40,133 nt of DNA, taken from positions 1-40,133 of the forward strand of contig CAZAXK010000004.1 of NCBI GenBank assembly GCA_964489135.1. Reading direction: 5' to 3'. Positions 1-40,133 of this stretch are shown here, in pieces; the first letter of the stretch is position 1; every line of letters starts with the position of its first letter. The notes beneath the pieces were generated by a model. That model was given only the letters and a program-made list of their open reading frames with translations. It did not search any database and was not told the origin of the DNA. Source of the stretch: an uncultured Candidatus Saccharibacteria bacterium. Its GTDB lineage: Bacteria > Patescibacteriota > Minisyncoccia > Phycocordibacterales > WO2-35-19. The position numbers were made by a program, and so were the translations under genes.

Positions 1-1
1 A

Positions 2-256
2 TTCGTTTTCATTCTTGAGGGTTTCTATCTCTCGGATCAATGTAGATTTGGAACTGAACAGATCGGGTAGGATAGAAAGAAAAGTATAAAAGGAATTACC
101 ATTTTGAAGTGCAGGTTTGGTCGAATTGACCGCAACATTACGCAACCAGATAGAGCGCCCAATCAAGAAACTGAGTAGGAGAACAGCGATAATTATCAGC
201 ACTATTTTCGAGGTCGAGAACCCGGAAGGTTTTCTATGTTTGAGGAGCAATATCAT
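2..256 (-). CDS. mreC: Rod shape-determining protein MreC, N-terminal part (runs off the window start)
   Basis: Manual translation, not in the ORF track: MILLLKHRKPSGFSTSKIVLIIIAVLLLSFLIG...LFSSKSTLIREIETLKNENE. It has a basic N-terminus, a TM helix and the start of a coiled coil, and overlaps the 3' end of mreB. Confidence 0.75.
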   Translation of the reverse strand, partial: MILLLKHRKPSGFSTSKIVLIIIAVLLLSFLIGRSIWLRNVAVNSTKPALQNGNSFYTFLSILPDLFSSKSTLIREIETLKNENE

Positions 257-1298
257 TTTCGTCTTTTACCAAAACGTCCTTATATTCTTCGAGCTTCTCG
301 AGAATTATCCCCGTTCCGCGTACTACACAAGTTAGAGGATTATCTGCTACGTAGACTGGGATCTTGACTTCCTCACTCAACACTTCGGCAAATCCCTTAA
401 TAAGGGCCCCGCCTCCGGCCAAATGAATACCGCGGTGCATAATGTCAGAAAGTATTTCGGGCGGAGTGATTTCAAGCACCTCTTTGGTCGCCCCGACCAG
501 TCGTTCGATTGAGTTCGAAACGGCTTCTCTTATATCACTGTCAGTGATCATTACCTCTCTCGGTAAGCCACTAATAAGATCGCGCCCGCGCGCACTTGAT
601 TCAAGTGGCGTGTCGCCAGCGATCAAAGAAGTGGTTGAAATTTTTATAGTTTCTGCTGTCTTTTCGCCAATTATTATTTTGAATTCACTCCGCACATAAG
701 ATGTTATGTCGCTATTGAGTTTGTCGCCCGCGATGCGGAAATTTTTTGATCGCACCACACCACCAAGCGAAATAACAGCAATATCTGCGGTGCCTCCACC
801 AATATCAATAACCATATTACCAACCGGCTCACGTATAGGCAGGTGCATACCGATCGCTGCCGCCATCGGCTCCTCTATGATATGCACTTCGCTTGCACCA
901 GCGTTGCGGGTCGCATCACGAACCGCTCGAGTTTCCACGTTGGTTATACCCGACGGTACTCCCACCACCACGCGAGGGCCTAGCAACTTTTTTGAGATCA
1001 ATTGCACCTTTCCGAGAAGGTAGTGCAACATTTCTTCCGTGACTTCAAAGTCAGAAATTACACCATCGATAATCGGACGCACGGCCACAATGTGCGGAGG
1101 TGTCCGACCGAGCATATTCTTCGCATCCTTGCCGACTGCCACCACTTGGCCAGTCTTTTGGTTGACCGCAACCACCGAGGGCTCGTTCAGTACCACCCCC
1201 TTGCCACGAACATAAACAAGGGTGTTTGCCGTGCCAAGATCTATGCCAATATCGTTGCGAAGGCTGGATTTCCAGCCCTCGATTTTTTCCTTAATCAT
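234..1298 (-). CDS. mreB: Actin-like rod shape protein MreB (copy 1)
   Basis: IGIDLGTANT, NEPSVVA, IEEPMAAAIG, DIGGGT, LAGGGAL motifs. Confidence 0.97.
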   Translation of the reverse strand: MIKEKIEGWKSSLRNDIGIDLGTANTLVYVRGKGVVLNEPSVVAVNQKTGQVVAVGKDAKNMLGRTPPHIVAVRPIIDGVISDFEVTEEMLHYLLGKVQLISKKLLGPRVVVGVPSGITNVETRAVRDATRNAGASEVHIIEEPMAAAIGMHLPIREPVGNMVIDIGGGTADIAVISLGGVVRSKNFRIAGDKLNSDITSYVRSEFKIIIGEKTAETIKISTTSLIAGDTPLESSARGRDLISGLPREVMITDSDIREAVSNSIERLVGATKEVLEITPPEILSDIMHRGIHLAGGGALIKGFAEVLSEEVKIPVYVADNPLTCVVRGTGIILEKLEEYKDVLVKDENDIAPQT

Positions 1299-1332
1299 GG
1301 CAATAAATTTAGCACAAAAATATAATTTCGTC

Positions 1333-2586
1333 TTATGCGATTGCGCCCGCTTCTACAAGCTTTACTTCGCCAGTTTTTCTGTCTTTTATTTCTACCTTGC
1401 CTTGGGCTACGGTCTTCTCACTGACTACAATCTGGAAGGGCATGCCGAGCAGGTCGGCATCAGCAAACTTCTCGCCCGCTCGTAAGTCGCGATCGTCATA
1501 GATCACATTCCCCTTGAGTTTTTCGTACAAAGACTCCGCAACTTTTTTGACTTCCTCATTTTGAGAAGGAATTTCAATCAAATGATATTTGAATGGTGCA
1601 ATCGCCTCCGGCCAGATGATACCTTTATCGTCGGATAATACCTCAACCACCGTGCCCATCAATCTCCCTAGACCAATACCATAACATCCCATGAAAATAG
1701 AATTTTTTTCTCCATTTTCATTAGTAAATGTCAGGTACGGATCAGAAAACTTCGTTCCTAAAGTAAAGATATTTCCAACCTCAACCGCTTTTTTTTCTTC
1801 AAACTCACCGCTCAAACCCAAATCTTTTTTAACTTCGTCAGTGTAAACCTCCTTATTGAGCGCGGCATGATTCGGTTCCATGTTTACCCCTTTTCCGTAA
1901 TCGTCTTTGTGAATGTAGATAACATCCTCACCACTTTCTGTTATGGTTTGAAATTCATGAGAAAACTTAGAAAATGAACCGCCTGATGCATAGGTAATAT
2001 AAGTTTTGTCTCCTATACCTACTCTATTGAAAATTCTTTTGTAGGCCTCCGCATACTTTGCATAAATTTGCTGATGGTCCTTCTCGTCTCGGCAAAAGCT
2101 GTACGCATCTTTCATAATAAATTCTCTGGTCCTCATGATCCCACTTTTTGATCGGATTTCATTTCTAAACTTATTCTGAAATTGATACACAGCAAAAGGC
2201 AGGCTCTTATATGAAGAAACGAATTGCTCCAGCATGTTTGAGATCGGTTCCTCGTGCGTAAATCCTAACCCCACTGCGTTTCCATCCTTGAGCTCAGACT
2301 TGAACCAGACATCTATTTTTTCATCATCCCATCTGTCAGTCCTCTGCCAAAGCTCCTTTCTTTGCAAAGTACTCATCAAGATTTCCTGACAATCAAGGCT
2401 GTTCATTTCTTCACGAATAATATTCTCGATATTCCTAAGAACCAAAAGTCCCAATGGCAAATAATCATAAACACCCGCCATTTCCTTATTTATGTATCCA
2501 GCACGAATCAACAGCTGAGCATTTTTGCTCGTCTCATCGGCAGGCGCCTCGCGCCTCGTCTTTGTAAAAAGTTTGGATTGTCTCAT
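1333..2586 (-). CDS. proS: Proline--tRNA ligase, short bacterial type without a full INS editing domain
   Basis: AGVYDYLPLG, FTHEE, YQFQNKFRNEIR, MRTREFIMKDAYSF, VEVGNIFTLGTKFS, MGCYGIGLGR, DDRDLRAGEKFADADLLG. Confidence 0.96.
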   Translation of the reverse strand: MRQSKLFTKTRREAPADETSKNAQLLIRAGYINKEMAGVYDYLPLGLLVLRNIENIIREEMNSLDCQEILMSTLQRKELWQRTDRWDDEKIDVWFKSELKDGNAVGLGFTHEEPISNMLEQFVSSYKSLPFAVYQFQNKFRNEIRSKSGIMRTREFIMKDAYSFCRDEKDHQQIYAKYAEAYKRIFNRVGIGDKTYITYASGGSFSKFSHEFQTITESGEDVIYIHKDDYGKGVNMEPNHAALNKEVYTDEVKKDLGLSGEFEEKKAVEVGNIFTLGTKFSDPYLTFTNENGEKNSIFMGCYGIGLGRLMGTVVEVLSDDKGIIWPEAIAPFKYHLIEIPSQNEEVKKVAESLYEKLKGNVIYDDRDLRAGEKFADADLLGMPFQIVVSEKTVAQGKVEIKDRKTGEVKLVEAGAIA

Positions 2587-2633
2587 GGGTTAAATCATAG
2601 CTCAAACAAATTTATTAGCAAAGTCATTTCCCC

Positions 2634-2667
2634 TCGGACAAATTTGACGGCCGTCATATTTGTCGCA
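2634..2667. repeat. Imperfect 34-bp palindrome, copy 1 (upstream of PaaX/Cas2-like gene)
   Basis: tcgGACAAATTTGACGG|CCGTCATATTTGTCgca; 28-bp core with one mismatch; matches the copy at 3215-3248. Confidence 0.9.
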
Positions 2668-2676
2668 ACAAATTTC

Positions 2677-2685
2677 TGATATAAT
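2677..2685 (+). promoter_or_regulatory. Extended -10 promoter element
   Basis: TG-a-TATAAT upstream of the PaaX-like gene; palindrome copy 1 covers the expected -35 position. Confidence 0.6.
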
Positions 2686-2716
2686 TGGAATATCTTTATA
2701 AGTGACAATTATCACT

Positions 2717-3214
2717 ATGAGTATTGTTATGGATATTTTGGAGCTAGCGTGGAATACAAAACTGAATTACAAGGGTATTCCAGTTAACCTATTTGGGGTT
2801 CCGAGGCTTCGAGCCGGCAAAAAGCCCTGCTCACAAACAACCTTTAACAGAACAGTACTAAGAATGAAGACAAAAGGATACTTGGAGATCATTGACGATA
2901 GATGGCAACTCACAGAATACGGTAAGAAATTCTATGAGAACCGCCAAAAATTGAGAACCAGATTTAGTTCCCCTTTTCCACCCAATGCGACAAAAAATCT
3001 TCTCGTCATATTCGACATTCCTGAAACTAAAAGAAACGAGAGAAATTGGTTACGGTGGCATCTAAAGAATTTTCAATACATTATGCTCCAACAAAGCGTT
3101 TGGCTAGGTCCGAGTCCACTACCAACCAAATTTCGAGAACACCTGAAGAATTTTAAGCTAGACAAATGTATAAAAACTTTCAAGCTCGCCAAGCCTTACC
3201 AATCCAAGGGTTAA
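2717..3214 (+). CDS. PaaX-like protein: N-terminal winged-helix plus Cas2/VapD-like ferredoxin-fold domain
   Basis: wHTH-like TFNRTVLRMKTKGYLEIIDDRWQLTEYGKK, then LLVIFDIPETKRNERNWLRWHLKNFQYIMLQQSVW (Cas2-like FDIP...QxSV). Alternative GTG start at 2702. Confidence 0.8.
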   Translation: MSIVMDILELAWNTKLNYKGIPVNLFGVPRLRAGKKPCSQTTFNRTVLRMKTKGYLEIIDDRWQLTEYGKKFYENRQKLRTRFSSPFPPNATKNLLVIFDIPETKRNERNWLRWHLKNFQYIMLQQSVWLGPSPLPTKFREHLKNFKLDKCIKTFKLAKPYQSKG

Positions 3215-3248
3215 TGCGACAAATCTGACGGCCGTCAGATTTGTCGCA
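3215..3248. repeat. Perfect 34-bp palindrome, copy 2 (begins at the first base after the stop codon)
   Basis: TGCGACAAATCTGACGG|CCGTCAGATTTGTCGCA, exact reverse-complement symmetry. Confidence 0.95.
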
Positions 3249-3267
3249 AAATGATCAACATAAAAAA

Positions 3268-4428
3268 TTAAAACAAATTTTTGATGTCTTTGAAGGTGAT
3301 GATGATCATGAGCCCAACGAGGACAGCGAAGCCGATGCCGTTTGCATAGGAGCCAAATTTGGCAGGAATCTTTTTGCGAGTAATCGCCTCGATCGCGACG
3401 AAGACCAGCCGGCCACCGTCGAGCGCTGGAAAAGGAAGAAGGTTAACAACGGCCAAGTTGATCGAGATAAGTGCGGTAAAGGTCAAAAGATAAGCAAGAC
3501 CAAGGCGCGATGCATCACCCACTAGGCCCACTATTCCGATCGGTCCGGTAACTTGTGAAAGATCGGCTGATCCGGTAAAGGCCCCTCCTATAAGCCCGAG
3601 TATCCCAGTAACTGTGAGATAGGTGAGCTTGAGGGTTACTCTCCCACCTTCGACAAAGGCCTGGTGTACAGGCAAAGACAGAGTACCTACCATATCCATA
3701 TTGATACCAACTATCTTCCTACCCTCCATAAGAGCAGCGTCTGGCAGAAGCGAAAAGTCGTGTTCTTTACCACCCCTATTAACTTGCATATTTATTTGCT
3801 GCGATGAGCCAGAAATAAAATCCGAAACGGCCTCTGGCTCGAGATCGCGCAGTACCGCACCCCCACTTTCAACCGAAAGTATTTTGTCACCAGACTTGAG
3901 CCCCGCATTACTTGCCGGAGAATTAGGCAAGACGGCGACTATGGTAAGAGCGGGATCCTTTACTTCATAACCATAATCATTTTGGACAGGAGTCGGAAGC
4001 CCAGAAACAAACCCGATCGAGAATAGAAGCCAGGCAAAAAGAAAATTGAAGAGCACTCCGGCAAAGAGAATCACCGCCTGCCAAATTTTGGAGACTTGTG
4101 TAAAGCTCCTACCAGTCGGAGAAAGTTCTGTGACAAAAGTCTGGTTGAGCCGCGAAGCAGGCGACCCGAGGACTTTTGGAGCAGGACCTTTTTCCGACTG
4201 AATTTCGGCGTCATAGTTCTCGCCAAAGATTTTGACGAAACCGCCAAAGGGAATCCAGTTTAACGAAAACTTAGTACCCCACTTTTCCCCCAGTGTTACG
4301 GCGCGGGGCGGATAGCCGAAACCAAACTCCTCTACCCTTACTCCAGCTTTCTTGGCAAAAATAAAATGCCCGAGTTCGTGTACCAGTACCAGAACACCGA
4401 GGATAACTATAAAAATTATGAGGGTCAT
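3268..4428 (-). CDS. rseP: Site-2 intramembrane zinc metalloprotease RseP (M50) with PDZ domain
   Basis: HELGH, NWIPFGGFV, AGVLFNF, PDZ (SPASNAGLKSGDKI), NLLPFPALDGG; TGATG overlap with frr. Confidence 0.95.
   Translation of the reverse strand: MTLIIFIVILGVLVLVHELGHFIFAKKAGVRVEEFGFGYPPRAVTLGEKWGTKFSLNWIPFGGFVKIFGENYDAEIQSEKGPAPKVLGSPASRLNQTFVTELSPTGRSFTQVSKIWQAVILFAGVLFNFLFAWLLFSIGFVSGLPTPVQNDYGYEVKDPALTIVAVLPNSPASNAGLKSGDKILSVESGGAVLRDLEPEAVSDFISGSSQQINMQVNRGGKEHDFSLLPDAALMEGRKIVGINMDMVGTLSLPVHQAFVEGGRVTLKLTYLTVTGILGLIGGAFTGSADLSQVTGPIGIVGLVGDASRLGLAYLLTFTALISINLAVVNLLPFPALDGGRLVFVAIEAITRKKIPAKFGSYANGIGFAVLVGLMIIITFKDIKNLF
4122..4191. repeat. Palindromic element inside the rseP coding sequence, frame preserved
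   Basis: caaaagtc (4134-4141) and gacttttg (4171-4178) are a perfect inverted repeat with imperfect outer and inner stems; encodes KGPAPKVLGSPASRLNQTFVTEL. Confidence 0.6.
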
Positions 4429-4976
4429 CAGCTTCTTATTTCGCTTATCTTTCTTTCGGCAATTTCGTCGAGCTTTTTGTTTGAATCATCAATGAGTTTT
4501 TGCAAATCTTCCTTTAGGCGGAACTTATCATCTTCGCCCATACCGCCCTTCTTTTCTCTTTCCTCAATCTCCTTGGATGTTTTGTCACGCACACCGCGCA
4601 AGGTTACTCGCGCTTCTTCGAGCTTCTGCTTCACAAGCTTTACCAATTGTTCGCGCCTTTCAGAAGTAAGCTCGGGGAAAATAACTCTTACTCCTTTTTC
4701 GAACGGAGCCACCGAGAGACCGAGGTTTGAATTAATCACTGCCTTCTCTATCGACTTACCCAAACTACTATCCCACGGCTCTACCCGAATGGACCGAGCG
4801 TCCTCGGTCAAAACGTTTGCCACCTCTCGCAAGTTCATTTTGGAACCGTAGGCCTCGACTTGGATAGAATCCAGAATAGCCGGTGTCGCTCTGCCGGTAC
4901 GCACAGAAGCAAGCTCGTTATGAAGCCATTCTTCTGTTTGTTTTATCTTCTGTTTTGAATCAGCAAAATCGAACAT
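4428..4976 (-). CDS. frr: Ribosome recycling factor
   Basis: VRTGRATPAILDSIQVEAYG, PELTSERREQLVK; start trimmed to MFDF. Confidence 0.96.
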   Translation of the reverse strand: MFDFADSKQKIKQTEEWLHNELASVRTGRATPAILDSIQVEAYGSKMNLREVANVLTEDARSIRVEPWDSSLGKSIEKAVINSNLGLSVAPFEKGVRVIFPELTSERREQLVKLVKQKLEEARVTLRGVRDKTSKEIEEREKKGGMGEDDKFRLKEDLQKLIDDSNKKLDEIAERKISEIRS

Positions 4977-4996
4977 GGGTTCATTATACACGAAAA

Positions 4997-5647
4997 TCAG
5001 ATCGAGGAGGCAAGCCACTCGAGAAGCATCTTTGGGGACGACCCACGGGCTGAAACCAAGCGCTTAGCAATAAGAACCTTCTTCAAAAGTCGATAGTTCC
5101 TAGGTACGGAAGCTTCTTCTGGCAAAGTCCAAATTGCCTCACGCAAGGAATCCTTGTCTTTTTCAGCCGATAATTTTTTTATAAAATTCATTTTTTCAGC
5201 AAGCGGCAATTTAAGAAAATTATTCTTTACAGTCGAGACAGTGTCGCCGATACCCTCATACACTCTCACCCGCGAAAGAACGGTGCCGAGTAACCCCCCT
5301 CCGCTCGGCAAAATTACAAAAAAGTAAGTACCAAGCGTCGGCTCTTCGAACACCTTTAGAAGTGCGTTCTGCGCCTCATGGGTGATGGAATCGGCAATTA
5401 TTATGGCAACTTTTCTCACACCCGCGATGGGCTTGTTGATTGCCCACCTCGAAAGTTCGCGGGCCTCATCTATGCCAAAGGTGTTACTATTCATTTCCAA
5501 AAAATCCGGATTGGCTTTCACTACAAAACCCGCCCGACCAAGAATTTCTTTCAACTCTTGAATCTCGCTTACCCCGCCCCAAACAAAATTGGCGTGGTGC
5601 AGTTTATCAAATCCACCGCTTTCCATTTTGAAATTTTGATTTGGCAT
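4997..5647 (-). CDS. DNA polymerase III delta'-like clamp-loader subunit (short form)
   Basis: FGIDEAREL, KVAIIIADSITHEAQNALLKVFEEP, TYFFVI, TVLSR. Confidence 0.8.
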   Translation of the reverse strand: MPNQNFKMESGGFDKLHHANFVWGGVSEIQELKEILGRAGFVVKANPDFLEMNSNTFGIDEARELSRWAINKPIAGVRKVAIIIADSITHEAQNALLKVFEEPTLGTYFFVILPSGGGLLGTVLSRVRVYEGIGDTVSTVKNNFLKLPLAEKMNFIKKLSAEKDKDSLREAIWTLPEEASVPRNYRLLKKVLIAKRLVSARGSSPKMLLEWLASSI

Positions 5648-5653
5648 TTAGTG

Positions 5654-6667
5654 TTATCTCTTAGCGACCGACATGCGCTTGTAGGCATCGAGATGCTCGA
5701 GCGCCACCCCAGTACCCTTGACCACGCAGTACAACGACTCTTTAGCCAGAATGGCCTTCACTCCGATACGGCGCAACACTAGCTCCGGAAAATTGCGCAG
5801 ATTGGAAGTACCGCCGGTCATAATTATACCTTGGTCGATAATATCTGAAGCAAGCTCAGGGGGTGTTTCTTGCAAAACATCTTTCATGGCTTTGATCATT
5901 TCGCGCAGGTCCTTCGATATCGCCTTTACTATTTCGTTGGTTTTTATCTCCACTGATCGTGGTAAGCCAGTAACAAGATCTCTGCCCTTAACTTCCATCG
6001 CGAGTTCTTCATCAAGTGGCAAAGCTGAGCCAATTTTTATCTTTACGTCTTCGGCCATCTTGTCACCGATCGCTAGGTTGAAAGTTTTCTTTACATAATC
6101 CGCGATCGACTGATCAATGCGGTTACCGGCACACTTGACAGAGGTCGAGGATACTATCCCGCCAAGCGAGATAACAGCGACGTCTGTCGTGCCTCCACCA
6201 ATATCAGCGATCATATGCCCTTTGGCTTCATATATAGGAATACCGGCGCCGATCGCAGCGAGTATCGGTTCCTTGATAACGTAAGCGTTGCGTGCGCCGG
6301 CCTTGATTGCCGCCTCGATCACAGCCCGTCGCTCGGTCGATGTTACTCCCGCCGGCACCGATATAAGCACCTCTGGTCGCAAGAAGTTCATCTTACCCAT
6401 CGATTTGCGTATATAATACCGAAGCATCGCCTCAGTAACTTTATAATCGGCAATAACGCCGTCTTTCATTGGCCGATAAGCAATTATGGCTTCGGGGGTG
6501 CGACCGATCATGGTCTTTGCATCATTGCCCACCGCCAAAATGCGGTTGTCTTCTACCGAAACTGCAACAACGGAGGGTTCATTCAGCACAATCCCCTTCC
6601 CGGGCATAAAGACGAGAGTGTTCGCCGTCCCCAAATCGATACCCAGCTTTTTTGAGAGAAAAGACAT
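5654..6667 (-). CDS. mreB: MreB/Mbl actin-like protein (copy 2)
   Basis: LGIDLGTANT, RPMKDGVIAD, VPAGVTSTERRA, EPILAAIGAG, DIGGGTTD; start trimmed to MSFL. Confidence 0.95.
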   Translation of the reverse strand: MSFLSKKLGIDLGTANTLVFMPGKGIVLNEPSVVAVSVEDNRILAVGNDAKTMIGRTPEAIIAYRPMKDGVIADYKVTEAMLRYYIRKSMGKMNFLRPEVLISVPAGVTSTERRAVIEAAIKAGARNAYVIKEPILAAIGAGIPIYEAKGHMIADIGGGTTDVAVISLGGIVSSTSVKCAGNRIDQSIADYVKKTFNLAIGDKMAEDVKIKIGSALPLDEELAMEVKGRDLVTGLPRSVEIKTNEIVKAISKDLREMIKAMKDVLQETPPELASDIIDQGIIMTGGTSNLRNFPELVLRRIGVKAILAKESLYCVVKGTGVALEHLDAYKRMSVAKR

Positions 6668-6749
6668 CGTGCCCCCAATATACAAGTTTTGACCCACTCT
6701 TTCAACCCCGAGACTTGCGCCTTAGGGTATTCTCGACTTTACTTATAGT

Positions 6750-8681
6750 ATGTACATTATCGAGTGTCTGCCAATTACCAAAGTCTCCAAGCTTGAGACC
6801 CTCACGTACTTTTCGGCTACACCCTTCGAATCCGGTTCGCTTATCAAAATTTCCGTTCGCGGATCAGTCCGACCCGCGCTCGTAATCGAGAGTCGGAGAG
6901 CCGAAGAGCACAAAGCCGAAATAAGGTCGGCCGACTTTGCCCTAAAAAAAATCGATAGCCCACGATTCGACCATTTCCTCACCAAAGAATTTCTCGCAGC
7001 TTGCAAGGAGACTGCCAAATATTTTTCCTCTACTCCGAACGGAATAATCTCACATCTTCTGCCGGTTTTGGTCTTACAAAATCCTAAGTTACTTACTCAC
7101 GGAATGAAGAACTGGACCCCTGAAGGAAGCAGGCAAAAAGAAAAGGTTGAGGTACTCGCACTCCAAACAGAAAACGAAGACCGCTTTGCGCATTATCGAG
7201 CTCTGGTAAGAGAAGACTTTGCTTCAAAAAAATCAGTTTTCCTCTGCCTGCCCCAAAACGAAAGTGTCGATAAGGCCAGAGAAAGGATGGAGAAAGGTAT
7301 CGAGCAATATGTGGTTACCCTAAACGCCAATATGAGCAAGACCGACCTTGCAAAAGAATTGAGCCGAGCTCTCTCCAAAGAACATCCAGTCTTGATAATC
7401 GCCACGCCCTCTTGGCTTTTCCTACCTCGCAATGATTGGGGCACCCTCGTCATAGAAGAGGAGAGCAACCGCGGATGGCAAACGGTTGTGCAGCCATTCT
7501 TCGACCTACGCTTTTTTGCGGAAACCTTGGGCAAGCTACAAGCGGACCGCGTAATAATTGGTGATTCTGTCCTGAGTATCAATACTCTCTGGCGCCACAA
7601 GGAGAAAAGTTTATCCGAATTCGAAACCGTCAAATGGCGTTTAGCGAGCCGGGTAAAAACCGAAATAATTGATCTCCGAAAGAGCAAACCAGAAAGGTCC
7701 GAACCTGAAAAAAAGAAAGAGGAATGGAAAGCTCTCTCGCCCAGACTTTTAGAAATAATCGGGGAGTCGCTTGATATCGAAGGTAATGTTTTCGTTTTTG
7801 CTTCCAGAAAAGGTATCGCGCCCATAATAATTTGCCGAGATTGCGGTAACCGCATAATTTGCAACAACTGCGAATCACCCATGGTTCTCCATAGGGTCCA
7901 CGAGCAAACCGTATTCAAATGTCATCAATGCGGCCAACTTCGAGATGCAAACGAGCTCTGCCCAATTTGTCAAAGCTGGAACTTGACAGCACTTGGCGCA
8001 GGGATCGACCGAGTAACCGATGAATTACGGGGAGCATTTCCAACAGTAGAAAAGCGGGGCAAAATATTTGAGCTTCATAGCGACACGGCTAGTACCGCCA
8101 AGCGAGCTCGTGGTATAGCCAGAGATTTTGAAACCGGCAGAGGCAATATTCTAGTCGGCACCGAAATGGCTTTTGCTTATCTACGCAAGAACGTCAATTT
8201 GTCGGTCATTGTATCCATGGATTCGATTTTCGCCATACCGGATTTCCAAATACGCGAAAGAATTTTCCGTATCATAACGGAAGTAAAAAACATGACCAAA
8301 GACACGCTCGTGATACAGAGTCGAAACATTGATGACCCGACAATCAATTTGGCCCTGACTGGCAATTTGGCAGATTTTTACCGAGAAGAAACGGGGGAAC
8401 GCAAGAATCTGAGCTACCCGCCCTTTTCTATCTTTGTCAAAGTTACCGTGAGAGGCCATCGAGACTTCGTAGCCAAGGAAACGGCGAAGTTAAAAATGAT
8501 CTTTAAGGATTGGGAGCCCGCGATCTTCTCTTCCATGCACGAAAAGAAAGGTAAGCAATCTGCCGTGAACGCGGTGCTAAAAATACGTCGAGAGGAGTTT
8601 CCTGACCCAGCCCTCTCGCGCCTACTCGCTTCTCTCCCCGCCCACTTCGAAATCAAAGTCAACCCCGAGAACCTTCTCTGA
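6750..8681 (+). CDS. priA: Primosomal protein N' (PriA) with degenerate helicase motifs
   Basis: Four CxxC pairs (CRDC, CNNC, CHQC, CPIC), RKG before the Cys-rich region, ILVGTEMA, PDFQIRERIF, LSYPPFS; no GxTGSGKT. Confidence 0.85.
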   Translation: MYIIECLPITKVSKLETLTYFSATPFESGSLIKISVRGSVRPALVIESRRAEEHKAEIRSADFALKKIDSPRFDHFLTKEFLAACKETAKYFSSTPNGIISHLLPVLVLQNPKLLTHGMKNWTPEGSRQKEKVEVLALQTENEDRFAHYRALVREDFASKKSVFLCLPQNESVDKARERMEKGIEQYVVTLNANMSKTDLAKELSRALSKEHPVLIIATPSWLFLPRNDWGTLVIEEESNRGWQTVVQPFFDLRFFAETLGKLQADRVIIGDSVLSINTLWRHKEKSLSEFETVKWRLASRVKTEIIDLRKSKPERSEPEKKKEEWKALSPRLLEIIGESLDIEGNVFVFASRKGIAPIIICRDCGNRIICNNCESPMVLHRVHEQTVFKCHQCGQLRDANELCPICQSWNLTALGAGIDRVTDELRGAFPTVEKRGKIFELHSDTASTAKRARGIARDFETGRGNILVGTEMAFAYLRKNVNLSVIVSMDSIFAIPDFQIRERIFRIITEVKNMTKDTLVIQSRNIDDPTINLALTGNLADFYREETGERKNLSYPPFSIFVKVTVRGHRDFVAKETAKLKMIFKDWEPAIFSSMHEKKGKQSAVNAVLKIRREEFPDPALSRLLASLPAHFEIKVNPENLL

Positions 8682-8728
8682 TGTGTCTACAGATGGATTA
8701 GACCCAAGAAAGATGGTAAATTGGTAAC

Positions 8729-9286
8729 ATGAAAGAGAACGCAAAAAACGTCAAAAAAGTAGGTGCTATTATCCAAAAGGATCACCCTCTTCTGCGCGAA
8801 GTGGCCAAGCCCGTCCCCGTGGAAGAAATAAACAGCCGTAAAATCGACACCATCGTAAGACGGATGCAAAAGGCCCTAGACGCCGAGGAAGATGGGGTGG
8901 CGATCGCCGCTCCACAAATCGGCGAGGGCTTACAGATTTTCGTGGTATCAAAAAGAATTTTTGAAATCGAAAACAAGGACGCGGGTACAAGAAACACAAT
9001 ACCGAAGGACATGGTCTTCATCAATCCGGAAATACTGAGTGTTTCCAAAAAGAAACAAAAAGTCGAGGAAGGATGCCTTTCGGTCCGATGGCTTTATGGC
9101 AGAGTGGAGCGGGCCGAAAAGGTTAAGGTGCGGGCCTACAATGAAGAGGGTAAGGTCTTTACTTTCGGTGGATCGGGTCTTATGGCTCAAGTCTTTCAGC
9201 ACGAGATCGATCATTTGAATGGCATACTTTTCATCGATAAAGCGGTCGGATTAAAGGAAATGCCACCTGACACTAAATTAACCTAA
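8729..9286 (+). CDS. def: Peptide deformylase
   Basis: GVAIAAPQIG, EEGCLS, QHEIDHLNG. Confidence 0.97.
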   Translation: MKENAKNVKKVGAIIQKDHPLLREVAKPVPVEEINSRKIDTIVRRMQKALDAEEDGVAIAAPQIGEGLQIFVVSKRIFEIENKDAGTRNTIPKDMVFINPEILSVSKKKQKVEEGCLSVRWLYGRVERAEKVKVRAYNEEGKVFTFGGSGLMAQVFQHEIDHLNGILFIDKAVGLKEMPPDTKLT

Positions 9287-9295
9287 TTACACTTT

Positions 9296-16205: not shown

Positions 16206-17429
16206 TCAATTATACCCCAAGTATTTTTCGAGTGCGAGAATAGCACTCTCGGCACTCTCCGCATTCATGAGCTCTTCTTTCAAATCGTGGACATCGGGTA
16301 GACCAGAAAGATAAGACTTGAAATGCTTCTTCATCACCGCAAAGCTTTTTACTTTACCGAGGTTTTGGTCAAAGAGTTTGATGTGGGCAAGAAGGGCCTT
16401 GAGTTTCAGTTGTGGATCGATATTATCCGACTTCGCTAAAAGCTTCGCCGGATGCTCAATTTGGCTACTCTGCTTTGCAGTGGCCAAATTGGCGAACAAA
16501 AAGGGGTTGCCAAATATCGCGCGGCCGAGCATCACCCCATCACAGCCAGTTGCTTCAGCTTTGGCATAGGCATCGGCCACACTGTCAACATCGCCATTGC
16601 CGAAGATCAAAGTAGCCCCTCCCCCTACCCCCTCCCCAAAAGGGAGGGTATTTCGAATCTCAACCGCTTCCTTGATCCTTTCCCACCGCGCCGGCACCTT
16701 GGACATCTCCTTGCGTGTGCGGGCATGGATGGTGATGACCGCTGGCTCTTCGGCCAAAAGCTCTGGTAACCACCCGCCCATAGTTCCATCTGGTCGGGCA
16801 GGCCCTTCTAGCTCATCTTTGTTGTAGCCAAGACGGGTTTTTACCGACACAGGTATCGCTTCTTTTCCCTGCTCCTTTGCATACTCTTCTACTCCCTCTT
16901 TGGCTGCACGTATCACTTCCCTTGCGAGCCGCGGATTTTTGATCATCGCCGCACCCGCGCCCTGCTTCTCGATACTTTTGTCCGGACAACCCATGTTGAT
17001 ATCGAGCCCATCGAACCCCAAGCTCGCGACGAGATACGCTGCCTTGCGCATATTCTCCGGTCGAGAACCGAAAAGCTGGGCCACGATCGGCCTCTCAATT
17101 TCGCTGTATTCCAAATCTTTGAGCAACTTTTTCTTGCCTTCCTCGTGCGCAAGCACCAACCCGTCGGCACTGACAAATTCCGTCCACGTGACATAACTAT
17201 TAATACGTTCTCGAGATACTTCTCCGAGCGGGCCTTGCGCAGGCCGACTGGGCCGAGCAGAGGAATTTTCTAGCAAGAAAATATCCGTGCCAAGCGAGGA
17301 GAACGTATCGAGAGAATTATTAGAGCAACTCGCGATGACACGCCTGAAGGCCGAGTCGGTAACGTCGGCCATCGGTGCAAGACAAAGTATCGGCTTTTCT
17401 ATTTTTGACCAAAATCCTAAATTAACCAT
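16206..17429 (-). CDS. dus: tRNA-dihydrouridine synthase (Dus family) carrying four repeat-derived insertions
   Basis: LAPMADVTD, TEFVSADGL, AQLFGS, DINMGCP, PVSVKTRLG, TIHART, GNGDV, DGVMLGRA, MKKHFKSY. Confidence 0.95.
   Translation of the reverse strand: MVNLGFWSKIEKPILCLAPMADVTDSAFRRVIASCSNNSLDTFSSLGTDIFLLENSSARPSRPAQGPLGEVSRERINSYVTWTEFVSADGLVLAHEEGKKKLLKDLEYSEIERPIVAQLFGSRPENMRKAAYLVASLGFDGLDINMGCPDKSIEKQGAGAAMIKNPRLAREVIRAAKEGVEEYAKEQGKEAIPVSVKTRLGYNKDELEGPARPDGTMGGWLPELLAEEPAVITIHARTRKEMSKVPARWERIKEAVEIRNTLPFGEGVGGGATLIFGNGDVDSVADAYAKAEATGCDGVMLGRAIFGNPFLFANLATAKQSSQIEHPAKLLAKSDNIDPQLKLKALLAHIKLFDQNLGKVKSFAVMKKHFKSYLSGLPDVHDLKEELMNAESAESAILALEKYLGYN
16425..16453. repeat. REP-like insert 4 in dus
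   Basis: Minus strand atccggcgaagcttttagcgaagtcggat (HPAKLLAKSD); resembles 13938-13965. Confidence 0.65.
16616..16648. repeat. REP-like insert 3 in dus (C-rich/G-rich hairpin type)
   Basis: cccctccccctaccccctccccaaaagggaggg (LPFGEGVGGG); resembles the dprA insert at 23332-23365. Confidence 0.7.
16773..16802. repeat. REP-like insert 2 in dus (30 bp)
   Basis: Minus strand cctgcccgaccagatggaactatgggcggg (PARPDGTMG); same ends as 13612-13646. Confidence 0.7.
17203..17308. mobile_element. MITE-like element insert 1 in dus
   Basis: 10-bp perfect inverted arms atacgttctc/gagaacgtat; 31-bp core 17260-17290 identical to 30823-30853. Confidence 0.75.
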
Positions 17430-17453
17430 TTTATAAATTATATAAAAAATTAA

Positions 17454-17494
17454 CCCCGGCCACCTTCATCTAAACTAGAATCTGGTGGCCGGGG
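17454..17494 (-). terminator. Long hairpin/terminator
   Basis: ccccggccacc/ggtggccgggg 11-bp perfect stem, followed on the minus strand by ttaatttttt. Confidence 0.65.
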
Positions 17495-17511
17495 CGCTGT
17501 CGGGAGATGCC

Positions 17512-17595
17512 TTAGCCGGATAGGTTTTGGGCACCGTGTTGAGCCGCGGCCTCAAGGGCCACGGCGATGACATTGGCGTTGTGCACAGTGTTCAT
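17512..17595 (-). CDS. 27-aa micro-ORF (or small RNA) with its own promoter and terminator
   Basis: MNTVHNANVIAVALEAAAQHGAQNLSG; TTGACA (17633-17628)-17 nt-TATTTT (17610-17605), 9 nt before ATG. Confidence 0.45.
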   Translation of the reverse strand: MNTVHNANVIAVALEAAAQHGAQNLSG

Positions 17596-17646
17596 CGCCC
17601 TTTCAAAATAGCAAAACGCCACAATACTGTCAACAGCCGTCAGCCA

Positions 17647-20070
17647 TTATGAGCTGGGGACAAGATCCCCAGCTTTTATTTCCACCTTACTGCCCGCTCC
17701 GATCTTGCCGGCCACGATCTGTCGAGCGATGTAGTCCTCGACCACACTCTTGATAACCCGATTGATCGAGCGCGCGCCAAATTGTGGGTCACTGCCCTTC
17801 GCCACCAAGAAATTCAAAAGATCGTCGGTGATCACAAGCTCCATCTCCTGCTCCTTGAGCCGGCGCGAGAGTTTTTGGAGCTCAAGGTTTGCTATCAGGC
17901 GAAGCTCAGAATTCTGCAGAGGGTGGAAGAGCACCACCGCATCGAAGCGGTTTATAAGTTCTGGTTTGAAAGTTCTTTCTTTGATGATGGTTTCGACTAT
18001 TCGGCCCTGCTCTTGACTTAGGTCTTTGCCCTGCTTGATCGTCTCCCAGATGAGCTCACTGCCGGCGTTCGAGGTTGCGATCATTATGAGATTGCGACAG
18101 TTCACCCGCTTGCCCAAAGCATCGGTAAAGAGCCCTTCGTCCAAAATCTGCAGGAAGAGGTCGTGCACCTCAGGCGAGGCCTTCTCGAACTCATCGAGAA
18201 GTAATACTCCGTACGGTTTGTCGCGCACCTGCGAGGCGAGTAGCCCCGGCCGATTTTCCGCAAAGCTTCCTACCAGCTTGTGTAACGCATCTGGCCCGTT
18301 GTACTCAGACATATCAAGGCGAAGCATACTCGACTCGTTACCAAAGAAGCTTTCAGCCAAGGTCTTCGACACTTCGGTCTTACCGACACCGGTCGGCCCA
18401 AGGAATAGGAAAGAAGCAATCGGCCGATTGGGCGCGACAAGTCCTGAGCGCGAACGACGGATAGCACTAGCGACACTACTTACCGCAAGCTCCTGCCCCA
18501 CCACCCGCTTATGCAAAGTCTCTTCGAGCTTTTCGATTTTCTCTGCTTCACCAAGCTTCATGGGTCCAGTCGCGACACCGGTCTTTTCGGATACGAAGGT
18601 GGCCACATCATTCTCTCTTACAATCTCAATCTTGTGACCGACGGCCCAAGGCGCGAGCTCCACCAGCATGTCGAGAGCTTTGCCTGGCATTTCGCCGACC
18701 GTAACATACCTTTCGGCCGAAACTGCAACCTCGTGGAGTGCCCCAAAAGCAAATTTGAGCGGATATTCTTTTTCAAGAAGAATTGCACGCTCAAAAATCG
18801 GTGGTAGCGAAGCGGCTGGACCGACTTCGTCGGGGATTATGCGTTCAAACCTTTCGAGCAAAGTAGCATTGGTTTCTATAAAAAAGTGGAAATCCGAATT
18901 GCCAGCATGAGCAATCACCTGCAAATTACTCGACTCGAGAAAGGGCGAAAGGACCGAGGGTAGATTTACTCCAGCCGACTTGAAGCCAGCAACCGTCCCA
19001 GGTAGATCGCGTATATAAAGTAAAATATTGCCAGCCGATACTGCTTGATTGAGAAGCTTCAACAGTTCGGCTTGCAGGTCAGCGGTCTGTTTGAAAGAAG
19101 CGAGAAGCGCACTTGTATCGAGCTCGATCAGGCACTTGTGCTCGAGCGACGGCAGAGCCACCCCGAGCTTCATACGTTTGAGTAAGCGAGTGACGATGTC
19201 GCGTACCACACTCTCATCATCATCGATAATTATGGCATTCGCCTCACTACGTCGTTCGAGAACACCTTCGAGCAAATCAAGCTCTTTCGCCCGATAACCG
19301 TTATCGATATCCACCGACACCAAATTGACCATACGGTCAAAGGCAACCCCGAAGTTACCGAGATCGCTTGAGACACCGTAGGCCCAGCTCGTGCCAATCG
19401 AGGGTATCGAGCCCAAATTCTCACGTCCCCAAAATCTTTCTTTGCGACTTTTCTTATCATAAAATTCACTAACCATTTTGGCACTACCGATCCATTCTTC
19501 GCGATTGACCCCATAGGCATTGAGGAATCCCTGGAGCGATTTGTCTGCGTCGTAAAGCACTTCCGCATAAGCAGGCAGTGAGTGAGCACTACCAAAACGC
19601 ATGGCGCTCGCGATAAGCGGATTCCGCCCAGCTACGATGAATTTCCTCGCTTCACTCCTCAGAATTCCGGCCCGTTCAAATATTTCGAGACCAACTTTGG
19701 TTTCGCACAAGCTTCTGGTCGCATCTATTTCATCGGTTCGGTATAGAATCTGCGAGAGCGCGTATTCTAGGCGTTCTCCCTCCTCCAGAGTCCTTTCGCG
19801 AACACGCGAATGCAATCCCGAATACCGCATCGATCGATAGAAGCTCTCCAAAAAGCCGAATATAAGATAAAGCGAGATGCAAAGGAAGGATGCTCCGTCA
19901 GCAAAAGAAAAGTCGAGTGGTAAAGAGCCGAAAGAGGCAAAGAAGAAAAAAACGGCCCCAAAGGCGCAAAGTTTGCGCATTATTGATCGCAAAACCCTAG
20001 GCAGAAACCGATCAATTCGTATGGCATAGAAATGCGGTTCTGATATTCTTTTGATCTCATTCCATGTCAT
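17647..20070 (-). CDS. Membrane-anchored ClpA/B-like AAA+ ATPase, first ATPase ring degenerate
   Basis: Two N-terminal TMs; D2 intact ([37 protein letters not shown]); D1 Walker A and B replaced (NAIIIDDDESVVRD; LLYIRDL). Start trimmed to the ATGA overlap with the upstream gene. Confidence 0.88.
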   Translation of the reverse strand: MTWNEIKRISEPHFYAIRIDRFLPRVLRSIMRKLCAFGAVFFFFASFGSLPLDFSFADGASFLCISLYLIFGFLESFYRSMRYSGLHSRVRERTLEEGERLEYALSQILYRTDEIDATRSLCETKVGLEIFERAGILRSEARKFIVAGRNPLIASAMRFGSAHSLPAYAEVLYDADKSLQGFLNAYGVNREEWIGSAKMVSEFYDKKSRKERFWGRENLGSIPSIGTSWAYGVSSDLGNFGVAFDRMVNLVSVDIDNGYRAKELDLLEGVLERRSEANAIIIDDDESVVRDIVTRLLKRMKLGVALPSLEHKCLIELDTSALLASFKQTADLQAELLKLLNQAVSAGNILLYIRDLPGTVAGFKSAGVNLPSVLSPFLESSNLQVIAHAGNSDFHFFIETNATLLERFERIIPDEVGPAASLPPIFERAILLEKEYPLKFAFGALHEVAVSAERYVTVGEMPGKALDMLVELAPWAVGHKIEIVRENDVATFVSEKTGVATGPMKLGEAEKIEKLEETLHKRVVGQELAVSSVASAIRRSRSGLVAPNRPIASFLFLGPTGVGKTEVSKTLAESFFGNESSMLRLDMSEYNGPDALHKLVGSFAENRPGLLASQVRDKPYGVLLLDEFEKASPEVHDLFLQILDEGLFTDALGKRVNCRNLIMIATSNAGSELIWETIKQGKDLSQEQGRIVETIIKERTFKPELINRFDAVVLFHPLQNSELRLIANLELQKLSRRLKEQEMELVITDDLLNFLVAKGSDPQFGARSINRVIKSVVEDYIARQIVAGKIGAGSKVEIKAGDLVPSS

Positions 20071-20468
20071 ATTACAAAGAAGGTAGCTGATAGAATAATG
20101 CTGGCCATGAGTATGGCCGGGGCAAGAAGCCAAACCAGAAAGAGGCCACAGAAGAAGCCCAGCACAAACAAATAAGCGCAAAAGCCGATAATAAGCACCA
20201 CTGTCCGACTAACGAAACCCACCGCCCGCATCAAGCTGTTGACTATAAAGGCGCTAGCGAAGTTACCTAGGTCGAAGCCCTCGCCATAGCTCTCTCCCAT
20301 CCTCTTCCAAGGAGAAACCAAAGTCCGCAAAAGTAAACCAAAAGAAAAGAAGTGGGCTAAGAACCACAGGAAATTCTGTCCGACTCCCACAAGCTCGCGA
20401 ACCCCCTGCGCATAATGCCATTTGAGGTAAGCCCAGATGATTGAATCCGTTCGGTAAATTTCGCTCAT
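20067..20468 (-). CDS. Small membrane protein translationally coupled to the Clp-like ATPase
   Basis: WAYLKWHY, FFSFGLLLRTLVSPWKR, long C-terminal hydrophobic hairpin; ATGA overlap. Confidence 0.8.
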   Translation of the reverse strand: MSEIYRTDSIIWAYLKWHYAQGVRELVGVGQNFLWFLAHFFSFGLLLRTLVSPWKRMGESYGEGFDLGNFASAFIVNSLMRAVGFVSRTVVLIIGFCAYLFVLGFFCGLFLVWLLAPAILMASIILSATFFVI

Positions 20469-20490
20469 TGGGCTTAATTATAGCAACAAA

Positions 20491-21291
20491 CTAGTTTATC
20501 TTGTAGAACATCTTGTTCATGAAGCGTGCATCGATGTACTCAAACCTGACTTCGCCATTCTTCTTCCTTTCTGTATCGACTAAGAGAAGAAGGTTCTCGG
20601 CGGTTTTGCCTGCGTCTCTTTCCTCAGGCAAAACTACGATGTCGCATAGCGAAGTCCGGAGAATTGTCTTGTCCGCTGACTCCAGAGTTATTTGCGAAGT
20701 TTCGATACCAGCACTACCGAGCTTCTCAACCAAAGCAAAGTAGTACCCCATCTCCTCTTCCCCCATTAGCTGTTTGCCGATCGGGTCGCCCCCGATCGCC
20801 CCTGAGAATACCACCTTCCCCGCCTTTTCACTCTCGCTTGCTCGTGCATAGACGACACCCCCATGATCCAAAAGAAAGCAATCCTCGGCCCGACACCACA
20901 AAGCCACGGCCGTTTTCTCCTTTATTTTGATTTTCAAATTGCCATCCGCATTTCGATCGATCTTGACGCTTTCTACTTTACCAAAAGTGCTCTTGATCGA
21001 ATCCTCGAGCTTGTGAGTATCGGCAAACAGGATATTGCTTCGAGGAATGACTCCAAGATAAGCGCCAGAAATATACTCCGCCCCAATCGACTTGATCTGC
21101 TCCTGACTTAGAGTAACCGCACCAACTACTTCAATGTTCTGTATCTGAAACACGCTAAGTCGTAAGAAAAATACCAATCCCGCAAGGACGGCTATCGGCA
21201 AGGCGACAAACAAAGCAAGCTTAAAAGTTCTACGCCTCTTGTTGCGCTTGCTAATTTTGCTCGAAAAACCTGCTCGGCCCCTACTCTTCAT
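20491..21291 (-). CDS. ftsQ: Cell division protein FtsQ/DivIB (POTRA domain)
   Basis: Basic N-terminus, one TM, FQIQNIEVVG POTRA domain, C-terminal YIDARFMNKMFYK. Confidence 0.85.
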   Translation of the reverse strand: MKSRGRAGFSSKISKRNKRRRTFKLALFVALPIAVLAGLVFFLRLSVFQIQNIEVVGAVTLSQEQIKSIGAEYISGAYLGVIPRSNILFADTHKLEDSIKSTFGKVESVKIDRNADGNLKIKIKEKTAVALWCRAEDCFLLDHGGVVYARASESEKAGKVVFSGAIGGDPIGKQLMGEEEMGYYFALVEKLGSAGIETSQITLESADKTILRTSLCDIVVLPEERDAGKTAENLLLLVDTERKKNGEVRFEYIDARFMNKMFYKIN

Positions 21292-22619
21292 TAGATTCTA
21301 GATTTCTGCTTCTCGATACGTTCTTTGCCGCCCATAAAAGTCCGCAGTACTTCTGGAATAATTATCGAGCCATCTTTTTGCTGATAATTTTCTATGATTG
21401 CTATCATAGTGCGCCCCATGGCGATTGCTGTTGCATCATTCATATGCACATGTTCGATCTTGCCGTCCGCTCTTTTGACCCGAGTGTTGAGCCGGCGAGC
21501 CTGAAATCCTTGCATTAGGTCTGAGGTATGAGTTTCGCGGTATTTGTTCTGACTCGGGATCCAACATTCTATGTCGATCTGGCGATGGTCGGGTCCGCCC
21601 ATATCGCCGGTGCAGATAAGCACGACTTGGTGCGGGATTTTGAGCTTACGCAAAATATATTCTTGGATAGCGACCAAAAGATCTTGTTCTGCATAAGAAT
21701 TTTCTGGTAAACAGAAAGTTTCCATCTCGGCTTTGTCGAATTGGTGTTGACGCAAGATACCTTTGGTATCTTTACCGTAGCTTCCGGCTTCGCGTCGCAG
21801 GGCGACCGAGTAGCCGATATAGCGACGAGGCAAATCCTTTTCCTCAAAGATTTCATCCATATGAAGCGGACCAAGGGTGTGTTCGGCGCTACCGATAAAA
21901 ACCATGTCATCCTTCTCGAAGTAGTAGCGTTCATCGATCGGTTGAAGCCGGCCCATCTTGTTCATCACGGCAGATTTCATCATAATCGGAGGCAAGACCG
22001 GTATGAATGGCTTGGTGGAAACATTGAGACCAGCTTCGCTTGCGATCACCTTCAATTTATCTTCATTAGTCAGCGTATCAAAAAGAAAATTGAGTAGGGC
22101 GAATTGCAAAAGTGCCAAATCTCCCATAATGTAGTTGAACCTCGCTCCGGAAATGGCCCCCGCCTTCTCGGTATCGATAATGCCAAGCTCGCGGCCTATA
22201 TCAGCGTGATCTTTGACTTCAAAATCGAACTTGGGAATTTCGCCCCATTGTCGAATAACCTTGTTACCACTTTCGTCGGGCCCAACCGGAGTATCTGGTG
22301 AAGGAATATTGGGCACCTTTATCATAAGGTCGAACCATTTCTTGGTTACCTCTTTGAGCACCTCCTCGTTTTTCTGCATCCCGGACTTTAGCTCCTGCAT
22401 TTTACTAATCATCTCTTGTCGCTCTGAGTCGGAAGAGTTCGCAGATATTTTCTTGCTATATTCGTTTTGCTCGGCGCGATCACGCTCTACTTCCGTAATG
22501 AGCTTACGGCGCTCATCGTCTATCCTTACTAGCTCATCTATATCAACCTCAACGCGCTTTTTTTGAGCGGCATCCTTTACGATATCGGCATTTTCTCTGA
22601 TGAATTTGATGTCCAACAT
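21291..22619 (-). CDS. serS: Serine--tRNA ligase
   Basis: MLDIKFIREN, PNIPSPDTPVG, FIGSAEH, RREAGSYGKDTKGILRQHQFDKAE, MGRTMIAIIENYQ; start trimmed. Confidence 0.97.
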   Translation of the reverse strand: MLDIKFIRENADIVKDAAQKKRVEVDIDELVRIDDERRKLITEVERDRAEQNEYSKKISANSSDSERQEMISKMQELKSGMQKNEEVLKEVTKKWFDLMIKVPNIPSPDTPVGPDESGNKVIRQWGEIPKFDFEVKDHADIGRELGIIDTEKAGAISGARFNYIMGDLALLQFALLNFLFDTLTNEDKLKVIASEAGLNVSTKPFIPVLPPIMMKSAVMNKMGRLQPIDERYYFEKDDMVFIGSAEHTLGPLHMDEIFEEKDLPRRYIGYSVALRREAGSYGKDTKGILRQHQFDKAEMETFCLPENSYAEQDLLVAIQEYILRKLKIPHQVVLICTGDMGGPDHRQIDIECWIPSQNKYRETHTSDLMQGFQARRLNTRVKRADGKIEHVHMNDATAIAMGRTMIAIIENYQQKDGSIIIPEVLRTFMGGKERIEKQKSRI

Positions 22620-22656
22620 GTAATGAATATTATCATTTGCTACAATAAAATCCAAG

Positions 22657-23562
22657 ATGTCTTATAAAATAGAGACGCTAAATAAACCCGACTGGCCTCC
22701 TCTCCTCGCTCAAATACCTGATCCGCCAAAAAAGCTTTGCTTCGCGGGCCAAGTACCTGATTATGAAAGAAAATTTCTTTGCGTCGTCGGTTCGCGCAAA
22801 TATTCTGGCTATGGCAAAGAAGCCACGAGTGCGCTTATCGCCGACCTGCGTGGATTCCCCATAACGATCGTGTCTGGGCTCGCACTCGGCATCGACTCAA
22901 TCGCTCACCGTCTTGCGATACAAAACAACTTGCCTACGATCGCCGTGCCTGGGAGTGGGCTCTCACCAAACGTTCTCCACCCCGCAAGTCATGCACAACT
23001 CGCCGAAGAAATAGTCGAGAGCGGAGGCACTCTTCTCTCCGAATATGAGCCCGACTTCAAGGCGACCCAATGGAGCTTCCCTCAGCGCAACCGCATCATG
23101 GCCGGCATGTGCGACGCCACTCTTATAATAGAAGCTGAGCAAAAGTCGGGCACCATGATTACAGCCAAGCTCACCACCGAATACAACCGAGAATTGCTCT
23201 GCGTTCCCGGAAGCATATTCAACCCGATGTCGGAGGGGCCTAATATGTTCCTGCGACTCGGGGCGACATTGGTGCGAAGCGGAGATGATATTTTGGAAGC
23301 ATTGGGAGTGGGGAAATTGGATTTCCCCACAACCCCACCCCTTACCCCTCCCCAAAGGGGAGGGGCTCAAGCCACCCACACCGACTGTTCGGAGAAAGAA
23401 TTGCTAATCTTGCAATTGCTCGAGAGTCCAAAAGAAAAGAGCGAGTTGATAAGAGAAGCGAGCGCACAAAATCTTTCAATTTCCGAAATCCAGACCACCC
23501 TTACCCTCCTCGAACTCAAGGGGCATATCGAAGAAAAGCTTGGGCAGATACGACGCACATAA
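22657..23562 (+). CDS. dprA: DNA processing protein DprA
   Basis: VVGSRK, IVSGLALGIDSIAH, FPQRNRIMAG, SGTMITA, VPGSIF, C-terminal winged helix. Confidence 0.96.
   Translation: MSYKIETLNKPDWPPLLAQIPDPPKKLCFAGQVPDYERKFLCVVGSRKYSGYGKEATSALIADLRGFPITIVSGLALGIDSIAHRLAIQNNLPTIAVPGSGLSPNVLHPASHAQLAEEIVESGGTLLSEYEPDFKATQWSFPQRNRIMAGMCDATLIIEAEQKSGTMITAKLTTEYNRELLCVPGSIFNPMSEGPNMFLRLGATLVRSGDDILEALGVGKLDFPTTPPLTPPQRGGAQATHTDCSEKELLILQLLESPKEKSELIREASAQNLSISEIQTTLTLLELKGHIEEKLGQIRRT
23332..23365. repeat. REP-like hairpin inside the dprA linker
   Basis: cccctcccc-aaa-ggggagggg perfect 9-bp stem; encodes TPPLTPPQRGG. Confidence 0.7.
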
Positions 23563-23594
23563 ACCACCCCAGCCCTCCCTTACAGCAAGGGAGG
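23563..23594. repeat. REP-like hairpin directly after the dprA stop
   Basis: accaccccagc-cctccctt-acagc-aagggagg, same family as 23332-23365. Confidence 0.65.
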
Positions 23595-23654
23595 TGGCCG
23601 GCCACGTCAATTCAAATTTGACAAGCGTTACCAATCGTGCTTAAATATAGGCGG

Positions 23655-23903
23655 ATGGAACAACTACAACTTTCGATCCGGCTCTTCGCGGCCACGATGG
23701 CGGCGGTGTTCTTGTTCGCTATTTTCGTATCGCGATCGTTCCGCGATCACGAACGAAGCGCTACCGAGAGCGCACTCATGGTCGGTTTCGTCATGATGGC
23801 CACGTTGGCCATCATCCCCGAACTTTCCGGCACATTTGCACGCTTCATTTCCGAAGTAGGGAAATTATCTACCCTTCCGCACCCCGTCACCGTCCCGCGG
23901 TGA
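23655..23903 (+). CDS. Small two-TM hypothetical protein (82 aa)
   Basis: TTGACA (23618-23623)-17-TTAAAT promoter upstream; terminator at 23915-23965; two hydrophobic segments. Confidence 0.65.
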   Translation: MEQLQLSIRLFAATMAAVFLFAIFVSRSFRDHERSATESALMVGFVMMATLAIIPELSGTFARFISEVGKLSTLPHPVTVPR

Positions 23904-23914
23904 CCAGCCTCAGC

Positions 23915-23965
23915 CCCCGCAGTCCTCACGAAGTATGTGAGACCAACTGCGGGGTTTTCGTTTGT
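23915..23965 (+). terminator. Intrinsic terminator
   Basis: ccccgcagt/actgcgggg stem, inner ctcac/gtgag, then ttttcgtttgttt. Confidence 0.7.
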
Positions 23966-23973
23966 TTATATAG

Positions 23974-24002
23974 TTGACATCCTCCCACACTTATGCTACA
24001 AT
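23974..24002 (+). promoter_or_regulatory. Sigma70 promoter
   Basis: TTGACA-17 nt-TACAAT with TGn extension. Confidence 0.8.
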
Positions 24003-24021
24003 ATACCCCAGAGGAGCACCT

Positions 24022-24429
24022 ATGACACGTTTTGCTTTCGTTTTTGTTGGTCTTTTTTTGGGCTTCGCCCCACTGAATGGCCAGCAGGAAGGATCGGTGG
24101 CGATAGCAGCCACCATCACCCCGACCACCGAGACAGTGGTAGACGATTTCGCGAACTGCGTTGCCAAATTGGTTGAACTAAAAATCCCACCAAACAAAGC
24201 AACCGACAACTGCAAGGAAGTAGCGAAGATTGCCTCAAAGCAGGCCCGCGGGCTTGCCAGTGAGGCATCGGGTGCGGCGAAAGCCAGTCGCCCGCAAGTC
24301 ATCTTCGGCGGGCGCTACGGAAGGTACAATAGCGGAGCGGTTATCGTAGGGGGTGGTTATTATGCAAGCCCCCGCTACCGCACTCCGCGGACGATCCGCC
24401 CACCCCGCCATTATCGGAACCGGCCGTGA
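24022..24429 (+). CDS. Putative secreted hypothetical protein (135 aa)
   Basis: GAGGAG SD, signal-like MTRFAFVFVGLFLGFAPLNG, one Cys pair, R/Y/G/P-rich tail. Confidence 0.7.
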   Translation: MTRFAFVFVGLFLGFAPLNGQQEGSVAIAATITPTTETVVDDFANCVAKLVELKIPPNKATDNCKEVAKIASKQARGLASEASGAAKASRPQVIFGGRYGRYNSGAVIVGGGYYASPRYRTPRTIRPPRHYRNRP

Positions 24430-24516
24430 ATAAAAAACGCTGGTTTCCGATCCGAGCGCCCGTGCAACCTAAGAGGTTCGCCGGGCGCTTTTTGTTTACT
24501 CGATTTTTTGTTTTTT

Positions 24517-24568
24517 CCCCTCTCCTTCGCAAGGAGAGGGTGCCGAGGCTTTACGAGGCGGGTGAGGT
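24517..24568. repeat. REP-like element upstream of topA
   Basis: ccctctcctt-cgc-aaggagaggg perfect 10-bp stem plus gccgaggctttacgaggcgggtgagg. Confidence 0.65.
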
Positions 24569-24619
24569 CGTTTTTGCTTTTTTCTACTTTATCTCTTATT
24601 CTTACTTCATTATCTTTTT

Positions 24620-24656
24620 ATTCGTTGCTATTCGTAGCATTCGCATCATTCGTATA
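24620..24656 (+). repeat. Degenerate 9-bp tandem repeat (ATTCG-led, 4 units)
   Basis: attcgttgct attcgtagc attcgcatc attcgtata. Confidence 0.7.
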
Positions 24657-24666
24657 TTTGTATCTT

Positions 24667-26916
24667 ATGAAATTACTTATCGTCGAATCCCCAGCCAAAG
24701 CCAAAACTATAGGAAAGTATCTTGGCGATGACTACAAGGTCGTCGCCTCTATTGGCCATATTCGCGATCTGCCTAAGTCTAATAAGAAAGCCATCGACAT
24801 CGAAGGCGGATTCATCCCCCACTACGAAATCAGCAAGGGCAAAGAAAAGGTGGTGGCCGAAATAAAGTCGCTCGCCAAAAAGGCCAAAGAAGTTTTGCTC
24901 GCGACCGACCCCGACCGCGAAGGCGAAGCAATCGCTTGGCACATTGCCGAAATCATAAAAGATGATTTCGCAAAATCAAATCTCAAATCTCATATCTCAA
25001 ATATAAAAAGGGTTACTTACCATGAGATCACTAAGGAAGCGATCGAAGAAGCACTCATGCATCCGCGCAAAATAGACGAGCATCTGCGCGAAGCACAGGA
25101 AGCAAGAAGAGTCTTGGATCGATTGGTCGGCTACGACCTCTCTGGCCTTATTTGGAAAAAGGTGCGCTACGGTTTGTCCGCTGGTCGAGTACAATCACCT
25201 GCGCTCCGCATACTCATGGAGCGCGAACGCGAGATCCGTGCCTTCAAGCCAGAAACTTTTTATGTTATTGGCGTAAATCTAGAAACTAAAAATAAAGAAA
25301 AGTTTGGTGCACTCTCTGAAGTCGAGCCCAAAAACAAAGCAGAGGCGGAAAACATTCACAAAGAAGCCGAAAGAGCCGGTAAAGAAAAACTTTGGAAGGT
25401 GAAGGAAGTTCTAGAAACAGAAGTGAAGCGCTCTCCTCGTGCACCCTTCACTACTTCGACCTTGCAACAAACGGCATCGACCCGACTGGGCTTCTCTCCT
25501 AAGCGCACCATGATGGCCGCCCAGAAGCTTTATGAAGCCGGTCACATCACCTACATGCGTACCGATTCGACCACCATGGCCGGCATCGCCCTTGCTCAGA
25601 TCAAAAATGTAGTGAGCAAAAAATATGGTGAGGGCATGCATCAAATCCGTCAATTCAAAACCAAATCCAAGAGCGCACAAGAAGCTCACGAGGCCATAAG
25701 ACCCACCCACTTCGACAAAGAAAACGCTGGTACAACCGACGACCAGAAACTTCTTTACAAGCTCATCTGGCAGAGAGCAGTCGCAAGCCAAATGCAAGAC
25801 GCGCTTGTCATGCGCACCAAAATAATCAGCACCACTGGAATAAAAGGCATTCCTGATTTTCATTCGAATGGTTCGAGAGTCTTACAAGACGGCTGGCTCC
25901 TCGCCGACCCAAGAGCCAAGGGCGAAGACGTCCTCCTGCCCCGTACCAAAGCAGGCGACCCTCTCGATTTGCTTTCGATCAATACCGAAGAAAAGCAAAC
26001 AGAACCACCAAACAGATACAGCGAAGCAGGACTCATCAAGGAGCTCGAGAAGCGTGGCATCGGCCGACCTTCCACTTATGCTTCGATTATCAATACTATT
26101 ATTGAACGTGGTTATGTCGACAAGGAAGGCAAGACCCTCAAACCGACCGACACCGGCGACGTCGTTTCTACCTTCCTCGAAGATAATTTCGAAAATTACA
26201 TCAGCGACACCTTCACCGCCGAGATGGAAGATGAGCTCGACCAAATTGCGGAGGGCAAGCGCGAGTATGAACCAACTCTCCGCGAATTTTATGGGCCATT
26301 CCTCAAAGATGTGAAGTCCAAAGAAAAAACCGCCAAGCTCACTACACTTGGCGAGGCCGATCCGCGCTTCAAGTGCCCAACCTGCGGAAGTGATATGGTG
26401 GTAAAGCTCGGCAAGGGTGGTAAATTCCTCTCCTGCGAGAGATTCCCCGACTGCAAAGGTATGCGCAATATCGATGGGAGCGAAGTCAAAGAAGCCGAAC
26501 CTATCGGAATCGACCCCGAAAGCGGGCTGCCAATACTCGTGATGGATGGGCGATTCGGGCCATATGTACAGCTCGGCAAGGGTGATGAAAATAAGGAAAA
26601 AGGAAAAAATGGAAAGCTAAAAAAAGTTAAGCCAAGAAGAGCAAGTATTCCGAAGGAGATCAATCCAAATACCATCACCGTCGAGCAAGCGCTCAAACTG
26701 CTCTCACTACCAAGAGAGCTCGGTCCTCACCCAGAAACAGGAGAGATGATCAGTGCCAACATCGGTCGCTTCGGTCCTTATGTTGTTCACCAGAAAGATT
26801 TTCGTTCACTCAAAACCGACGACGTATATAAAATCGGCTTGGAGCGAGCCATAGAAATATTCAAAGAACCCAAGAAGCCCAGATGGGGCCGTGGAAAAAA
26901 GAAGCAGAAAGAGTAG
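24667..26916 (+). CDS. topA: DNA topoisomerase I (type IA) with one zinc ribbon and C-terminal repeats
   Basis: LLIVESPAKAKTI, LATDPDREGE, SAGRVQSPAL, ITYMRTDS, GIGRPSTY, CPTC...CERFPDC, GRFGPY twice; start trimmed to MKLL. Confidence 0.97.
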   Translation: MKLLIVESPAKAKTIGKYLGDDYKVVASIGHIRDLPKSNKKAIDIEGGFIPHYEISKGKEKVVAEIKSLAKKAKEVLLATDPDREGEAIAWHIAEIIKDDFAKSNLKSHISNIKRVTYHEITKEAIEEALMHPRKIDEHLREAQEARRVLDRLVGYDLSGLIWKKVRYGLSAGRVQSPALRILMEREREIRAFKPETFYVIGVNLETKNKEKFGALSEVEPKNKAEAENIHKEAERAGKEKLWKVKEVLETEVKRSPRAPFTTSTLQQTASTRLGFSPKRTMMAAQKLYEAGHITYMRTDSTTMAGIALAQIKNVVSKKYGEGMHQIRQFKTKSKSAQEAHEAIRPTHFDKENAGTTDDQKLLYKLIWQRAVASQMQDALVMRTKIISTTGIKGIPDFHSNGSRVLQDGWLLADPRAKGEDVLLPRTKAGDPLDLLSINTEEKQTEPPNRYSEAGLIKELEKRGIGRPSTYASIINTIIERGYVDKEGKTLKPTDTGDVVSTFLEDNFENYISDTFTAEMEDELDQIAEGKREYEPTLREFYGPFLKDVKSKEKTAKLTTLGEADPRFKCPTCGSDMVVKLGKGGKFLSCERFPDCKGMRNIDGSEVKEAEPIGIDPESGLPILVMDGRFGPYVQLGKGDENKEKGKNGKLKKVKPRRASIPKEINPNTITVEQALKLLSLPRELGPHPETGEMISANIGRFGPYVVHQKDFRSLKTDDVYKIGLERAIEIFKEPKKPRWGRGKKKQKE
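24975..25002 (+). repeat. Heptamer tandem repeat (CTCAAAT x4) inside topA
   Basis: atcaaat ctcaaat ctcatat ctcaaat; encodes KSNLKSHISN. Confidence 0.75.
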
Positions 26917-26925
26917 AATGGGCAG

Positions 26926-28365
26926 ATGGACCAAAAGCTAGTAGAAAAAGCTAGAGAATTCGCGAGGAAAGTCCACGAAGGCCAAAAGAGGCAAAGTGGC
27001 GAACCGTATTTTGCTCACCTCGAGGCGACAGCAAAGACTCTCGCCGAACTCGGTATGAGCGCACCAACGATCGTGGCCGGCTACCTGCACGACGCGATCG
27101 AGGACGTGGGCGTCTCAGCCGAAGAAATAGAGAAAGAGTTTGGCCCCGACGTGCGCTTCATTGTCGAGGGTGTGACCAAGCTCGGCCACCTCAAGTATCG
27201 CGGCGCCGACCGACACAATGAAAGTTTGCGCAAACTCTTTGTCGCCATGTCGCAAGACATTCGAGTTTTAATCGTCAAACTCTGCGACCGACTCCACAAT
27301 ATGGAGACTCTTTCCTTTGTACCGAAAGAAAAGCAAGGCAGGATAGCAGGAGAAACTCTAGAGATCTATGCCCCGATCGCCTATCGACTCGGTATCCGCA
27401 AACTTTCCAAACGACTCGAGGATTTGGCCTTTCAATACTTGATGCCCGCCGAGTACAAAGAGATCACCGAGCTTCTCAAAGCCAAGCGCGAGAGCGAGTC
27501 GGATTCGCTCGAAAAGTTTAAGCGCGAGGTGACCAAGGAGCTAGCCAAGGATGGTGTAAAAAACTTCAAGACGGATTTTCGTATCAAGGGGACCTATAGT
27601 CTTTACAAAAAATATTTGAGGTGCAACAAAGATATCGACAAGATTTATGATATCGCCGCCATGCGCGTTTTGGTCGGCACAAGCGAAGATTGCTATCGAG
27701 TGCTCGGGATCATCCACTCACATTGGCAACCTCTGCCGGGCAAGATCAAAGACTTTATCGCCCATCCGAAACAAAACGGCTACCAAGGTCTACATACCAC
27801 GGTCTTCACCGGACTCGGCACCGTCGTCGAGGTCCAGATCAAAACCGAAGAAATGCAACGCGAGGCCGAGTACGGTATCGCTTCACACATCGCCTACAAA
27901 GCTGGCGCTGGTTTGAAAAACTCCAGCATGGAATGGATCCGTAAAATCCTACCCTCTTTCATATCGAAAAATACCGAGGCCAAAGAGAGTGCCAGTCAAG
28001 ATATTCCCAAGTGGATCAGAGAGCTTGTGAATTATCAGAACACCCACCACGATACCGACGAGCTTTTGGATGATATAAAAAGCGACTTTCTCAATACTCG
28101 AATATTTGTCTTCACCCCGCGAGGCGATGTGGTAGATTTGCCGAGCGGTTCGTCGGTTGTCGACTTTGCTTACTCGATCCACTCTGATATCGGCAACACC
28201 ATGTCGGGTGCCAAGATCAACGGCAAGATGTCCTCCCTCGGCACCGTTCTGCAAAACGGTGACATCGTAGAAATAATTACCAAAAAGTCGTCCAAACCTT
28301 CTCGCAAGTGGCTTGAGTACGCCAAAACAACTTTTGCCAAAAAGCACATCAAACAGCTTACGTAA
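26926..28365 (+). CDS. RelA/SpoT homolog: HD hydrolase, synthetase and TGS domains, no C-terminal ACT
   Basis: RQSGEPY, LHDAIED, VKLCDRLHNM, RIKGTYSLYKK, YDIAAMRV, NGYQGLHT, EVQIKT, VFTPRGDVVDLP. Confidence 0.92.
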   Translation: MDQKLVEKAREFARKVHEGQKRQSGEPYFAHLEATAKTLAELGMSAPTIVAGYLHDAIEDVGVSAEEIEKEFGPDVRFIVEGVTKLGHLKYRGADRHNESLRKLFVAMSQDIRVLIVKLCDRLHNMETLSFVPKEKQGRIAGETLEIYAPIAYRLGIRKLSKRLEDLAFQYLMPAEYKEITELLKAKRESESDSLEKFKREVTKELAKDGVKNFKTDFRIKGTYSLYKKYLRCNKDIDKIYDIAAMRVLVGTSEDCYRVLGIIHSHWQPLPGKIKDFIAHPKQNGYQGLHTTVFTGLGTVVEVQIKTEEMQREAEYGIASHIAYKAGAGLKNSSMEWIRKILPSFISKNTEAKESASQDIPKWIRELVNYQNTHHDTDELLDDIKSDFLNTRIFVFTPRGDVVDLPSGSSVVDFAYSIHSDIGNTMSGAKINGKMSSLGTVLQNGDIVEIITKKSSKPSRKWLEYAKTTFAKKHIKQLT

Positions 28366-28389
28366 AAATAATAGGGGTCATTTCTTGCC

Positions 28390-29373
28390 CTATATACTGA
28401 AATTTTTGACTGAGTAGAGGTCGTCGTCGATTGGAGTATCTTCGGCCACTTTAATTTCTTCGGGAGTGCGGTCGTCCACCAGACCTTCTGGTGCTTCGGT
28501 TGAGTCTGGCTCGGCGACGGGATTGGTATTTTGCCTCTGGATCAACAGCAACAGATCTTCCAAGTCTTCGTTGGAGAAGAATTCGATCATGAGCTTGCCA
28601 CCGTTCTCACGCTTCTCAATCTGCACCCGAGTACCGAGCGATTCGGTAAACTTTTCCTCAAGGTCCGAGAGCGCTGGATCAATGTCGGATTTTATCCTTC
28701 TCACCCGCTCGATCGCGATCTTGCGCGCGGCCGTCTCCGCTTCGCGCACATTCATTTTGCGGATCATGATGTCTTGGAAAAGGACTTTCTGTTCTTCTGG
28801 CCTCTCGGAGAGCATAAGTAGCGGGCGGGTATGACCTTCGTTGATCTTGCCTTCGGAAAGTGCGGTGAGCATTTCTTCGGGCAGATCCAAGATGCGCATG
28901 GTGTTGGTCACGTAGACTCGGCTCTTGCCGATCTTTTGAGCTATCTGGTGATGCTTGAAGCCGAATTCATCGGCAAGTTTCTTGAAGGCCCTTGCTCGTT
29001 CGACAGGATTGAGATCCTCACGCTGGACGTTTTCGATAATGGCAAGCTCAAGCTTCATGAGGTCATCATGGCTTCGGTCTTCTTCGCCGACACGGATAAG
29101 TACTGGTACCTGTGAGAGGCCGGCGATTTTGGAAGCGCGAAGCCGGCGTTCGCCGGCGATAAGCTCGTACTCGACAACTAGTCCGTCTTCTTTGACTATC
29201 TCTTTGCGGGTTACAACTAGCGCTTGAAGCACACCGTATTGCTTGATCGAGTCGGCGAGTGCCTGGAGAGCCACCGGATCAAACTCGCGCCGTGGTTGAA
29301 ACGGATTGGGCTTGATCTTGTCGAGATCGACCCAAAAGATTGAGTTCTGATAAAAGTTCGAATTGCTATTCAT
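28390..29373 (-). CDS. parB: ParB/Spo0J chromosome partitioning protein
   Basis: IKPNPFQPRREF, LIAGERRLRA, ENVQREDLNPVE, GKSRVYVTN; start trimmed to MNSN because the longer ORF runs into tRNA-Leu. Confidence 0.95.
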   Translation of the reverse strand: MNSNSNFYQNSIFWVDLDKIKPNPFQPRREFDPVALQALADSIKQYGVLQALVVTRKEIVKEDGLVVEYELIAGERRLRASKIAGLSQVPVLIRVGEEDRSHDDLMKLELAIIENVQREDLNPVERARAFKKLADEFGFKHHQIAQKIGKSRVYVTNTMRILDLPEEMLTALSEGKINEGHTRPLLMLSERPEEQKVLFQDIMIRKMNVREAETAARKIAIERVRRIKSDIDPALSDLEEKFTESLGTRVQIEKRENGGKLMIEFFSNEDLEDLLLLIQRQNTNPVAEPDSTEAPEGLVDDRTPEEIKVAEDTPIDDDLYSVKNFSI

Positions 29374-29400
29374 TGCCAATATCTTACCACAAAAAATTTG

Positions 29401-29481
29401 TGCCGGAGGAGAGACTTGAACTCTCACCCCTTGCGAGACACGATTTTGAGTCGTGCGCGTCTACCATTCCGCCACTCCGGC
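29401..29481 (-). tRNA. tRNA-Leu(CAA)
   Basis: GCCGGAG/CTCCGGC acceptor, CACGA-CTCAAAA-TCGTG anticodon arm, long variable arm. Confidence 0.96.
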
Positions 29482-29483
29482 TT

Positions 29484-29549
29484 TGTCCCGCCATAGCCTT
29501 TTTTGCGACGGCGGACATGTCCCGCCAAAGCTTTATGCGTAGGCGGACA
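29484..29549. repeat. Two tandem REP-like palindromes just 5' of tRNA-Leu
   Basis: tgtcccgcc...ggcggaca twice (29484-29517, 29518-29549). Confidence 0.75.
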
Positions 29550-29609
29550 TAGTGTGGATTATATGGTAAATTAGCTAAAAATCAAAGTACTTGGTAGAAA
29601 TTATAACCG

Positions 29610-30518
29610 ATGCAAAAACCTAAAATCATTGTAATACTAGGGCCGACATCTAGCGGTAAAAGCGACTTGGCGGTAAAGCTCGCTCAAAAGTTTAACGGGG
29701 AAGTAATATCCGCTGACTCTAGGCAAGTATACAAGGGTCTCAATATTGGCACGGGCAAGATCACCAAAAAGGAAATGAAGGGGGTGAAGCATCATCTGCT
29801 CGATATCGCGAACCCACGCAAAAAATTTACCGTTTCCGATTTTGTGAAAGCGACAAATTCGACGGTCGTCAAAATTGTCGCCAGAGGTAAAATACCTATT
29901 CTCTGCGGAGGTACTGCATTTTATATCGACGCTCTGCTCGGCGATAGGCAGATCCCCGAGGTTCCGATAAATGAAAAGTTGCGGGCAAAGCTTGAAAGGA
30001 AAAGTGTCGAGGAACTTTTCGCTATACTTTCTGACCTCGATCCAGAGAGAGCTAAAAGCATCGATAGGCAAAATCCTAGGCGATTGGTGCGAGCTATTGA
30101 AATATGCAAAGCACTAGGAAGTGTCCCAAAACAAATCGCAAGTTCACAATCAGACTTTCGAAACAAATTCGAAATTCTCAAAATCGGAACTAAAATCGAC
30201 GAGGCGGAATTAAGAAATCGGATTAACAAAAGATTAGAAAAGAGACTCAAACAAGGAATGATCGCCGAAGCCAAAGGGCTTCATGCGCGAGGACTCACCT
30301 ATAAACGGATGCGTGAGCTAGGACTAGAGTACGGGGCTCTGGCTGATCTGCTAGAAAACAAAATAACCAAAGAGGAGATGGTCGCAAGATTGCAGAAAGA
30401 GATCTGGCACTACGCCAAGCGCCAGATGACTTGGTGGAAAAAAGACCAAGAAATTCTCTGGATCAAACCATCCCCCACCATCGCTTCCCAAATAATTAAA
30501 GAGTTTTTGCGAAGCTAA
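29610..30518 (+). CDS. miaA: tRNA dimethylallyltransferase
   Basis: ILGPTSSGKS, ISADSRQVY, HHLLD, GGTAFY, RRLVRAIE, YAKRQMTW. Confidence 0.97.
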   Translation: MQKPKIIVILGPTSSGKSDLAVKLAQKFNGEVISADSRQVYKGLNIGTGKITKKEMKGVKHHLLDIANPRKKFTVSDFVKATNSTVVKIVARGKIPILCGGTAFYIDALLGDRQIPEVPINEKLRAKLERKSVEELFAILSDLDPERAKSIDRQNPRRLVRAIEICKALGSVPKQIASSQSDFRNKFEILKIGTKIDEAELRNRINKRLEKRLKQGMIAEAKGLHARGLTYKRMRELGLEYGALADLLENKITKEEMVARLQKEIWHYAKRQMTWWKKDQEILWIKPSPTIASQIIKEFLRS

Positions 30519-30523
30519 CGAGA

Positions 30524-30676
30524 GCGGGCCCACGAGGATTCGGTCACGCATAATTTTCTGCTGAAAATTTGCTCGACCCCGGCTCGGCCCGTCGGCCTCC
30601 GCCTTTCTCATCCTCGTCAAACCACGCAATGATGCTTCGCGCAAATAGCTATTCAAAGCTATTTTTGCGAATCATT
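30524..30676 (-). mobile_element. tRNA-3'-associated miniature element (Trp copy) ending in a 19-bp direct repeat of the tRNA 3' end
   Basis: gcgggcccacgaggattcg at 30524-30542 and 30677-30695; inverted atcctcgt at 30610-30617; GCT-TTGAAT-AGC hairpin; core related to 17260-17290. Confidence 0.75.
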
Positions 30677-30677
30677 G

Positions 30678-30748
30678 CGGGCCCACGAGGATTCGAACCC
30701 CGGTCGCTCCTTTTGGAGAGGAGAATTCTACCACTGAACTATAGGCCC
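30678..30748 (-). tRNA. tRNA-Trp(CCA)
   Basis: GGGCCTA/TGGGCCC acceptor, CTCCT-CTCCAAA-AGGAG anticodon arm, G73; lies downstream of rpmG as in many bacteria. Confidence 0.95.
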
Positions 30749-30766
30749 AATACGTAAAATATACAC

Positions 30767-30880
30767 AAAAAAAATAGAATTGTCCTGTAAGCGAGCCTTG
30801 CGAGACTCGACGGAGCGAGCACGAGGAATTTTCTAGCAAGAAAATATCCGTGCGAGCGACAGGATAATTCTATTTTTTTG
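30767..30880. mobile_element. MITE-like element between rpmG and tRNA-Trp
   Basis: 21-bp inverted arms aaaaaaatagaattgtcctgt/acaggataattctattttttt with one mismatch; core 30823-30853 identical to the dus insert. Confidence 0.75.
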
Positions 30881-31025
30881 CTTCCTTAAACACCACTCGC
30901 TTGCGGAGCTTTTTGGAATACTTCTTGAGCTCGATTTTGCGCTCTACTTTGCGCTTATTCTTGCGTGTAAAATACACCTCGCCGGTGCCTTTATGAACCA
31001 ATCTGATAAGTTGATCTTGGGACAT
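30870..31025 (-). CDS. rpmG: 50S ribosomal protein L33 (Cys-free type)
   Basis: MSQDQLIRL...GEVYFTRKNKRKVERKIELKKYSKKLRKRVVFKEAKK. Confidence 0.92.
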   Translation of the reverse strand: MSQDQLIRLVHKGTGEVYFTRKNKRKVERKIELKKYSKKLRKRVVFKEAKK

Positions 31026-31090
31026 GATTTTGAAATTAACCCCATATTTATAGCACACAAGCAAAAATGGTGCAATATCAAAAAAGTTAC

Positions 31091-31165
31091 ACCCGGAGGA
31101 TCTGGTGAGGGATTTACCAGACCCTTCCGGGCGGAGCTACGACTCGGGGCCGACGAGGAGCTCAC
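31091..31165. other. Two GC-rich hairpins between the aminotransferase gene and rpmG
   Basis: cccgga...tctggtga/ttaccaga...tccggg long stem and gagct...ctcg/cgag...agctc; T-run follows on the minus strand. Confidence 0.45.
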
Positions 31166-31170
31166 TTTTA

Positions 31171-32004
31171 CTATAACATAATTTCCTGTTGGAAGGCAAG
31201 GGTGAGCTTTTTGGTCACTTCTCCCACCTTCCCGCCCCCGACCACTTCCCCATCAATATTTACGATCGGCACAATATCCTTGAAGGACGAGGTGATAAAT
31301 ATTTCATCAGCTGTTCTGATCTCATCTTCAGCCACTCGCCTGTGCTCTACGGGACAGCCGAGTTTTTCTGCAAGCTCAAGTACTACTTTGAGCGTTATCC
31401 CGCCGAGCACCTCCTCAGCCGGCGTGATTATGCTTCCGTCTTTGACCAAACAAATATTGCTCGTCGCACATTCAAAGATCTCTCCGTCATAGGTATAAAG
31501 TATCTCGACCGCCTTTTCTTCTTTGCGCCAGTTCTGTAGTTTGACTGCCGTAATATAGTTTATGGTCTTGTGCTCGGGCATCTCGCGTTTGTAGCGATAT
31601 GTTAAGAGCTTTGCTCCATCCGTGTAATATTCTTCGGGCAATGGTTCCCACTTGTCGGCTGTAATATAGAAGGTTGGGTTATCAAAGTCATACTCTATGC
31701 CACCAAGAGTCGGGCCACCAGTGAGAATCATCCGTACATTAGCACGCTCGGTGAATCCTGATTTCTCGACGATTTCTTTAATCTTCTTTCGGCAACTATC
31801 TTCAGTAATGGGGACATTGAGACCAAGCGTATGCGCACCACTCAGGAATCTCGCGAAGTGGTCGGCAAAACGGAACGGCTCACCGCCGATCGTCGCAAGA
31901 CCGTCATAAATACCGTACCCGCGCATGAGCCCGATATCCTCTACCCCGACTTTGGCTTCAGAGATCGGCATGATCTCCCCGTTCAAAAAGCAGTATTTTG
32001 TCAT
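31171..32004 (-). CDS. PLP fold-type IV aminotransferase, probably D-amino acid transaminase
   Basis: GLMRGYGIYDG, NVRMILTGG, HKTINY (PLP Lys), ECATSN, LGGIT, EIFITSSFK; ATGA overlap with murD. Confidence 0.9.
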   Translation of the reverse strand: MTKYCFLNGEIMPISEAKVGVEDIGLMRGYGIYDGLATIGGEPFRFADHFARFLSGAHTLGLNVPITEDSCRKKIKEIVEKSGFTERANVRMILTGGPTLGGIEYDFDNPTFYITADKWEPLPEEYYTDGAKLLTYRYKREMPEHKTINYITAVKLQNWRKEEKAVEILYTYDGEIFECATSNICLVKDGSIITPAEEVLGGITLKVVLELAEKLGCPVEHRRVAEDEIRTADEIFITSSFKDIVPIVNIDGEVVGGGKVGEVTKKLTLAFQQEIML

Positions 32005-33347
32005 GATAATATTTTGTTAACAATAAGATTGAACTGCTCACCACGATCAAACTCGTTCTTAAACTTCTCAAAACTTTTGGCCCCTGGCGAGAATAAGATT
32101 ACGTTCTTAGTACTACCCGATTCTCTAGCTTTGGCGACTGCCTCTGCCATACACTCTTCCAAAGTATCGTGTTCGTTGTAGCTATCGAAGCTGAGCTCTT
32201 TCTTCATCTTTTCGGTCGCACTTCCGGCAATCAAAATCAGATTTTCCGGTCTCACATATTTTCTGACGACATTCGCCCAAGCGCCGTATTCAAGATCGCG
32301 ATCAGTTCCGCCAGCGATCAAAACTAGGTTTGTATATTGTCGGAAACGCTCGACCGCTACCATCGTTCCCTCAGGCGAAGTCGCTGAGGTATCATTGTAT
32401 ATTTCTAAACCATCTCGATCATAGATTTTTTCCTGCCTAAACTTTATCTGAGTCAAAGAACTGATTCGCTCTTTTATTAGTGATTCATCTATCCCTAATA
32501 TTCTGGCGACCACGATACCAAAAAGTAGGTTCGTCAGATTGTGCTCACCCCAGTTGCGCGCAAATTCTTCTCCGTCCAAAAATTCATACTTATCTTCTTT
32601 GGAAACCAAGACTACTTGAGCTCTGGGGTTCTGCTTTAGAAAGAAGTCCGTCCATTCGTTTTCTTTGTTCAGGATCAAGAAGTCATTCTCGTTCTGAAAT
32701 TTGAAGATGTTTGATTTCGCCTTCGCATAGCCCTCCATGGTCTTGTGGCGATTGAGATGGTCGCGATAGAGGTTGGTGATTACGGCTATGTGTGGAGAAA
32801 GTTTGTAGCCCTCATCCTCCACATACTCACCCAAAAGCTCGAGCTGAAATGAGGGCATCTCAAGTACGAGATTTTCATCTTGGGCCGACTCTACCCCCGA
32901 ACCCAAAAATGGGTTCTCCGGCGAATTGCCTACAATGCGTGCCCACAATAGGTGCGCCGTCCAATTGGTCGTGGTGGTTTTGCCCCGAGTGCCAGTAATG
33001 CCGATCGTGTTCTCGCTTTTGCAGTTCTTGAAAAAGAGACTCAATTCGTTTTCTATTTTCTTCCCGTTCTCTCGAGCCAGTCGGACGAATTTGTTCTCAA
33101 CCGGCACATCAGGATTGACGACGATGATTTCGTTATGCAAGAAGTCTTCCTCCTTATGCTCACCTAAAACAAATTTGATGTTTGGAAAATCCTGAAGTTT
33201 TTTTAAAGATGGCTCCAAGAATTCTCGGCTTTTCATGTCGGTCACGGTAAGGTCTGCTCCCTGCTTTGCCAAAAATCTGGCGGTAGCTACTCCTCCGCCC
33301 AGAATTCCAAGCCCCATCAACAACACTTTTTTATCCTTAAGCTCCAT
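32001..33347 (-). CDS. murD: UDP-N-acetylmuramoyl-L-alanine--D-glutamate ligase
   Basis: LLMGLGILGGG, GITGTRGKTTT, LEMPSFQL, TNLYRDHLNRH, YNDTSAT, SPGAKSFEKFKNEFDRGEQF. Confidence 0.95.
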   Translation of the reverse strand: MELKDKKVLLMGLGILGGGVATARFLAKQGADLTVTDMKSREFLEPSLKKLQDFPNIKFVLGEHKEEDFLHNEIIVVNPDVPVENKFVRLARENGKKIENELSLFFKNCKSENTIGITGTRGKTTTTNWTAHLLWARIVGNSPENPFLGSGVESAQDENLVLEMPSFQLELLGEYVEDEGYKLSPHIAVITNLYRDHLNRHKTMEGYAKAKSNIFKFQNENDFLILNKENEWTDFFLKQNPRAQVVLVSKEDKYEFLDGEEFARNWGEHNLTNLLFGIVVARILGIDESLIKERISSLTQIKFRQEKIYDRDGLEIYNDTSATSPEGTMVAVERFRQYTNLVLIAGGTDRDLEYGAWANVVRKYVRPENLILIAGSATEKMKKELSFDSYNEHDTLEECMAEAVAKARESGSTKNVILFSPGAKSFEKFKNEFDRGEQFNLIVNKILS

Positions 33348-33357
33348 GATTTACAAA

Positions 33358-34875
33358 TTATACACCGGTTATTTTCTCTATTCTCGCACCGATCGAGTTT
33401 AATCGTTCCACCACATCTTCATAACCGCGATTGATCGAGTAGACATTGCGTAGAATAGAAACACCCGACGCTTTGAGCATGGCAATAAGTATGATCATCG
33501 CTGGTCGCAGAGCCGGTGGGCAAACCAGCTGTGCTGGCTTGAGGCTGGTCGGGCCAGTCACAAAGACCCGATGTGGATCGGCCAGACTGATATTTGCCCC
33601 CAACCGATTGAGCTCGGTGAAGTATATGGCTCGATTCTCCCACATCCAGTCATGTATCAAAGTGGTGCCCTCGGCTTGAGTGGCGATCGGGACGAAGAAT
33701 GGCAGGTTGTCCGAATTGAGCCCTGGGTAAGGCAAAGGATGGATCTTGTCTTTGGAAGCGACGAACTTGGAGGGGAAAACGGTTATGTCGACGAGCTTGG
33801 TCTGCCCGTTTTCGGCCAAATACTCTTTGGACATTTTGTATTTTAGTCCCATGGTCTTGAGCTTCTGCATCTCCACGGCCAAAAAATCGATGGGGCACTT
33901 TTTTACCGTCAATTTGGAATTGGTAGTGATACCGGCCGATAAGAACATCATCGACTCGATCGGGTCCTCGCTATTGTGGTATTCGACGTCAGTATCGATC
34001 CGCCCGACACCATGGACTCGCAAGTTGGTCGTGCCGACACCTTCGATTTTGACCCCGAGTTTTTGCAAAAAGAAACACACCTCCTGAACCTGGTAATTGG
34101 GCGGGGCAAACCGAATCTCAGTTACCCCGGGCACCAAAGCAGCCATCATGATTGCATTCTCGGCTGCCGTGTCGCTCGCTTCGTACATTATTATATCGGC
34201 CGGTTTGAGCTTACCCACTGAAACCTCATAGCGATTGCCGGTCGTCTTGATCGACACACCTAAATCAGCAAACGCATGCCGGTGCGCCACGATCGTCCTC
34301 TCACCCATCTTGCAACCTCCCGAGTGAAGCAGAGCAAACTTGCCCAAATTGTGAACCATTGCCGGCAAGAGCATAAGACTCGAGCGGACGTTTGCCACGG
34401 ACGGGTGCAGTAATCCTTGCTTGTTGAATTTTTTTGGCGGAACAATCTCGAGCTTTTGTTTGTCGAGCCACCTGACCTTCACGCCGATTGCAGTGAGTAT
34501 CTCCATCATACGGTTAACCTCTTCGATGCGCGGTATACCAAGGAGGGTAGTCTTGCCCTGATTGAGTAACGAGGCGCACAAGAGACCCATCGCACCATTT
34601 TTGGAAGGATTGGTTGTAATAGAGCCCGAGAGCTTCCGACCACCCTCGATGCGAAAGTCGATTGAATCAGTAAGCGAGACGATCTTATGCTCAAGTGCAT
34701 CCCCGATCCGCAAAAGCTCGCTTGCCGTCAGGTTCTGCCGGCCCGCTTCGATGCGAGCAATCGTGCTTTGGGCGGTATTCAAGCGTAGGGCCAGCTCTTC
34801 TTGAGTAAGCAAGCGCTTTTCGCGCAACTTCTTTATAAACGCTCCGATCGCTTGTTGGTGGTCTGGTTTTTTCAT
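33358..34875 (-). CDS. murA: XRE-HTH fused UDP-N-acetylglucosamine 1-carboxyvinyltransferase
   Basis: N-terminal LREKRLLTQEELALRLNTAQSTIARIEAGRQN, then SKNGAM, GGCKMGER (catalytic Cys), EDPIE, PYPGL, INRGYE. Confidence 0.95.
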   Translation of the reverse strand: MKKPDHQQAIGAFIKKLREKRLLTQEELALRLNTAQSTIARIEAGRQNLTASELLRIGDALEHKIVSLTDSIDFRIEGGRKLSGSITTNPSKNGAMGLLCASLLNQGKTTLLGIPRIEEVNRMMEILTAIGVKVRWLDKQKLEIVPPKKFNKQGLLHPSVANVRSSLMLLPAMVHNLGKFALLHSGGCKMGERTIVAHRHAFADLGVSIKTTGNRYEVSVGKLKPADIIMYEASDTAAENAIMMAALVPGVTEIRFAPPNYQVQEVCFFLQKLGVKIEGVGTTNLRVHGVGRIDTDVEYHNSEDPIESMMFLSAGITTNSKLTVKKCPIDFLAVEMQKLKTMGLKYKMSKEYLAENGQTKLVDITVFPSKFVASKDKIHPLPYPGLNSDNLPFFVPIATQAEGTTLIHDWMWENRAIYFTELNRLGANISLADPHRVFVTGPTSLKPAQLVCPPALRPAMIILIAMLKASGVSILRNVYSINRGYEDVVERLNSIGARIEKITGV

Positions 34876-34881
34876 CGATAC

Positions 34882-34903
34882 AATATATCACATATGATAT
34901 AAT
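34882..34903. promoter_or_regulatory. Back-to-back extended -10 promoters forming a palindrome between murA and murB
   Basis: TATATCA-cata-TGATATA. Plus strand TGaTATAAT ends 9 nt before the murB ATG; minus strand TGaTATATT ends 6 nt before the murA ATG. Confidence 0.65.
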
Positions 34904-34912
34904 ATTGGCATT

Positions 34913-35905
34913 ATGCGTGTGGAAAGAAACCAGCTTGTGCCCAATTCCTTCGGTCTGCGATCCGTCGCCCCCCTTCTTGTCCACCTCGAGAAGAAAGCCG
35001 ATATTCCCCAATCCCTTGAGCTCGCGCGTGAGAACGGCTTACCACTCTTGGTCCTCGGCTCGGGCACCAACGTTATACCGAGCGAACGATTGGAAGCAGT
35101 GGTAGCGCTGACCGAGGAGCGAAATATAGTAAGACGAGGAGAATTCTTAGAAGTGCAGGCCGGCGAGGATTGGGACCGAGTCGTAGAGTTTGCGGTAGAG
35201 CAAAACCTGACTGGACTCGAAGCGCTTTCTCTTATACCAGGCAAGGCCGGCTCGGCTCCGATACAAAACATCGGTGCTTACAGTAGTGAACTTGCAGATA
35301 ACTTGATATCGGTCGAATGCTATGACACAAAGGTTGGAGAATTCATCAAAATGAGCAAGACCGACTGCGCCTTCGGCTACCGCGACAGTATTTTCAAACG
35401 TGAGCCCCAGCGTTTCATCGTGGCTTCCCTTCTTTTCAAACTTTCAGAAACAGAACCGGTAATGCCGGATTACAAAGATGTCTTGAGGTATTTTGCCGAA
35501 AGGGAAAATAATTCTCCAACCTTAAAACAGATCCGCGAAGCTATTATCAAGATACGGCAGGGCAAGTTGCCCGACTATAAAGAATTACCAAATTGCGGAT
35601 CCTTCTTCAAAAATCCGATTATCGAAAACGACTTAGCTACAAAATTAAAATCAGAATTTCCCGACTTACCCGCCTTCCCCGCCGGATCCAAAACCAAGAT
35701 CCCCGCTGGTTACCTGCTCGACCAAGCGGGACTAAAAGGCAAAACAATAAACAACATTGGAGTTTATGAGCGCAACGCTTTGGTACTAACGAACCCCAAC
35801 CATGCTTCTTTCGCCGACCTCTTATCTGCAAAAGATCAAATCATCGATATCATTTTCCAAAAATTCGGTATCACTCTCGAACCGGAAGTAAATATTATTG
35901 AGTAA
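34913..35905 (+). CDS. murB: UDP-N-acetylenolpyruvoylglucosamine reductase
   Basis: VLGSGTNV, LSLIPGKAGSAPIQNIGAY, FGYRDSIFK, NCGSFFKNP, LEPEV. Confidence 0.97.
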   Translation: MRVERNQLVPNSFGLRSVAPLLVHLEKKADIPQSLELARENGLPLLVLGSGTNVIPSERLEAVVALTEERNIVRRGEFLEVQAGEDWDRVVEFAVEQNLTGLEALSLIPGKAGSAPIQNIGAYSSELADNLISVECYDTKVGEFIKMSKTDCAFGYRDSIFKREPQRFIVASLLFKLSETEPVMPDYKDVLRYFAERENNSPTLKQIREAIIKIRQGKLPDYKELPNCGSFFKNPIIENDLATKLKSEFPDLPAFPAGSKTKIPAGYLLDQAGLKGKTINNIGVYERNALVLTNPNHASFADLLSAKDQIIDIIFQKFGITLEPEVNIIE

Positions 35906-35918
35906 ATTTTATATATAG

Positions 35919-35945
35919 AAAAAGGGAGCTCTCCGCCGAGCCCCC
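35919..35945 (-). terminator. Intrinsic terminator
   Basis: Minus strand gggggctc-ggcgga-gagctccc-ttttt. Confidence 0.7.
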
Positions 35946-35954
35946 ACCAATGCC

Positions 35955-36188
35955 TCAAACATCGAGACCGAATTCGCTCCGGAGAAACGCAATACCCTCC
36001 TGCTCTCCCGAGCAAAAAACCACAGTTTTTTCGCGGACGATCGCGCCCGCGATCACACCGGAGAAAAGTCCCTGAAAAGCCAGAAACACTTCGTCTGAGA
36101 AAAGAAGATCCTCCCGACAATTCAGGGGTTCTCCGTAGATGTTATGCCTAGAGACCGGATGGTCTCCAGGGTAGCAAAGTCCGGTCAT
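35955..36188 (-). CDS. 77-aa hypothetical protein, stand-alone unit
   Basis: AAGGAGGT SD 4 nt before ATG; TTAACA-17-TATAAA upstream; terminator downstream. Confidence 0.65.
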   Translation of the reverse strand: MTGLCYPGDHPVSRHNIYGEPLNCREDLLFSDEVFLAFQGLFSGVIAGAIVREKTVVFCSGEQEGIAFLRSEFGLDV

Positions 36189-36236
36189 GGACACCTCCTT
36201 TTTATTTTATACCATATATGAGATAATTTGTTAACT

Positions 36237-37523
36237 ATGATTCTCGATAAGAATGGTTATCACTTCATCGGCATCGGTGGGATTGGGATCTCGGCAATTG
36301 CCCAAATGCTACTAAAGCAAGGCAAGAAAGTCAGCGGATCCGACCAAGCCCGTTCAGAAATTACCGACGACCTTGAGGAGCTCGGCGCCCAAATATTTAT
36401 CGGCCACAAGGCCGAGAACTTGAATGATGATGTCGAGGTGATTATCTACACCATCGCCATCCCCGACTCCAATCCCGAGATGCAGGAGGCTCGCAAGCGC
36501 GAGCGAGAAGCAAAATCGGTTGCGGAGAGCGATTTCGTTGTCGCCTCATATCCCGAAGCACTCGGTGAACTTTCCAAACAGAAATACACAATCGCTATTT
36601 CCGGCACCCATGGCAAGACGACCACGACCGCGATGATCGGCCACATCCTGCGCGAAGCCGGCCTCGACCCGACTATCATCGTCGGCTCCAAGATGCTTTC
36701 TAATCAAAAGGAAGGGGGGAGCAATTTCTACGGGGGCACTAGCCAATACTTGGTTGTCGAAGCTTGCGAATACCGACGATCTTTCCTCAATCTTTCGCCC
36801 AAGATTCTGGTTATCACCAACATCGAAGCAGACCACCTCGATTATTACAAAGACCTCGATGATATAAAAAGCGCTTTTGCAGAACTCAAAGCCAAGGTGC
36901 CCGCAGATGGAAAGATCATTACTGAGCAAGAATATTCCGAAGTCGATATCCGAAAAGACGACCTACTGATACCGGGCGAGCACAATTTGAAGAACGCCCG
37001 CGCGGCGATCAAAGCCGTCGAAGCGATTGGTATAGAAGCTGAAAAGGCCAAGGGATATCTTGCGAGTTTTCGTGGCACTTGGCGCCGACTGGAATACAAA
37101 GGCACCTATGCTTGGGCAGGAGAAGATGAGATCGTTGTCTACGACGATTATGCTCACCACCCGAGCGAGATCAGAGCTTCCCTTTCGGCACTGCACGAAA
37201 AATACCCCGACTATAAATTAGTTGCCGTGTTTGAACCTCACCAGCAGAGCCGGACCAAATTGCTATTCGACGACTTCGTAAGCGCTCTCTCGATCGCCGA
37301 TCAAGTATTCATCGCGCCCATCTACAAAGCACGCGAGGTTCTCGACCCCACTATTTCCAGCACGATTCTGGCCGAAGAGGTCAACAAAACCAAACCCTGT
37401 AGGGCGGTGGAGAATGTGGAGGAGTTGAAAGAAATAATCAAAGAGAGGGAGCAGAAAAAAATCTGTCTAGTTCTCATGGGTGCTGGCGATATCTACAAAT
37501 GGACTGCCACAATTCTCAATTAA
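36237..37523 (+). CDS. murC: UDP-N-acetylmuramate--L-alanine ligase
   Basis: HFIGIGGIGISAIA, ISGTHGKTTTT, VVEACEY, TNIEADHLDYY, DDYAHHPSEI, FEPHQQSRT, MGAGDI. Confidence 0.96.
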   Translation: MILDKNGYHFIGIGGIGISAIAQMLLKQGKKVSGSDQARSEITDDLEELGAQIFIGHKAENLNDDVEVIIYTIAIPDSNPEMQEARKREREAKSVAESDFVVASYPEALGELSKQKYTIAISGTHGKTTTTAMIGHILREAGLDPTIIVGSKMLSNQKEGGSNFYGGTSQYLVVEACEYRRSFLNLSPKILVITNIEADHLDYYKDLDDIKSAFAELKAKVPADGKIITEQEYSEVDIRKDDLLIPGEHNLKNARAAIKAVEAIGIEAEKAKGYLASFRGTWRRLEYKGTYAWAGEDEIVVYDDYAHHPSEIRASLSALHEKYPDYKLVAVFEPHQQSRTKLLFDDFVSALSIADQVFIAPIYKAREVLDPTISSTILAEEVNKTKPCRAVENVEELKEIIKEREQKKICLVLMGAGDIYKWTATILN

Positions 37524-37552
37524 CTGCTCCTTAAAGCAAATTTATACACTTT

Positions 37553-37575
37553 CCCGCGGCCGCGGGTTTTTGTAT
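37553..37575 (+). terminator. Probable murC terminator
   Basis: cccgcggccgcggg followed by ttttt. Confidence 0.55.
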
Positions 37576-37619
37576 AATTTTTAAATTTTGAATTTTATAT
37601 GAAATATAGAAAACAAATT

Positions 37620-37647
37620 GTGCGTGGCAGAAACAACTACCACGCAC
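37620..37647 (-). terminator. Hairpin after the twin micro-ORFs
   Basis: Minus strand GTGCGTGGTAG-ttgttt-CTGCCACGCAC, 11-bp stem, then aatttgttttc. Confidence 0.6.
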
Positions 37648-37649
37648 GT

Positions 37650-37766
37650 TTAGAAAGGGTTCACCTGTGTTCGCCCGCGGAGCCGATCCGCTAGGCGGGA
37701 AAAGAAGTATGGCACACCCATCACAAGGGCGTACCATACAATCGCGAAAACAATTTTGACTTTCAT
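37650..37766 (-). CDS. 38-aa single-TM micro-protein (not in ORF track)
   Basis: MKVKIVFAIVWYALVMGVPYFFSRLADRLRGRTQVNPF; ATGA overlap with the preceding micro-ORF. Confidence 0.55.
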   Translation of the reverse strand: MKVKIVFAIVWYALVMGVPYFFSRLADRLRGRTQVNPF

Positions 37767-37873
37767 GATCTACTCCGCCGACCCCGGCGGTCGGCCAAAA
37801 AAGTGAAGAAGACACCGATGATCGCTAGCCACATAGCGCCACCGGAAACCAAAAAAAGATTCGATTTATTCAT
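37763..37873 (-). CDS. 36-aa single-TM micro-protein (not in ORF track)
   Basis: MNKSNLFLVSGGAMWLAIIGVFFTFLADRRGRRSRS. Confidence 0.55.
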   Translation of the reverse strand: MNKSNLFLVSGGAMWLAIIGVFFTFLADRRGRRSRS

Positions 37874-37900
37874 CTAAAAATATTATTCCATAGCCGACAT

Positions 37901-37935
37901 AAAAAACAAAGGGGTGGTCGATGTTCTGACCCCCC
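37901..37935 (-). terminator. Terminator after the 43-aa basic ORF
   Basis: Minus strand ggggggtc-agaacatc-gaccacccc-tttgtttttt. Confidence 0.6.
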
Positions 37936-37960
37936 TCCCTCTCTACTTACCGCCCGCTAT

Positions 37961-38092
37961 TCAACCTCGCCAGCGTGGGACCCGAACGACTTGGGTCCCT
38001 ACCCCGTTTTGTTTGGAACGACGCTTTCTCACGTGTCGCTCCGCCGCCCGGCTAAGCGCAGCCGGGTTTTTCCGACGGTTCTTCTTGGCCAT
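37961..38092 (-). CDS. 43-aa basic micro-protein (not in ORF track)
   Basis: MAKKNRRKNPAALSRAAERHVRKRRSKQNGVGTQVVRVPRWRG; AGGAGG SD; TTGTCT-17-TAACTT promoter; terminator follows. Confidence 0.6.
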   Translation of the reverse strand: MAKKNRRKNPAALSRAAERHVRKRRSKQNGVGTQVVRVPRWRG

Positions 38093-38178
38093 AGGCCTCC
38101 TGCCAATAAAGTTAGCAAAATCAACACAGAAAGACAAGTGTGGAAAAAGTTAAAAGTTTTTGGTAGACTCTTACAAGC

Positions 38179-38262
38179 GCGTCGGTGGTGGAGTGGTCTA
38201 TCACAACAGACTGTAAATCTGTCGCCCATTGGGCTTCGTTGGTTCGAATCCAACCCGACGCA
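38179..38262 (+). tRNA. tRNA-Tyr(GTA)
   Basis: GCGTCGG/CCGACGC acceptor, ACAGA-CTGTAAA-TCTGT anticodon arm, long variable arm. Confidence 0.96.
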
Positions 38263-38264
38263 CA

Positions 38265-38294
38265 CGAAAAAAACTGCTTTGGCAGTTTTTTTCG
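38265..38294. terminator. Bidirectional terminator between tRNA-Tyr and clpB
   Basis: cgaaaaaaactgc-tttg-gcagtttttttcg, perfect 13-bp stem. Confidence 0.8.
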
Positions 38295-38298
38295 TTCT

Positions 38299-40131
38299 TT
38301 ACTCCTGCTCCACCGGAGTATTGAGGACGCTCGCTTCGATGATTGCTCCGCGACGGCCCTTCTTGATGTCGAAGTTGAGTTCTGAATTTTTGAGCGAAAT
38401 GTGGACGAATCCGCCTTTCATGATCGATTTGCTGATGATAAGCGACGCGATCGGATTGAGAATCTTGTTCTGGATCAAGCGCTTGAGCGGTCGTGCACCA
38501 TACTGCGGATTGTAGCCCTCGCGCGCCAGATAATCGAGCGCCTCTTCGGTCAGATCGATCTCGATTTCCTTAAGTGAAAGTCGCTCGCGGACCAAGCCGA
38601 TCTGAATCTTTACTATCTCTCTGATTGCCTCTCTAGATAGCACGTCAAAGACCACCACGTCGTCGAGACGGTTGAGAAATTCGGGACTAAAGTGATCCTT
38701 GAGCGCTTCAAGCACCTTGTCTTTGACGCTACTGTAAGACGAGCTTTCTGAGGTATCGCGCTCACCAAAGCCCATCTTCTCCATCTTCTCAATGTATTGA
38801 GCGCCGATGTTCGAGGTCATGATAATAATCGTGTTTTTGAAGTTGACTGTTCGGCCCTTTGAATCAGTAAGTCGGCCGTTGTCGAGTACCTGAAGTAGTA
38901 CGTTGAATACTTCTGGGTGCGCCTTCTCTATCTCATCGAAAAGCACGATCGAATACGGTCGATGTCGGACTGATTCGGTAAGCCCGCCGGCATCGTCGAA
39001 GCCGACATAGCCAGGAGGTGCACCTATAAGCTTGGAAACACTGTGCTTCTCCATAAACTCCGACATATCGACGCGAATAAGCGCCTTCTCATCGTTGAAC
39101 ATAAACTCAGCAAGGGCTTTGGTAAGCTCGGTCTTGCCCACACCGGTGGGTCCTAGGAATATGAATGAGCCAATCGGCTTGTTCGGATCGCTAATACCAG
39201 CGCGCGAGCGTTTGATTGTATCAGATATTTTCTGGACCGCTTCATCCTGCCCGACAATTTTCTTCTTGAGCTCGTCTTCCATGCGGTTCAACTTCTCGGC
39301 TTCTTCTTCGAGCATGCGAGATACCGGTATGCCAGTCCACTTGGCGACAATCTCGGCGATGTCGTTCTCGGTTATTTCTTCGCGTAGAATCTGTCGCGAG
39401 GTCTGCAATTTCTTGAGCTTCTTGACTTGAGTGTCGAGATCCTTTTGCAACTCAGGAATCTTGCCATATCTTATTTCGGCGGCACGCGCCAAATCAGCGA
39501 CCGCTTCGGCCGAATCGGCATTGAGGCGTTCTTGCTCCAACTCCTTTTTGATGCGCTTTATTTCGGTTACGGTTTCCTTTTCGTTCTTCCACTTCAAGTC
39601 GAGCTCGCTCGTCTTTTCGCGCAGATCAGCTATCTCCTTCTCTATTTCGGCAAGTCGCTTCTTGGCCTTGACGCTTCTGCCTTCGGCTTCCTTCTTGAGC
39701 GCTTCTTTCTCGATTTCTAATTTGATTATTTTTGAATTCGTTTCGGCCAAGGCTGGTGGCATATTCTCAAGTGAAATTTTGAGATGAGAAGACGCTTCGT
39801 CGATCAGGTCCACTGCCTTGTCGGGCAGAAATCGGTCGGTGATGTATCTCGAAGAAAGATTGACCGCCGACTTGATAGCATCATCGGTAATGTGCACGCC
39901 ATGGTAGAGCTCGTATCGTTCTTTTAGACCGCGCAAAATAGTAACCGCATCATCTATCGACGGCTCGCTCACATAGACCGGCTGGAAGCGACGCGTAAGA
40001 GCTGGGTCCTTCTCGATGTGCTTTTGATACTCCTTGAGAGTAGTTGCCCCGATAGCTCGTAGCTCACCCCTCGCGAGAGCGGGCTTCAGCATATTGGACG
40101 CATCAAGCGATCCTTCGGCCGAGCCAGCACC
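38299..40131 (-). CDS. clpB: Chaperone ClpB (N-terminal part beyond window end)
   Basis: [38 protein letters not shown], long M-domain coiled coil, [26 protein letters not shown]. Confidence 0.95.
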
Positions 40132-40133
40132 AA

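Follow-up and report, generated by a model that had tools for sequence, protein, structure and literature searches.

The window, by which we mean the whole stretch of 40,133 nucleotides analysed here, carries a small gene with a palindrome on either side, set between a divergent proS and a convergent rseP. This locus raises the question of whether the palindromes are sites for the protein encoded between them, and whether gene and palindromes together form a self-contained mobile unit or a partnership of another kind. The features concerned are as follows.

2594 to 2621, minus strand: promoter-like site of the divergent proS (TTGCTA-16-TATGAT), ending 8 nt before the proS ATG
2634 to 2667, no strand: upstream palindrome, imperfect, centred between 2650 and 2651, with its right arm in the -35 zone of the gene promoter
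2677 to 2685, plus strand: extended -10 element TGATATAAT, whose hexamer begins 30 nt 3' of the palindrome centre
2717 to 3214, plus strand: gene for a 165-aa winged-helix (wHTH) plus Cas2-like (PaaX_M) protein, with a predicted recognition helix at residues ~40-53 and an invariant Asp, D100 (FDIP)
3215 to 3248, no strand: downstream palindrome, perfect over 34 bp, immediately following the stop codon, with the stop of the convergent rseP 19 bp away
29850 to 29881, no strand: third copy, degenerate, with GCGAC arms, in frame in miaA (ATNSTVVKIVA, residues ~81-91)

The downstream palindrome, TGCGACAAATCTGACGGCCGTCAGATTTGTCGCA, starts directly after the TAA (3212-3214), as the original prediction had stated, and is the longest perfect zero-loop palindrome of the window. 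The upstream copy is 94% identical to it over 32 nt, and the core TGACGGCCGTCA occurs twice in the window, in these two copies only, against an expectation of 0.05. The description of the two as twins holds for their presence on both sides of the gene but not for perfection, as the upstream copy has one asymmetric pair in its inner 28 bp and CG in place of the left outer GC; its DNA hairpin energy is -7.4 kcal/mol versus -17.1 for the downstream copy. It had also been claimed that the window holds no third copy. This is incorrect, since the sequence at 29850-29881 within miaA shares 27 of 32 positions with the downstream copy, among them the window-specific GCGAC arms. Scored with the family matrix it reaches 27.9 bits, which exceeds the median of true sites, and no match as good was obtained in 100 shuffles. 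A terminator scan called neither the upstream nor the downstream copy and neither has a T-run (the flanks read AAAATG and TTAACC), in agreement with the earlier remark that they lack a U-tract and do not look like terminators. Any terminator or insulator role here would therefore have to rest on the hairpin or on a roadblock formed by bound protein.

The gene starts at the ATG at 2717, where the protein begins MSIVMDILE as its homologs do, and not at the GTG at 2702. Its assignment as a wHTH plus Cas2-like protein is supported by a Pfam match to PaaX_M (PF20803, residues 101-163, at 51.5 bits where the cut-off is 24), by weak Cas2 matches and by the predicted fold. CRISPR_Cas2 in Pfam reached 22.8 bits, under its cut-off of 23.8, and TIGR01573 (Cas2) reached 26.0 bits against a cut-off of 24.5 across only 37 residues. 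The best Foldseek matches were PaaX (8a39), Rv0674 and Cas2 proteins, with the alignment to 8a39 spanning only 128 columns of its 305 residues. The N-terminal domain has no match to the PaaX N-terminal family of Pfam; it is modelled by AF2 as helix-hairpin-helix-wing (pLDDT 57-83), and the fold match to PaaX and Rv0674 includes this predicted winged helix. PaaX proteins are ~300 aa long, whereas this protein stops at residue 165, and no match to the PaaX_C effector-binding domain was found at E <= 1. Only PaaX_M and Cas2-like matches were returned by Pfam, NCBIfam, PADLOC and PHROGs, with no transposase-type or recombinase domain, and the defence-system and phage libraries gave weak Cas2 matches only. 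The FDIP Asp is invariant across the family. The motif D[IL]PE is also present in one more distant PaaX-like paralog (in L014), so the conservation of this Asp is no evidence for nuclease activity. The family comprises 1,304 clusters at E <= 1e-10, and its members are currently annotated automatically as 'Cas2' or 'PaaX'.

Flanking palindromes, which the original prediction had proposed to look for in homologs, proved near-universal: nearly all of ~110 homologous genes in Paceibacteria (80 + 30 loci) have matched copies on both sides. When the 80 loci were taken together with the window, 59 showed a clear match between the two flanking palindromes, and in most of the others the palindromes were weaker. 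The centre of the upstream palindrome is typically found 44-47 nt ahead of the ATG and that of the downstream palindrome 12-55 nt past the stop codon, which it at times overlaps. Long palindromes are concentrated in these flanks (39 upstream and 32 downstream, versus 57 in the remaining ~620 kb). The two copies of one locus resemble each other (30.2 of 36 positions) more than the site of the nearest relative (26.5; p = 5e-7), and where that relative is below 60% protein identity the twin identity is 29.8 as opposed to 17-19 to the relative's site. The palindrome arms differ among paralogs of one genome, and the invariant ACA...C-N4-G...TGT is kept even where the proteins share only 45% identity. 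The asymmetric centres (TATC/GATA, AGGT/ACCT) had suggested a mirror-symmetric cassette, which was rejected, as 21 loci were direct, 20 inverted and 18 tied. The centre-to-centre distances (median 557 bp) showed no 10-11 bp periodicity, and a site pair without helical phasing speaks neither for nor against the two-operator DNA loop suggested earlier.

Plain mutual information between protein and site was dominated by phylogeny and was discarded for an APC-corrected version, which corrects only partly for shared ancestry. In the latter, arm positions -18 to -14 are linked with one face of the predicted recognition helix, made up of Q40, T41, N44, R45 and L48; covariation of palindrome and recognition helix had been put forward as a check, and it is found in the outer arms. 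The central positions are linked with the Cas2-domain residues E103, N107, N110 and Q126. The arm TGAC is paired with R/R/D in 12 of 12 cases and TGCT with K/R/D in 7 of 7. Because the palindromes are matched on both sides and co-vary in their arms with the helix, and because the upstream copy keeps a fixed distance to the -10 element, they are very probably the cognate sites of the protein. The comparative sequence evidence, including twin matching through lineage divergence, supports what had been proposed from this one locus.

Since the extended -10 element lies at 2677-2685, the right arm of the upstream palindrome fills the -35 zone, confirming the overlap with a TGaTATAAT promoter that had been described. 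Of 77 homolog loci, 46 have a -10 hexamer on the gene side, at 27-34 nt from the palindrome centre, compared to 8 of 77 on the far side and a background of 5%. The upstream palindrome is very probably an autoregulatory operator, judging from this arrangement of sequence elements. Its right half-site would lie where sigma reads the -35 of an extended -10 promoter, and with the half-site in that position occupancy should shut the gene off; a palindrome centred ~41-44 bp upstream of the start site could instead serve activation. The divergent proS needs a promoter of its own because the cassette interrupts the rseP-proS array, and the upstream copy precedes the likely proS transcription start by ~63 bp. 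At the non-promoter (orphan) copies, -10 boxes at operator spacing were not clearly enriched, and the idea that these copies are promoter operators was rejected on that ground.

To what extent the palindrome occurs away from the gene was determined by an unbiased scan of metagenomes for exact consensus sites. It returned 51 sites beside a family gene, 57 away from one and 27 with flanks too short, leaving 108 with judgeable surroundings. The 57 comprise 27 sites in frame inside genes and 30 intergenic ones. The in-frame copies read TNSA.AEFV (e.g. TNSAMAEFV), the unit of 36 bp being 12 codons, and the confirmed host genes are MiaA, RVT_1, PGK, ArgRS, TsaE, DNA_alkylation and PseudoU_synth_2. 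The 30 intergenic orphans are mostly closer to the preceding stop codon, and 10 of them, in AT-rich relatives, have A-run/T-run flanks (background 1%). Identical 36-mers are embedded in unrelated flanks with the identity ending at the palindrome ends, and among orthologs an orphan copy may be present, absent or decayed. On 4 of 6 contigs, and likewise in the window, orphans have the same arms as the cassette close by. The density is ~1 strong extra site per 100 kb, or ~1-2 orphan copies per cassette. Rfam has no family for the palindrome, the only matches being spurious miRNA hairpins below threshold.

The way in which copies reside in genes is not uniform. In the AlkD-like gene there is a clean 12-aa difference and insertion is accepted, whereas the copy at miaA residue 80 and that in Pgk leave protein length little changed or unchanged; simple insertion as the origin of every intragenic copy was rejected for the former and is doubtful for the latter. 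In miaA, copies are found in two lineages at two different positions, and the arms of the orthologous copies, although perfectly symmetric, are not the same in different lineages. A reading as DNA uptake sequences, prompted by the frame preference and the replacement-type copies, was set aside because the density is ~100-fold too low and because the partner protein shows neither a signal peptide nor a membrane segment.

With a third copy in the window and about half of the relatives' copies lying at a distance from genes of this kind, the cassette is not the self-contained unit that had been suggested. Copies away from the gene were listed in the original prediction as a refuting observation, yet they are expected of a RAYT-like system. 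The likeness to REP-flanked RAYT genes is closer than was realised, because the palindrome is also dispersed elsewhere.

Taken as a whole, we consider it reasonably probable that this gene encodes a mini-PaaX that binds its own 34-36 bp palindrome, is autoregulated and stands in a REP/RAYT-like relationship to dispersed repeats. The protein would be a dimeric, sequence-specific DNA binder with an N-terminal winged helix and a Cas2-fold dimerisation core but without the C-terminal domain of PaaX. The Cas2-like dimer would sit over the central ~12 bp, and each winged helix would read one outer half-site made up of the invariant ACA (11-13 from the centre) and the paralog-specific bases 14-18. 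The stop-side copy would be a second cognate site which, with its hairpin potential, most likely ends or blocks transcription both ways, and such a block would insulate a gene that lies antisense inside a co-directional array. The palindrome itself belongs to a low-copy dispersed repeat family of Paceibacteria and is not private to the gene. Its copies after the stop codons of other genes often have A-run/T-run flanks of the kind seen at bidirectional terminators, and copies are gained, lost and decay among close relatives, the repeats and their paralog-specific protein evolving together. A vertically inherited gene and a repeat family of its own would then form a REP/RAYT-like partnership in architecture, built on a non-HUH protein. 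Against this account, the copy number is far below that of classical REPs, and the replacement-type copies (miaA residue 80, Pgk) are unexplained by simple insertion.

Whether the protein also makes the copies is a separate matter. A Cas2-fold metal-dependent nuclease could nick or cut the palindrome centre and so copy, convert or homogenise the repeats across the genome, with the gene kept as a single-copy 'keeper'. Like a RAYT gene, this gene is flanked by its cognate repeat; identical 36-mers at unrelated loci, their presence or absence among orthologs, arms that evolve in concert within a genome and the symmetric but lineage-different miaA copies would all follow from such an activity. The invariant FDIP Asp and the central bases that co-vary with Cas2-domain residues point in the same direction, and some Cas2 proteins cut dsDNA, B. 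halodurans Cas2 entries being among the fold matches. However, D[IL]PE is shared with the more distant PaaX-like paralog, PaaX is known as a repressor and not as a nuclease, the domain searches gave nothing of transposase or recombinase type and the copy number is low. Moreover, several copies replace sequence, which no known transposition chemistry predicts. We regard RAYT-like catalysis as unlikely, and it is equally doubtful that a Cas2-fold family of the CRISPR-poor Patescibacteria recognises and propagates or homogenises its own 34-36 bp repeats as a REPIN/RAYT-like replicator.

The original prediction put forward a mobile or excisable palindrome-gene-palindrome unit. On this reading, solo palindromes would be its footprints. 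The gene lies antisense inside a conserved co-directional mreB-holB-frr-rseP-proS-mreB array, and this bias is general: it is antisense in 39 of 54 loci with co-directional flanking genes and, as a single-gene unit, often antisense to both neighbours (39 of 80 loci). Relatives with an empty proS-rseP junction, which were suggested as a check, do exist (L202 and L203/L204), the junction being occupied in L205, L001 and others; in L051 (tmk group) and L068 (recJ group) the flanks are the same but the cassette has the opposite orientation, and it is shifted relative to a neighbouring gene in L075 versus L030. All of this would suit movement of the unit. Against it, the empty junctions carry no solo palindrome scar, no target duplications were seen beyond the palindromes themselves, paralogs of one genome share only 45-65% identity and include no recent gene copies, and synteny is kept across ~60% ProS divergence. 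No homolog was found among IMG/VR viral contigs, and carriage by phages or viruses was rejected on that basis. There is no sign of current mobility of the gene itself in paralog identity, synteny or viral copies, and we consider the mobile unit improbable.

A chromosome landmark system similar to parS/ParB, matS/MatP or Ter/RTP, in which bound sites organise DNA or block replication or transcription and the gene sits beside two of its sites for autoregulation, is very improbable as a whole. It would account for the few sites per genome, many of them intragenic or at 3' ends and devoid of promoter features, for the gene adjoining its sites and for the miaA copy in two lineages at two positions, a hint that sites are retained. 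The presence of several orthogonal paralogs in each genome, the rapid gain, loss and decay of orphans and the clean 12-aa insertions fit selfish spread better. Finally, the view that the palindromes are plain intrinsic terminators, or hairpins that stabilise mRNA, and have no specific tie to the protein is hardly credible and already contradicted. In its favour, the downstream copy is suitably placed between convergent genes, and A-run/T-run flanks occur at a third of the intergenic copies of AT-rich relatives. Against it, the invariant ACA...C-N4-G...TGT persists across proteins only 45% identical, the upstream copy keeps a fixed spacing to the -10 within a divergent promoter, arm sequence co-varies with the recognition helix, copies occur inside ORFs and neither flanking copy in the window has a T-run.

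If the pairing of protein and palindrome is true, a protein family of the candidate phyla radiation that is large but unstudied gains a function, orthogonal pairs of protein and 36-bp site with a readable recognition code become available, and the gene-plus-private-repeat arrangement of REP/RAYT would have emerged on an unrelated fold as well. Even sub-megabase genomes tolerate the spread of repeats into essential genes, as the copies in frame in MiaA, Pgk, ArgS and TsaE show. Should propagation by the protein also be true, this would be a new mechanism of short-repeat spread, including in-frame writing into essential genes, and possibly a view of the first tie of Cas2-fold proteins to palindromes of CRISPR-repeat size. 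As a practical warning, such genes should not be read as evidence of CRISPR in Patescibacteria.

Among known systems, PaaX (PDB 8a39; PF20803) is the best fold and sequence match, with an N-terminal winged helix, predicted in the present protein, followed by a Cas2-like middle domain, and PaaX binds a palindromic operator. PaaX is a repressor of phenylacetate catabolism, whereas the protein here is without the C-terminal effector domain, has no paa genes nearby and has a dispersed repeat as its probable site. The likeness to Cas2 and VapD lies in the ferredoxin-like fold, the beta1 Asp motif, the weak profile matches and the Cas2 fold matches, and the associated repeat is palindromic and of CRISPR-repeat size (34-36 bp); unlike Cas2, the domain is fused to a predicted winged helix. 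There is no cas1 neighbour (proS and rseP adjoin), no array among the tandem or direct repeats of the window, and no VapX-type or antitoxin partner adjoining this single-gene unit between proS and rseP. Our literature search found no link of PaaX or Cas2-like proteins to dispersed palindromes in Patescibacteria.

Rickettsia palindromic elements (RPEs) are referred to as in-frame 'selfish DNA in protein-coding genes' (cited e.g. in PMC1779305). They share with the present repeats an in-frame position in housekeeping genes of a small, reduced genome, tolerance in variable loops and variable presence among orthologs, the hosts here being MiaA, Pgk, ArgS, TsaE, AlkD-like, RluA-type and RT genes. 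Ogata et al. reportedly described them in 2000 in frame in protein-coding genes. RPEs are ~100-150 bp long, as compared with a unit of 34-36 bp here, and are not known to have a cognate protein gene, whereas each variant here is paired with a specific predicted DNA-binding protein.

In REP/REPIN and RAYT systems, a vertically inherited, non-duplicating gene is flanked by a dispersed short palindromic repeat, several orthogonal gene/repeat pairs may share one genome and the repeats are often found at the 3' ends of genes (Bertels & Rainey 2011, PMC3116915; bioRxiv 10.1101/2021.07.10.451892). The RAYT protein is an HUH Y1 (IS200/IS605-type) transposase rather than a wHTH plus Cas2-like protein, and the present repeats are perfect, zero-loop and 34-36 bp long, in few copies versus hundreds and with many intragenic, the upstream copy being integrated with the promoter of the gene. 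In architecture the two agree: a cognate palindromic repeat is found on both sides of the gene in the window and in most of the 80 + 30 loci, the repeat is dispersed in metagenomes (57 of the 108 judgeable exact sites away from the gene, 27 of them intragenic), and a vertically inherited, non-duplicating gene occurs in several orthogonal pairs per genome with repeats often at 3' ends.

The gene at 2717-3214 is bracketed by two copies of a palindrome, a unit referred to here as the cassette, and a third copy lies within miaA. The features concerned are:

1333-2586, minus strand: proS
2621-2594, minus strand: proS promoter-like site
2634-2667: upstream palindrome copy, imperfect, 94% identical to the downstream copy over 32 nt
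2677-2685: extended -10, TGATATAAT
2717-3214, plus strand: family gene, the single gene between proS and rseP
3215-3248: downstream palindrome copy, perfect 34 bp, TGCGACAAATCTGACGG/CCGTCAGATTTGTCGCA
3268-4428, minus strand: rseP
29848-29883: third palindrome copy, inside miaA (29610-30518), in frame, reading ATNSTVVKIVA

The downstream copy therefore begins on the first base past the TAA of the family gene and exceeds all other perfect zero-loop palindromes of the 40-kb window in length. The upstream copy has one asymmetric pair within its inner 28 bp and an outer CG instead of GC in its left arm; given the position of the extended -10, its right arm falls in the -35 zone. Folding as single-stranded DNA gave -17.1 kcal/mol (z = -7.4) for the downstream copy and -7.4 kcal/mol for the upstream copy. 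The 12-nt palindrome core occurs in the window in these two copies only (0.05 expected). What the original prediction observed is real, subject to two corrections. Its finding of no third copy in the window was wrong: the miaA copy matches at 27 of 32 positions (29850-29881), window-specific GCGAC arms included, and its 27.9 bits on the family matrix exceed the median of true sites. Between miaA and a ParB-like gene, the spacer (29484-29550) holds a 32-nt unit, TGTCCCGCCAAAGCTTTATGCGAAGGCGGACA, twice in tandem; the unit has an internal inverted repeat (GGCGGACA/TGTCCCGCC) and no sequence relation to the cassette palindrome. The sole other long palindrome in the window, a hairpin at 38264-38295 (ACGAAAAAAACTGC-TTTG-GCAGTTTTTTTCGT), looks like an ordinary bidirectional terminator.

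The family gene encodes a 165-aa protein whose N-terminus, MSIVMDILE, is shared with its homologs. It matched the Pfam PaaX_M profile at 51.5 bits and, weakly, the Cas2 profiles of Pfam (22.8 bits) and TIGR01573 (26 bits). An AlphaFold model from 24 homologs (mean pLDDT 80.8) places a reduced winged helix ahead of a beta-alpha-beta-beta-alpha-beta ferredoxin-like domain, and its top structural matches were E. coli PaaX (8a39), Rv0674 and several Cas2 proteins. This large family (481 word-sharing homologs; among 50% representatives, 1,304 clusters at E <= 1e-10) is strongly conserved, and Paceibacteria genomes hold several divergent paralogs each; no homolog was found in the viral contigs searched. 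Four loci (L014, L046, L017, L035) have a more distant PaaX-like paralog of 173-181 aa (motif LLDLPE) placed convergently, immediately downstream of the family gene. In L046 this paralog (4543-5064, minus strand) is preceded by its own palindrome at 5099-5128, 35-64 nt from its start, so the pairing of gene and palindrome may be a habit of the wider mini-PaaX superfamily.

Twin sites flank the gene throughout the family. Strict palindromes (arms of 12 or more) were counted in 80 homolog loci of species-representative genomes: 39 lie upstream and 32 downstream of the gene within 130 nt, and the other ~620 kb of these loci holds 57, mostly loop-containing terminators. A symmetry scan revealed a shared 36-bp architecture on both sides of the gene at nearly all loci, nnnnn-ACAAA-yTCTGC-N4-GCAGAr-TTTGT-nnnnn, the core being GACGGCCGTC or AACGATCGTT in the window's clade. 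The downstream centre lies 12-55 nt past the stop codon, which at several loci is within the palindrome. The geometry of site and promoter is fixed: the upstream centre usually precedes the ATG by 44-47 nt, and a gene-side -10 hexamer stands 27-34 nt from the centre at 46 of 77 loci, against 8 of 77 on the far side and a background of 5%. In most family loci a mere 6-9 nt separate the end of this hexamer from the ATG, which gives the mRNAs a leaderless look; the leader is ~31 nt in the window and in L001, its closest relative by most flanking genes. For the window's proS (region 2584-2621), the -10 box likewise ends ~8 nt ahead of the ATG, and these spacings suggest that leaderless mRNAs are common here.

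At five loci, extra strong palindromes one gene farther out (L015 2104-2139, L074 2803-2838, L058 5267-5302, L042 5023-5058 and L051 6145-6180) enclose a neighbour gene besides the family gene. The contig end of L024 carries a 104-bp perfect palindrome (3972-4075) centred on the downstream site and spanning the gene's last codons and their mirror image, and reflects two identical gene copies in convergent orientation or else a contig-end assembly or amplification artefact. The 14-kb contig L101 is symmetric about its middle, with two palindrome copies (3077, 11155) in reverse-complementary flanks, and is probably a fold-back assembly artefact.

The sites change in concert with the recognition helix. 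The outermost 5-7 nt of the palindrome and its centre vary among one genome's paralogs and agree between the twin copies of any one gene. Twin copies shared on average 30.2 of 36 positions, compared with 26.5 for the nearest relative's corresponding site (Wilcoxon p = 5e-7); where that relative had less than 60% protein identity, the values were 29.8 and 17-19, with 19.8 for random pairs. In an APC-corrected mutual information analysis of 108 cassettes, in which shared ancestry was only partly removed (the uncorrected version being dominated by phylogeny), the best partners of arm positions -18 to -14 were Q40, T41, N44, R45 and L48, residues on a single face of the predicted recognition helix. 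Site positions -6 to -4 paired best with N110, L79 and R80, and the central positions with E103, N107 and Q126 of the Cas2-like domain. Particular arms went with particular residues: TGAC with R/R/D (12/12), TGCT with K/R/D (7/7) and CTAT with D/E, Y and S. The proposal that the palindromes are the protein's putative cognate sites is thus upheld by twin-copy matching and by the positive outcome of the arm-helix covariation test that the original prediction called for.

We think it fairly probable that the protein has a binding and regulatory role inside a REP-like repeat family. A dimer joined by the Cas2-like core would occupy the dyad and read both arms. Competition with sigma for the -35 position at the 5' site would give autorepression; at the 3' site, bound protein and/or the hairpin would halt transcription from both sides, which would shield rseP and proS from the antisense unit and keep read-through out of the unit. 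The family gene is antisense to both neighbours at 39 loci and co-directional with both at 15.

The palindrome also occurs away from the gene. When metagenome contigs were scanned for the consensus independently of the gene, at least 120 stretches matched; the exact sites among the matches listed comprised 26 that precede a family gene, 25 that follow one, 57 without one (at least 700 bp visible each side) and 27 that could not be judged. Together with the third window copy, these 57 contradict the idea of a self-contained unit. They divide, among the matches listed, into 27 intragenic and 30 intergenic sites, the latter between co-directional (24), convergent (5) or divergent (1) genes and closer to the stop codon before them than to the start after them. 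The intragenic copies among these matches are always read as T-N-S-A-[MIPR]-A-E-F-V, and their Pfam-confirmed hosts are MiaA (the commonest), reverse transcriptase, phosphoglycerate kinase, arginyl-tRNA synthetase, TsaE, a DNA-alkylation repair protein and pseudouridine synthase. On five separate contigs (L088, L127, L144, L186, L193), RVT_1 genes carry the palindrome in frame right before an LGNLTSQ motif, which suggests a diversity-generating retroelement type.

Comparison of copies and of orthologs documents both dispersal of the repeat and its gain or loss. Identical 36-mers stand at unrelated loci, sequence identity ending with the palindrome; an AlkD-like gene (L173) has exactly 12 aa extra there relative to an ortholog of 76% identity; Pgk orthologs have the copy in 3 cases and lack it in 13; and ArgS orthologs include 2 perfect and 2 decayed copies (TFSAMAENV, TSSVMAESV), the others having none. 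Orphan arms equal those of the same-contig cassette in 4 of 6 cases, plus the window. The window-type miaA copy (residues ~81-91) takes the place of an existing helix at unchanged length, so not all copies are plain insertions; many Zambryskibacteria-like MiaA proteins have TN.T.V.IV at this position, also at unchanged length, and another MiaA lineage has the consensus palindrome ~100 residues beyond it. An active RAYT-like role for the Cas2-fold domain, whose FDIP Asp is invariant across the family, is unlikely.

A mobile cassette is less probable still. The order proS-gene-rseP is common to eight genomes in which ProS is only ~60-65% identical, indicating vertical inheritance there, and other paralog lineages occupy other conserved places (RNase H/recJ, tmk, tsaD/gdh). 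The predicted empty rseP-proS junction was present in L202 (38-bp spacer, no palindrome; ProS 77% identical to the window's) and in the closed Kaiserbacteria genome L203 (407-bp gap, ordinary GC hairpin and T-run); in L205 the junction is occupied by the cassette. L051 and L068 carry the cassette in inverted orientation with its flanks unchanged. The unit was thus inserted, lost or flipped over evolutionary time, and no signs of present-day movement were seen among the loci compared. Relatives share the co-directional array mreB-holB-frr-rseP-proS-mreB-mreC. In L001, ~1.4 kb (2564-3989) with an extra 322-aa ORF lies between proS and the cassette, and ProS there is only 61% identical to the window's, with MreB at 94-97%, which hints at local replacement. 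We give similarly small weight to a chromosome-landmark system built on the dispersed sites. Plain terminators receive still less weight. Of the 30 intergenic orphans among the matches listed, 10 have an A-run and a T-run at opposite ends (background 1%); in the window no T-run lies 3' of the upstream or downstream copy and a terminator scan calls neither.

Our literature search found no description of a PaaX/Cas2-like protein paired with dispersed palindromes. The protein resembles PaaX in fold and fails the full-length PaaX test, the PaaX C-terminal domain being missing; CRISPR Cas2 identity is ruled out by the absence of cas1 and of a CRISPR array from the window. The suggested analogy with REP/REPIN-RAYT systems holds in architecture, as a vertically inherited gene is flanked by its own dispersed palindrome and several orthogonal gene/repeat pairs coexist in one genome. 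The HUH transposase that defines those systems is absent here, copies are few, and many of them lie within genes. In-frame copies within genes recall the Rickettsia palindromic elements, although the cassette palindromes are three to four times shorter and have a partner protein.

Follow-up and report, generated by a model that had tools for sequence, protein, structure and literature searches.

The dus gene and its inserts

The window (that is, the whole stretch of 40,133 nucleotides that was analysed) contains an intact gene for a tRNA-dihydrouridine synthase (Dus) of 407 aa, which lies in the conserved gene order ClpB-like / Dus / bPH_2 / PAP2 (Table 1). The protein matches the Pfam Dus profile PF01207 (E 2.3e-53; residues 17-396 against positions 2-298 of the 311 profile positions) and the T. 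maritima Dus 1vhn (E 5.4e-21). The NMGCP motif is kept at residues 145-149 (N145, M146, G147, C148 and P149), and these residues, together with K197, H235 and R237, are invariant in an alignment of 24 Dus sequences. The statement of an earlier, sequence-only reading of this DNA that the frame, the NMGCP cysteine and the other motifs survive is therefore borne out, and from its sequence the enzyme is predicted to be functional despite four insertions.

Table 1. Positions of the Dus gene, its inserts and related features in the window.
Feature	Position	Strand	Evidence
tRNA-dihydrouridine synthase (Dus)	16206..17429	(-)	intact ORF, Pfam, 1vhn, alignment, synteny
Insert 1, element-1 copy	17208..17316	(-)	CM R1, alignment, fold, pLDDT
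Insert 2, 30-nt GC-stem hairpin (GPARPDGTMG)	16773..16802	(-)	ortholog alignment, pairing
Insert 3, C-tract/G-tract hairpin	16614..16648	(-)	alignment score 44 vs null maximum 30, fold
Insert 4, two adjacent hairpins (X and Y)	~16422..16493	(-)	ortholog alignment, fold
GC-stem hairpin upstream of tRNA-Asn	13612..13646	(+)	only stem ends in common with insert 2
Family-3 hairpin, in frame in DprA	23332..23365	(+)	alignment to insert 3
C-tract/G-tract hairpin immediately 3' of DprA stop codon	23563..23594	(+)	layout as family 3
19-nt direct repeat of tRNA-Trp 3' end	30524..30542	(+)	second copy at 30677-30695
Third element-1 copy, minor subfamily	30531..30617	(+)	CM, 43.2 bits, E 4e-10
tRNA-Trp (CCA), element-1 copies on both sides	30677..30748	(-)	
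Canonical intergenic element-1 copy, 21-bp outer stem	30768..30879	(-)	CM, fold

Four DNA inserts that form hairpins contribute about 80 extra residues to Dus. The position of each is a gap in 1vhn and in Parcubacteria orthologs of 318-330 aa, so that, as had been expected, the loops are absent where the repeats are absent. In the predicted structure the four inserts map to low-pLDDT loops between the secondary-structure elements of the barrel, again as anticipated. The length of Dus orthologs ranges between 318 and 502 aa and at least 8 sites are variable, while the lengths of the bPH_2, PAP2 and ClpB-like neighbours are constant.

The similarity of each insert to other window sequences was assessed by local alignment against 100 dinucleotide shuffles. 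Insert 1 (~32-40 codons, encoding approximately residues 39-74, ...SLDTFSSLGTDIFLLENSSARPSRPAQGPLGEVSRE...) has an outer stem, P1, in which 17298-17316 pairs with 17208-17225, and a core at 17221-17303. It scores 67.5 bits (E 3.7e-17) with the covariance model R1, its DNA fold has a z-score of -3.3, and the pLDDT of Dus residues 39-80 is below 50. Its alignment to 30790-30859 reaches a score of 86, compared with a null maximum of 32 (0/100 shuffles), and the 31-nt core that it had been said to share with 30823-30853 is indeed exact. Insert 3 scores 44 against 23332-23364 (null maximum 30; 0/100 shuffles) and has a fold z-score of -2.5.

The results for the other two inserts are different. Insert 2, which has exactly 10 codons and a fold z-score of -1.4, is common only to the two nearest orthologs besides the window Dus, pairs better in one of them (L002), and shows no extra conservation; its best window match (score 23) is equalled by 35/100 shuffles. 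Insert 4 adds 20 codons (fold z-score -3.3) and consists of hairpin X (16454-16493) and hairpin Y (16425-16453), the latter with two GCGAAG motifs, rather than of the 29 nt first assigned to it; its best window match (score 26) is equalled by 38/100 shuffles. The best window matches of inserts 2 and 4 differ from the partners cited earlier: insert 2 has only stem ends in common with the hairpin upstream of tRNA-Asn, and insert 4 does not resemble 13938-13965 or 29484-29549 above chance. The sequence-only reading had held that all four inserts are repeats with a relative in the window, and had made this depend on significance against shuffles; it therefore stands for inserts 1 and 3, and falls for inserts 2 and 4.

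Insert 3 is a 35-nt segment present in place of an unrelated 17 nt in a 93%-identical ortholog (L001), a net gain of 18 nt. Its pattern is CCCTCCC-TTTT-GGGGAGGGGG-TA-GGGGGAGGGG, with the G-rich strand being read in Dus (PFGEGVGGGA). In DprA (ORF 22657-23562) the hairpin lies in the linker that follows the DNA_processg_A domain and the C-rich strand is read (TTPPLTPPQRGGAQ). The similarity is also significant against copies in Dus orthologs, and insert 3 is assigned on these alignments to a second repeat family, with in-frame members in the window's Dus and DprA. Of the two partners proposed for it, that in DprA is upheld; the hairpin behind the DprA stop codon has the layout of the family with weak sequence similarity.

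Element 1 and its spread in Patescibacteria

Insert 1 belongs to a repeat family, here called element 1, of which the window contains three copies. The two copies that had been recognised are both real, and the covariance model adds the third, located between the miaA stop codon and tRNA-Trp. The canonical intergenic copy is just upstream of tRNA-Trp (75.7 bits, E 1.6e-19; fold z-score -6.2). The D2 palindrome in miaA was considered as a further in-frame insert and rejected, because the match to the IPPT domain is uninterrupted.

The conserved core of element 1 measures ~58 nt and forms a three-way junction, which is closed by the hypervariable outer stem P1 of 5 to >40 bp; the median length of the copies is 103 nt. 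The core reads CACGGAT-[ATTTnnn TGCT n'n'n'AAAT]-TCCT-[CGTGC..GCGC CGTC GCGC..GCAAG], in which hairpin B has CGTC as its loop. A 28-nt degenerate pattern of the core matches at least 119 stretches of Patescibacteria, and the core is conserved across many orders of this phylum; it should be noted that a fixed core pattern favours well-preserved copies in the sample. There were no matches to the pattern in viral contigs, and a viral vector was rejected on this basis.

The structure is supported by covariation. In element 1, 91% of the pair cells are paired, compared with 39-55% in slid controls, and the covariation score is 0.51, compared with at most 0.14. Both-sided changes occur at all 13 pairs of P1 and all pair types are found at all 13 positions of this outer stem, the innermost few base pairs being semi-conserved; the free triplets of hairpin A complement each other in nearly all cases. 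Rfam 15, which covers structured RNAs, introns and ribozymes, was searched at gathering as well as permissive thresholds and did not assign element 1 to a family: tRNAs alone reached the gathering score, and the best permissive match had 21 bits where the cut-off is 70.

Copies are mostly found just after stop codons. Those between genes in operons, e.g., NifS-NifU and L31-RF1, begin 2-7 nt from the upstream stop codon.

Element 1 inside protein genes

Element 1 is present in frame in SecA, TsaD (two genomes), Tgt, MnmA, PheT (two genomes), DnaE and Dus, and Pfam confirms the identity of the SecA, TsaD, TGT, MnmA, PheT and DnaE hosts. Unambiguous internal in-frame copies number 9 among the ~119 listed (~8%), to which the Dus copies are added. 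The copies occur in both orientations and in at least five of the six frames. Searches at the peptide level were uninformative as a census of in-frame hosts: exhaustive phmmer with the 30-aa window peptide gave 13 weak multi-stretch matches resembling repeat proteins rather than element copies, and a 42-aa peptide profile gave 2 matches among 63 candidates. No copy was found that interrupts a gene by stops or a frameshift; all five candidates for an intron-like interruption (open flanks, no read-through) proved to be ordinary gene-spacer-gene junctions.

Repeats are read through in frame in eight gene families, and are present in some orthologs and absent from others; the inserts are presumably translated into loops. 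These data support the view, drawn from sequence, that Patescibacteria carry palindromic repeats in frame in protein genes, where they add predicted loops. The broader proposal that Parcubacteria, or Patescibacteria, harbour several families of such repeats is likewise supported for at least two families, with element 1 in genes from SecA to Dus and the family of insert 3 in Dus and DprA.

As for Dus itself, two distinct sites hold element 1 in different orthologs; L002 has a decayed half-copy, and a short palindrome is present at the empty element-1 site of L127. The idea that Dus is a hotspot is retained in the form of a clade-specific permissiveness, given the length range and number of variable sites mentioned above; as a general preference it finds no support in the unbiased scan for element 1, in which dus is present in only 1/119 loci listed, with the copy upstream of the start codon.

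In vertically inherited orthologous coding copies the pairing of P1 and hairpin A is kept by compensatory changes. In addition, the divergence at third codon positions is 3.7-5.7% in insert 1 versus 20% in the rest of the gene (p ~0.04). Stem compensation and third-position conservation hint at a constraint beyond selfish persistence, be it a host function or repeated homogenisation.

Probable mobility and the tRNA-linked subfamily

The orientation of element 1 relative to transcription is balanced (25 vs 24), and the transcribed strand of P1 has no excess of G.U over A.C (41 vs 37, p = 0.73), and an oriented RNA function was rejected on these grounds. Together with the absence of gene interruption, these observations point to a DNA-level, non-autonomous element. 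The copies form one family with a common covarying structure, stem complementarity that persists while sequences diverge, and no strand bias. No transposase, recombinase or other recurrent gene was found near the copies (at most 7/119 loci listed had the same neighbour, all housekeeping), no transposase was present within 2.5 kb of the 119 listed copies, and the major family has neither target-site duplications nor conserved terminal repeats. It is therefore the distribution of the copies alone from which we infer mobility; a mechanism of mobility, and the maintenance of the stems as a DNA-level process, are likewise put forward as probable.

P1 appears from sequence comparison to travel with the element. 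At least 13/16 nt of its inner arm are common to 23 copy pairs, versus 0/4656 in the control; flanking sequence is also shared in only 4 of these 23 pairs. For the major family, the possibility that the outer stem is an inverted copy of local host sequence was dismissed: loci that are not orthologous have related inner stems, and the MnmA and Dus stems do not consist of native codons.

Such an origin is plausible in the case of the tRNA-linked minor subfamily. In the window, the 19-nt repeat of the tRNA-Trp 3' end adjoins the core of the third copy and constitutes one arm of its outer stem. Copies of this subfamily are found beside five different tRNAs with what looks like the footprint of an insertion, a duplicate of the tRNA 3' end of 13-20 nt, joined in the T-loop: Trp in the window (19 nt), Ser in L018 (19 nt), Val in L083 (20 nt), Gly in L093 (18 nt) and Met in L076 (13 nt). 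Six of the 12 copies lie less than 150 nt from a tRNA, versus ~2% expected at random.

Explanations for the inserts

We propose, with a probability of about 0.6, that Dus accumulated four frame-preserving hairpin insertions in surface loops and that insert 1 is a non-autonomous DNA-level element, i.e., a copy of a palindromic repeat family found across Patescibacteria. Whole element-1 stem-loops (~100 nt) would be copied to new sites by a putative trans-acting activity that recognises structure, and most copies would land in short spacers directly after stop codons. Copies inside genes, in whichever orientation, would persist only if they add a multiple of three bases free of stops and if the protein tolerates the loop, and would then be translated as disordered loops. 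Insert 3 would represent a like phenomenon with the second family, and inserts 2 and 4 are probably hairpin insertions of similar style that are either older or private. A local origin of inserts 2 and 4, and conceivably of insert 3, falls short of even odds but has to be taken seriously: they could be quasi-palindromes generated by template switching or slippage in a permissive loop, with a resemblance that is compositional. The chance-level scores of inserts 2 and 4 against their cited partners fit this explanation, as do the restriction of insert 2 to three close orthologs, where it decays without extra conservation, the overlap of the left arm of hairpin X with native Ala-Asn codons, and the fact that insert 3 replaces sequence relative to L001 instead of being a clean insertion. 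Insert 3, however, is significantly similar to the copies in DprA and Dus orthologs, and GC-stem hairpins of the insert-2 type occur in other Patescibacteria loci (9 vs 0.4 in shuffles, with a post hoc pattern) and are also seen in other proteins, in the TsaD of L034 (KKPARPD...GGW) and in the Dus of L126, where one is nested inside a hairpin; the structure-aware motifs for families 2 and 4 are no more than suggestive, since it was from these very sequences that the patterns were drawn up.

With respect to element 1, it is unlikely that the family is a host-functional nucleic-acid structure kept by selection, with the coding copies as tolerated by-products; candidate roles under this reading would be a module for mRNA processing or stabilisation, an intercistronic site of the RNase III type, or a structural or binding site on DNA. 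A host function would be in line with the conservation of the core over many orders, the compensatory changes in P1 and hairpin A of orthologous coding copies, the lowered third-position divergence of insert 1 and the placement of intergenic copies close behind stop codons within operons. A conserved-loop RNA, however, would be expected to show an orientation bias as well as more G.U than A.C, and neither is observed; there is no Rfam match, the L002 copy decays and many orthologs lack copies. Element 1 may have a strand-symmetric role at the DNA level. We consider it very improbable that the in-gene copies are removed from the mRNA like introns, or bypassed by the ribosome, leaving a protein without loops. 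The stem-loop is stable and brings its ends together, and intervening sequences have been described in rRNA genes of this phylum, but every in-gene copy is stop-free and frame-preserving, copies occur in both orientations, the candidates for split genes were all junctions, and intron or ribozyme family matches are absent from Rfam.

Returning to element 1 as a mobile DNA-level repeat, a more far-reaching possibility, which we regard as doubtful, is that it constitutes a new class of prokaryotic repeat, a branched DNA module copied as a whole stem-loop by a putative Patescibacteria enzyme, or else a host-function module, for instance a recognition site in DNA or RNA, selected inside ORFs. The new class would, just as tentatively, combine an outer stem of free sequence with pairing that is actively maintained in essential coding sequences, and would include one subfamily directed at the T-loops of tRNAs, with duplication of the tRNA 3' end, which is no less speculative.

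Implications

Although the genomes of Patescibacteria rank among the smallest and most streamlined in bacteria, at least two repeat families would enter their essential genes, including SecA, DnaE, an aminoacyl-tRNA synthetase and tRNA-modification genes. This would be a second natural system, independent of that in Rickettsia, in which selfish palindromes make new protein loops. Repeat insertion may explain much of the length variation of CPR orthologs, of which Dus is an example. Because insert segments are non-homologous insertions, CPR phylogenomics and structure prediction need caution; the covariance model allows annotators to recognise element-1 segments. The mechanistic question is which enzyme acts on branched DNA with a stem of free sequence, and how complementarity is kept in coding DNA.

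Comparison with known systems

The Rickettsia palindromic elements (RPE) appear to be the closest analogue of element 1. RPE are short palindromic repeats of ~100-150 bp that form several families. In a bacterium with a reduced genome, they occur between genes and in frame in unrelated housekeeping genes, where their positions agree with the fold and function of the protein, and the enzyme that mobilises them is not known (PMC10969869). Element 1 resembles them as a dispersed palindrome at at least 119 places that is in frame in the genes listed above, in a phylum with at least two such families. The host phylum differs, and the likeness is drawn from described traits; the analogy would be one of function and not of family membership. 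Each RPE family corresponds to one conserved peptide; element 1, by contrast, is read in both orientations and at least five of six frames; it has a conserved three-way-junction core with a hypervariable outer stem, and its unambiguous in-gene share of ~8% compares with nearly half for RPE. The earlier suggestion of an equivalent of the Rickettsia and Wolbachia elements thus holds as a functional analogy with RPE, and not for architecture and frame usage.

REP/BIME sequences are also extragenic palindromes that are defined by structure, are abundant directly downstream of genes, have covarying stems and lack target-site duplications (PMC3733652). REPs, however, are simple hairpins of 20-40 bp that carry a GTAG or CGTC tag at one of their ends and seldom lie in coding sequence, whereas element 1 is ~100 nt long, branched and present in genes; REPs are associated with RAYTs, which are Y1/HUH transposases, and no RAYT-like gene was seen near element-1 copies. 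MITEs such as Correia, ERIC and QMITE share with element 1 that they are non-autonomous, ~100-200 bp long, hairpin-forming and occasionally fused in frame to ORFs. They have conserved terminal inverted repeats and target-site duplications from a parent IS, whereas the termini of element 1 are its most variable part and its major family lacks such duplications.

The attC sites of integrons are recombination sites recognised as folded single strands, in which the sequence varies and the pairing is conserved. Their outer R and L boxes are conserved and the centre is variable, which is the opposite of the layout of element 1. Nothing resembling the integron cassettes and IntI to which they are tied was seen with element 1. 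Finally, the minor subfamily resembles elements integrated at tRNA genes, and their CIME-like remnants that lack an integrase, in having a direct repeat of the tRNA 3' end with a junction in the T-loop. It differs from them in that only ~90-200 nt lie between the repeats, with no integrase within them, and in that five different tRNAs have one and the same conserved core beside them.

Results

Four extra segments in an intact Dus

The window ORF matches the Pfam Dus family (PF01207, E 2.3e-53, residues 17-396) and the T. maritima Dus structure 1vhn (E 5.4e-21), and its alignment to the latter is gapped or broken at exactly the four positions at which the sequence-only reading had placed inserts. 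In an alignment with 23 orthologs (318-458 aa), all four segments are missing from the shortest proteins (318-330 aa), and the NMGCP catalytic motif and about 90 other columns are invariant, which bears out the claims of four extra segments in an otherwise intact enzyme and of a surviving frame and NMGCP motif in the 407-aa ORF. Insert 1 adds ~32-40 codons, insert 2 exactly 10 (common only to the orthologs P0002 and P0003), insert 3 ~6-9, and insert 4, which consists of two hairpins, 20; insert 4 is present as claimed, but its extent had been marked at roughly half. Compared with the 93%-identical ortholog in L001, insert 3 puts 35 nt (16614-16648) in place of 17 unrelated nt, which lengthens the gene by a net 18 nt. 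In an AlphaFold2 model of the protein (mean pLDDT 70, pTM 0.73), all four inserts, which are probably translated, lie between secondary-structure elements of the barrel, or between the barrel and the C-terminal helical domain, and in low-confidence segments (residues 39-80, ~200-219, 265-269 and 316-325), in line with the loops that had been proposed.

Features of the window
Feature	Position	Strand	Remarks
Dus ORF	16206-17429	-	407 aa
Insert 1 (element 1)	17208-17316	-	
Insert 2	16773-16802	-	
Insert 3 (family 3)	16614-16648	-	
Insert 4	~16422-16493	-	
Third, diverged element-1 copy	30531-30617		covariance model 43.2 bits, E 4e-10
19-nt direct repeat	30524-30542, 30677-30695		second copy is the tRNA-Trp 3' end, T-loop to discriminator base
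Element-1 copies on both sides of tRNA-Trp	30524-30748		downstream one bounded by the 19-nt duplicate
Tandem GC-stem hairpins	29484-29549		directly adjoin tRNA-Leu
Hairpin	13612-13646		ahead of tRNA-Asn
32-nt palindromes (GACAAATnTGACGGCCGTCAnATTTGTCGC)	2637-2668, 3218-3249, 29852-29883		
Small ORF (PaaX_M/Cas2-like domain)	2702-3214		bracketed by two 32-nt palindromes

The closest matches to this Dus carry the names Parcubacteria, Paceibacterota or Patescibacteria, and the gene order of the window (ClpB-like AAA+ protein, Dus, bPH_2 protein, PAP2 phosphatase) is kept around the orthologs. Dus lengths span 318-502 aa, with at least eight variable sites in the 24-sequence alignment, and the same-contig neighbours keep theirs (bPH_2 182-183, PAP2 166-183, ClpB-like 803-805 aa); therefore, Dus is unusually permissive in this clade. 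Element 1, the palindromic repeat family of insert 1, has no general targeting of dus: an unbiased scan found the gene at one of the 119 listed loci, with the copy upstream of the start codon. The proposal that the gene is a hotspot thus stands as regards permissiveness, but not as regards directed insertion. A copy directly upstream of a dus start codon (L030:5765-5905) has an outer stem (ATAGCTCTTCTCG...) similar to that of the coding copies at Dus site 1.

Relatives of the inserts

Each insert had been assigned a relative elsewhere in the window. Of these pairs, an unbiased repeat search of the window turned up pair 1 (78% identity over 64 nt, 31 nt of it an exact core) and pair 3 (84% over 32 nt), but neither pair 2 nor pair 4. 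In local alignments against the gene-masked window, with 100 dinucleotide-preserving shuffles as the null, inserts 1 and 3 scored 86 and 44 (null maxima 32 and 30), but inserts 2 and 4 reached only 23 and 26, scores equalled by 35 and 38 of the shuffles. Since the latter two are at shuffle level, and their top matches differ from the partners named, the observation holds for two of the four pairs and is, as a whole, partly confirmed. Structure-aware motifs tie insert 2 to 13612-13646 (common stem ends CCTGCCCGA...GGGCGGG) and insert 4 to 13938-13965 and 29529-29542 (AGCTTT[T]A[T]GCG[AT]AG); they count only as leads, because they were written after the sequences had been seen.

Family 3, the C-tract/G-tract hairpin family of insert 3 (consensus CCCCCTCTCC-loop-GGAGAGGGGG-yAGGGGGTGAGGT), is found at this Dus site in L003, L002 and L126 as well, encoding PSPLQGEGAGGEV there, and, read from the opposite strand, in frame in the linker of the window DprA (residues 225-236). 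The claim that several repeat families enter genes is therefore upheld by element 1 and family 3. In L126, a CCTGCC...GGCAGG hairpin is nested in the family-3 loop; the nested hairpins (L126:1700-1950, ortholog P0005) adjoin an element-1 copy and a further CCCCCTCTTAATTTAAGAGGGGG hairpin, and these repeats sum to an insert of ~80 aa at one Dus site. The GC-stem hairpin of insert 2 (30 nt) has better pairing in L002 (CCTGCCCGAA-CAGAC-GGTA-GTCTG-GGGCGGG) and is decaying in the window lineage. As for insert 4, comparison of the window with L126 shows covariation in the inner stem of hairpin X, and half of hairpin Y is deleted in L126. 'PARPD...GGW' segments resembling insert 2 are found in TsaD of L034. 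That gene carries three different in-frame hairpin inserts, namely element 1 (antisense), KKPARPD...GGW (insert-2-like) and PDPSSKRRGG (family-3-like); multi-insert genes are therefore not peculiar to Dus.

Element 1 is a branched repeat of Patescibacteria

The same element-1 core occurs at two different Dus sites in ortholog DNA from different genomes. A degenerate 28-nt pattern with six free positions, searched in species-representative genomes, matched at least 119 stretches, and all those listed belong to Patescibacteria (Nomura-, Taylor-, Zambryski-, Wildermuth- and Lloydbacteria, Paceibacterota, Minisyncoccia and many MAGs labelled Saccharibacteria); a search of 2.9 million viral contigs gave none. 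In nearly every copy, the six free positions form complementary triplets. According to an alignment of 78 copies, the element consists of an outer stem (P1), CACGGAT, hairpin A (ATTTnnn-TGCT-n'n'n'AAAT, extended by GGA/TCC), an extended hairpin B (CGTGC-TC-GCGC-CGTC-GCGC-TC-GCAAG), and a single base followed by the second P1 arm. Its median length is 103 nt, and P1 ranges from 5 to >40 bp (median 18). Standard pairs fill 91.1% of the pair cells (39-55% in controls with partners shifted by 1-3 columns), and covariation scores 0.506, compared with 0.138 at most. Both-side changes were seen in 13 of 13 P1 pairs, in the three free pairs of hairpin A and, in hairpin B, in 4 of 4 top pairs and 3 of 4 lower ones.

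No Rfam family matches element 1. A covariance model built from the alignment recovers every copy in the Dus orthologs and scores the window's Dus and intergenic copies at 67.5 and 75.7 bits. In L025, L039, L040, L034 and L111, tens of extra nucleotides lie within hairpin B (e.g., CCTTACAGGGACAGTACACCTTTCACATTTTGA... in L039 and L025), which suggests that a further repeat family nests inside the element.

Upkeep and decay of the outer stem

Element 1 is present at Dus site 1 in six orthologs, whose inner flanks have derived features in common, which argues for a single ancestral insertion. The outer arms are only ~40-60% identical between these genes (excepting the close pairs window-L001 and L003-L123), whereas arm complementarity within each gene is 79-100% over 13-24 nt (e.g., 13/13 in L124, 21/22 in L125), and the encoded peptides vary freely (SLDTFSS, NTSFS, RKVSS, SRKTFSS). 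Hairpin A of L125 has all seven pairs swapped (AAAAGCC/GGCTTTT) around an unchanged TGCT loop, and paired changes of a like kind occur in the site-3 copies of L126 and L127. Third codon positions of insert 1 diverge by 3.7-5.7% between the window and L001, and those of the rest of the gene by 20% (p ~0.04); inserts 2 and 4 are at background level. The outer stem is maintained within coding sequence. Site-1 copies also decay: only the 3' half is left in L002, and a 12-nt palindrome (ATTCTCGAGAAT) stands at the expected place of the element in L127.

Inner arms match at 13 or more of 16 nt in 23 copy pairs, against 0 of 4656 control pairs, and only 4 of the 23 have flanking sequence in common; therefore, the inner stem, at least, travels with the element to non-orthologous sites, and the outer part diverges or grows later.

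Genomic placement

Among 123 listed copies, 109 lack a long frame on one or both sides; of the others, nine are read through in frame and five are flanked on either side by long open frames that do not run through the copy. The last five, considered as gene interruptions, all proved to be ordinary junctions between adjacent genes (L31 then RF1, FtsZ then TrxB-like, PolA then HolA-like, NifS then NifU), at which the outer stem begins 2-7 nt from the upstream stop codon. None of the 123 breaks a gene by stops or frameshift. The read-through copies, in both orientations and several frames, lie in SecA, TsaD (two genomes, same site), TGT, MnmA, PheT (two genomes, same site), DnaE and Dus, with Pfam matches flanking or spanning the insert in every host; the earlier proposal of in-frame palindromic repeats in such bacteria is thus borne out for these seven genes. 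No protein family recurs near the copies at more than 7 of the 119 listed loci, and the recurrent neighbours, judged by eye, are housekeeping genes (IleRS, FtsK, L25, PilB-type ATPase, FtsA, RF1, UvrD-like helicase, HisRS, PolA, ABC transporter, L19, MurF-like ligase, PBP2-like protein). Separately, L050:3333-5410 holds two inverted copies with the same outer stem, ~1.9 kb apart, one on each side of an ABC-transporter gene; L107 and L065 have this stem variant too.

The third window copy represents a minor subfamily (3' half ...TCCGCGACCCCGCCTCG...CCGGCTTTC), and its left arm lies inside the direct repeat of the tRNA-Trp 3' end. A like layout is found beside tRNA-Ser, -Val, -Gly and -Met in four other genomes (L018, L083, L093 and L076), with the junction always after ...TTCG in the T-loop. 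A tRNA gene lies within 150 nt of 6 of 12 minor-subfamily copies, against 4 of 111 in the major family and ~2% at random placement. This duplication is the clearest footprint of a DNA insertion event.

Intergenic hairpins in the window cluster at tRNA genes. The palindrome at 29852-29883 was considered as an insertion in miaA and ruled out, since the IPPT domain match there is uninterrupted. The heptamer GCGAAGC, which in single-stranded DNA forms a very stable mini-hairpin, occurs 22 times in the window (dinucleotide shuffles: mean 9, maximum 18) and is also enriched in other Patescibacteria loci (139 vs 91).

Discussion

Where the local transcription direction is assignable, 25 copies of element 1 are sense and 24 antisense, and P1 on the transcript holds 41 G.U and 37 A.C pairs (p = 0.73). 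An RNA with conserved loops in one orientation should bias both measures, and neither is biased; from this we take the constraint to act on DNA, or at least to be strand-symmetric. The stem could be kept by selection, if the element or the host needs the structure, or by DNA-level template-switching correction of quasi-palindromes. Element 1 is non-autonomous and dispersed, and we infer that it is mobile and that an enzyme is responsible.

The interpretation offered by the sequence-only reading is partly supported. Rickettsia palindromic elements (RPE) are ~150 bp long and form ten families, and R. conorii has 44 integrations in unrelated genes, nearly half of them in frame (PMC10969869). The behaviour of element 1 matches theirs, as had been proposed, but the single conserved peptide frame that defines RPEs is missing. 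It also differs from MITEs in having no conserved terminal repeats and no fixed target duplication, and from REPs in not being a GTAG/CGTC-tagged simple hairpin; by their defining features, it is none of the three. Full-text searches, in a collection short of most subscription journals, brought up no paper that ties such elements to Patescibacteria, CPR or Parcubacteria. The strongest additions to the earlier reading are the phylum-wide branched repeat with a free-sequence stem, the upkeep of that stem inside essential coding sequences and the subfamily tied to tRNA T-loops, which resembles tRNA-targeting integrative elements in its attachment-site-type duplication of the tRNA end, but has only ~90-200 nt between the repeats.

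Follow-up and report, generated by a model that had tools for sequence, protein, structure and literature searches.

A large family of structured hairpin repeats with conserved cores and variable but paired arms in Patescibacteria

The window (the whole stretch of 40,133 nt of DNA from an uncultured Candidatus Saccharibacteria bacterium that was analysed) contains three copies of a hairpin repeat, one within the gene for tRNA-dihydrouridine synthase (Dus; copy 1) and two on either side of a tRNA-Trp gene next to rpmG (copies 2 and 3). The features are listed in order of position.

16206-17429, minus strand: Dus open reading frame (407 aa), host of copy 1
17203-17308, plus strand: copy 1, full hairpin as delimited in an earlier note on this DNA (66.6 bits with covariance model R1)
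17203-17212, plus strand: 5' arm of copy 1, ATACGTTCTC, which pairs with GAGAACGTAT
17234-17289, plus strand: 56-nt core of copy 1, with hairpin 2 at 17236-17259 and hairpin 1 at 17262-17286 (loop AGCA, bulged A)
17299-17308, plus strand: 3' arm of copy 1, GAGAACGTAT
30524-30542, minus strand: perfect 19-nt duplicate of the tRNA-Trp 3' end (CGAATCCTCGTGGGCCCGC), which supplies the 3' arm of copy 3
30532-30617, minus strand: copy 3, diverged 'sister-type' (43.9 bits, E = 3e-9), 59 nt downstream of tRNA-Trp
30677-30748, minus strand: tRNA-Trp (CCA), with copy 2 upstream and copy 3 downstream
30768-30879, plus strand: copy 2, full hairpin, with the rpmG stop codon on one side and tRNA-Trp on the other (73.5 bits with R1)
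30768-30788, plus strand: 5' arm of copy 2, the outer A-run and TAG of which match host terminator-type flanks
30797-30852, plus strand: 56-nt core of copy 2, flanked by AAGCGAG (30789-30795) and CGAGCG (30853-30858)
30859-30879, plus strand: 3' arm of copy 2, the outer 10 nt of which are the rpmG Lys-Lys-stop codons (AAA AAA TAG) on the minus strand
30870-31064, minus strand: rpmG (ribosomal protein L33) open reading frame as listed, with its stop codon within the copy 2 arm

The 31-mer GAGGAATTTTCTAGCAAGAAAATATCCGTGC is identical at 17260-17290 and 30823-30853, exactly as the earlier note had reported, and the upstream similarity it had also described extends to 64 nt with 78% identity (17227-17290 vs. 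30790-30853). The 31-mer matches no other site in the window with up to 3 mismatches allowed, and 0 of 100 shuffles gave a match. Each of the two copies folds into a single closed multi-branch hairpin, the folding z-scores lying between −3.3 and −3.8 at dus and at −7.1 at rpmG. The dus copy lies in frame within Dus, its minus-strand reading (..DTFSSLGTDIFLLENSSARPSRPAQGPLGEVSRERI..) being free of stop codons, and a close relative (L119) has 2 uncompensated changes within its arms. The arms of the rpmG copy (30768-30788 with 30859-30879) are 21 nt long and 95% complementary. Copy 3, which was absent from the earlier note, has a hairpin 1 of the form GCAAAUUUUC-AGCA-GAAAAUUAUGC.

All three copies are members of a large family of structured repeats in Patescibacteria (CPR). 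The 25-nt centre has exact matches at ≥118 places in Patescibacteria MAGs, most of them bearing Parcubacteria-group names, and outside Patescibacteria-type MAGs on one short contig labelled Flavobacterium. With the covariance model R1, we identified 127 copies among 100 loci, 25 of the copies having a diverged centre; the density of copies is 3 in the window and reaches 4 per 8 kb elsewhere. The family is apparently a previously undescribed hairpin repeat. A literature search yielded no account of such an element in Patescibacteria, only four tRNAs in the whole window passed the gathering threshold of Rfam 15, a collection that includes hammerhead, twister, pistol and hatchet ribozymes, and a permissive Rfam search around copies 2 and 3 gave chance-level matches only, besides the tRNA-Trp gene. 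A phage origin was rejected, the 25-mer having no exact match among 2.9 million viral contigs. A known ribozyme was considered as well, and inspection by eye for the hammerhead consensus revealed no CUGANGA/GAAA arrangement on either strand.

The family unit is a non-coding hairpin of about 100-125 nt, the tip of which forms a conserved 56-nt three-way junction in all copies. In hairpin 1, a stem of 10 bp that contains a bulged A is capped by an AGCA loop, and hairpin 2 combines tandem G.A pairs with a stem of 4 bp and a GAC(K)G loop. Paired cells make up 86.9% of the alignment (shuffles, 69.4%), and covariation scores 0.442 vs. 0.137; covariation was detected for all pairs in the arms (12/12) and for all standard stem pairs in hairpin 2 (7/7). 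In the diverged copies, hairpin 1 is fully covarying, with the bulged A and the AGCA loop present in most (AGUA in three, and a UUCG loop in one). G.T mismatches are more numerous than A.C mismatches (30 vs. 12) when the copies are read on the strand that, in most cases, is antisense to the adjacent gene.

To delimit the hairpins, we used anchored arm alignment with controls, because folding of the whole region as RNA over-extends the hairpin. The arms have a median length of 22 nt and reach 64 nt, and in 77% of the copies they score above the 99th percentile of mismatched-pair controls. Arms from different copies do not match each other (control median score of 1 vs. 14 observed). Family-wide conservation is seen in the inner ~11 nt of the arms; further out, the information content in 111 copies is 0.02-0.3 bits per position (roughly 0.1-0.2), and pairing in the same copies is 70-96% out to position 18. 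Thus, the fixed centre closed by site-specific arms that the earlier note described is found at both of its sites and across the family, and the covariation supports its suggestion that the arms are kept such that the insert folds.

The other suggestion of the earlier note was that target sequence is used to make the arms during insertion. Under this model, only the core moves, one arm being pre-existing host DNA and the other a newly made inverted complement of it. Sharing of arms among other copies, an outcome that the note had set beforehand as counting against this model, was found: the copies in UvrB, Tgt and MetRS of one genome (L042, L061 and L099) have the same 37-nt arms, arms are shared between L089 and L095 and among three copies in one Yonathbacteria genome, and several types of arm are found again at unrelated loci and across genomes, within subfamilies only. 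The six copies of ELA554 have identical cores and different stem middles, a pattern that is not well accounted for by simple recent copying.

Copies within genes bear on the same model. At least 17 copies lie in frame, in both orientations, inside real proteins, including essential ones; the hosts, confirmed with Pfam and PDB and retaining their conserved domains, include SecA, UvrB (two sites), Tgt, MetRS, RNase R, TsaD, Fmt, RNase HII, ComEC, UvrC, a SAM methyltransferase and Dus. The encoded peptide contains EEFSSKKISV or CTDIFLLENSS, depending on the orientation. In one UvrB (L095), the insert amounts to 49 aa where solved UvrB has 1 residue, and in the methyltransferase (L117), comparison with a solved structure gives a net insert of ~34 aa for a 37-aa hairpin. 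These lengths correspond to the entire hairpin, which indicates that both arms are inserted DNA. The Dus insert, including the residues encoded by the arms, is common to orthologues at ~60% identity; because it is old and present in many orthologues, it offers no clean boundaries for an empty-site comparison. An origin as intron-like split genes was rejected given that the five same-strand pairs of flanking ORFs are complete, separate genes.

Some observations in favour of the model in which arms are copied from the target come from tRNA genes. The 3' end of tRNA-Trp is present as direct repeats (30677-30695 vs. 30524-30542, 19 of 19 nt identical), the second of which contains the 3' arm of copy 3, and the 5' side of copy 3 resembles an inverted copy of the same tRNA end. 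The block of ~150 nt bracketed by both tRNA-Trp 3' ends is missing in L120, L121 and L127. At L087, the layout seen at copy 3 is repeated, made from that locus's own, different tRNA-Trp sequence, and at L058, an inverted tRNA-Arg 3' end adjoins a sister-type copy. The outer 10 nt of one rpmG arm that coincide with the rpmG Lys-Lys-stop codons, and arms as long as 47-64 nt, would also be expected under this model. Host sequence does enter the stem in two cases, namely the outer A/T tracts and stop codon at rpmG, and copy 3 with its tRNA-Trp duplicate. Where it can be tested, however, building of the arms from the target fails, and it is not supported for the two copies named in the earlier note: the UvrB and methyltransferase inserts comprise both arms, the same arms are carried by three proteins of one genome, conservation of the inner arm positions extends across the family, the arm-encoded residues of Dus are common to orthologues, and the arms of the rpmG copy are homologous by descent to those of an orthologous copy (L126). 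We therefore consider it very unlikely as the general origin of the arms.

The distribution of the copies relative to genes is strongly biased. Most lie 2-19 nt past a stop codon and antisense to the respective gene; within 60 nt of a copy, we counted 38 stop codons at the forward-3' end (32 of these within 19 nt) vs. 17 at the 5' end. This position would be expected if a core of ~56-70 nt landed in the loops of host hairpins, chiefly intrinsic terminators, in which case the arms would all be host stems and for that reason locus-specific. These genomes indeed contain many long, perfect, A/T-flanked terminator hairpins (15-17 bp), and targeting of hairpin loops has a precedent in IS1397, which inserts in REP/BIME units. 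Comparison of the rpmG locus with orthologous sites is also partly in line with such insertion: empty rpmG-tRNA-Trp spacers contain a short terminator exactly at the position of the element in the window and L126, and the outer TAG(C)/(G)CTA and A/T tracts of the rpmG copy look ancestral. However, the stems at the empty sites are only 5-7 bp long, and the inner 11-12 bp of the rpmG arms (including ATTGTCCTGT, the inner part of the 5' arm) are homologous between the window and L126 and missing from the empty sites. Furthermore, copies within ORFs bring the entire hairpin with arms of ~25 nt, and arms are common to unrelated loci. Insertion of bare cores into host hairpins hence appears improbable to us.

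A further possibility is that the repeat is a host signal at gene 3' ends, namely a terminator, a stabiliser, or a processing or binding site for a conserved protein of Patescibacteria, that is selected locus by locus, the copies within genes being accidental. The covariation of all three helices, together with the conservation of a loop and a bulge such as protein-binding hairpins typically have, is compatible with this role, as are the bias in position and orientation behind stop codons and the presence of one copy at each of 4 consecutive genes at L085. Intrinsic terminators combine a G+C-rich stem with an immediately following U-run. On the gene strand, T8 directly follows the rpmG hairpin, the AT-rich stem of which spans 112 nt, and the tRNA begins 19 nt further on; such a T-run is missing in many other copies. 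The dus region was contained in no RNA run. Between the window and L126, the structure of the copy, with a covarying hairpin 1, is kept at a distance at which the adjacent protein is down to 64% identity, and a host function would account for this retention no less well than a selfish element would. Conversely, the strand that folds better is in most cases the antisense one, six orthologous sites lack a copy and the closest orthologous sites are empty, and the in-frame copies in essential proteins, in both orientations, and the identical copies in three proteins of one genome also count against this role. A host signal is, in our estimate, an unlikely main explanation for the family.

Direct traces of mobility were sought in several ways. 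Pfam searches of 20 flanking ORFs identified no transposase, reverse transcriptase or integrase, housekeeping families only being found, along with two ORFs without a family. The longest flanking direct repeats had a mean length of 2.8 nt vs. 2.3 nt in controls, giving no general sign of a target-site duplication; the sole excess of flanking repeats is a GAGCGA motif in one subfamily. The contigs of four wastewater runs showed no empty allele, and in no population were filled and empty alleles seen side by side. At L075, we observed a flanking duplication of roughly 40 nt.

Rickettsia palindromic elements (RPEs) are dispersed hairpin repeats of ~100-150 nt that lack coding capacity of their own and occur both in intergenic regions and in frame within essential genes. 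With moderate confidence, we interpret the present family as an RPE-like, non-autonomous structured repeat with element-borne arms that survives behind stop codons or in open frames. Given that the closing stem need only pair, the arms would be part of the element and travel with it. They would drift fast with complementarity maintained, either through selection on the folded single strand or through arm-to-arm template switching at quasipalindromes, so that unrelated copies would come to bear unrelated arms. In this reading, copies survive chiefly just past stop codons and antisense to the gene that precedes them. Some, such as that at rpmG, may have settled at the tip of a terminator hairpin already there, the A/T tracts of which would lengthen the stem, and copies within genes, such as that in dus, would survive only with an open frame. 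Because the elements are non-autonomous, the copying machinery must be encoded elsewhere; we infer that mobility is provided in trans, that the core is the recognition module of an enzyme, and that complementarity is kept in one of the two ways mentioned.

A more radical variant is that the three-way junction serves as the handle of an undiscovered copying system (e.g., a reverse transcriptase or an enzyme that works on single-stranded DNA) that rebuilds or extends the closing stem from adjacent sequence. The tRNA-derived arms (copy 3 and L087), the 19-nt and ~40-nt duplications (the window and L075, respectively), and the identical cores with differing stem middles in one genome are compatible with it. 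We regard such a system as unlikely; if real, it would be a self-templating hairpin replicator that recruits host tRNA 3' ends, terminator stems and stop-codon flanks as arms, a bacterial counterpart to SINE-like spread by a mode undescribed for prokaryotic repeats.

Like the RPEs, reportedly described by Ogata et al. in 2000, the family forms hairpins between genes and in frame, adding a short peptide and leaving the protein intact. It differs in its hosts (Patescibacteria), with no known sequence relation, in its conserved three-way junction with RNA-like covariation closed by a hypervariable stem, in the use of both orientations within genes, and in the strong preference for the first nucleotides past a stop codon. 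MITEs are defined by common terminal inverted repeats and a fixed target-site duplication. The term 'MITE-like', used in the earlier note, can be applied in a loose sense only, since here it is the centre that is conserved and the ends that vary: the repeats are small, non-coding and multi-copy, but have neither shared terminal inverted repeats nor a fixed duplication. Correia/CREE, ERIC/IRU, BOX, RUP and Nezha elements are similarly small, multi-copy, non-autonomous and hairpin-folding, and are often transcribed together with the 3' ends of genes (for an overview of bacterial MITEs and intergenic repeats, see PMC3184786). In contrast to MITEs, the ends of the present family are its least conserved part (~0.1-0.2 bits per position) and the centre the most conserved, with no general duplication.

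REPs are simple stems of 20-40 nt with a conserved GTAG/CGTC end. The insertion sequences IS1397 and ISKpn1 target hairpin loops, class C group II introns land behind terminators, and these inserting elements encode their own enzymes. With all of them, and with BIMEs, the family shares an association with hairpins that lie just past genes (for a survey of REPs, see PMC3733652), and the rpmG copy looks as if it were seated in the top of an ancestral terminator. The difference is that the insert of ~100 nt is non-coding and carries most of its stem. Quasipalindrome template switching is a known error of replication in which an imperfect inverted repeat has one of its arms overwritten by a copy of the other (PMC7202029, PMC8604942). 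It is a mutational process rather than an element family; its putative action here would keep drifting arms perfectly complementary and could lengthen them. The block at copy 3, bracketed by tRNA-Trp ends and missing in relatives, and the similar arrangement at L087, also recall integrative elements that target tRNA 3' ends, along with the non-autonomous derivatives of such elements. However, this block is far too small for an integrase (the 134-nt insert of copy 3 contains no ORF and hence encodes none), and it includes an inverted tRNA end that pairs with the duplicate and closes the hairpin.

The genomes of Patescibacteria rank among the smallest and most streamlined in bacteria, yet they harbour dense structured repeats, reaching one copy per gene in places, which are tolerated in SecA, UvrB, an aminoacyl-tRNA synthetase, Dus and other core proteins. 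The family is a second, independent instance of the puzzle posed by RPEs, with hundreds of sequences and clear covariation, and points to a putative protein that reads the bulged AGCA hairpin. It accounts for odd peptides (EEFSSKKISV and CTDIFLLENSS) and for length variation in CPR protein families, and provides a marker of gene 3' ends for organisms with unstudied terminators and RNA processing. It also accounts for contig breaks in CPR assemblies: in the four wastewater runs, contigs break at the repeat cores, where the depth is 10-20 times that of the flanks.

The 31-mer GAGGAATTTTCTAGCAAGAAAATATCCGTGC has two exact sites in the window (17260-17290 and 30823-30853) and zero matches in window shuffles, and the likeness between the two copies reaches upstream of it (64 nt at 78%), in agreement with the earlier note. 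The arms, i.e., the inverted repeats that close each copy, were said to be unrelated between the two sites, and they are, as listed here together with a third copy and its flanking duplicate.

17203-17308: copy 1, closed by the inverted 10-nt pair ATACGTTCTC (17203-17212) and GAGAACGTAT (17299-17308)
30768-30879: copy 2, closed by a 21-nt AT-rich pair (30768-88 and 30859-79) that is 95% complementary
30532-30617, minus strand: copy 3, diverged
30524-30542: perfect 19-nt duplicate of the tRNA-Trp 3' end (30677-30695)

Copies 1 and 2 each fold as one closed, branched hairpin (z = -3.3 to -7.1 vs. shuffled sequence). Copy 1 lies in frame, without a stop, in the minus-strand open reading frame of a tRNA-dihydrouridine synthase (Dus, 407 aa), and copy 2 lies between the rpmG stop codon and tRNA-Trp, both genes being on the minus strand.

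The central 25-mer, GGAATTTTCTAGCAAGAAAATATCC, recurs exactly in species-representative genomes, with at least 118 stretches matched. Among the matches listed, nearly all carriers are Patescibacteria MAGs, under the names Paceibacterota, Yonath-, Vogel-, Taylor-, Nomura-, Zambryskii-, Morani- and Wildermuthbacteria, along with records titled Saccharibacteria; no match to the 25-mer was found in viral contigs. A covariance model (R1) built from 99 copies detected copy 3 in the window (43.9 bits, E = 3 × 10−9) and, across 100 fetched loci, 127 copies, of which 25 do not contain the exact 25-mer. In the wastewater runs holding this contig, assembler depth rises 10-20 fold over the two repeat cores (30543-30589 and 30803-30864) and contigs break there, which indicates that the element, and above all its sister type (the diverged core form of copy 3), is present in that community in far more copies. 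Comparison of the element with Rfam matched no family, and no account of such an element was found in the literature; the repeat family appears to be undescribed.

Copies aligned on the 25-mer have in common a 56-nt core, (A)CTTGCGAG-NNNN-GAC(K)G-NNNN-GAGCACGA-GGAATTTTCTAGCAAGAAAATATCC-GTG, which forms a three-way junction with two hairpins. In the 99-sequence alignment, standard pairs fill 86.9% of pair cells vs. 69.4% in shuffled alignments, and the covariation score is 0.442 vs. 0.137 (slid controls, ≤0.125). Covariation was observed in 12 of 12 pairs of the closing stem and in 4 of 4 pairs of the 4-bp upper stem of hairpin 2 (97% paired); in the lower stem of hairpin 2, one pair is U-A in 60 copies vs. 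A-U in 35. These two stems are separated by tandem G.A pairs, replaced by Watson-Crick pairs in one subfamily. The invariance of hairpin 1 in the seed set is by construction; in diverged copies, it covaries throughout (e.g., GGAAUUUCCU/AGGAAAUAUCC and GAGCAAUCCGCC-AGCA-GGCGGAUAUGC), the loop being AGCA in most, AGUA in three and UUCG in one, and most of these copies keep a bulged A three pairs from the base. With these features, hairpin 1 may be a protein-binding hairpin. Extra hairpins of 25-40 nt occur inside copies at three loci (L055 3392-3501, minus strand; L063 3795-3910, plus strand; L050 5691-5798, plus strand), in the hairpin 1 loop or between both hairpins, indicating that the core tolerates nested insertions.

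Extending each arm outward from the anchored core, with gaps allowed, yielded a median arm length of 22 nt (interquartile range 19-30 nt, maximum 64 nt); in the mismatched control, with arms taken from different copies, the median score was 1, and 77% of copies scored above the 99th percentile of this control. Arm positions 1-3 carry 1.0-1.3 bits of information, positions 7-11 carry 0.4-0.9 and those further out ~0.1-0.2; despite the low outer values, 70-96% pairing persists out to position 18. A fixed centre with locus-specific arms, as described for two copies, is thus true of the whole family. Arm mismatches are more often G.T than A.C (30 vs. 12) on the displayed strand (the window plus strand), making this strand the better single-strand folder, as RNA or single-stranded DNA.

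Approximately three in four copies lie between genes. At the forward-3' end of the hairpin, the stop codon of an approaching gene lies within 60 nt in 38 copies (within 19 nt in 32 of the 38), vs. 17 such stop codons at the forward-5' end, only 4 of them within 10 nt, so that the forward strand, the one that folds better, is usually antisense to the preceding gene, as at rpmG. Gene starts near copies show no bias between the ends (13 vs. 13). Locus L085 contains four copies in 8 kb (331-407, 2303-2381, 3914-3995 and 6310-6391), each directly following a stop codon and antisense to the minus-strand gene that ends there, and most of these genes are identifiable housekeeping genes. That the family serves the host at gene 3' ends is a serious competing explanation, and one that is compatible with mobility.

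At least 17 copies, in both orientations, are in frame inside recognisable proteins, namely SecA, UvrB (two different sites), Tgt, MetRS, RNase R, TsaD, Fmt, RNase HII, ComEC, UvrC, a SAM methyltransferase and Dus. One orientation encodes ..LRARR..EEFSSKKISV.. and the other ..CTDIFLLENSSCSAQSASQG.., and the element peptide occupies two different positions in Dus orthologues. Same-strand reading frames on either side of a copy are complete, separate genes, giving no sign of gene splitting or of splicing-out of the element. Rickettsia palindromic elements (RPEs) likewise occur in frame within essential genes, and the best-supported reading is an RPE-like, non-autonomous structured repeat, with a conserved, presumably recognised tip and a stem that would only have to pair. 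Essential genes with palindromic elements in frame are thereby found in a second lineage, here with a conserved three-way-junction core, which makes the family more interesting than the two-copy finding suggested.

The earlier note proposed that the arms are made from target sequence during insertion, or are selected for folding. Compared with a solved UvrB, the UvrB of L095 has 49 residues inserted against 1, at least the full hairpin and slightly more at most; in the L117 methyltransferase, the net gain is ~34 aa, for a hairpin of 37 aa with 27-nt arms. In both genes the insert is thus the whole hairpin; with one arm of old host DNA it would be 9-10 aa shorter. Nor are arms unique to a locus: UvrB, Tgt and MetRS of the REEB237 genome carry identical 37-nt arms, ATGTGTTTATGAATGC is found in the arms of both ComEC (L089) and UvrB (L095), ATAGTCYTTGAGAAGGA is common to eight loci, and arms are common to three copies in one Yonathbacteria genome. 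Such sharing is the outcome that the earlier note named as counting against its proposal.

Fifteen relatives of the rpmG-side aminotransferase were fetched, and the comparison of orthologous rpmG-to-tRNA-Trp spacers covered nine of these loci. L126 has a diverged copy in the place and orientation of copy 2, with compensated changes in hairpin 1 and arms homologous to those of the window (AAATAGCAAAATTGCCTGT/ACAGACAATTTCGCTATTT against AAAAAAATAGAATTATCCTGT/ACAGGACAATTCTATTTTTTT). Together with the full-hairpin inserts and the shared arms, this homology contradicts target-made arms for copies 1 and 2. Six orthologous sites are empty (L120, L121, L123, L125, L127 and L128/129, the last two with identical spacers), holding an ordinary short terminator (e.g., AAAACTAGCC-caaagt-GGCTATTTTTG) and then the same T-run and TAGTATT box; hence, the outer TAG(C)/(G)CTA and A/T tracts of filled sites look ancestral. 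The window's outer rpmG arm tracts include the rpmG Lys-Lys-stop codons. The inner 11-12 bp arrived with the element. The folding half of the proposal is supported by the family-wide covariation, so that the earlier interpretation is borne out in part. The dus insert is also present in L119, a close relative (Dus 93% identical), with 10-bp arms containing two uncompensated changes, so this stem is not maintained there.

Copy 3 is part of a ~150-nt block downstream of tRNA-Trp that is absent from relatives and ends with the 19-nt duplicate. Its 3' arm lies within this duplicate, and its 5' side resembles the tRNA-Trp end in inverted, degenerate form; at copy 3, host sequence does serve as arm, and the block appears to have integrated at the 3' end of the tRNA. 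The layout recurs in L087, from its own, different tRNA-Trp sequence; in L058, an inverted tRNA-Arg 3' end adjoins a sister-type copy; and in L075 (3150-3370), a sister-type core has a flanking direct repeat of ~40 nt (AAAAAAATTTTATATTTTATAACAAAGGGTAACTTTGGAGG), an unusually long duplication. The inserted block also holds, between tRNA-Trp and copy 3, a ~45-nt imperfect hairpin (30630-30676, minus strand; ATGATTCGCAAAAATAGCT..AGCTATTTGCGCGAAGCATCAT).

If the family is an RPE-like repeat, the arms of copies 1 and 2 differ because the element brings its own hairpin and leaves the stem free to vary; at rpmG, host A/T tracts also lengthen this stem. In one genome with six copies, the cores are identical and the stem middles different. 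Complementarity could persist because the folded strand is under selection, or because template switching recopies one arm from the other, as is known to happen at quasipalindromes (PMC7202029, PMC8604942), with neither favoured over the other.

Other repeats were observed in the window. Two sites (16617-16648 and 23333-23364) carry a palindromic repeat rich in G/C, CCCTCCCC..GGGGAGGG; within Dus it encodes LPFGEGVGGGA, with PSPLQGEGAGGEV at the same place in Dus orthologues, and L120 and L128 have similar hairpins in their rpmG-to-tRNA-Trp spacers. The repeat appears to be a second such family of palindromes inserted in frame. A third in-frame Dus insert (~16330-16410, residues ANLATAKQSSQIEHPAKLLAKSDNID), found only in some orthologues (P0002, P0008, P0010 and P0027) with the motif A(S/T)xxQSSQIEHP, is possibly another insert family. 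The 32-nt near-perfect palindrome GACAAATNTGACGGCCGTCANATTTGTCGCAA, which may be a further repeat or an operator-like site, occurs three times, at 2637-2668, 3218-3249 and 29852-29883, the last inside the miaA reading frame.

Follow-up and report, generated by a model that had tools for sequence, protein, structure and literature searches.

The locus considered here raises the question of how an exact copy of the 3′ end of a tRNA-Trp gene came to lie a short distance behind the gene that it duplicates, and of what the DNA between the two copies represents. The window, i.e. the whole stretch of 40,133 nucleotides (40 kb) that was analysed, has a housekeeping character throughout the ∼38 open reading frames that were taken into the Pfam scans. 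Around the repeat, a tRNA-Leu(caa) gene (29401-29481, minus strand) is followed by miaA (29610-30518, plus strand, stop codon at 30516-30518), an intact tRNA-Trp(cca) gene (30678-30748, minus strand; ARAGORN, Rfam RF00005 at 62.6 bits and the sequence itself), rpmG (30870-31064, minus strand) and, next in gene order, a class IV aminotransferase gene. The tRNA-Trp gene encodes the discriminator G at 30678 and C74 at 30677, the full CCA being unencoded. The best matches to miaA among species-representative genomes are 67-69% identical and carry Paceibacteria/Zambryskibacteria-type names, which places the window in a Patescibacteria (CPR) genome of that type, and the closest among 5.8 billion proteins is 73% identical. 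Comparisons were made with distant species or with fragmented metagenome assemblies: the relative at locus L058 has a Dus protein that is 93% identical, its assembly being fragmented such that the dus copy described below is alone comparable, whereas the nearest contig in a search with the aminotransferase, L004, has an empty site and yet is a distant relative. Seven contigs of a single species (P0104) are mutually identical and have a trailer of a different kind.

The 19-nt sequence GCGGGCCCACGAGGATTCG is present exactly at 30524-30542 and at 30677-30695, with no third site in the window when up to three mismatches were allowed. Only 0.01 matches are expected by chance, and two matches arose in none of 100 shuffled sequences. 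On the tRNA strand the repeat is CGAATCCTCGTGGGCCCGC; because tRNA-Trp lies on the minus strand at 30678-30748, it runs from C56 to C74, taking in T-loop nucleotides C56-U60 and the 3′ strands of both the T-stem and the acceptor stem before ending with the discriminator G and C74. The proximal copy (30677-30695, minus strand; referred to here as t1t2) is the real 3′ end of tRNA-Trp. The distal copy (30524-30542, minus strand), the first 8 nt of which form the right arm of a helix designated P1, begins 5 nt past the miaA stop codon and occupies the site where relatives have the real tRNA-Trp end. The junction from miaA through the distal copy and into the first hairpin of the insert was recovered in two independent Logan assemblies (SRR12762303 and SRR12762304), the contigs of both of which end within that hairpin. 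The proximal junction, from the tRNA end into the adjacent hairpin, was not recovered in a second assembly, short-read graphs breaking in these hairpins.

The insert between the repeats is 134 bp long and contains no real open reading frame, making a unit (copy C) of 153 bp. Reading away from the tRNA on the minus strand, it starts at the tRNA end with a long hairpin, H1 (30626-30678, from sequence and folds), which has an outer stem GCAATGAT/ATCATTGC, an inner stem AAATAGCT/AGCTATTT and a TTGAAT loop. The left arm of P1 follows at 30610-30625 (sequence and folds); within it, ACGAGGAT (30617 to 30610, minus strand) is an exact inverted copy, t1′, of AUCCUCGU, the T-loop and T-stem 3′ strand, whereas GCGTGGTTTG possibly represents the acceptor 3′ strand in inverted, degenerate form and could pair with it through G-U pairs. 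A core of the type referred to here as AGCA occupies 30543-30609 on the minus strand (nhmmer E = 3e-13; covariance model score of 58.7 bits at 30529-30621) and comprises P2, a GC-rich hairpin (GGCC GACG GGCC), and P3 (30548-30572), an AT-rich hairpin with a 3-bp GCA stem, a bulged A, a 7-bp stem and an AGCA loop. The sequence GTGAC follows P3 and leads into the distal repeat. The predicted fold consists of H1 and a three-way junction closed by ACGAGGAT/AUCCUCGU, the 149-nt sequence having a fold energy of -66.5 kcal/mol and a z-score of -5.8. Because P1 arises from pairing of the inverted T-arm copy with the distal repeat, the att-like sequence is part of the folded structure.

These results bear out what the initial annotation had described at the locus: an exact 19-bp repeat of the tRNA-Trp 3′ end around 134 bp; a nested hairpin, gcaatgat/atcattgc (30626-30633 with 30671-30678), around AGCT-TTGAAT-AGCT; an inverted T-arm fragment, atcctcgt, at 30610-30617; a reversed relative of a core shared with dus and rpmG, retrieved by nhmmer at 30541-30608 on the minus strand with the E-value given above; and near-identity to the dus copy, gctcggcccgtcggcct and AGGCCGACTGGGCCGAGC being the same except for one indel. 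Terminator prediction gave no intrinsic site within 30519-30676, and P1 of copy C lacks a T-run behind it. Rfam recognised only tRNA at gathering threshold across the window, and again only tRNA in permissive E-value scans of 30480-30900 and of seven related loci.

That the interval is an insertion is indicated by relatives that are without it. In L004, L005, L007 and L009 the miaA stop codon lies no more than ∼12 bp from the tRNA-Trp 3′ end, and because these sites are empty the 134-bp interval is taken to be a gene-less insertion. Each tRNA in the loci fetched for comparison was also checked for repeats of its 3′ end further downstream; retrieval of these loci via miaA skews the ∼54 tRNAs concerned towards Leu(caa) and Trp. 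The layout recurs at another eight tRNA genes, where the repeats are exact, 19-23 nt long and matched to the local tRNA. Exact-repeat units were found at tRNA-Leu in L015, at tRNA-Leu and tRNA-Trp in L024, at tRNA-Trp in L033 (two units), and at tRNA-Leu and tRNA-Trp in L042 (two units at the latter), and the unit at tRNA-Trp in L046 has a 19-nt repeat with one mismatch. The repeat starts 18-20 nt before the end of the discriminator, corresponding to T-loop position 54-56, and stops 1 nt past the discriminator in seven of ten copies, with unit periods of 132-176 bp. In L024 the exact repeat extends 30 nt beyond the discriminator into the flank; the direct repeats of the tRNA-linked copies range overall from 19 to 49 nt.

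The internal order of these units is also maintained. H1 was found in every tRNA-linked unit at the same place, with CTGC or TTGAAT loops and stems that covary, and is followed directly by an 11-13-nt inverted copy of the T-loop and T-stem 3′ strand, e.g. GGGAGAATCGAA for TTCGATTCTCCC at tRNA-Leu and TCGAGGAATCGAA at tRNA-Trp. The arm is a true reverse complement, since it reads AATCGAA and not TTCGATT, which excludes its being the tRNA's own T-stem 5′ strand with a duplicated loop. Two unrelated core types are associated with this layout, each at more than one tRNA and both at a single tRNA in L033. The AGCA-type core is present in the tRNA-Trp unit of the window, in L046, L015, the second L033 unit, L043/L047 and L045, and the TGTAA-type core in L024 and L042, in the first of the two L033 units, and in a decayed unit that follows the tRNA-Asn gene of the window (13757-13935, plus strand; nhmmer E = 4.9e-9). 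This decayed unit opens with a plain hairpin, after which come, in turn, the inverted acceptor copy (GGCTCCTGCGGG, 13805-13816), H1 (13818-13841), t1′ (TAGGATTCGAA, 13844-13854) and the core, and it closes with GAAATTCCTAC (13925-13935) as a degenerate right arm. The flanks of the window's tRNA-Leu and tRNA-Tyr genes are plain.

Degenerate units were found at tRNA-Lys (L043 and L047) and tRNA-Trp (L044) as well as at tRNA-Asn in the window. Those outside the window came from a metagenome scan for the junction ACGAGGATTCGGTCAC..ATAA, which returned five loci: L046, a second tRNA-Trp with the full layout; L044, a remnant behind an other-allele tRNA-Trp; L043 and L047, both at tRNA-Lys; and L045, on a tRNA-free contig beside a C-terminal fragment of miaA. 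The right arm is constant in the five hits partly because the scan fixed the T-arm sequence. In L043 and L047, t1′ fits the present tRNA-Lys whereas the distal copy is mismatched to it, as it is also to the T-stem 5′ and acceptor 5′ strands of that tRNA, and the P2 loop is inverted between the two loci. Units also occur in tandem. At tRNA-Trp in L042 two units lie in succession with three exact copies of TTCGATTCCTCGATCGCCCGC, where the relative L024 has one unit, and tRNA-Trp in L033 is followed by a TGTAA unit and an AGCA unit in tandem, with three exact copies of the tRNA end, the second and third of which have the common flank CAT(G/A)ATATG. With the in-frame copies in dus described next also taken into account, it is close to certain that the modules have been copied repeatedly.

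The same core is found away from tRNA ends. Copy A, located within dus on the antisense strand (17193-17325, recorded on the plus strand; covariance model score of 88.2 bits at 17215-17309, Dus alignments, and loci L058 and L059), is read in frame and adds ∼39-42 residues (..SLDTFSSLGTDIFLLENSSARPSRPAQGPLGEVSRERIN..) from ∼117-126 nt; relative to a solved Dus structure, the window protein has ∼41 extra residues, which lie between AFRRVIA.. and ..YVTWTEFVSADG. The peptide D-I/T-F/S-L-L-E/G/R-N-S is present at the same dus site in P0122, which is 93% identical, and in P0129, whereas P0123 and P0126 have it elsewhere in dus, the same core thus being in frame at two distinct dus sites in different lineages. 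In L059 the arms of the dus copy are altered in a compensatory way. Copy B (30768-30879, plus strand; 77.1 bits at 30777-30870) lies between the 5′ end of tRNA-Trp and the rpmG stop codon and has 21-bp arms between an A-run and a T-run, the right arm overlapping the last rpmG codons. Its junction was confirmed by Logan contig L068, and equivalent copies occupy the same position in L006, L008 and L014. Outside the window, core matches were retrieved by nhmmer and the covariance model in L006 (twice), L008, L014, L033 (twice), L045, L046 and L047, and the AGCA core is also present in several intergenic spacers. As judged by nhmmer and the covariance model, the core of the tRNA-Trp unit, the dus copy and the copy in the rpmG/tRNA-Trp spacer are one family. 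No flanking direct repeat is visible at copy B, and copy A has at most a possible TAAT.

Alignment of 13 copies of the core revealed that 89.5% of cells are paired and that 29 of 32 pairs have changed on both sides; none of 500 shuffles was as good, and pairing fell to ∼45% when the partners were slid. P3 is paired in all cases (100%), with eight of its ten pairs covarying, while the sequence of P1 differs in each copy and all 14 of its pairs covary. In DNA palindromes, template-switch correction could mimic covariation of this sort without selection on RNA. The GCGAAGC mini-hairpin is more frequent than expected (22 occurrences versus 8.7), although this excess is uninformative because it lies mostly in coding DNA, and GAGCGRAGCGA showed no enrichment as a genome-wide motif.

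These data decide several points that the initial annotation had put forward. Empty sites in relatives, which it had suggested should be looked for, exist in the four loci named above, and its alternative, a unique decayed remnant with no copies at other tRNAs, is contradicted by units at tRNA-Leu and tRNA-Trp, degenerate ones at tRNA-Lys and a decayed one at tRNA-Asn. Its proposal that tRNA-targeting and gene-invading repeats belong to one family holds to the extent that the core is common to dus and rpmG, whereas the agency of an integrase or Y1 transposase that it envisaged found no support: neither a trans-acting tyrosine integrase nor a Y1 transposase was detected in the 40-kb window, and the larger versions that it had advised looking for in relatives did not materialise at the kb scale in any locus. 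Four features went unforeseen there: the building of P1 from att-like sequence, the conserved H1 hairpin, the tandem arrays and the tRNA-like conservation of one orthologous module. More generally, the 40-kb window yielded no tyrosine or serine recombinase, transposase, HUH enzyme or reverse transcriptase, and ∼60 loci yielded neither an autonomous kb-scale version nor a distant copy of a tRNA end. The P3 pattern was without a match in viral contigs. A search of viral contigs with the pattern GGAGCGRAGCGAG gave ten high-GC chance matches that are unrelated to the element, and distant blastn against plasmid and phage records gave no match.

The best reading of these observations is that the tRNA-Trp unit belongs to a family of ∼130-176-bp protein-less insertion modules at the 3′ ends of tRNA genes in Paceibacteria-type Patescibacteria. 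More specifically, we favour, with belief and doubt about evenly balanced, its being a miniature integrative module that is mobilised in trans at the tRNA T-loop. On the tRNA strand such a module would be laid out as the tRNA, a short flank, H1, t1′, the structured core and a second t1t2 running from the T-loop to C74. The point of insertion would effectively be in the T-loop, with the tRNA staying whole because its 3′ part is present twice. Recombination would be site-specific, of the T-loop class, and catalysed in trans. Because the inverted arm lies across the core from the distal copy, we infer an attachment site that would be presented as a folded single-strand hairpin, its t1′/t1 stem reproducing the tRNA target and the core near the crossover forming the hairpin 'loop' and serving as the part recognised by protein. 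Exchange in the T-loop between the tRNA gene and a folded single-strand circle would then give the tRNA 5′ part, t1t2, flank, H1, t1′, core and host t1t2, and an excised circle would join the end of the core, ..GTGAC, to CGAATCCTCGTGGGCCCGC and this in turn to AATGATTCGC. The folded-hairpin detail, taken alone, draws largely on analogy with other systems and is put forward tentatively.

This mechanism meets with several difficulties. An exchange that swaps the 3′ part of a tRNA should make hops between different tRNAs lethal, yet one core family is present at Trp, Leu and Lys. The mismatch between the distal copy and the present tRNA-Lys in L043/L047 is, on the sequences available, unexplained by the simple model. 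A further difficulty is that direct repeats are missing at copies A and B, and another is that a classical double-stranded attP core is missing, with no T-stem 5′-like arm beside the distal T-loop. The kb-scale autonomous version and the recombinase genes are both missing from the data searched.

The first of these difficulties would be eased if the copies were made from the target itself. Target-primed copying, i.e. retro-copying or copy-choice in which the target gives rise to both direct copies, much as in a long target-site duplication, would start with an antisense nick at the T-loop, such that DNA of the tRNA gene primes on trailer RNA, or on a single strand, ending in t1t2; at the tRNA end, the intact strand would again become the template. 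With the target supplying the repeat, any tRNA would be spared, which fits the presence of one core family at Trp, Leu and Lys; the repeat, moreover, ends sharply 1 base past the discriminator in the seven of ten copies noted above, which is where a processed trailer would begin, while its left boundary varies between positions 54 and 56. The 30-nt extension into the flank in L024, the CAT(G/A)ATATG shared by copies 2 and 3 in L033, and the opposite orientations of the P2 loop in L043 and L047, a hint of template switching, are likewise in keeping with this route. Nonetheless, there is no reverse transcriptase in the window, the match of t1′ to the local tRNA is unexplained by the model itself, and a single-copy tRNA gene offers no empty target in the same cell. 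In L043, furthermore, a foreign t1′ and a local distal copy are predicted, and the opposite was observed. Target-primed copying is on balance considered improbable. An origin in an ordinary kb-scale island or prophage in tRNA-Trp, since reduced to its att sites and 134 bp, is less credible again. Islands are classically recognised by a tRNA gene accompanied by a displaced direct 3′ fragment that starts in the T-loop (PMC4383910). Independent deletions, however, would not give units of equal size (132-176 bp) and order at at least nine tRNA genes in at least eight genomes, the core also occurs away from tRNAs, and there are no gene remnants and no larger version in any locus, such that the notion of an island scar is close to refuted. 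A chance match or an assembly artefact is so improbable as to be negligible. The segment from the tRNA end to H1 was not recovered in a second assembly, and short-read graphs do break in hairpins, yet the shuffling result (0 of 100), the recovery of the distal junction in two independent assemblies and the presence of the layout in unrelated assemblies of other species all speak against it.

A different possibility is that the unit is, whatever its origin, a structured RNA of use to the host, namely a co-transcribed trailer of tRNA-Trp comprising H1 and the three-way junction. The closing helix would here imitate the T-arm/acceptor helix, the duplicated tRNA end being kept since function needs it, and the role might lie in 3′ processing, in a stable by-product RNA, or in insulating the convergent miaA and tRNA-Trp genes from one another or terminating transcription between them. 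The tRNA-Leu units of L024 and L042 are pertinent in this regard. From t1′ to the distal repeat they are identical at 114 of 115 nt, compared with ∼81% for coding DNA, and the sole difference, in the distal copy, tracks a compensatory change in the acceptor stem of the tRNA, whereas the flank and H1 diverge at approximately the background rate, with changes in H1 that are compensatory. Identity of this order looks like selection for function or continual resetting, and not like passive junk; because the Leu module is conserved like a tRNA, a selected function is possible. Selection may act on the modules in the form of a folded single strand; each copy of the tRNA end may be kept functional because either can become the 3′ end after excision; or the modules may be reset repeatedly by conversion. 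Compensatory changes in both H1 and P1 between orthologues, and the better folding of the tRNA-sense strand, are also consistent with a role as RNA. Indeed, in most units the sense strand is favoured over the antisense strand by 3-20 kcal/mol, including those of AGCA type (-69.8 versus -59.7 kcal/mol in the window, -95.7 versus -76.1 in L015 and -73.5 versus -62.6 in L046), and there are 24 G-T pairs versus 10 A-C mismatches. The position of copy B, which resembles a bidirectional terminator, is kept across genera and overlaps a promoter-like -35 box for tRNA-Trp; with a promoter-like site of tRNA-Trp's own, the trailer would be transcribed.

Against this, many relatives manage without the module (L004, L005, L007 and L009 among them), the flanks of tRNA-Leu and tRNA-Tyr in the window are plain, the U-tract is missing after P1 of copy C, and the acceptor-like partner for t2 is not conserved in TGTAA-type units. 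Copies A and B are antisense to host transcripts, one of them being in frame within a protein, no Rfam family corresponds to the structure, and the template-switch correction of palindromes raised above could fake the covariation. Gains at different tRNAs and tandem arrays would in any case still require a copying mechanism, and a purely functional reading cannot explain repeated gains. The structured-RNA alternative as a whole is accordingly judged rather unlikely, although less so than target-primed copying. Three simpler schemes were also considered and rejected. A retroviral-type primer-binding site would need a TGG to pair with CCA, which the plus strand lacks. A TnpB/IscB guide-RNA scaffold with a flanking guide does not suit a core of ∼65 nt with no protein, and would leave the restored tRNA targeted by its own guide. 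Simple insertion in the T-loop with a short duplication would make the left arm a direct copy of the loop, whereas it is the reverse complement.

Mobilisation in trans at the T-loop is accordingly retained as the preferred reading, and the units point to a miniature mobile element of a kind not described before, able to insert into tRNA genes while leaving them intact; a full-text literature search found no description of such units. It is conceivable, though doubtful, that they represent a new class of ∼150-nt protein-less mobile elements that enter tRNA T-loops as folded single strands or via trailer RNA, in which the closing stem would be a programmable copy of, or guide to, the target and the three-way-junction core a handle for a host or helper enzyme; equipped with other stems, the same cores would invade protein genes in frame and occupy terminators. 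If mobile, the units would be among the smallest site-specific integrative elements, and would give a handle on the movement of palindromic repeats such as those of Rickettsia discussed below; if they are selected as trailer RNA, an uncultivated phylum would gain a new RNA structure linked to tRNA. Whichever holds, hairpins that break short-read assemblies at tRNA loci affect the completeness of metagenome-assembled genomes.

Among known systems, the closest in outline are elements that integrate into tRNA genes. After their integration the tRNA gene is intact and a 3′ fragment lies displaced; the crossover falls in the anticodon loop, in the T-loop or at the T/acceptor junction, and tandem arrays can arise (PMC4383910). 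The units described here share with such islands the intact tRNA, the displaced direct 3′ fragment starting in the T-loop, the tandem arrays and the empty sites. Set against the features by which Islander recognises an island, the tRNA-Trp unit has an intact tRNA gene with a cognate 3′ fragment in the same orientation, and its repeat starts at a recognised crossover subsite (C56 in the window, 54-56 in eight other loci), whereas the interval between the copies contains no integrase, being 134 bp without an open reading frame, and its length of 153 bp (132-176 bp for all units) is far short of 2-200 kb. The units differ from islands also in being gene-less and in having, in place of a double-stranded attP-type core, an inverted T-arm copy 65-90 nt away across a folded core. 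Standard island searches drop candidates below 2 kb, the range of Islander being 2-200 kb (PMC4383910), and because such candidates are discarded, units of ∼150 bp are invisible to island finders.

Comparison with smaller elements is similarly mixed, the units being non-autonomous and bounded by att-like repeats in the manner of CIMEs. The latter are cis-mobilizable, att-flanked and gene-poor deletion derivatives, on the kb scale, of identifiable ICEs or IMEs. Being non-autonomous with att-like ends, the units presumably need a recombinase in trans as well; unlike CIMEs, they have no known parent element and possess a conserved architecture of their own. The Rickettsia palindromic elements (RPE) are ∼100-150-bp palindromes that occur between genes, beside RNA genes and in frame within protein genes, where they invariably read through free of stop codons. 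The dus copy is such a palindrome, its family being found both in frame and in non-coding DNA, a likeness of behaviour and not of homology; here, by contrast, the closing arms vary between copies, and in the copies linked to tRNAs the tRNA end is directly repeated over a long stretch. To our knowledge, how palindromic repeats of the RPE kind move is still unexplained. Assignment to the MITEs is contradicted by P1 arms that differ between copies where conserved terminal inverted repeats are expected, by the lack of a related IS, and by repeats of 19-49 nt at the tRNA-linked copies in place of a short target-site duplication of fixed length.

The attC sites of integrons and the attP of CTX phage, the latter used by XerCD, are attachment sites in the form of folded single strands. 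By analogy, the units would resemble them in a conserved fold, a variable stem and an extrahelical base, here the bulged A in P3, and the presence of the inverted arm at one junction only is what a hairpin-bearing single-strand circle might be expected to leave; the target here is a tRNA T-arm as opposed to attI or dif, and the ∼150-nt units have no cargo. Elements of the IS200/IS605 family use a 4-nt guide without duplicating the target, and their miniature derivatives are the PATEs. These too are small hairpin elements in which internal sequence pairs with the flank or target to set the site, whereas the present units have an 8-13-nt complement and a 19-23-nt direct repeat, with no TnpA or TnpB found. 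A truly new mode of mobility is a tentative suggestion. In its workings the unit is like a tRNA island cut down to its att region, with an RPE-like tolerance of in-frame insertion, and it appears that the same T-loop geometry is used without genes and that several tRNAs have been reached by this means in genome-reduced Patescibacteria.

A decayed unit with a TGTAA-type core was located behind the tRNA-Asn gene (window 13757-13935), comprising an inverted acceptor copy, the hairpin H1, an inverted T-loop and T-stem 3' strand (t1', TAGGATTCGAA), the core itself and a degenerate right arm. The H1 hairpin of this unit carries a TTGAAT loop, which is common also to the tRNA-Trp unit (copy C, 30524-30695). 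The flanks of tRNA-Leu and tRNA-Tyr are plain, and two of the four tRNA genes in the window are therefore associated with units of this type. Short-read contigs of the same organism retrieved from Logan (L001, L002, L067 and L068) stop within the P3 core hairpins of copies C and B, indicating that the repeat family fragments assemblies exactly at tRNA loci.

Copy B, the core situated in the spacer between rpmG and tRNA-Trp (window 30768-30879), has retained its position across genera, with counterparts in related contigs L006 (4039-4135), L008 (5791-5887) and L014 (6313-6399). The same spacer in L003, L004, L009 and L032 has a plain terminator, consisting of an A-run, hairpin and T-run, instead of copy B. 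The left arm of copy B is overlapped by promoter-like -35 (AGGACA) and -10 (TATATT) elements, placed to start tRNA-Trp.

Other repeats are present in the window. The dus gene (16206-17429) belongs to a clade in which Dus proteins vary from about 320 to 458 residues in length (window dus and proteins P0121-P0134), with variable inserts, GPARPDGTMGG being one of them, at several sites among 12 aligned proteins. The insert segment ..PSPLQGEGAGGEV.. is the site of the palindromic repeat CCCTCCCC..GGGGAGGG (16617-16648), a member of a second palindromic family, CCCTCCCCCTACCCCCTCCCCAAAAGGGAGGG, which recurs at 23333-23364 in a DprA-like gene and lies within the ORF in both cases. A sequence similar to this family was observed also in the tRNA-Trp/rpmG spacer of L003. 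Copies of a third palindromic repeat, GCGACAAATCTGACGGCCGTCAGATTTGTCGC, at 2637-2668, 3215-3249 and 29852-29883, include a single miaA-internal copy and bracket a small PaaX/Cas2-like ORF (2702-3214) on both sides. Two tandem hairpins, GTCCGCC..N16..GGCGGGAC, are located just upstream of tRNA-Leu (29485-29560). Separately, the MurA-like protein (EPSP synthase fold) encoded at 33358-34875 has an N-terminal helix-turn-helix domain, which is an unusual fusion.

Among relatives, the tRNA-Trp trailers of L006 (about 3875-3937), L008 (about 5628-5690) and L061 (3660-3853) share yet another GC-rich structure, ..GGCGAAGCCCGCC AGAAGGG AAGCGAAGGCGAC.., the third that is conserved, and the duplicated tRNA end is absent from all three. 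A complete block of t1', core and distal tRNA-end copy (t1t2), including the 19-mer that forms the direct repeat of the window's tRNA-Trp 3' end, was identified in L045 (9669-9939), a contig with no tRNA gene, where it adjoins a 54-codon C-terminal fragment of miaA. A flank carried along in transport, a rearrangement involving the element or chimerism of the assembly could each account for this arrangement. Units were detected also at tRNA-Lys in L043 (823-958) and L047 (1568-1702). In both, the inverted arm matches the tRNA-Lys that is present, but the distal copy, CGAATCCTCGTGG, resembles tRNA-Trp of the window type. The loop of the core hairpin P2 is inverted between the two strains (GTTCCAC versus GTGGAAC), as would be expected for template switching at a hairpin.
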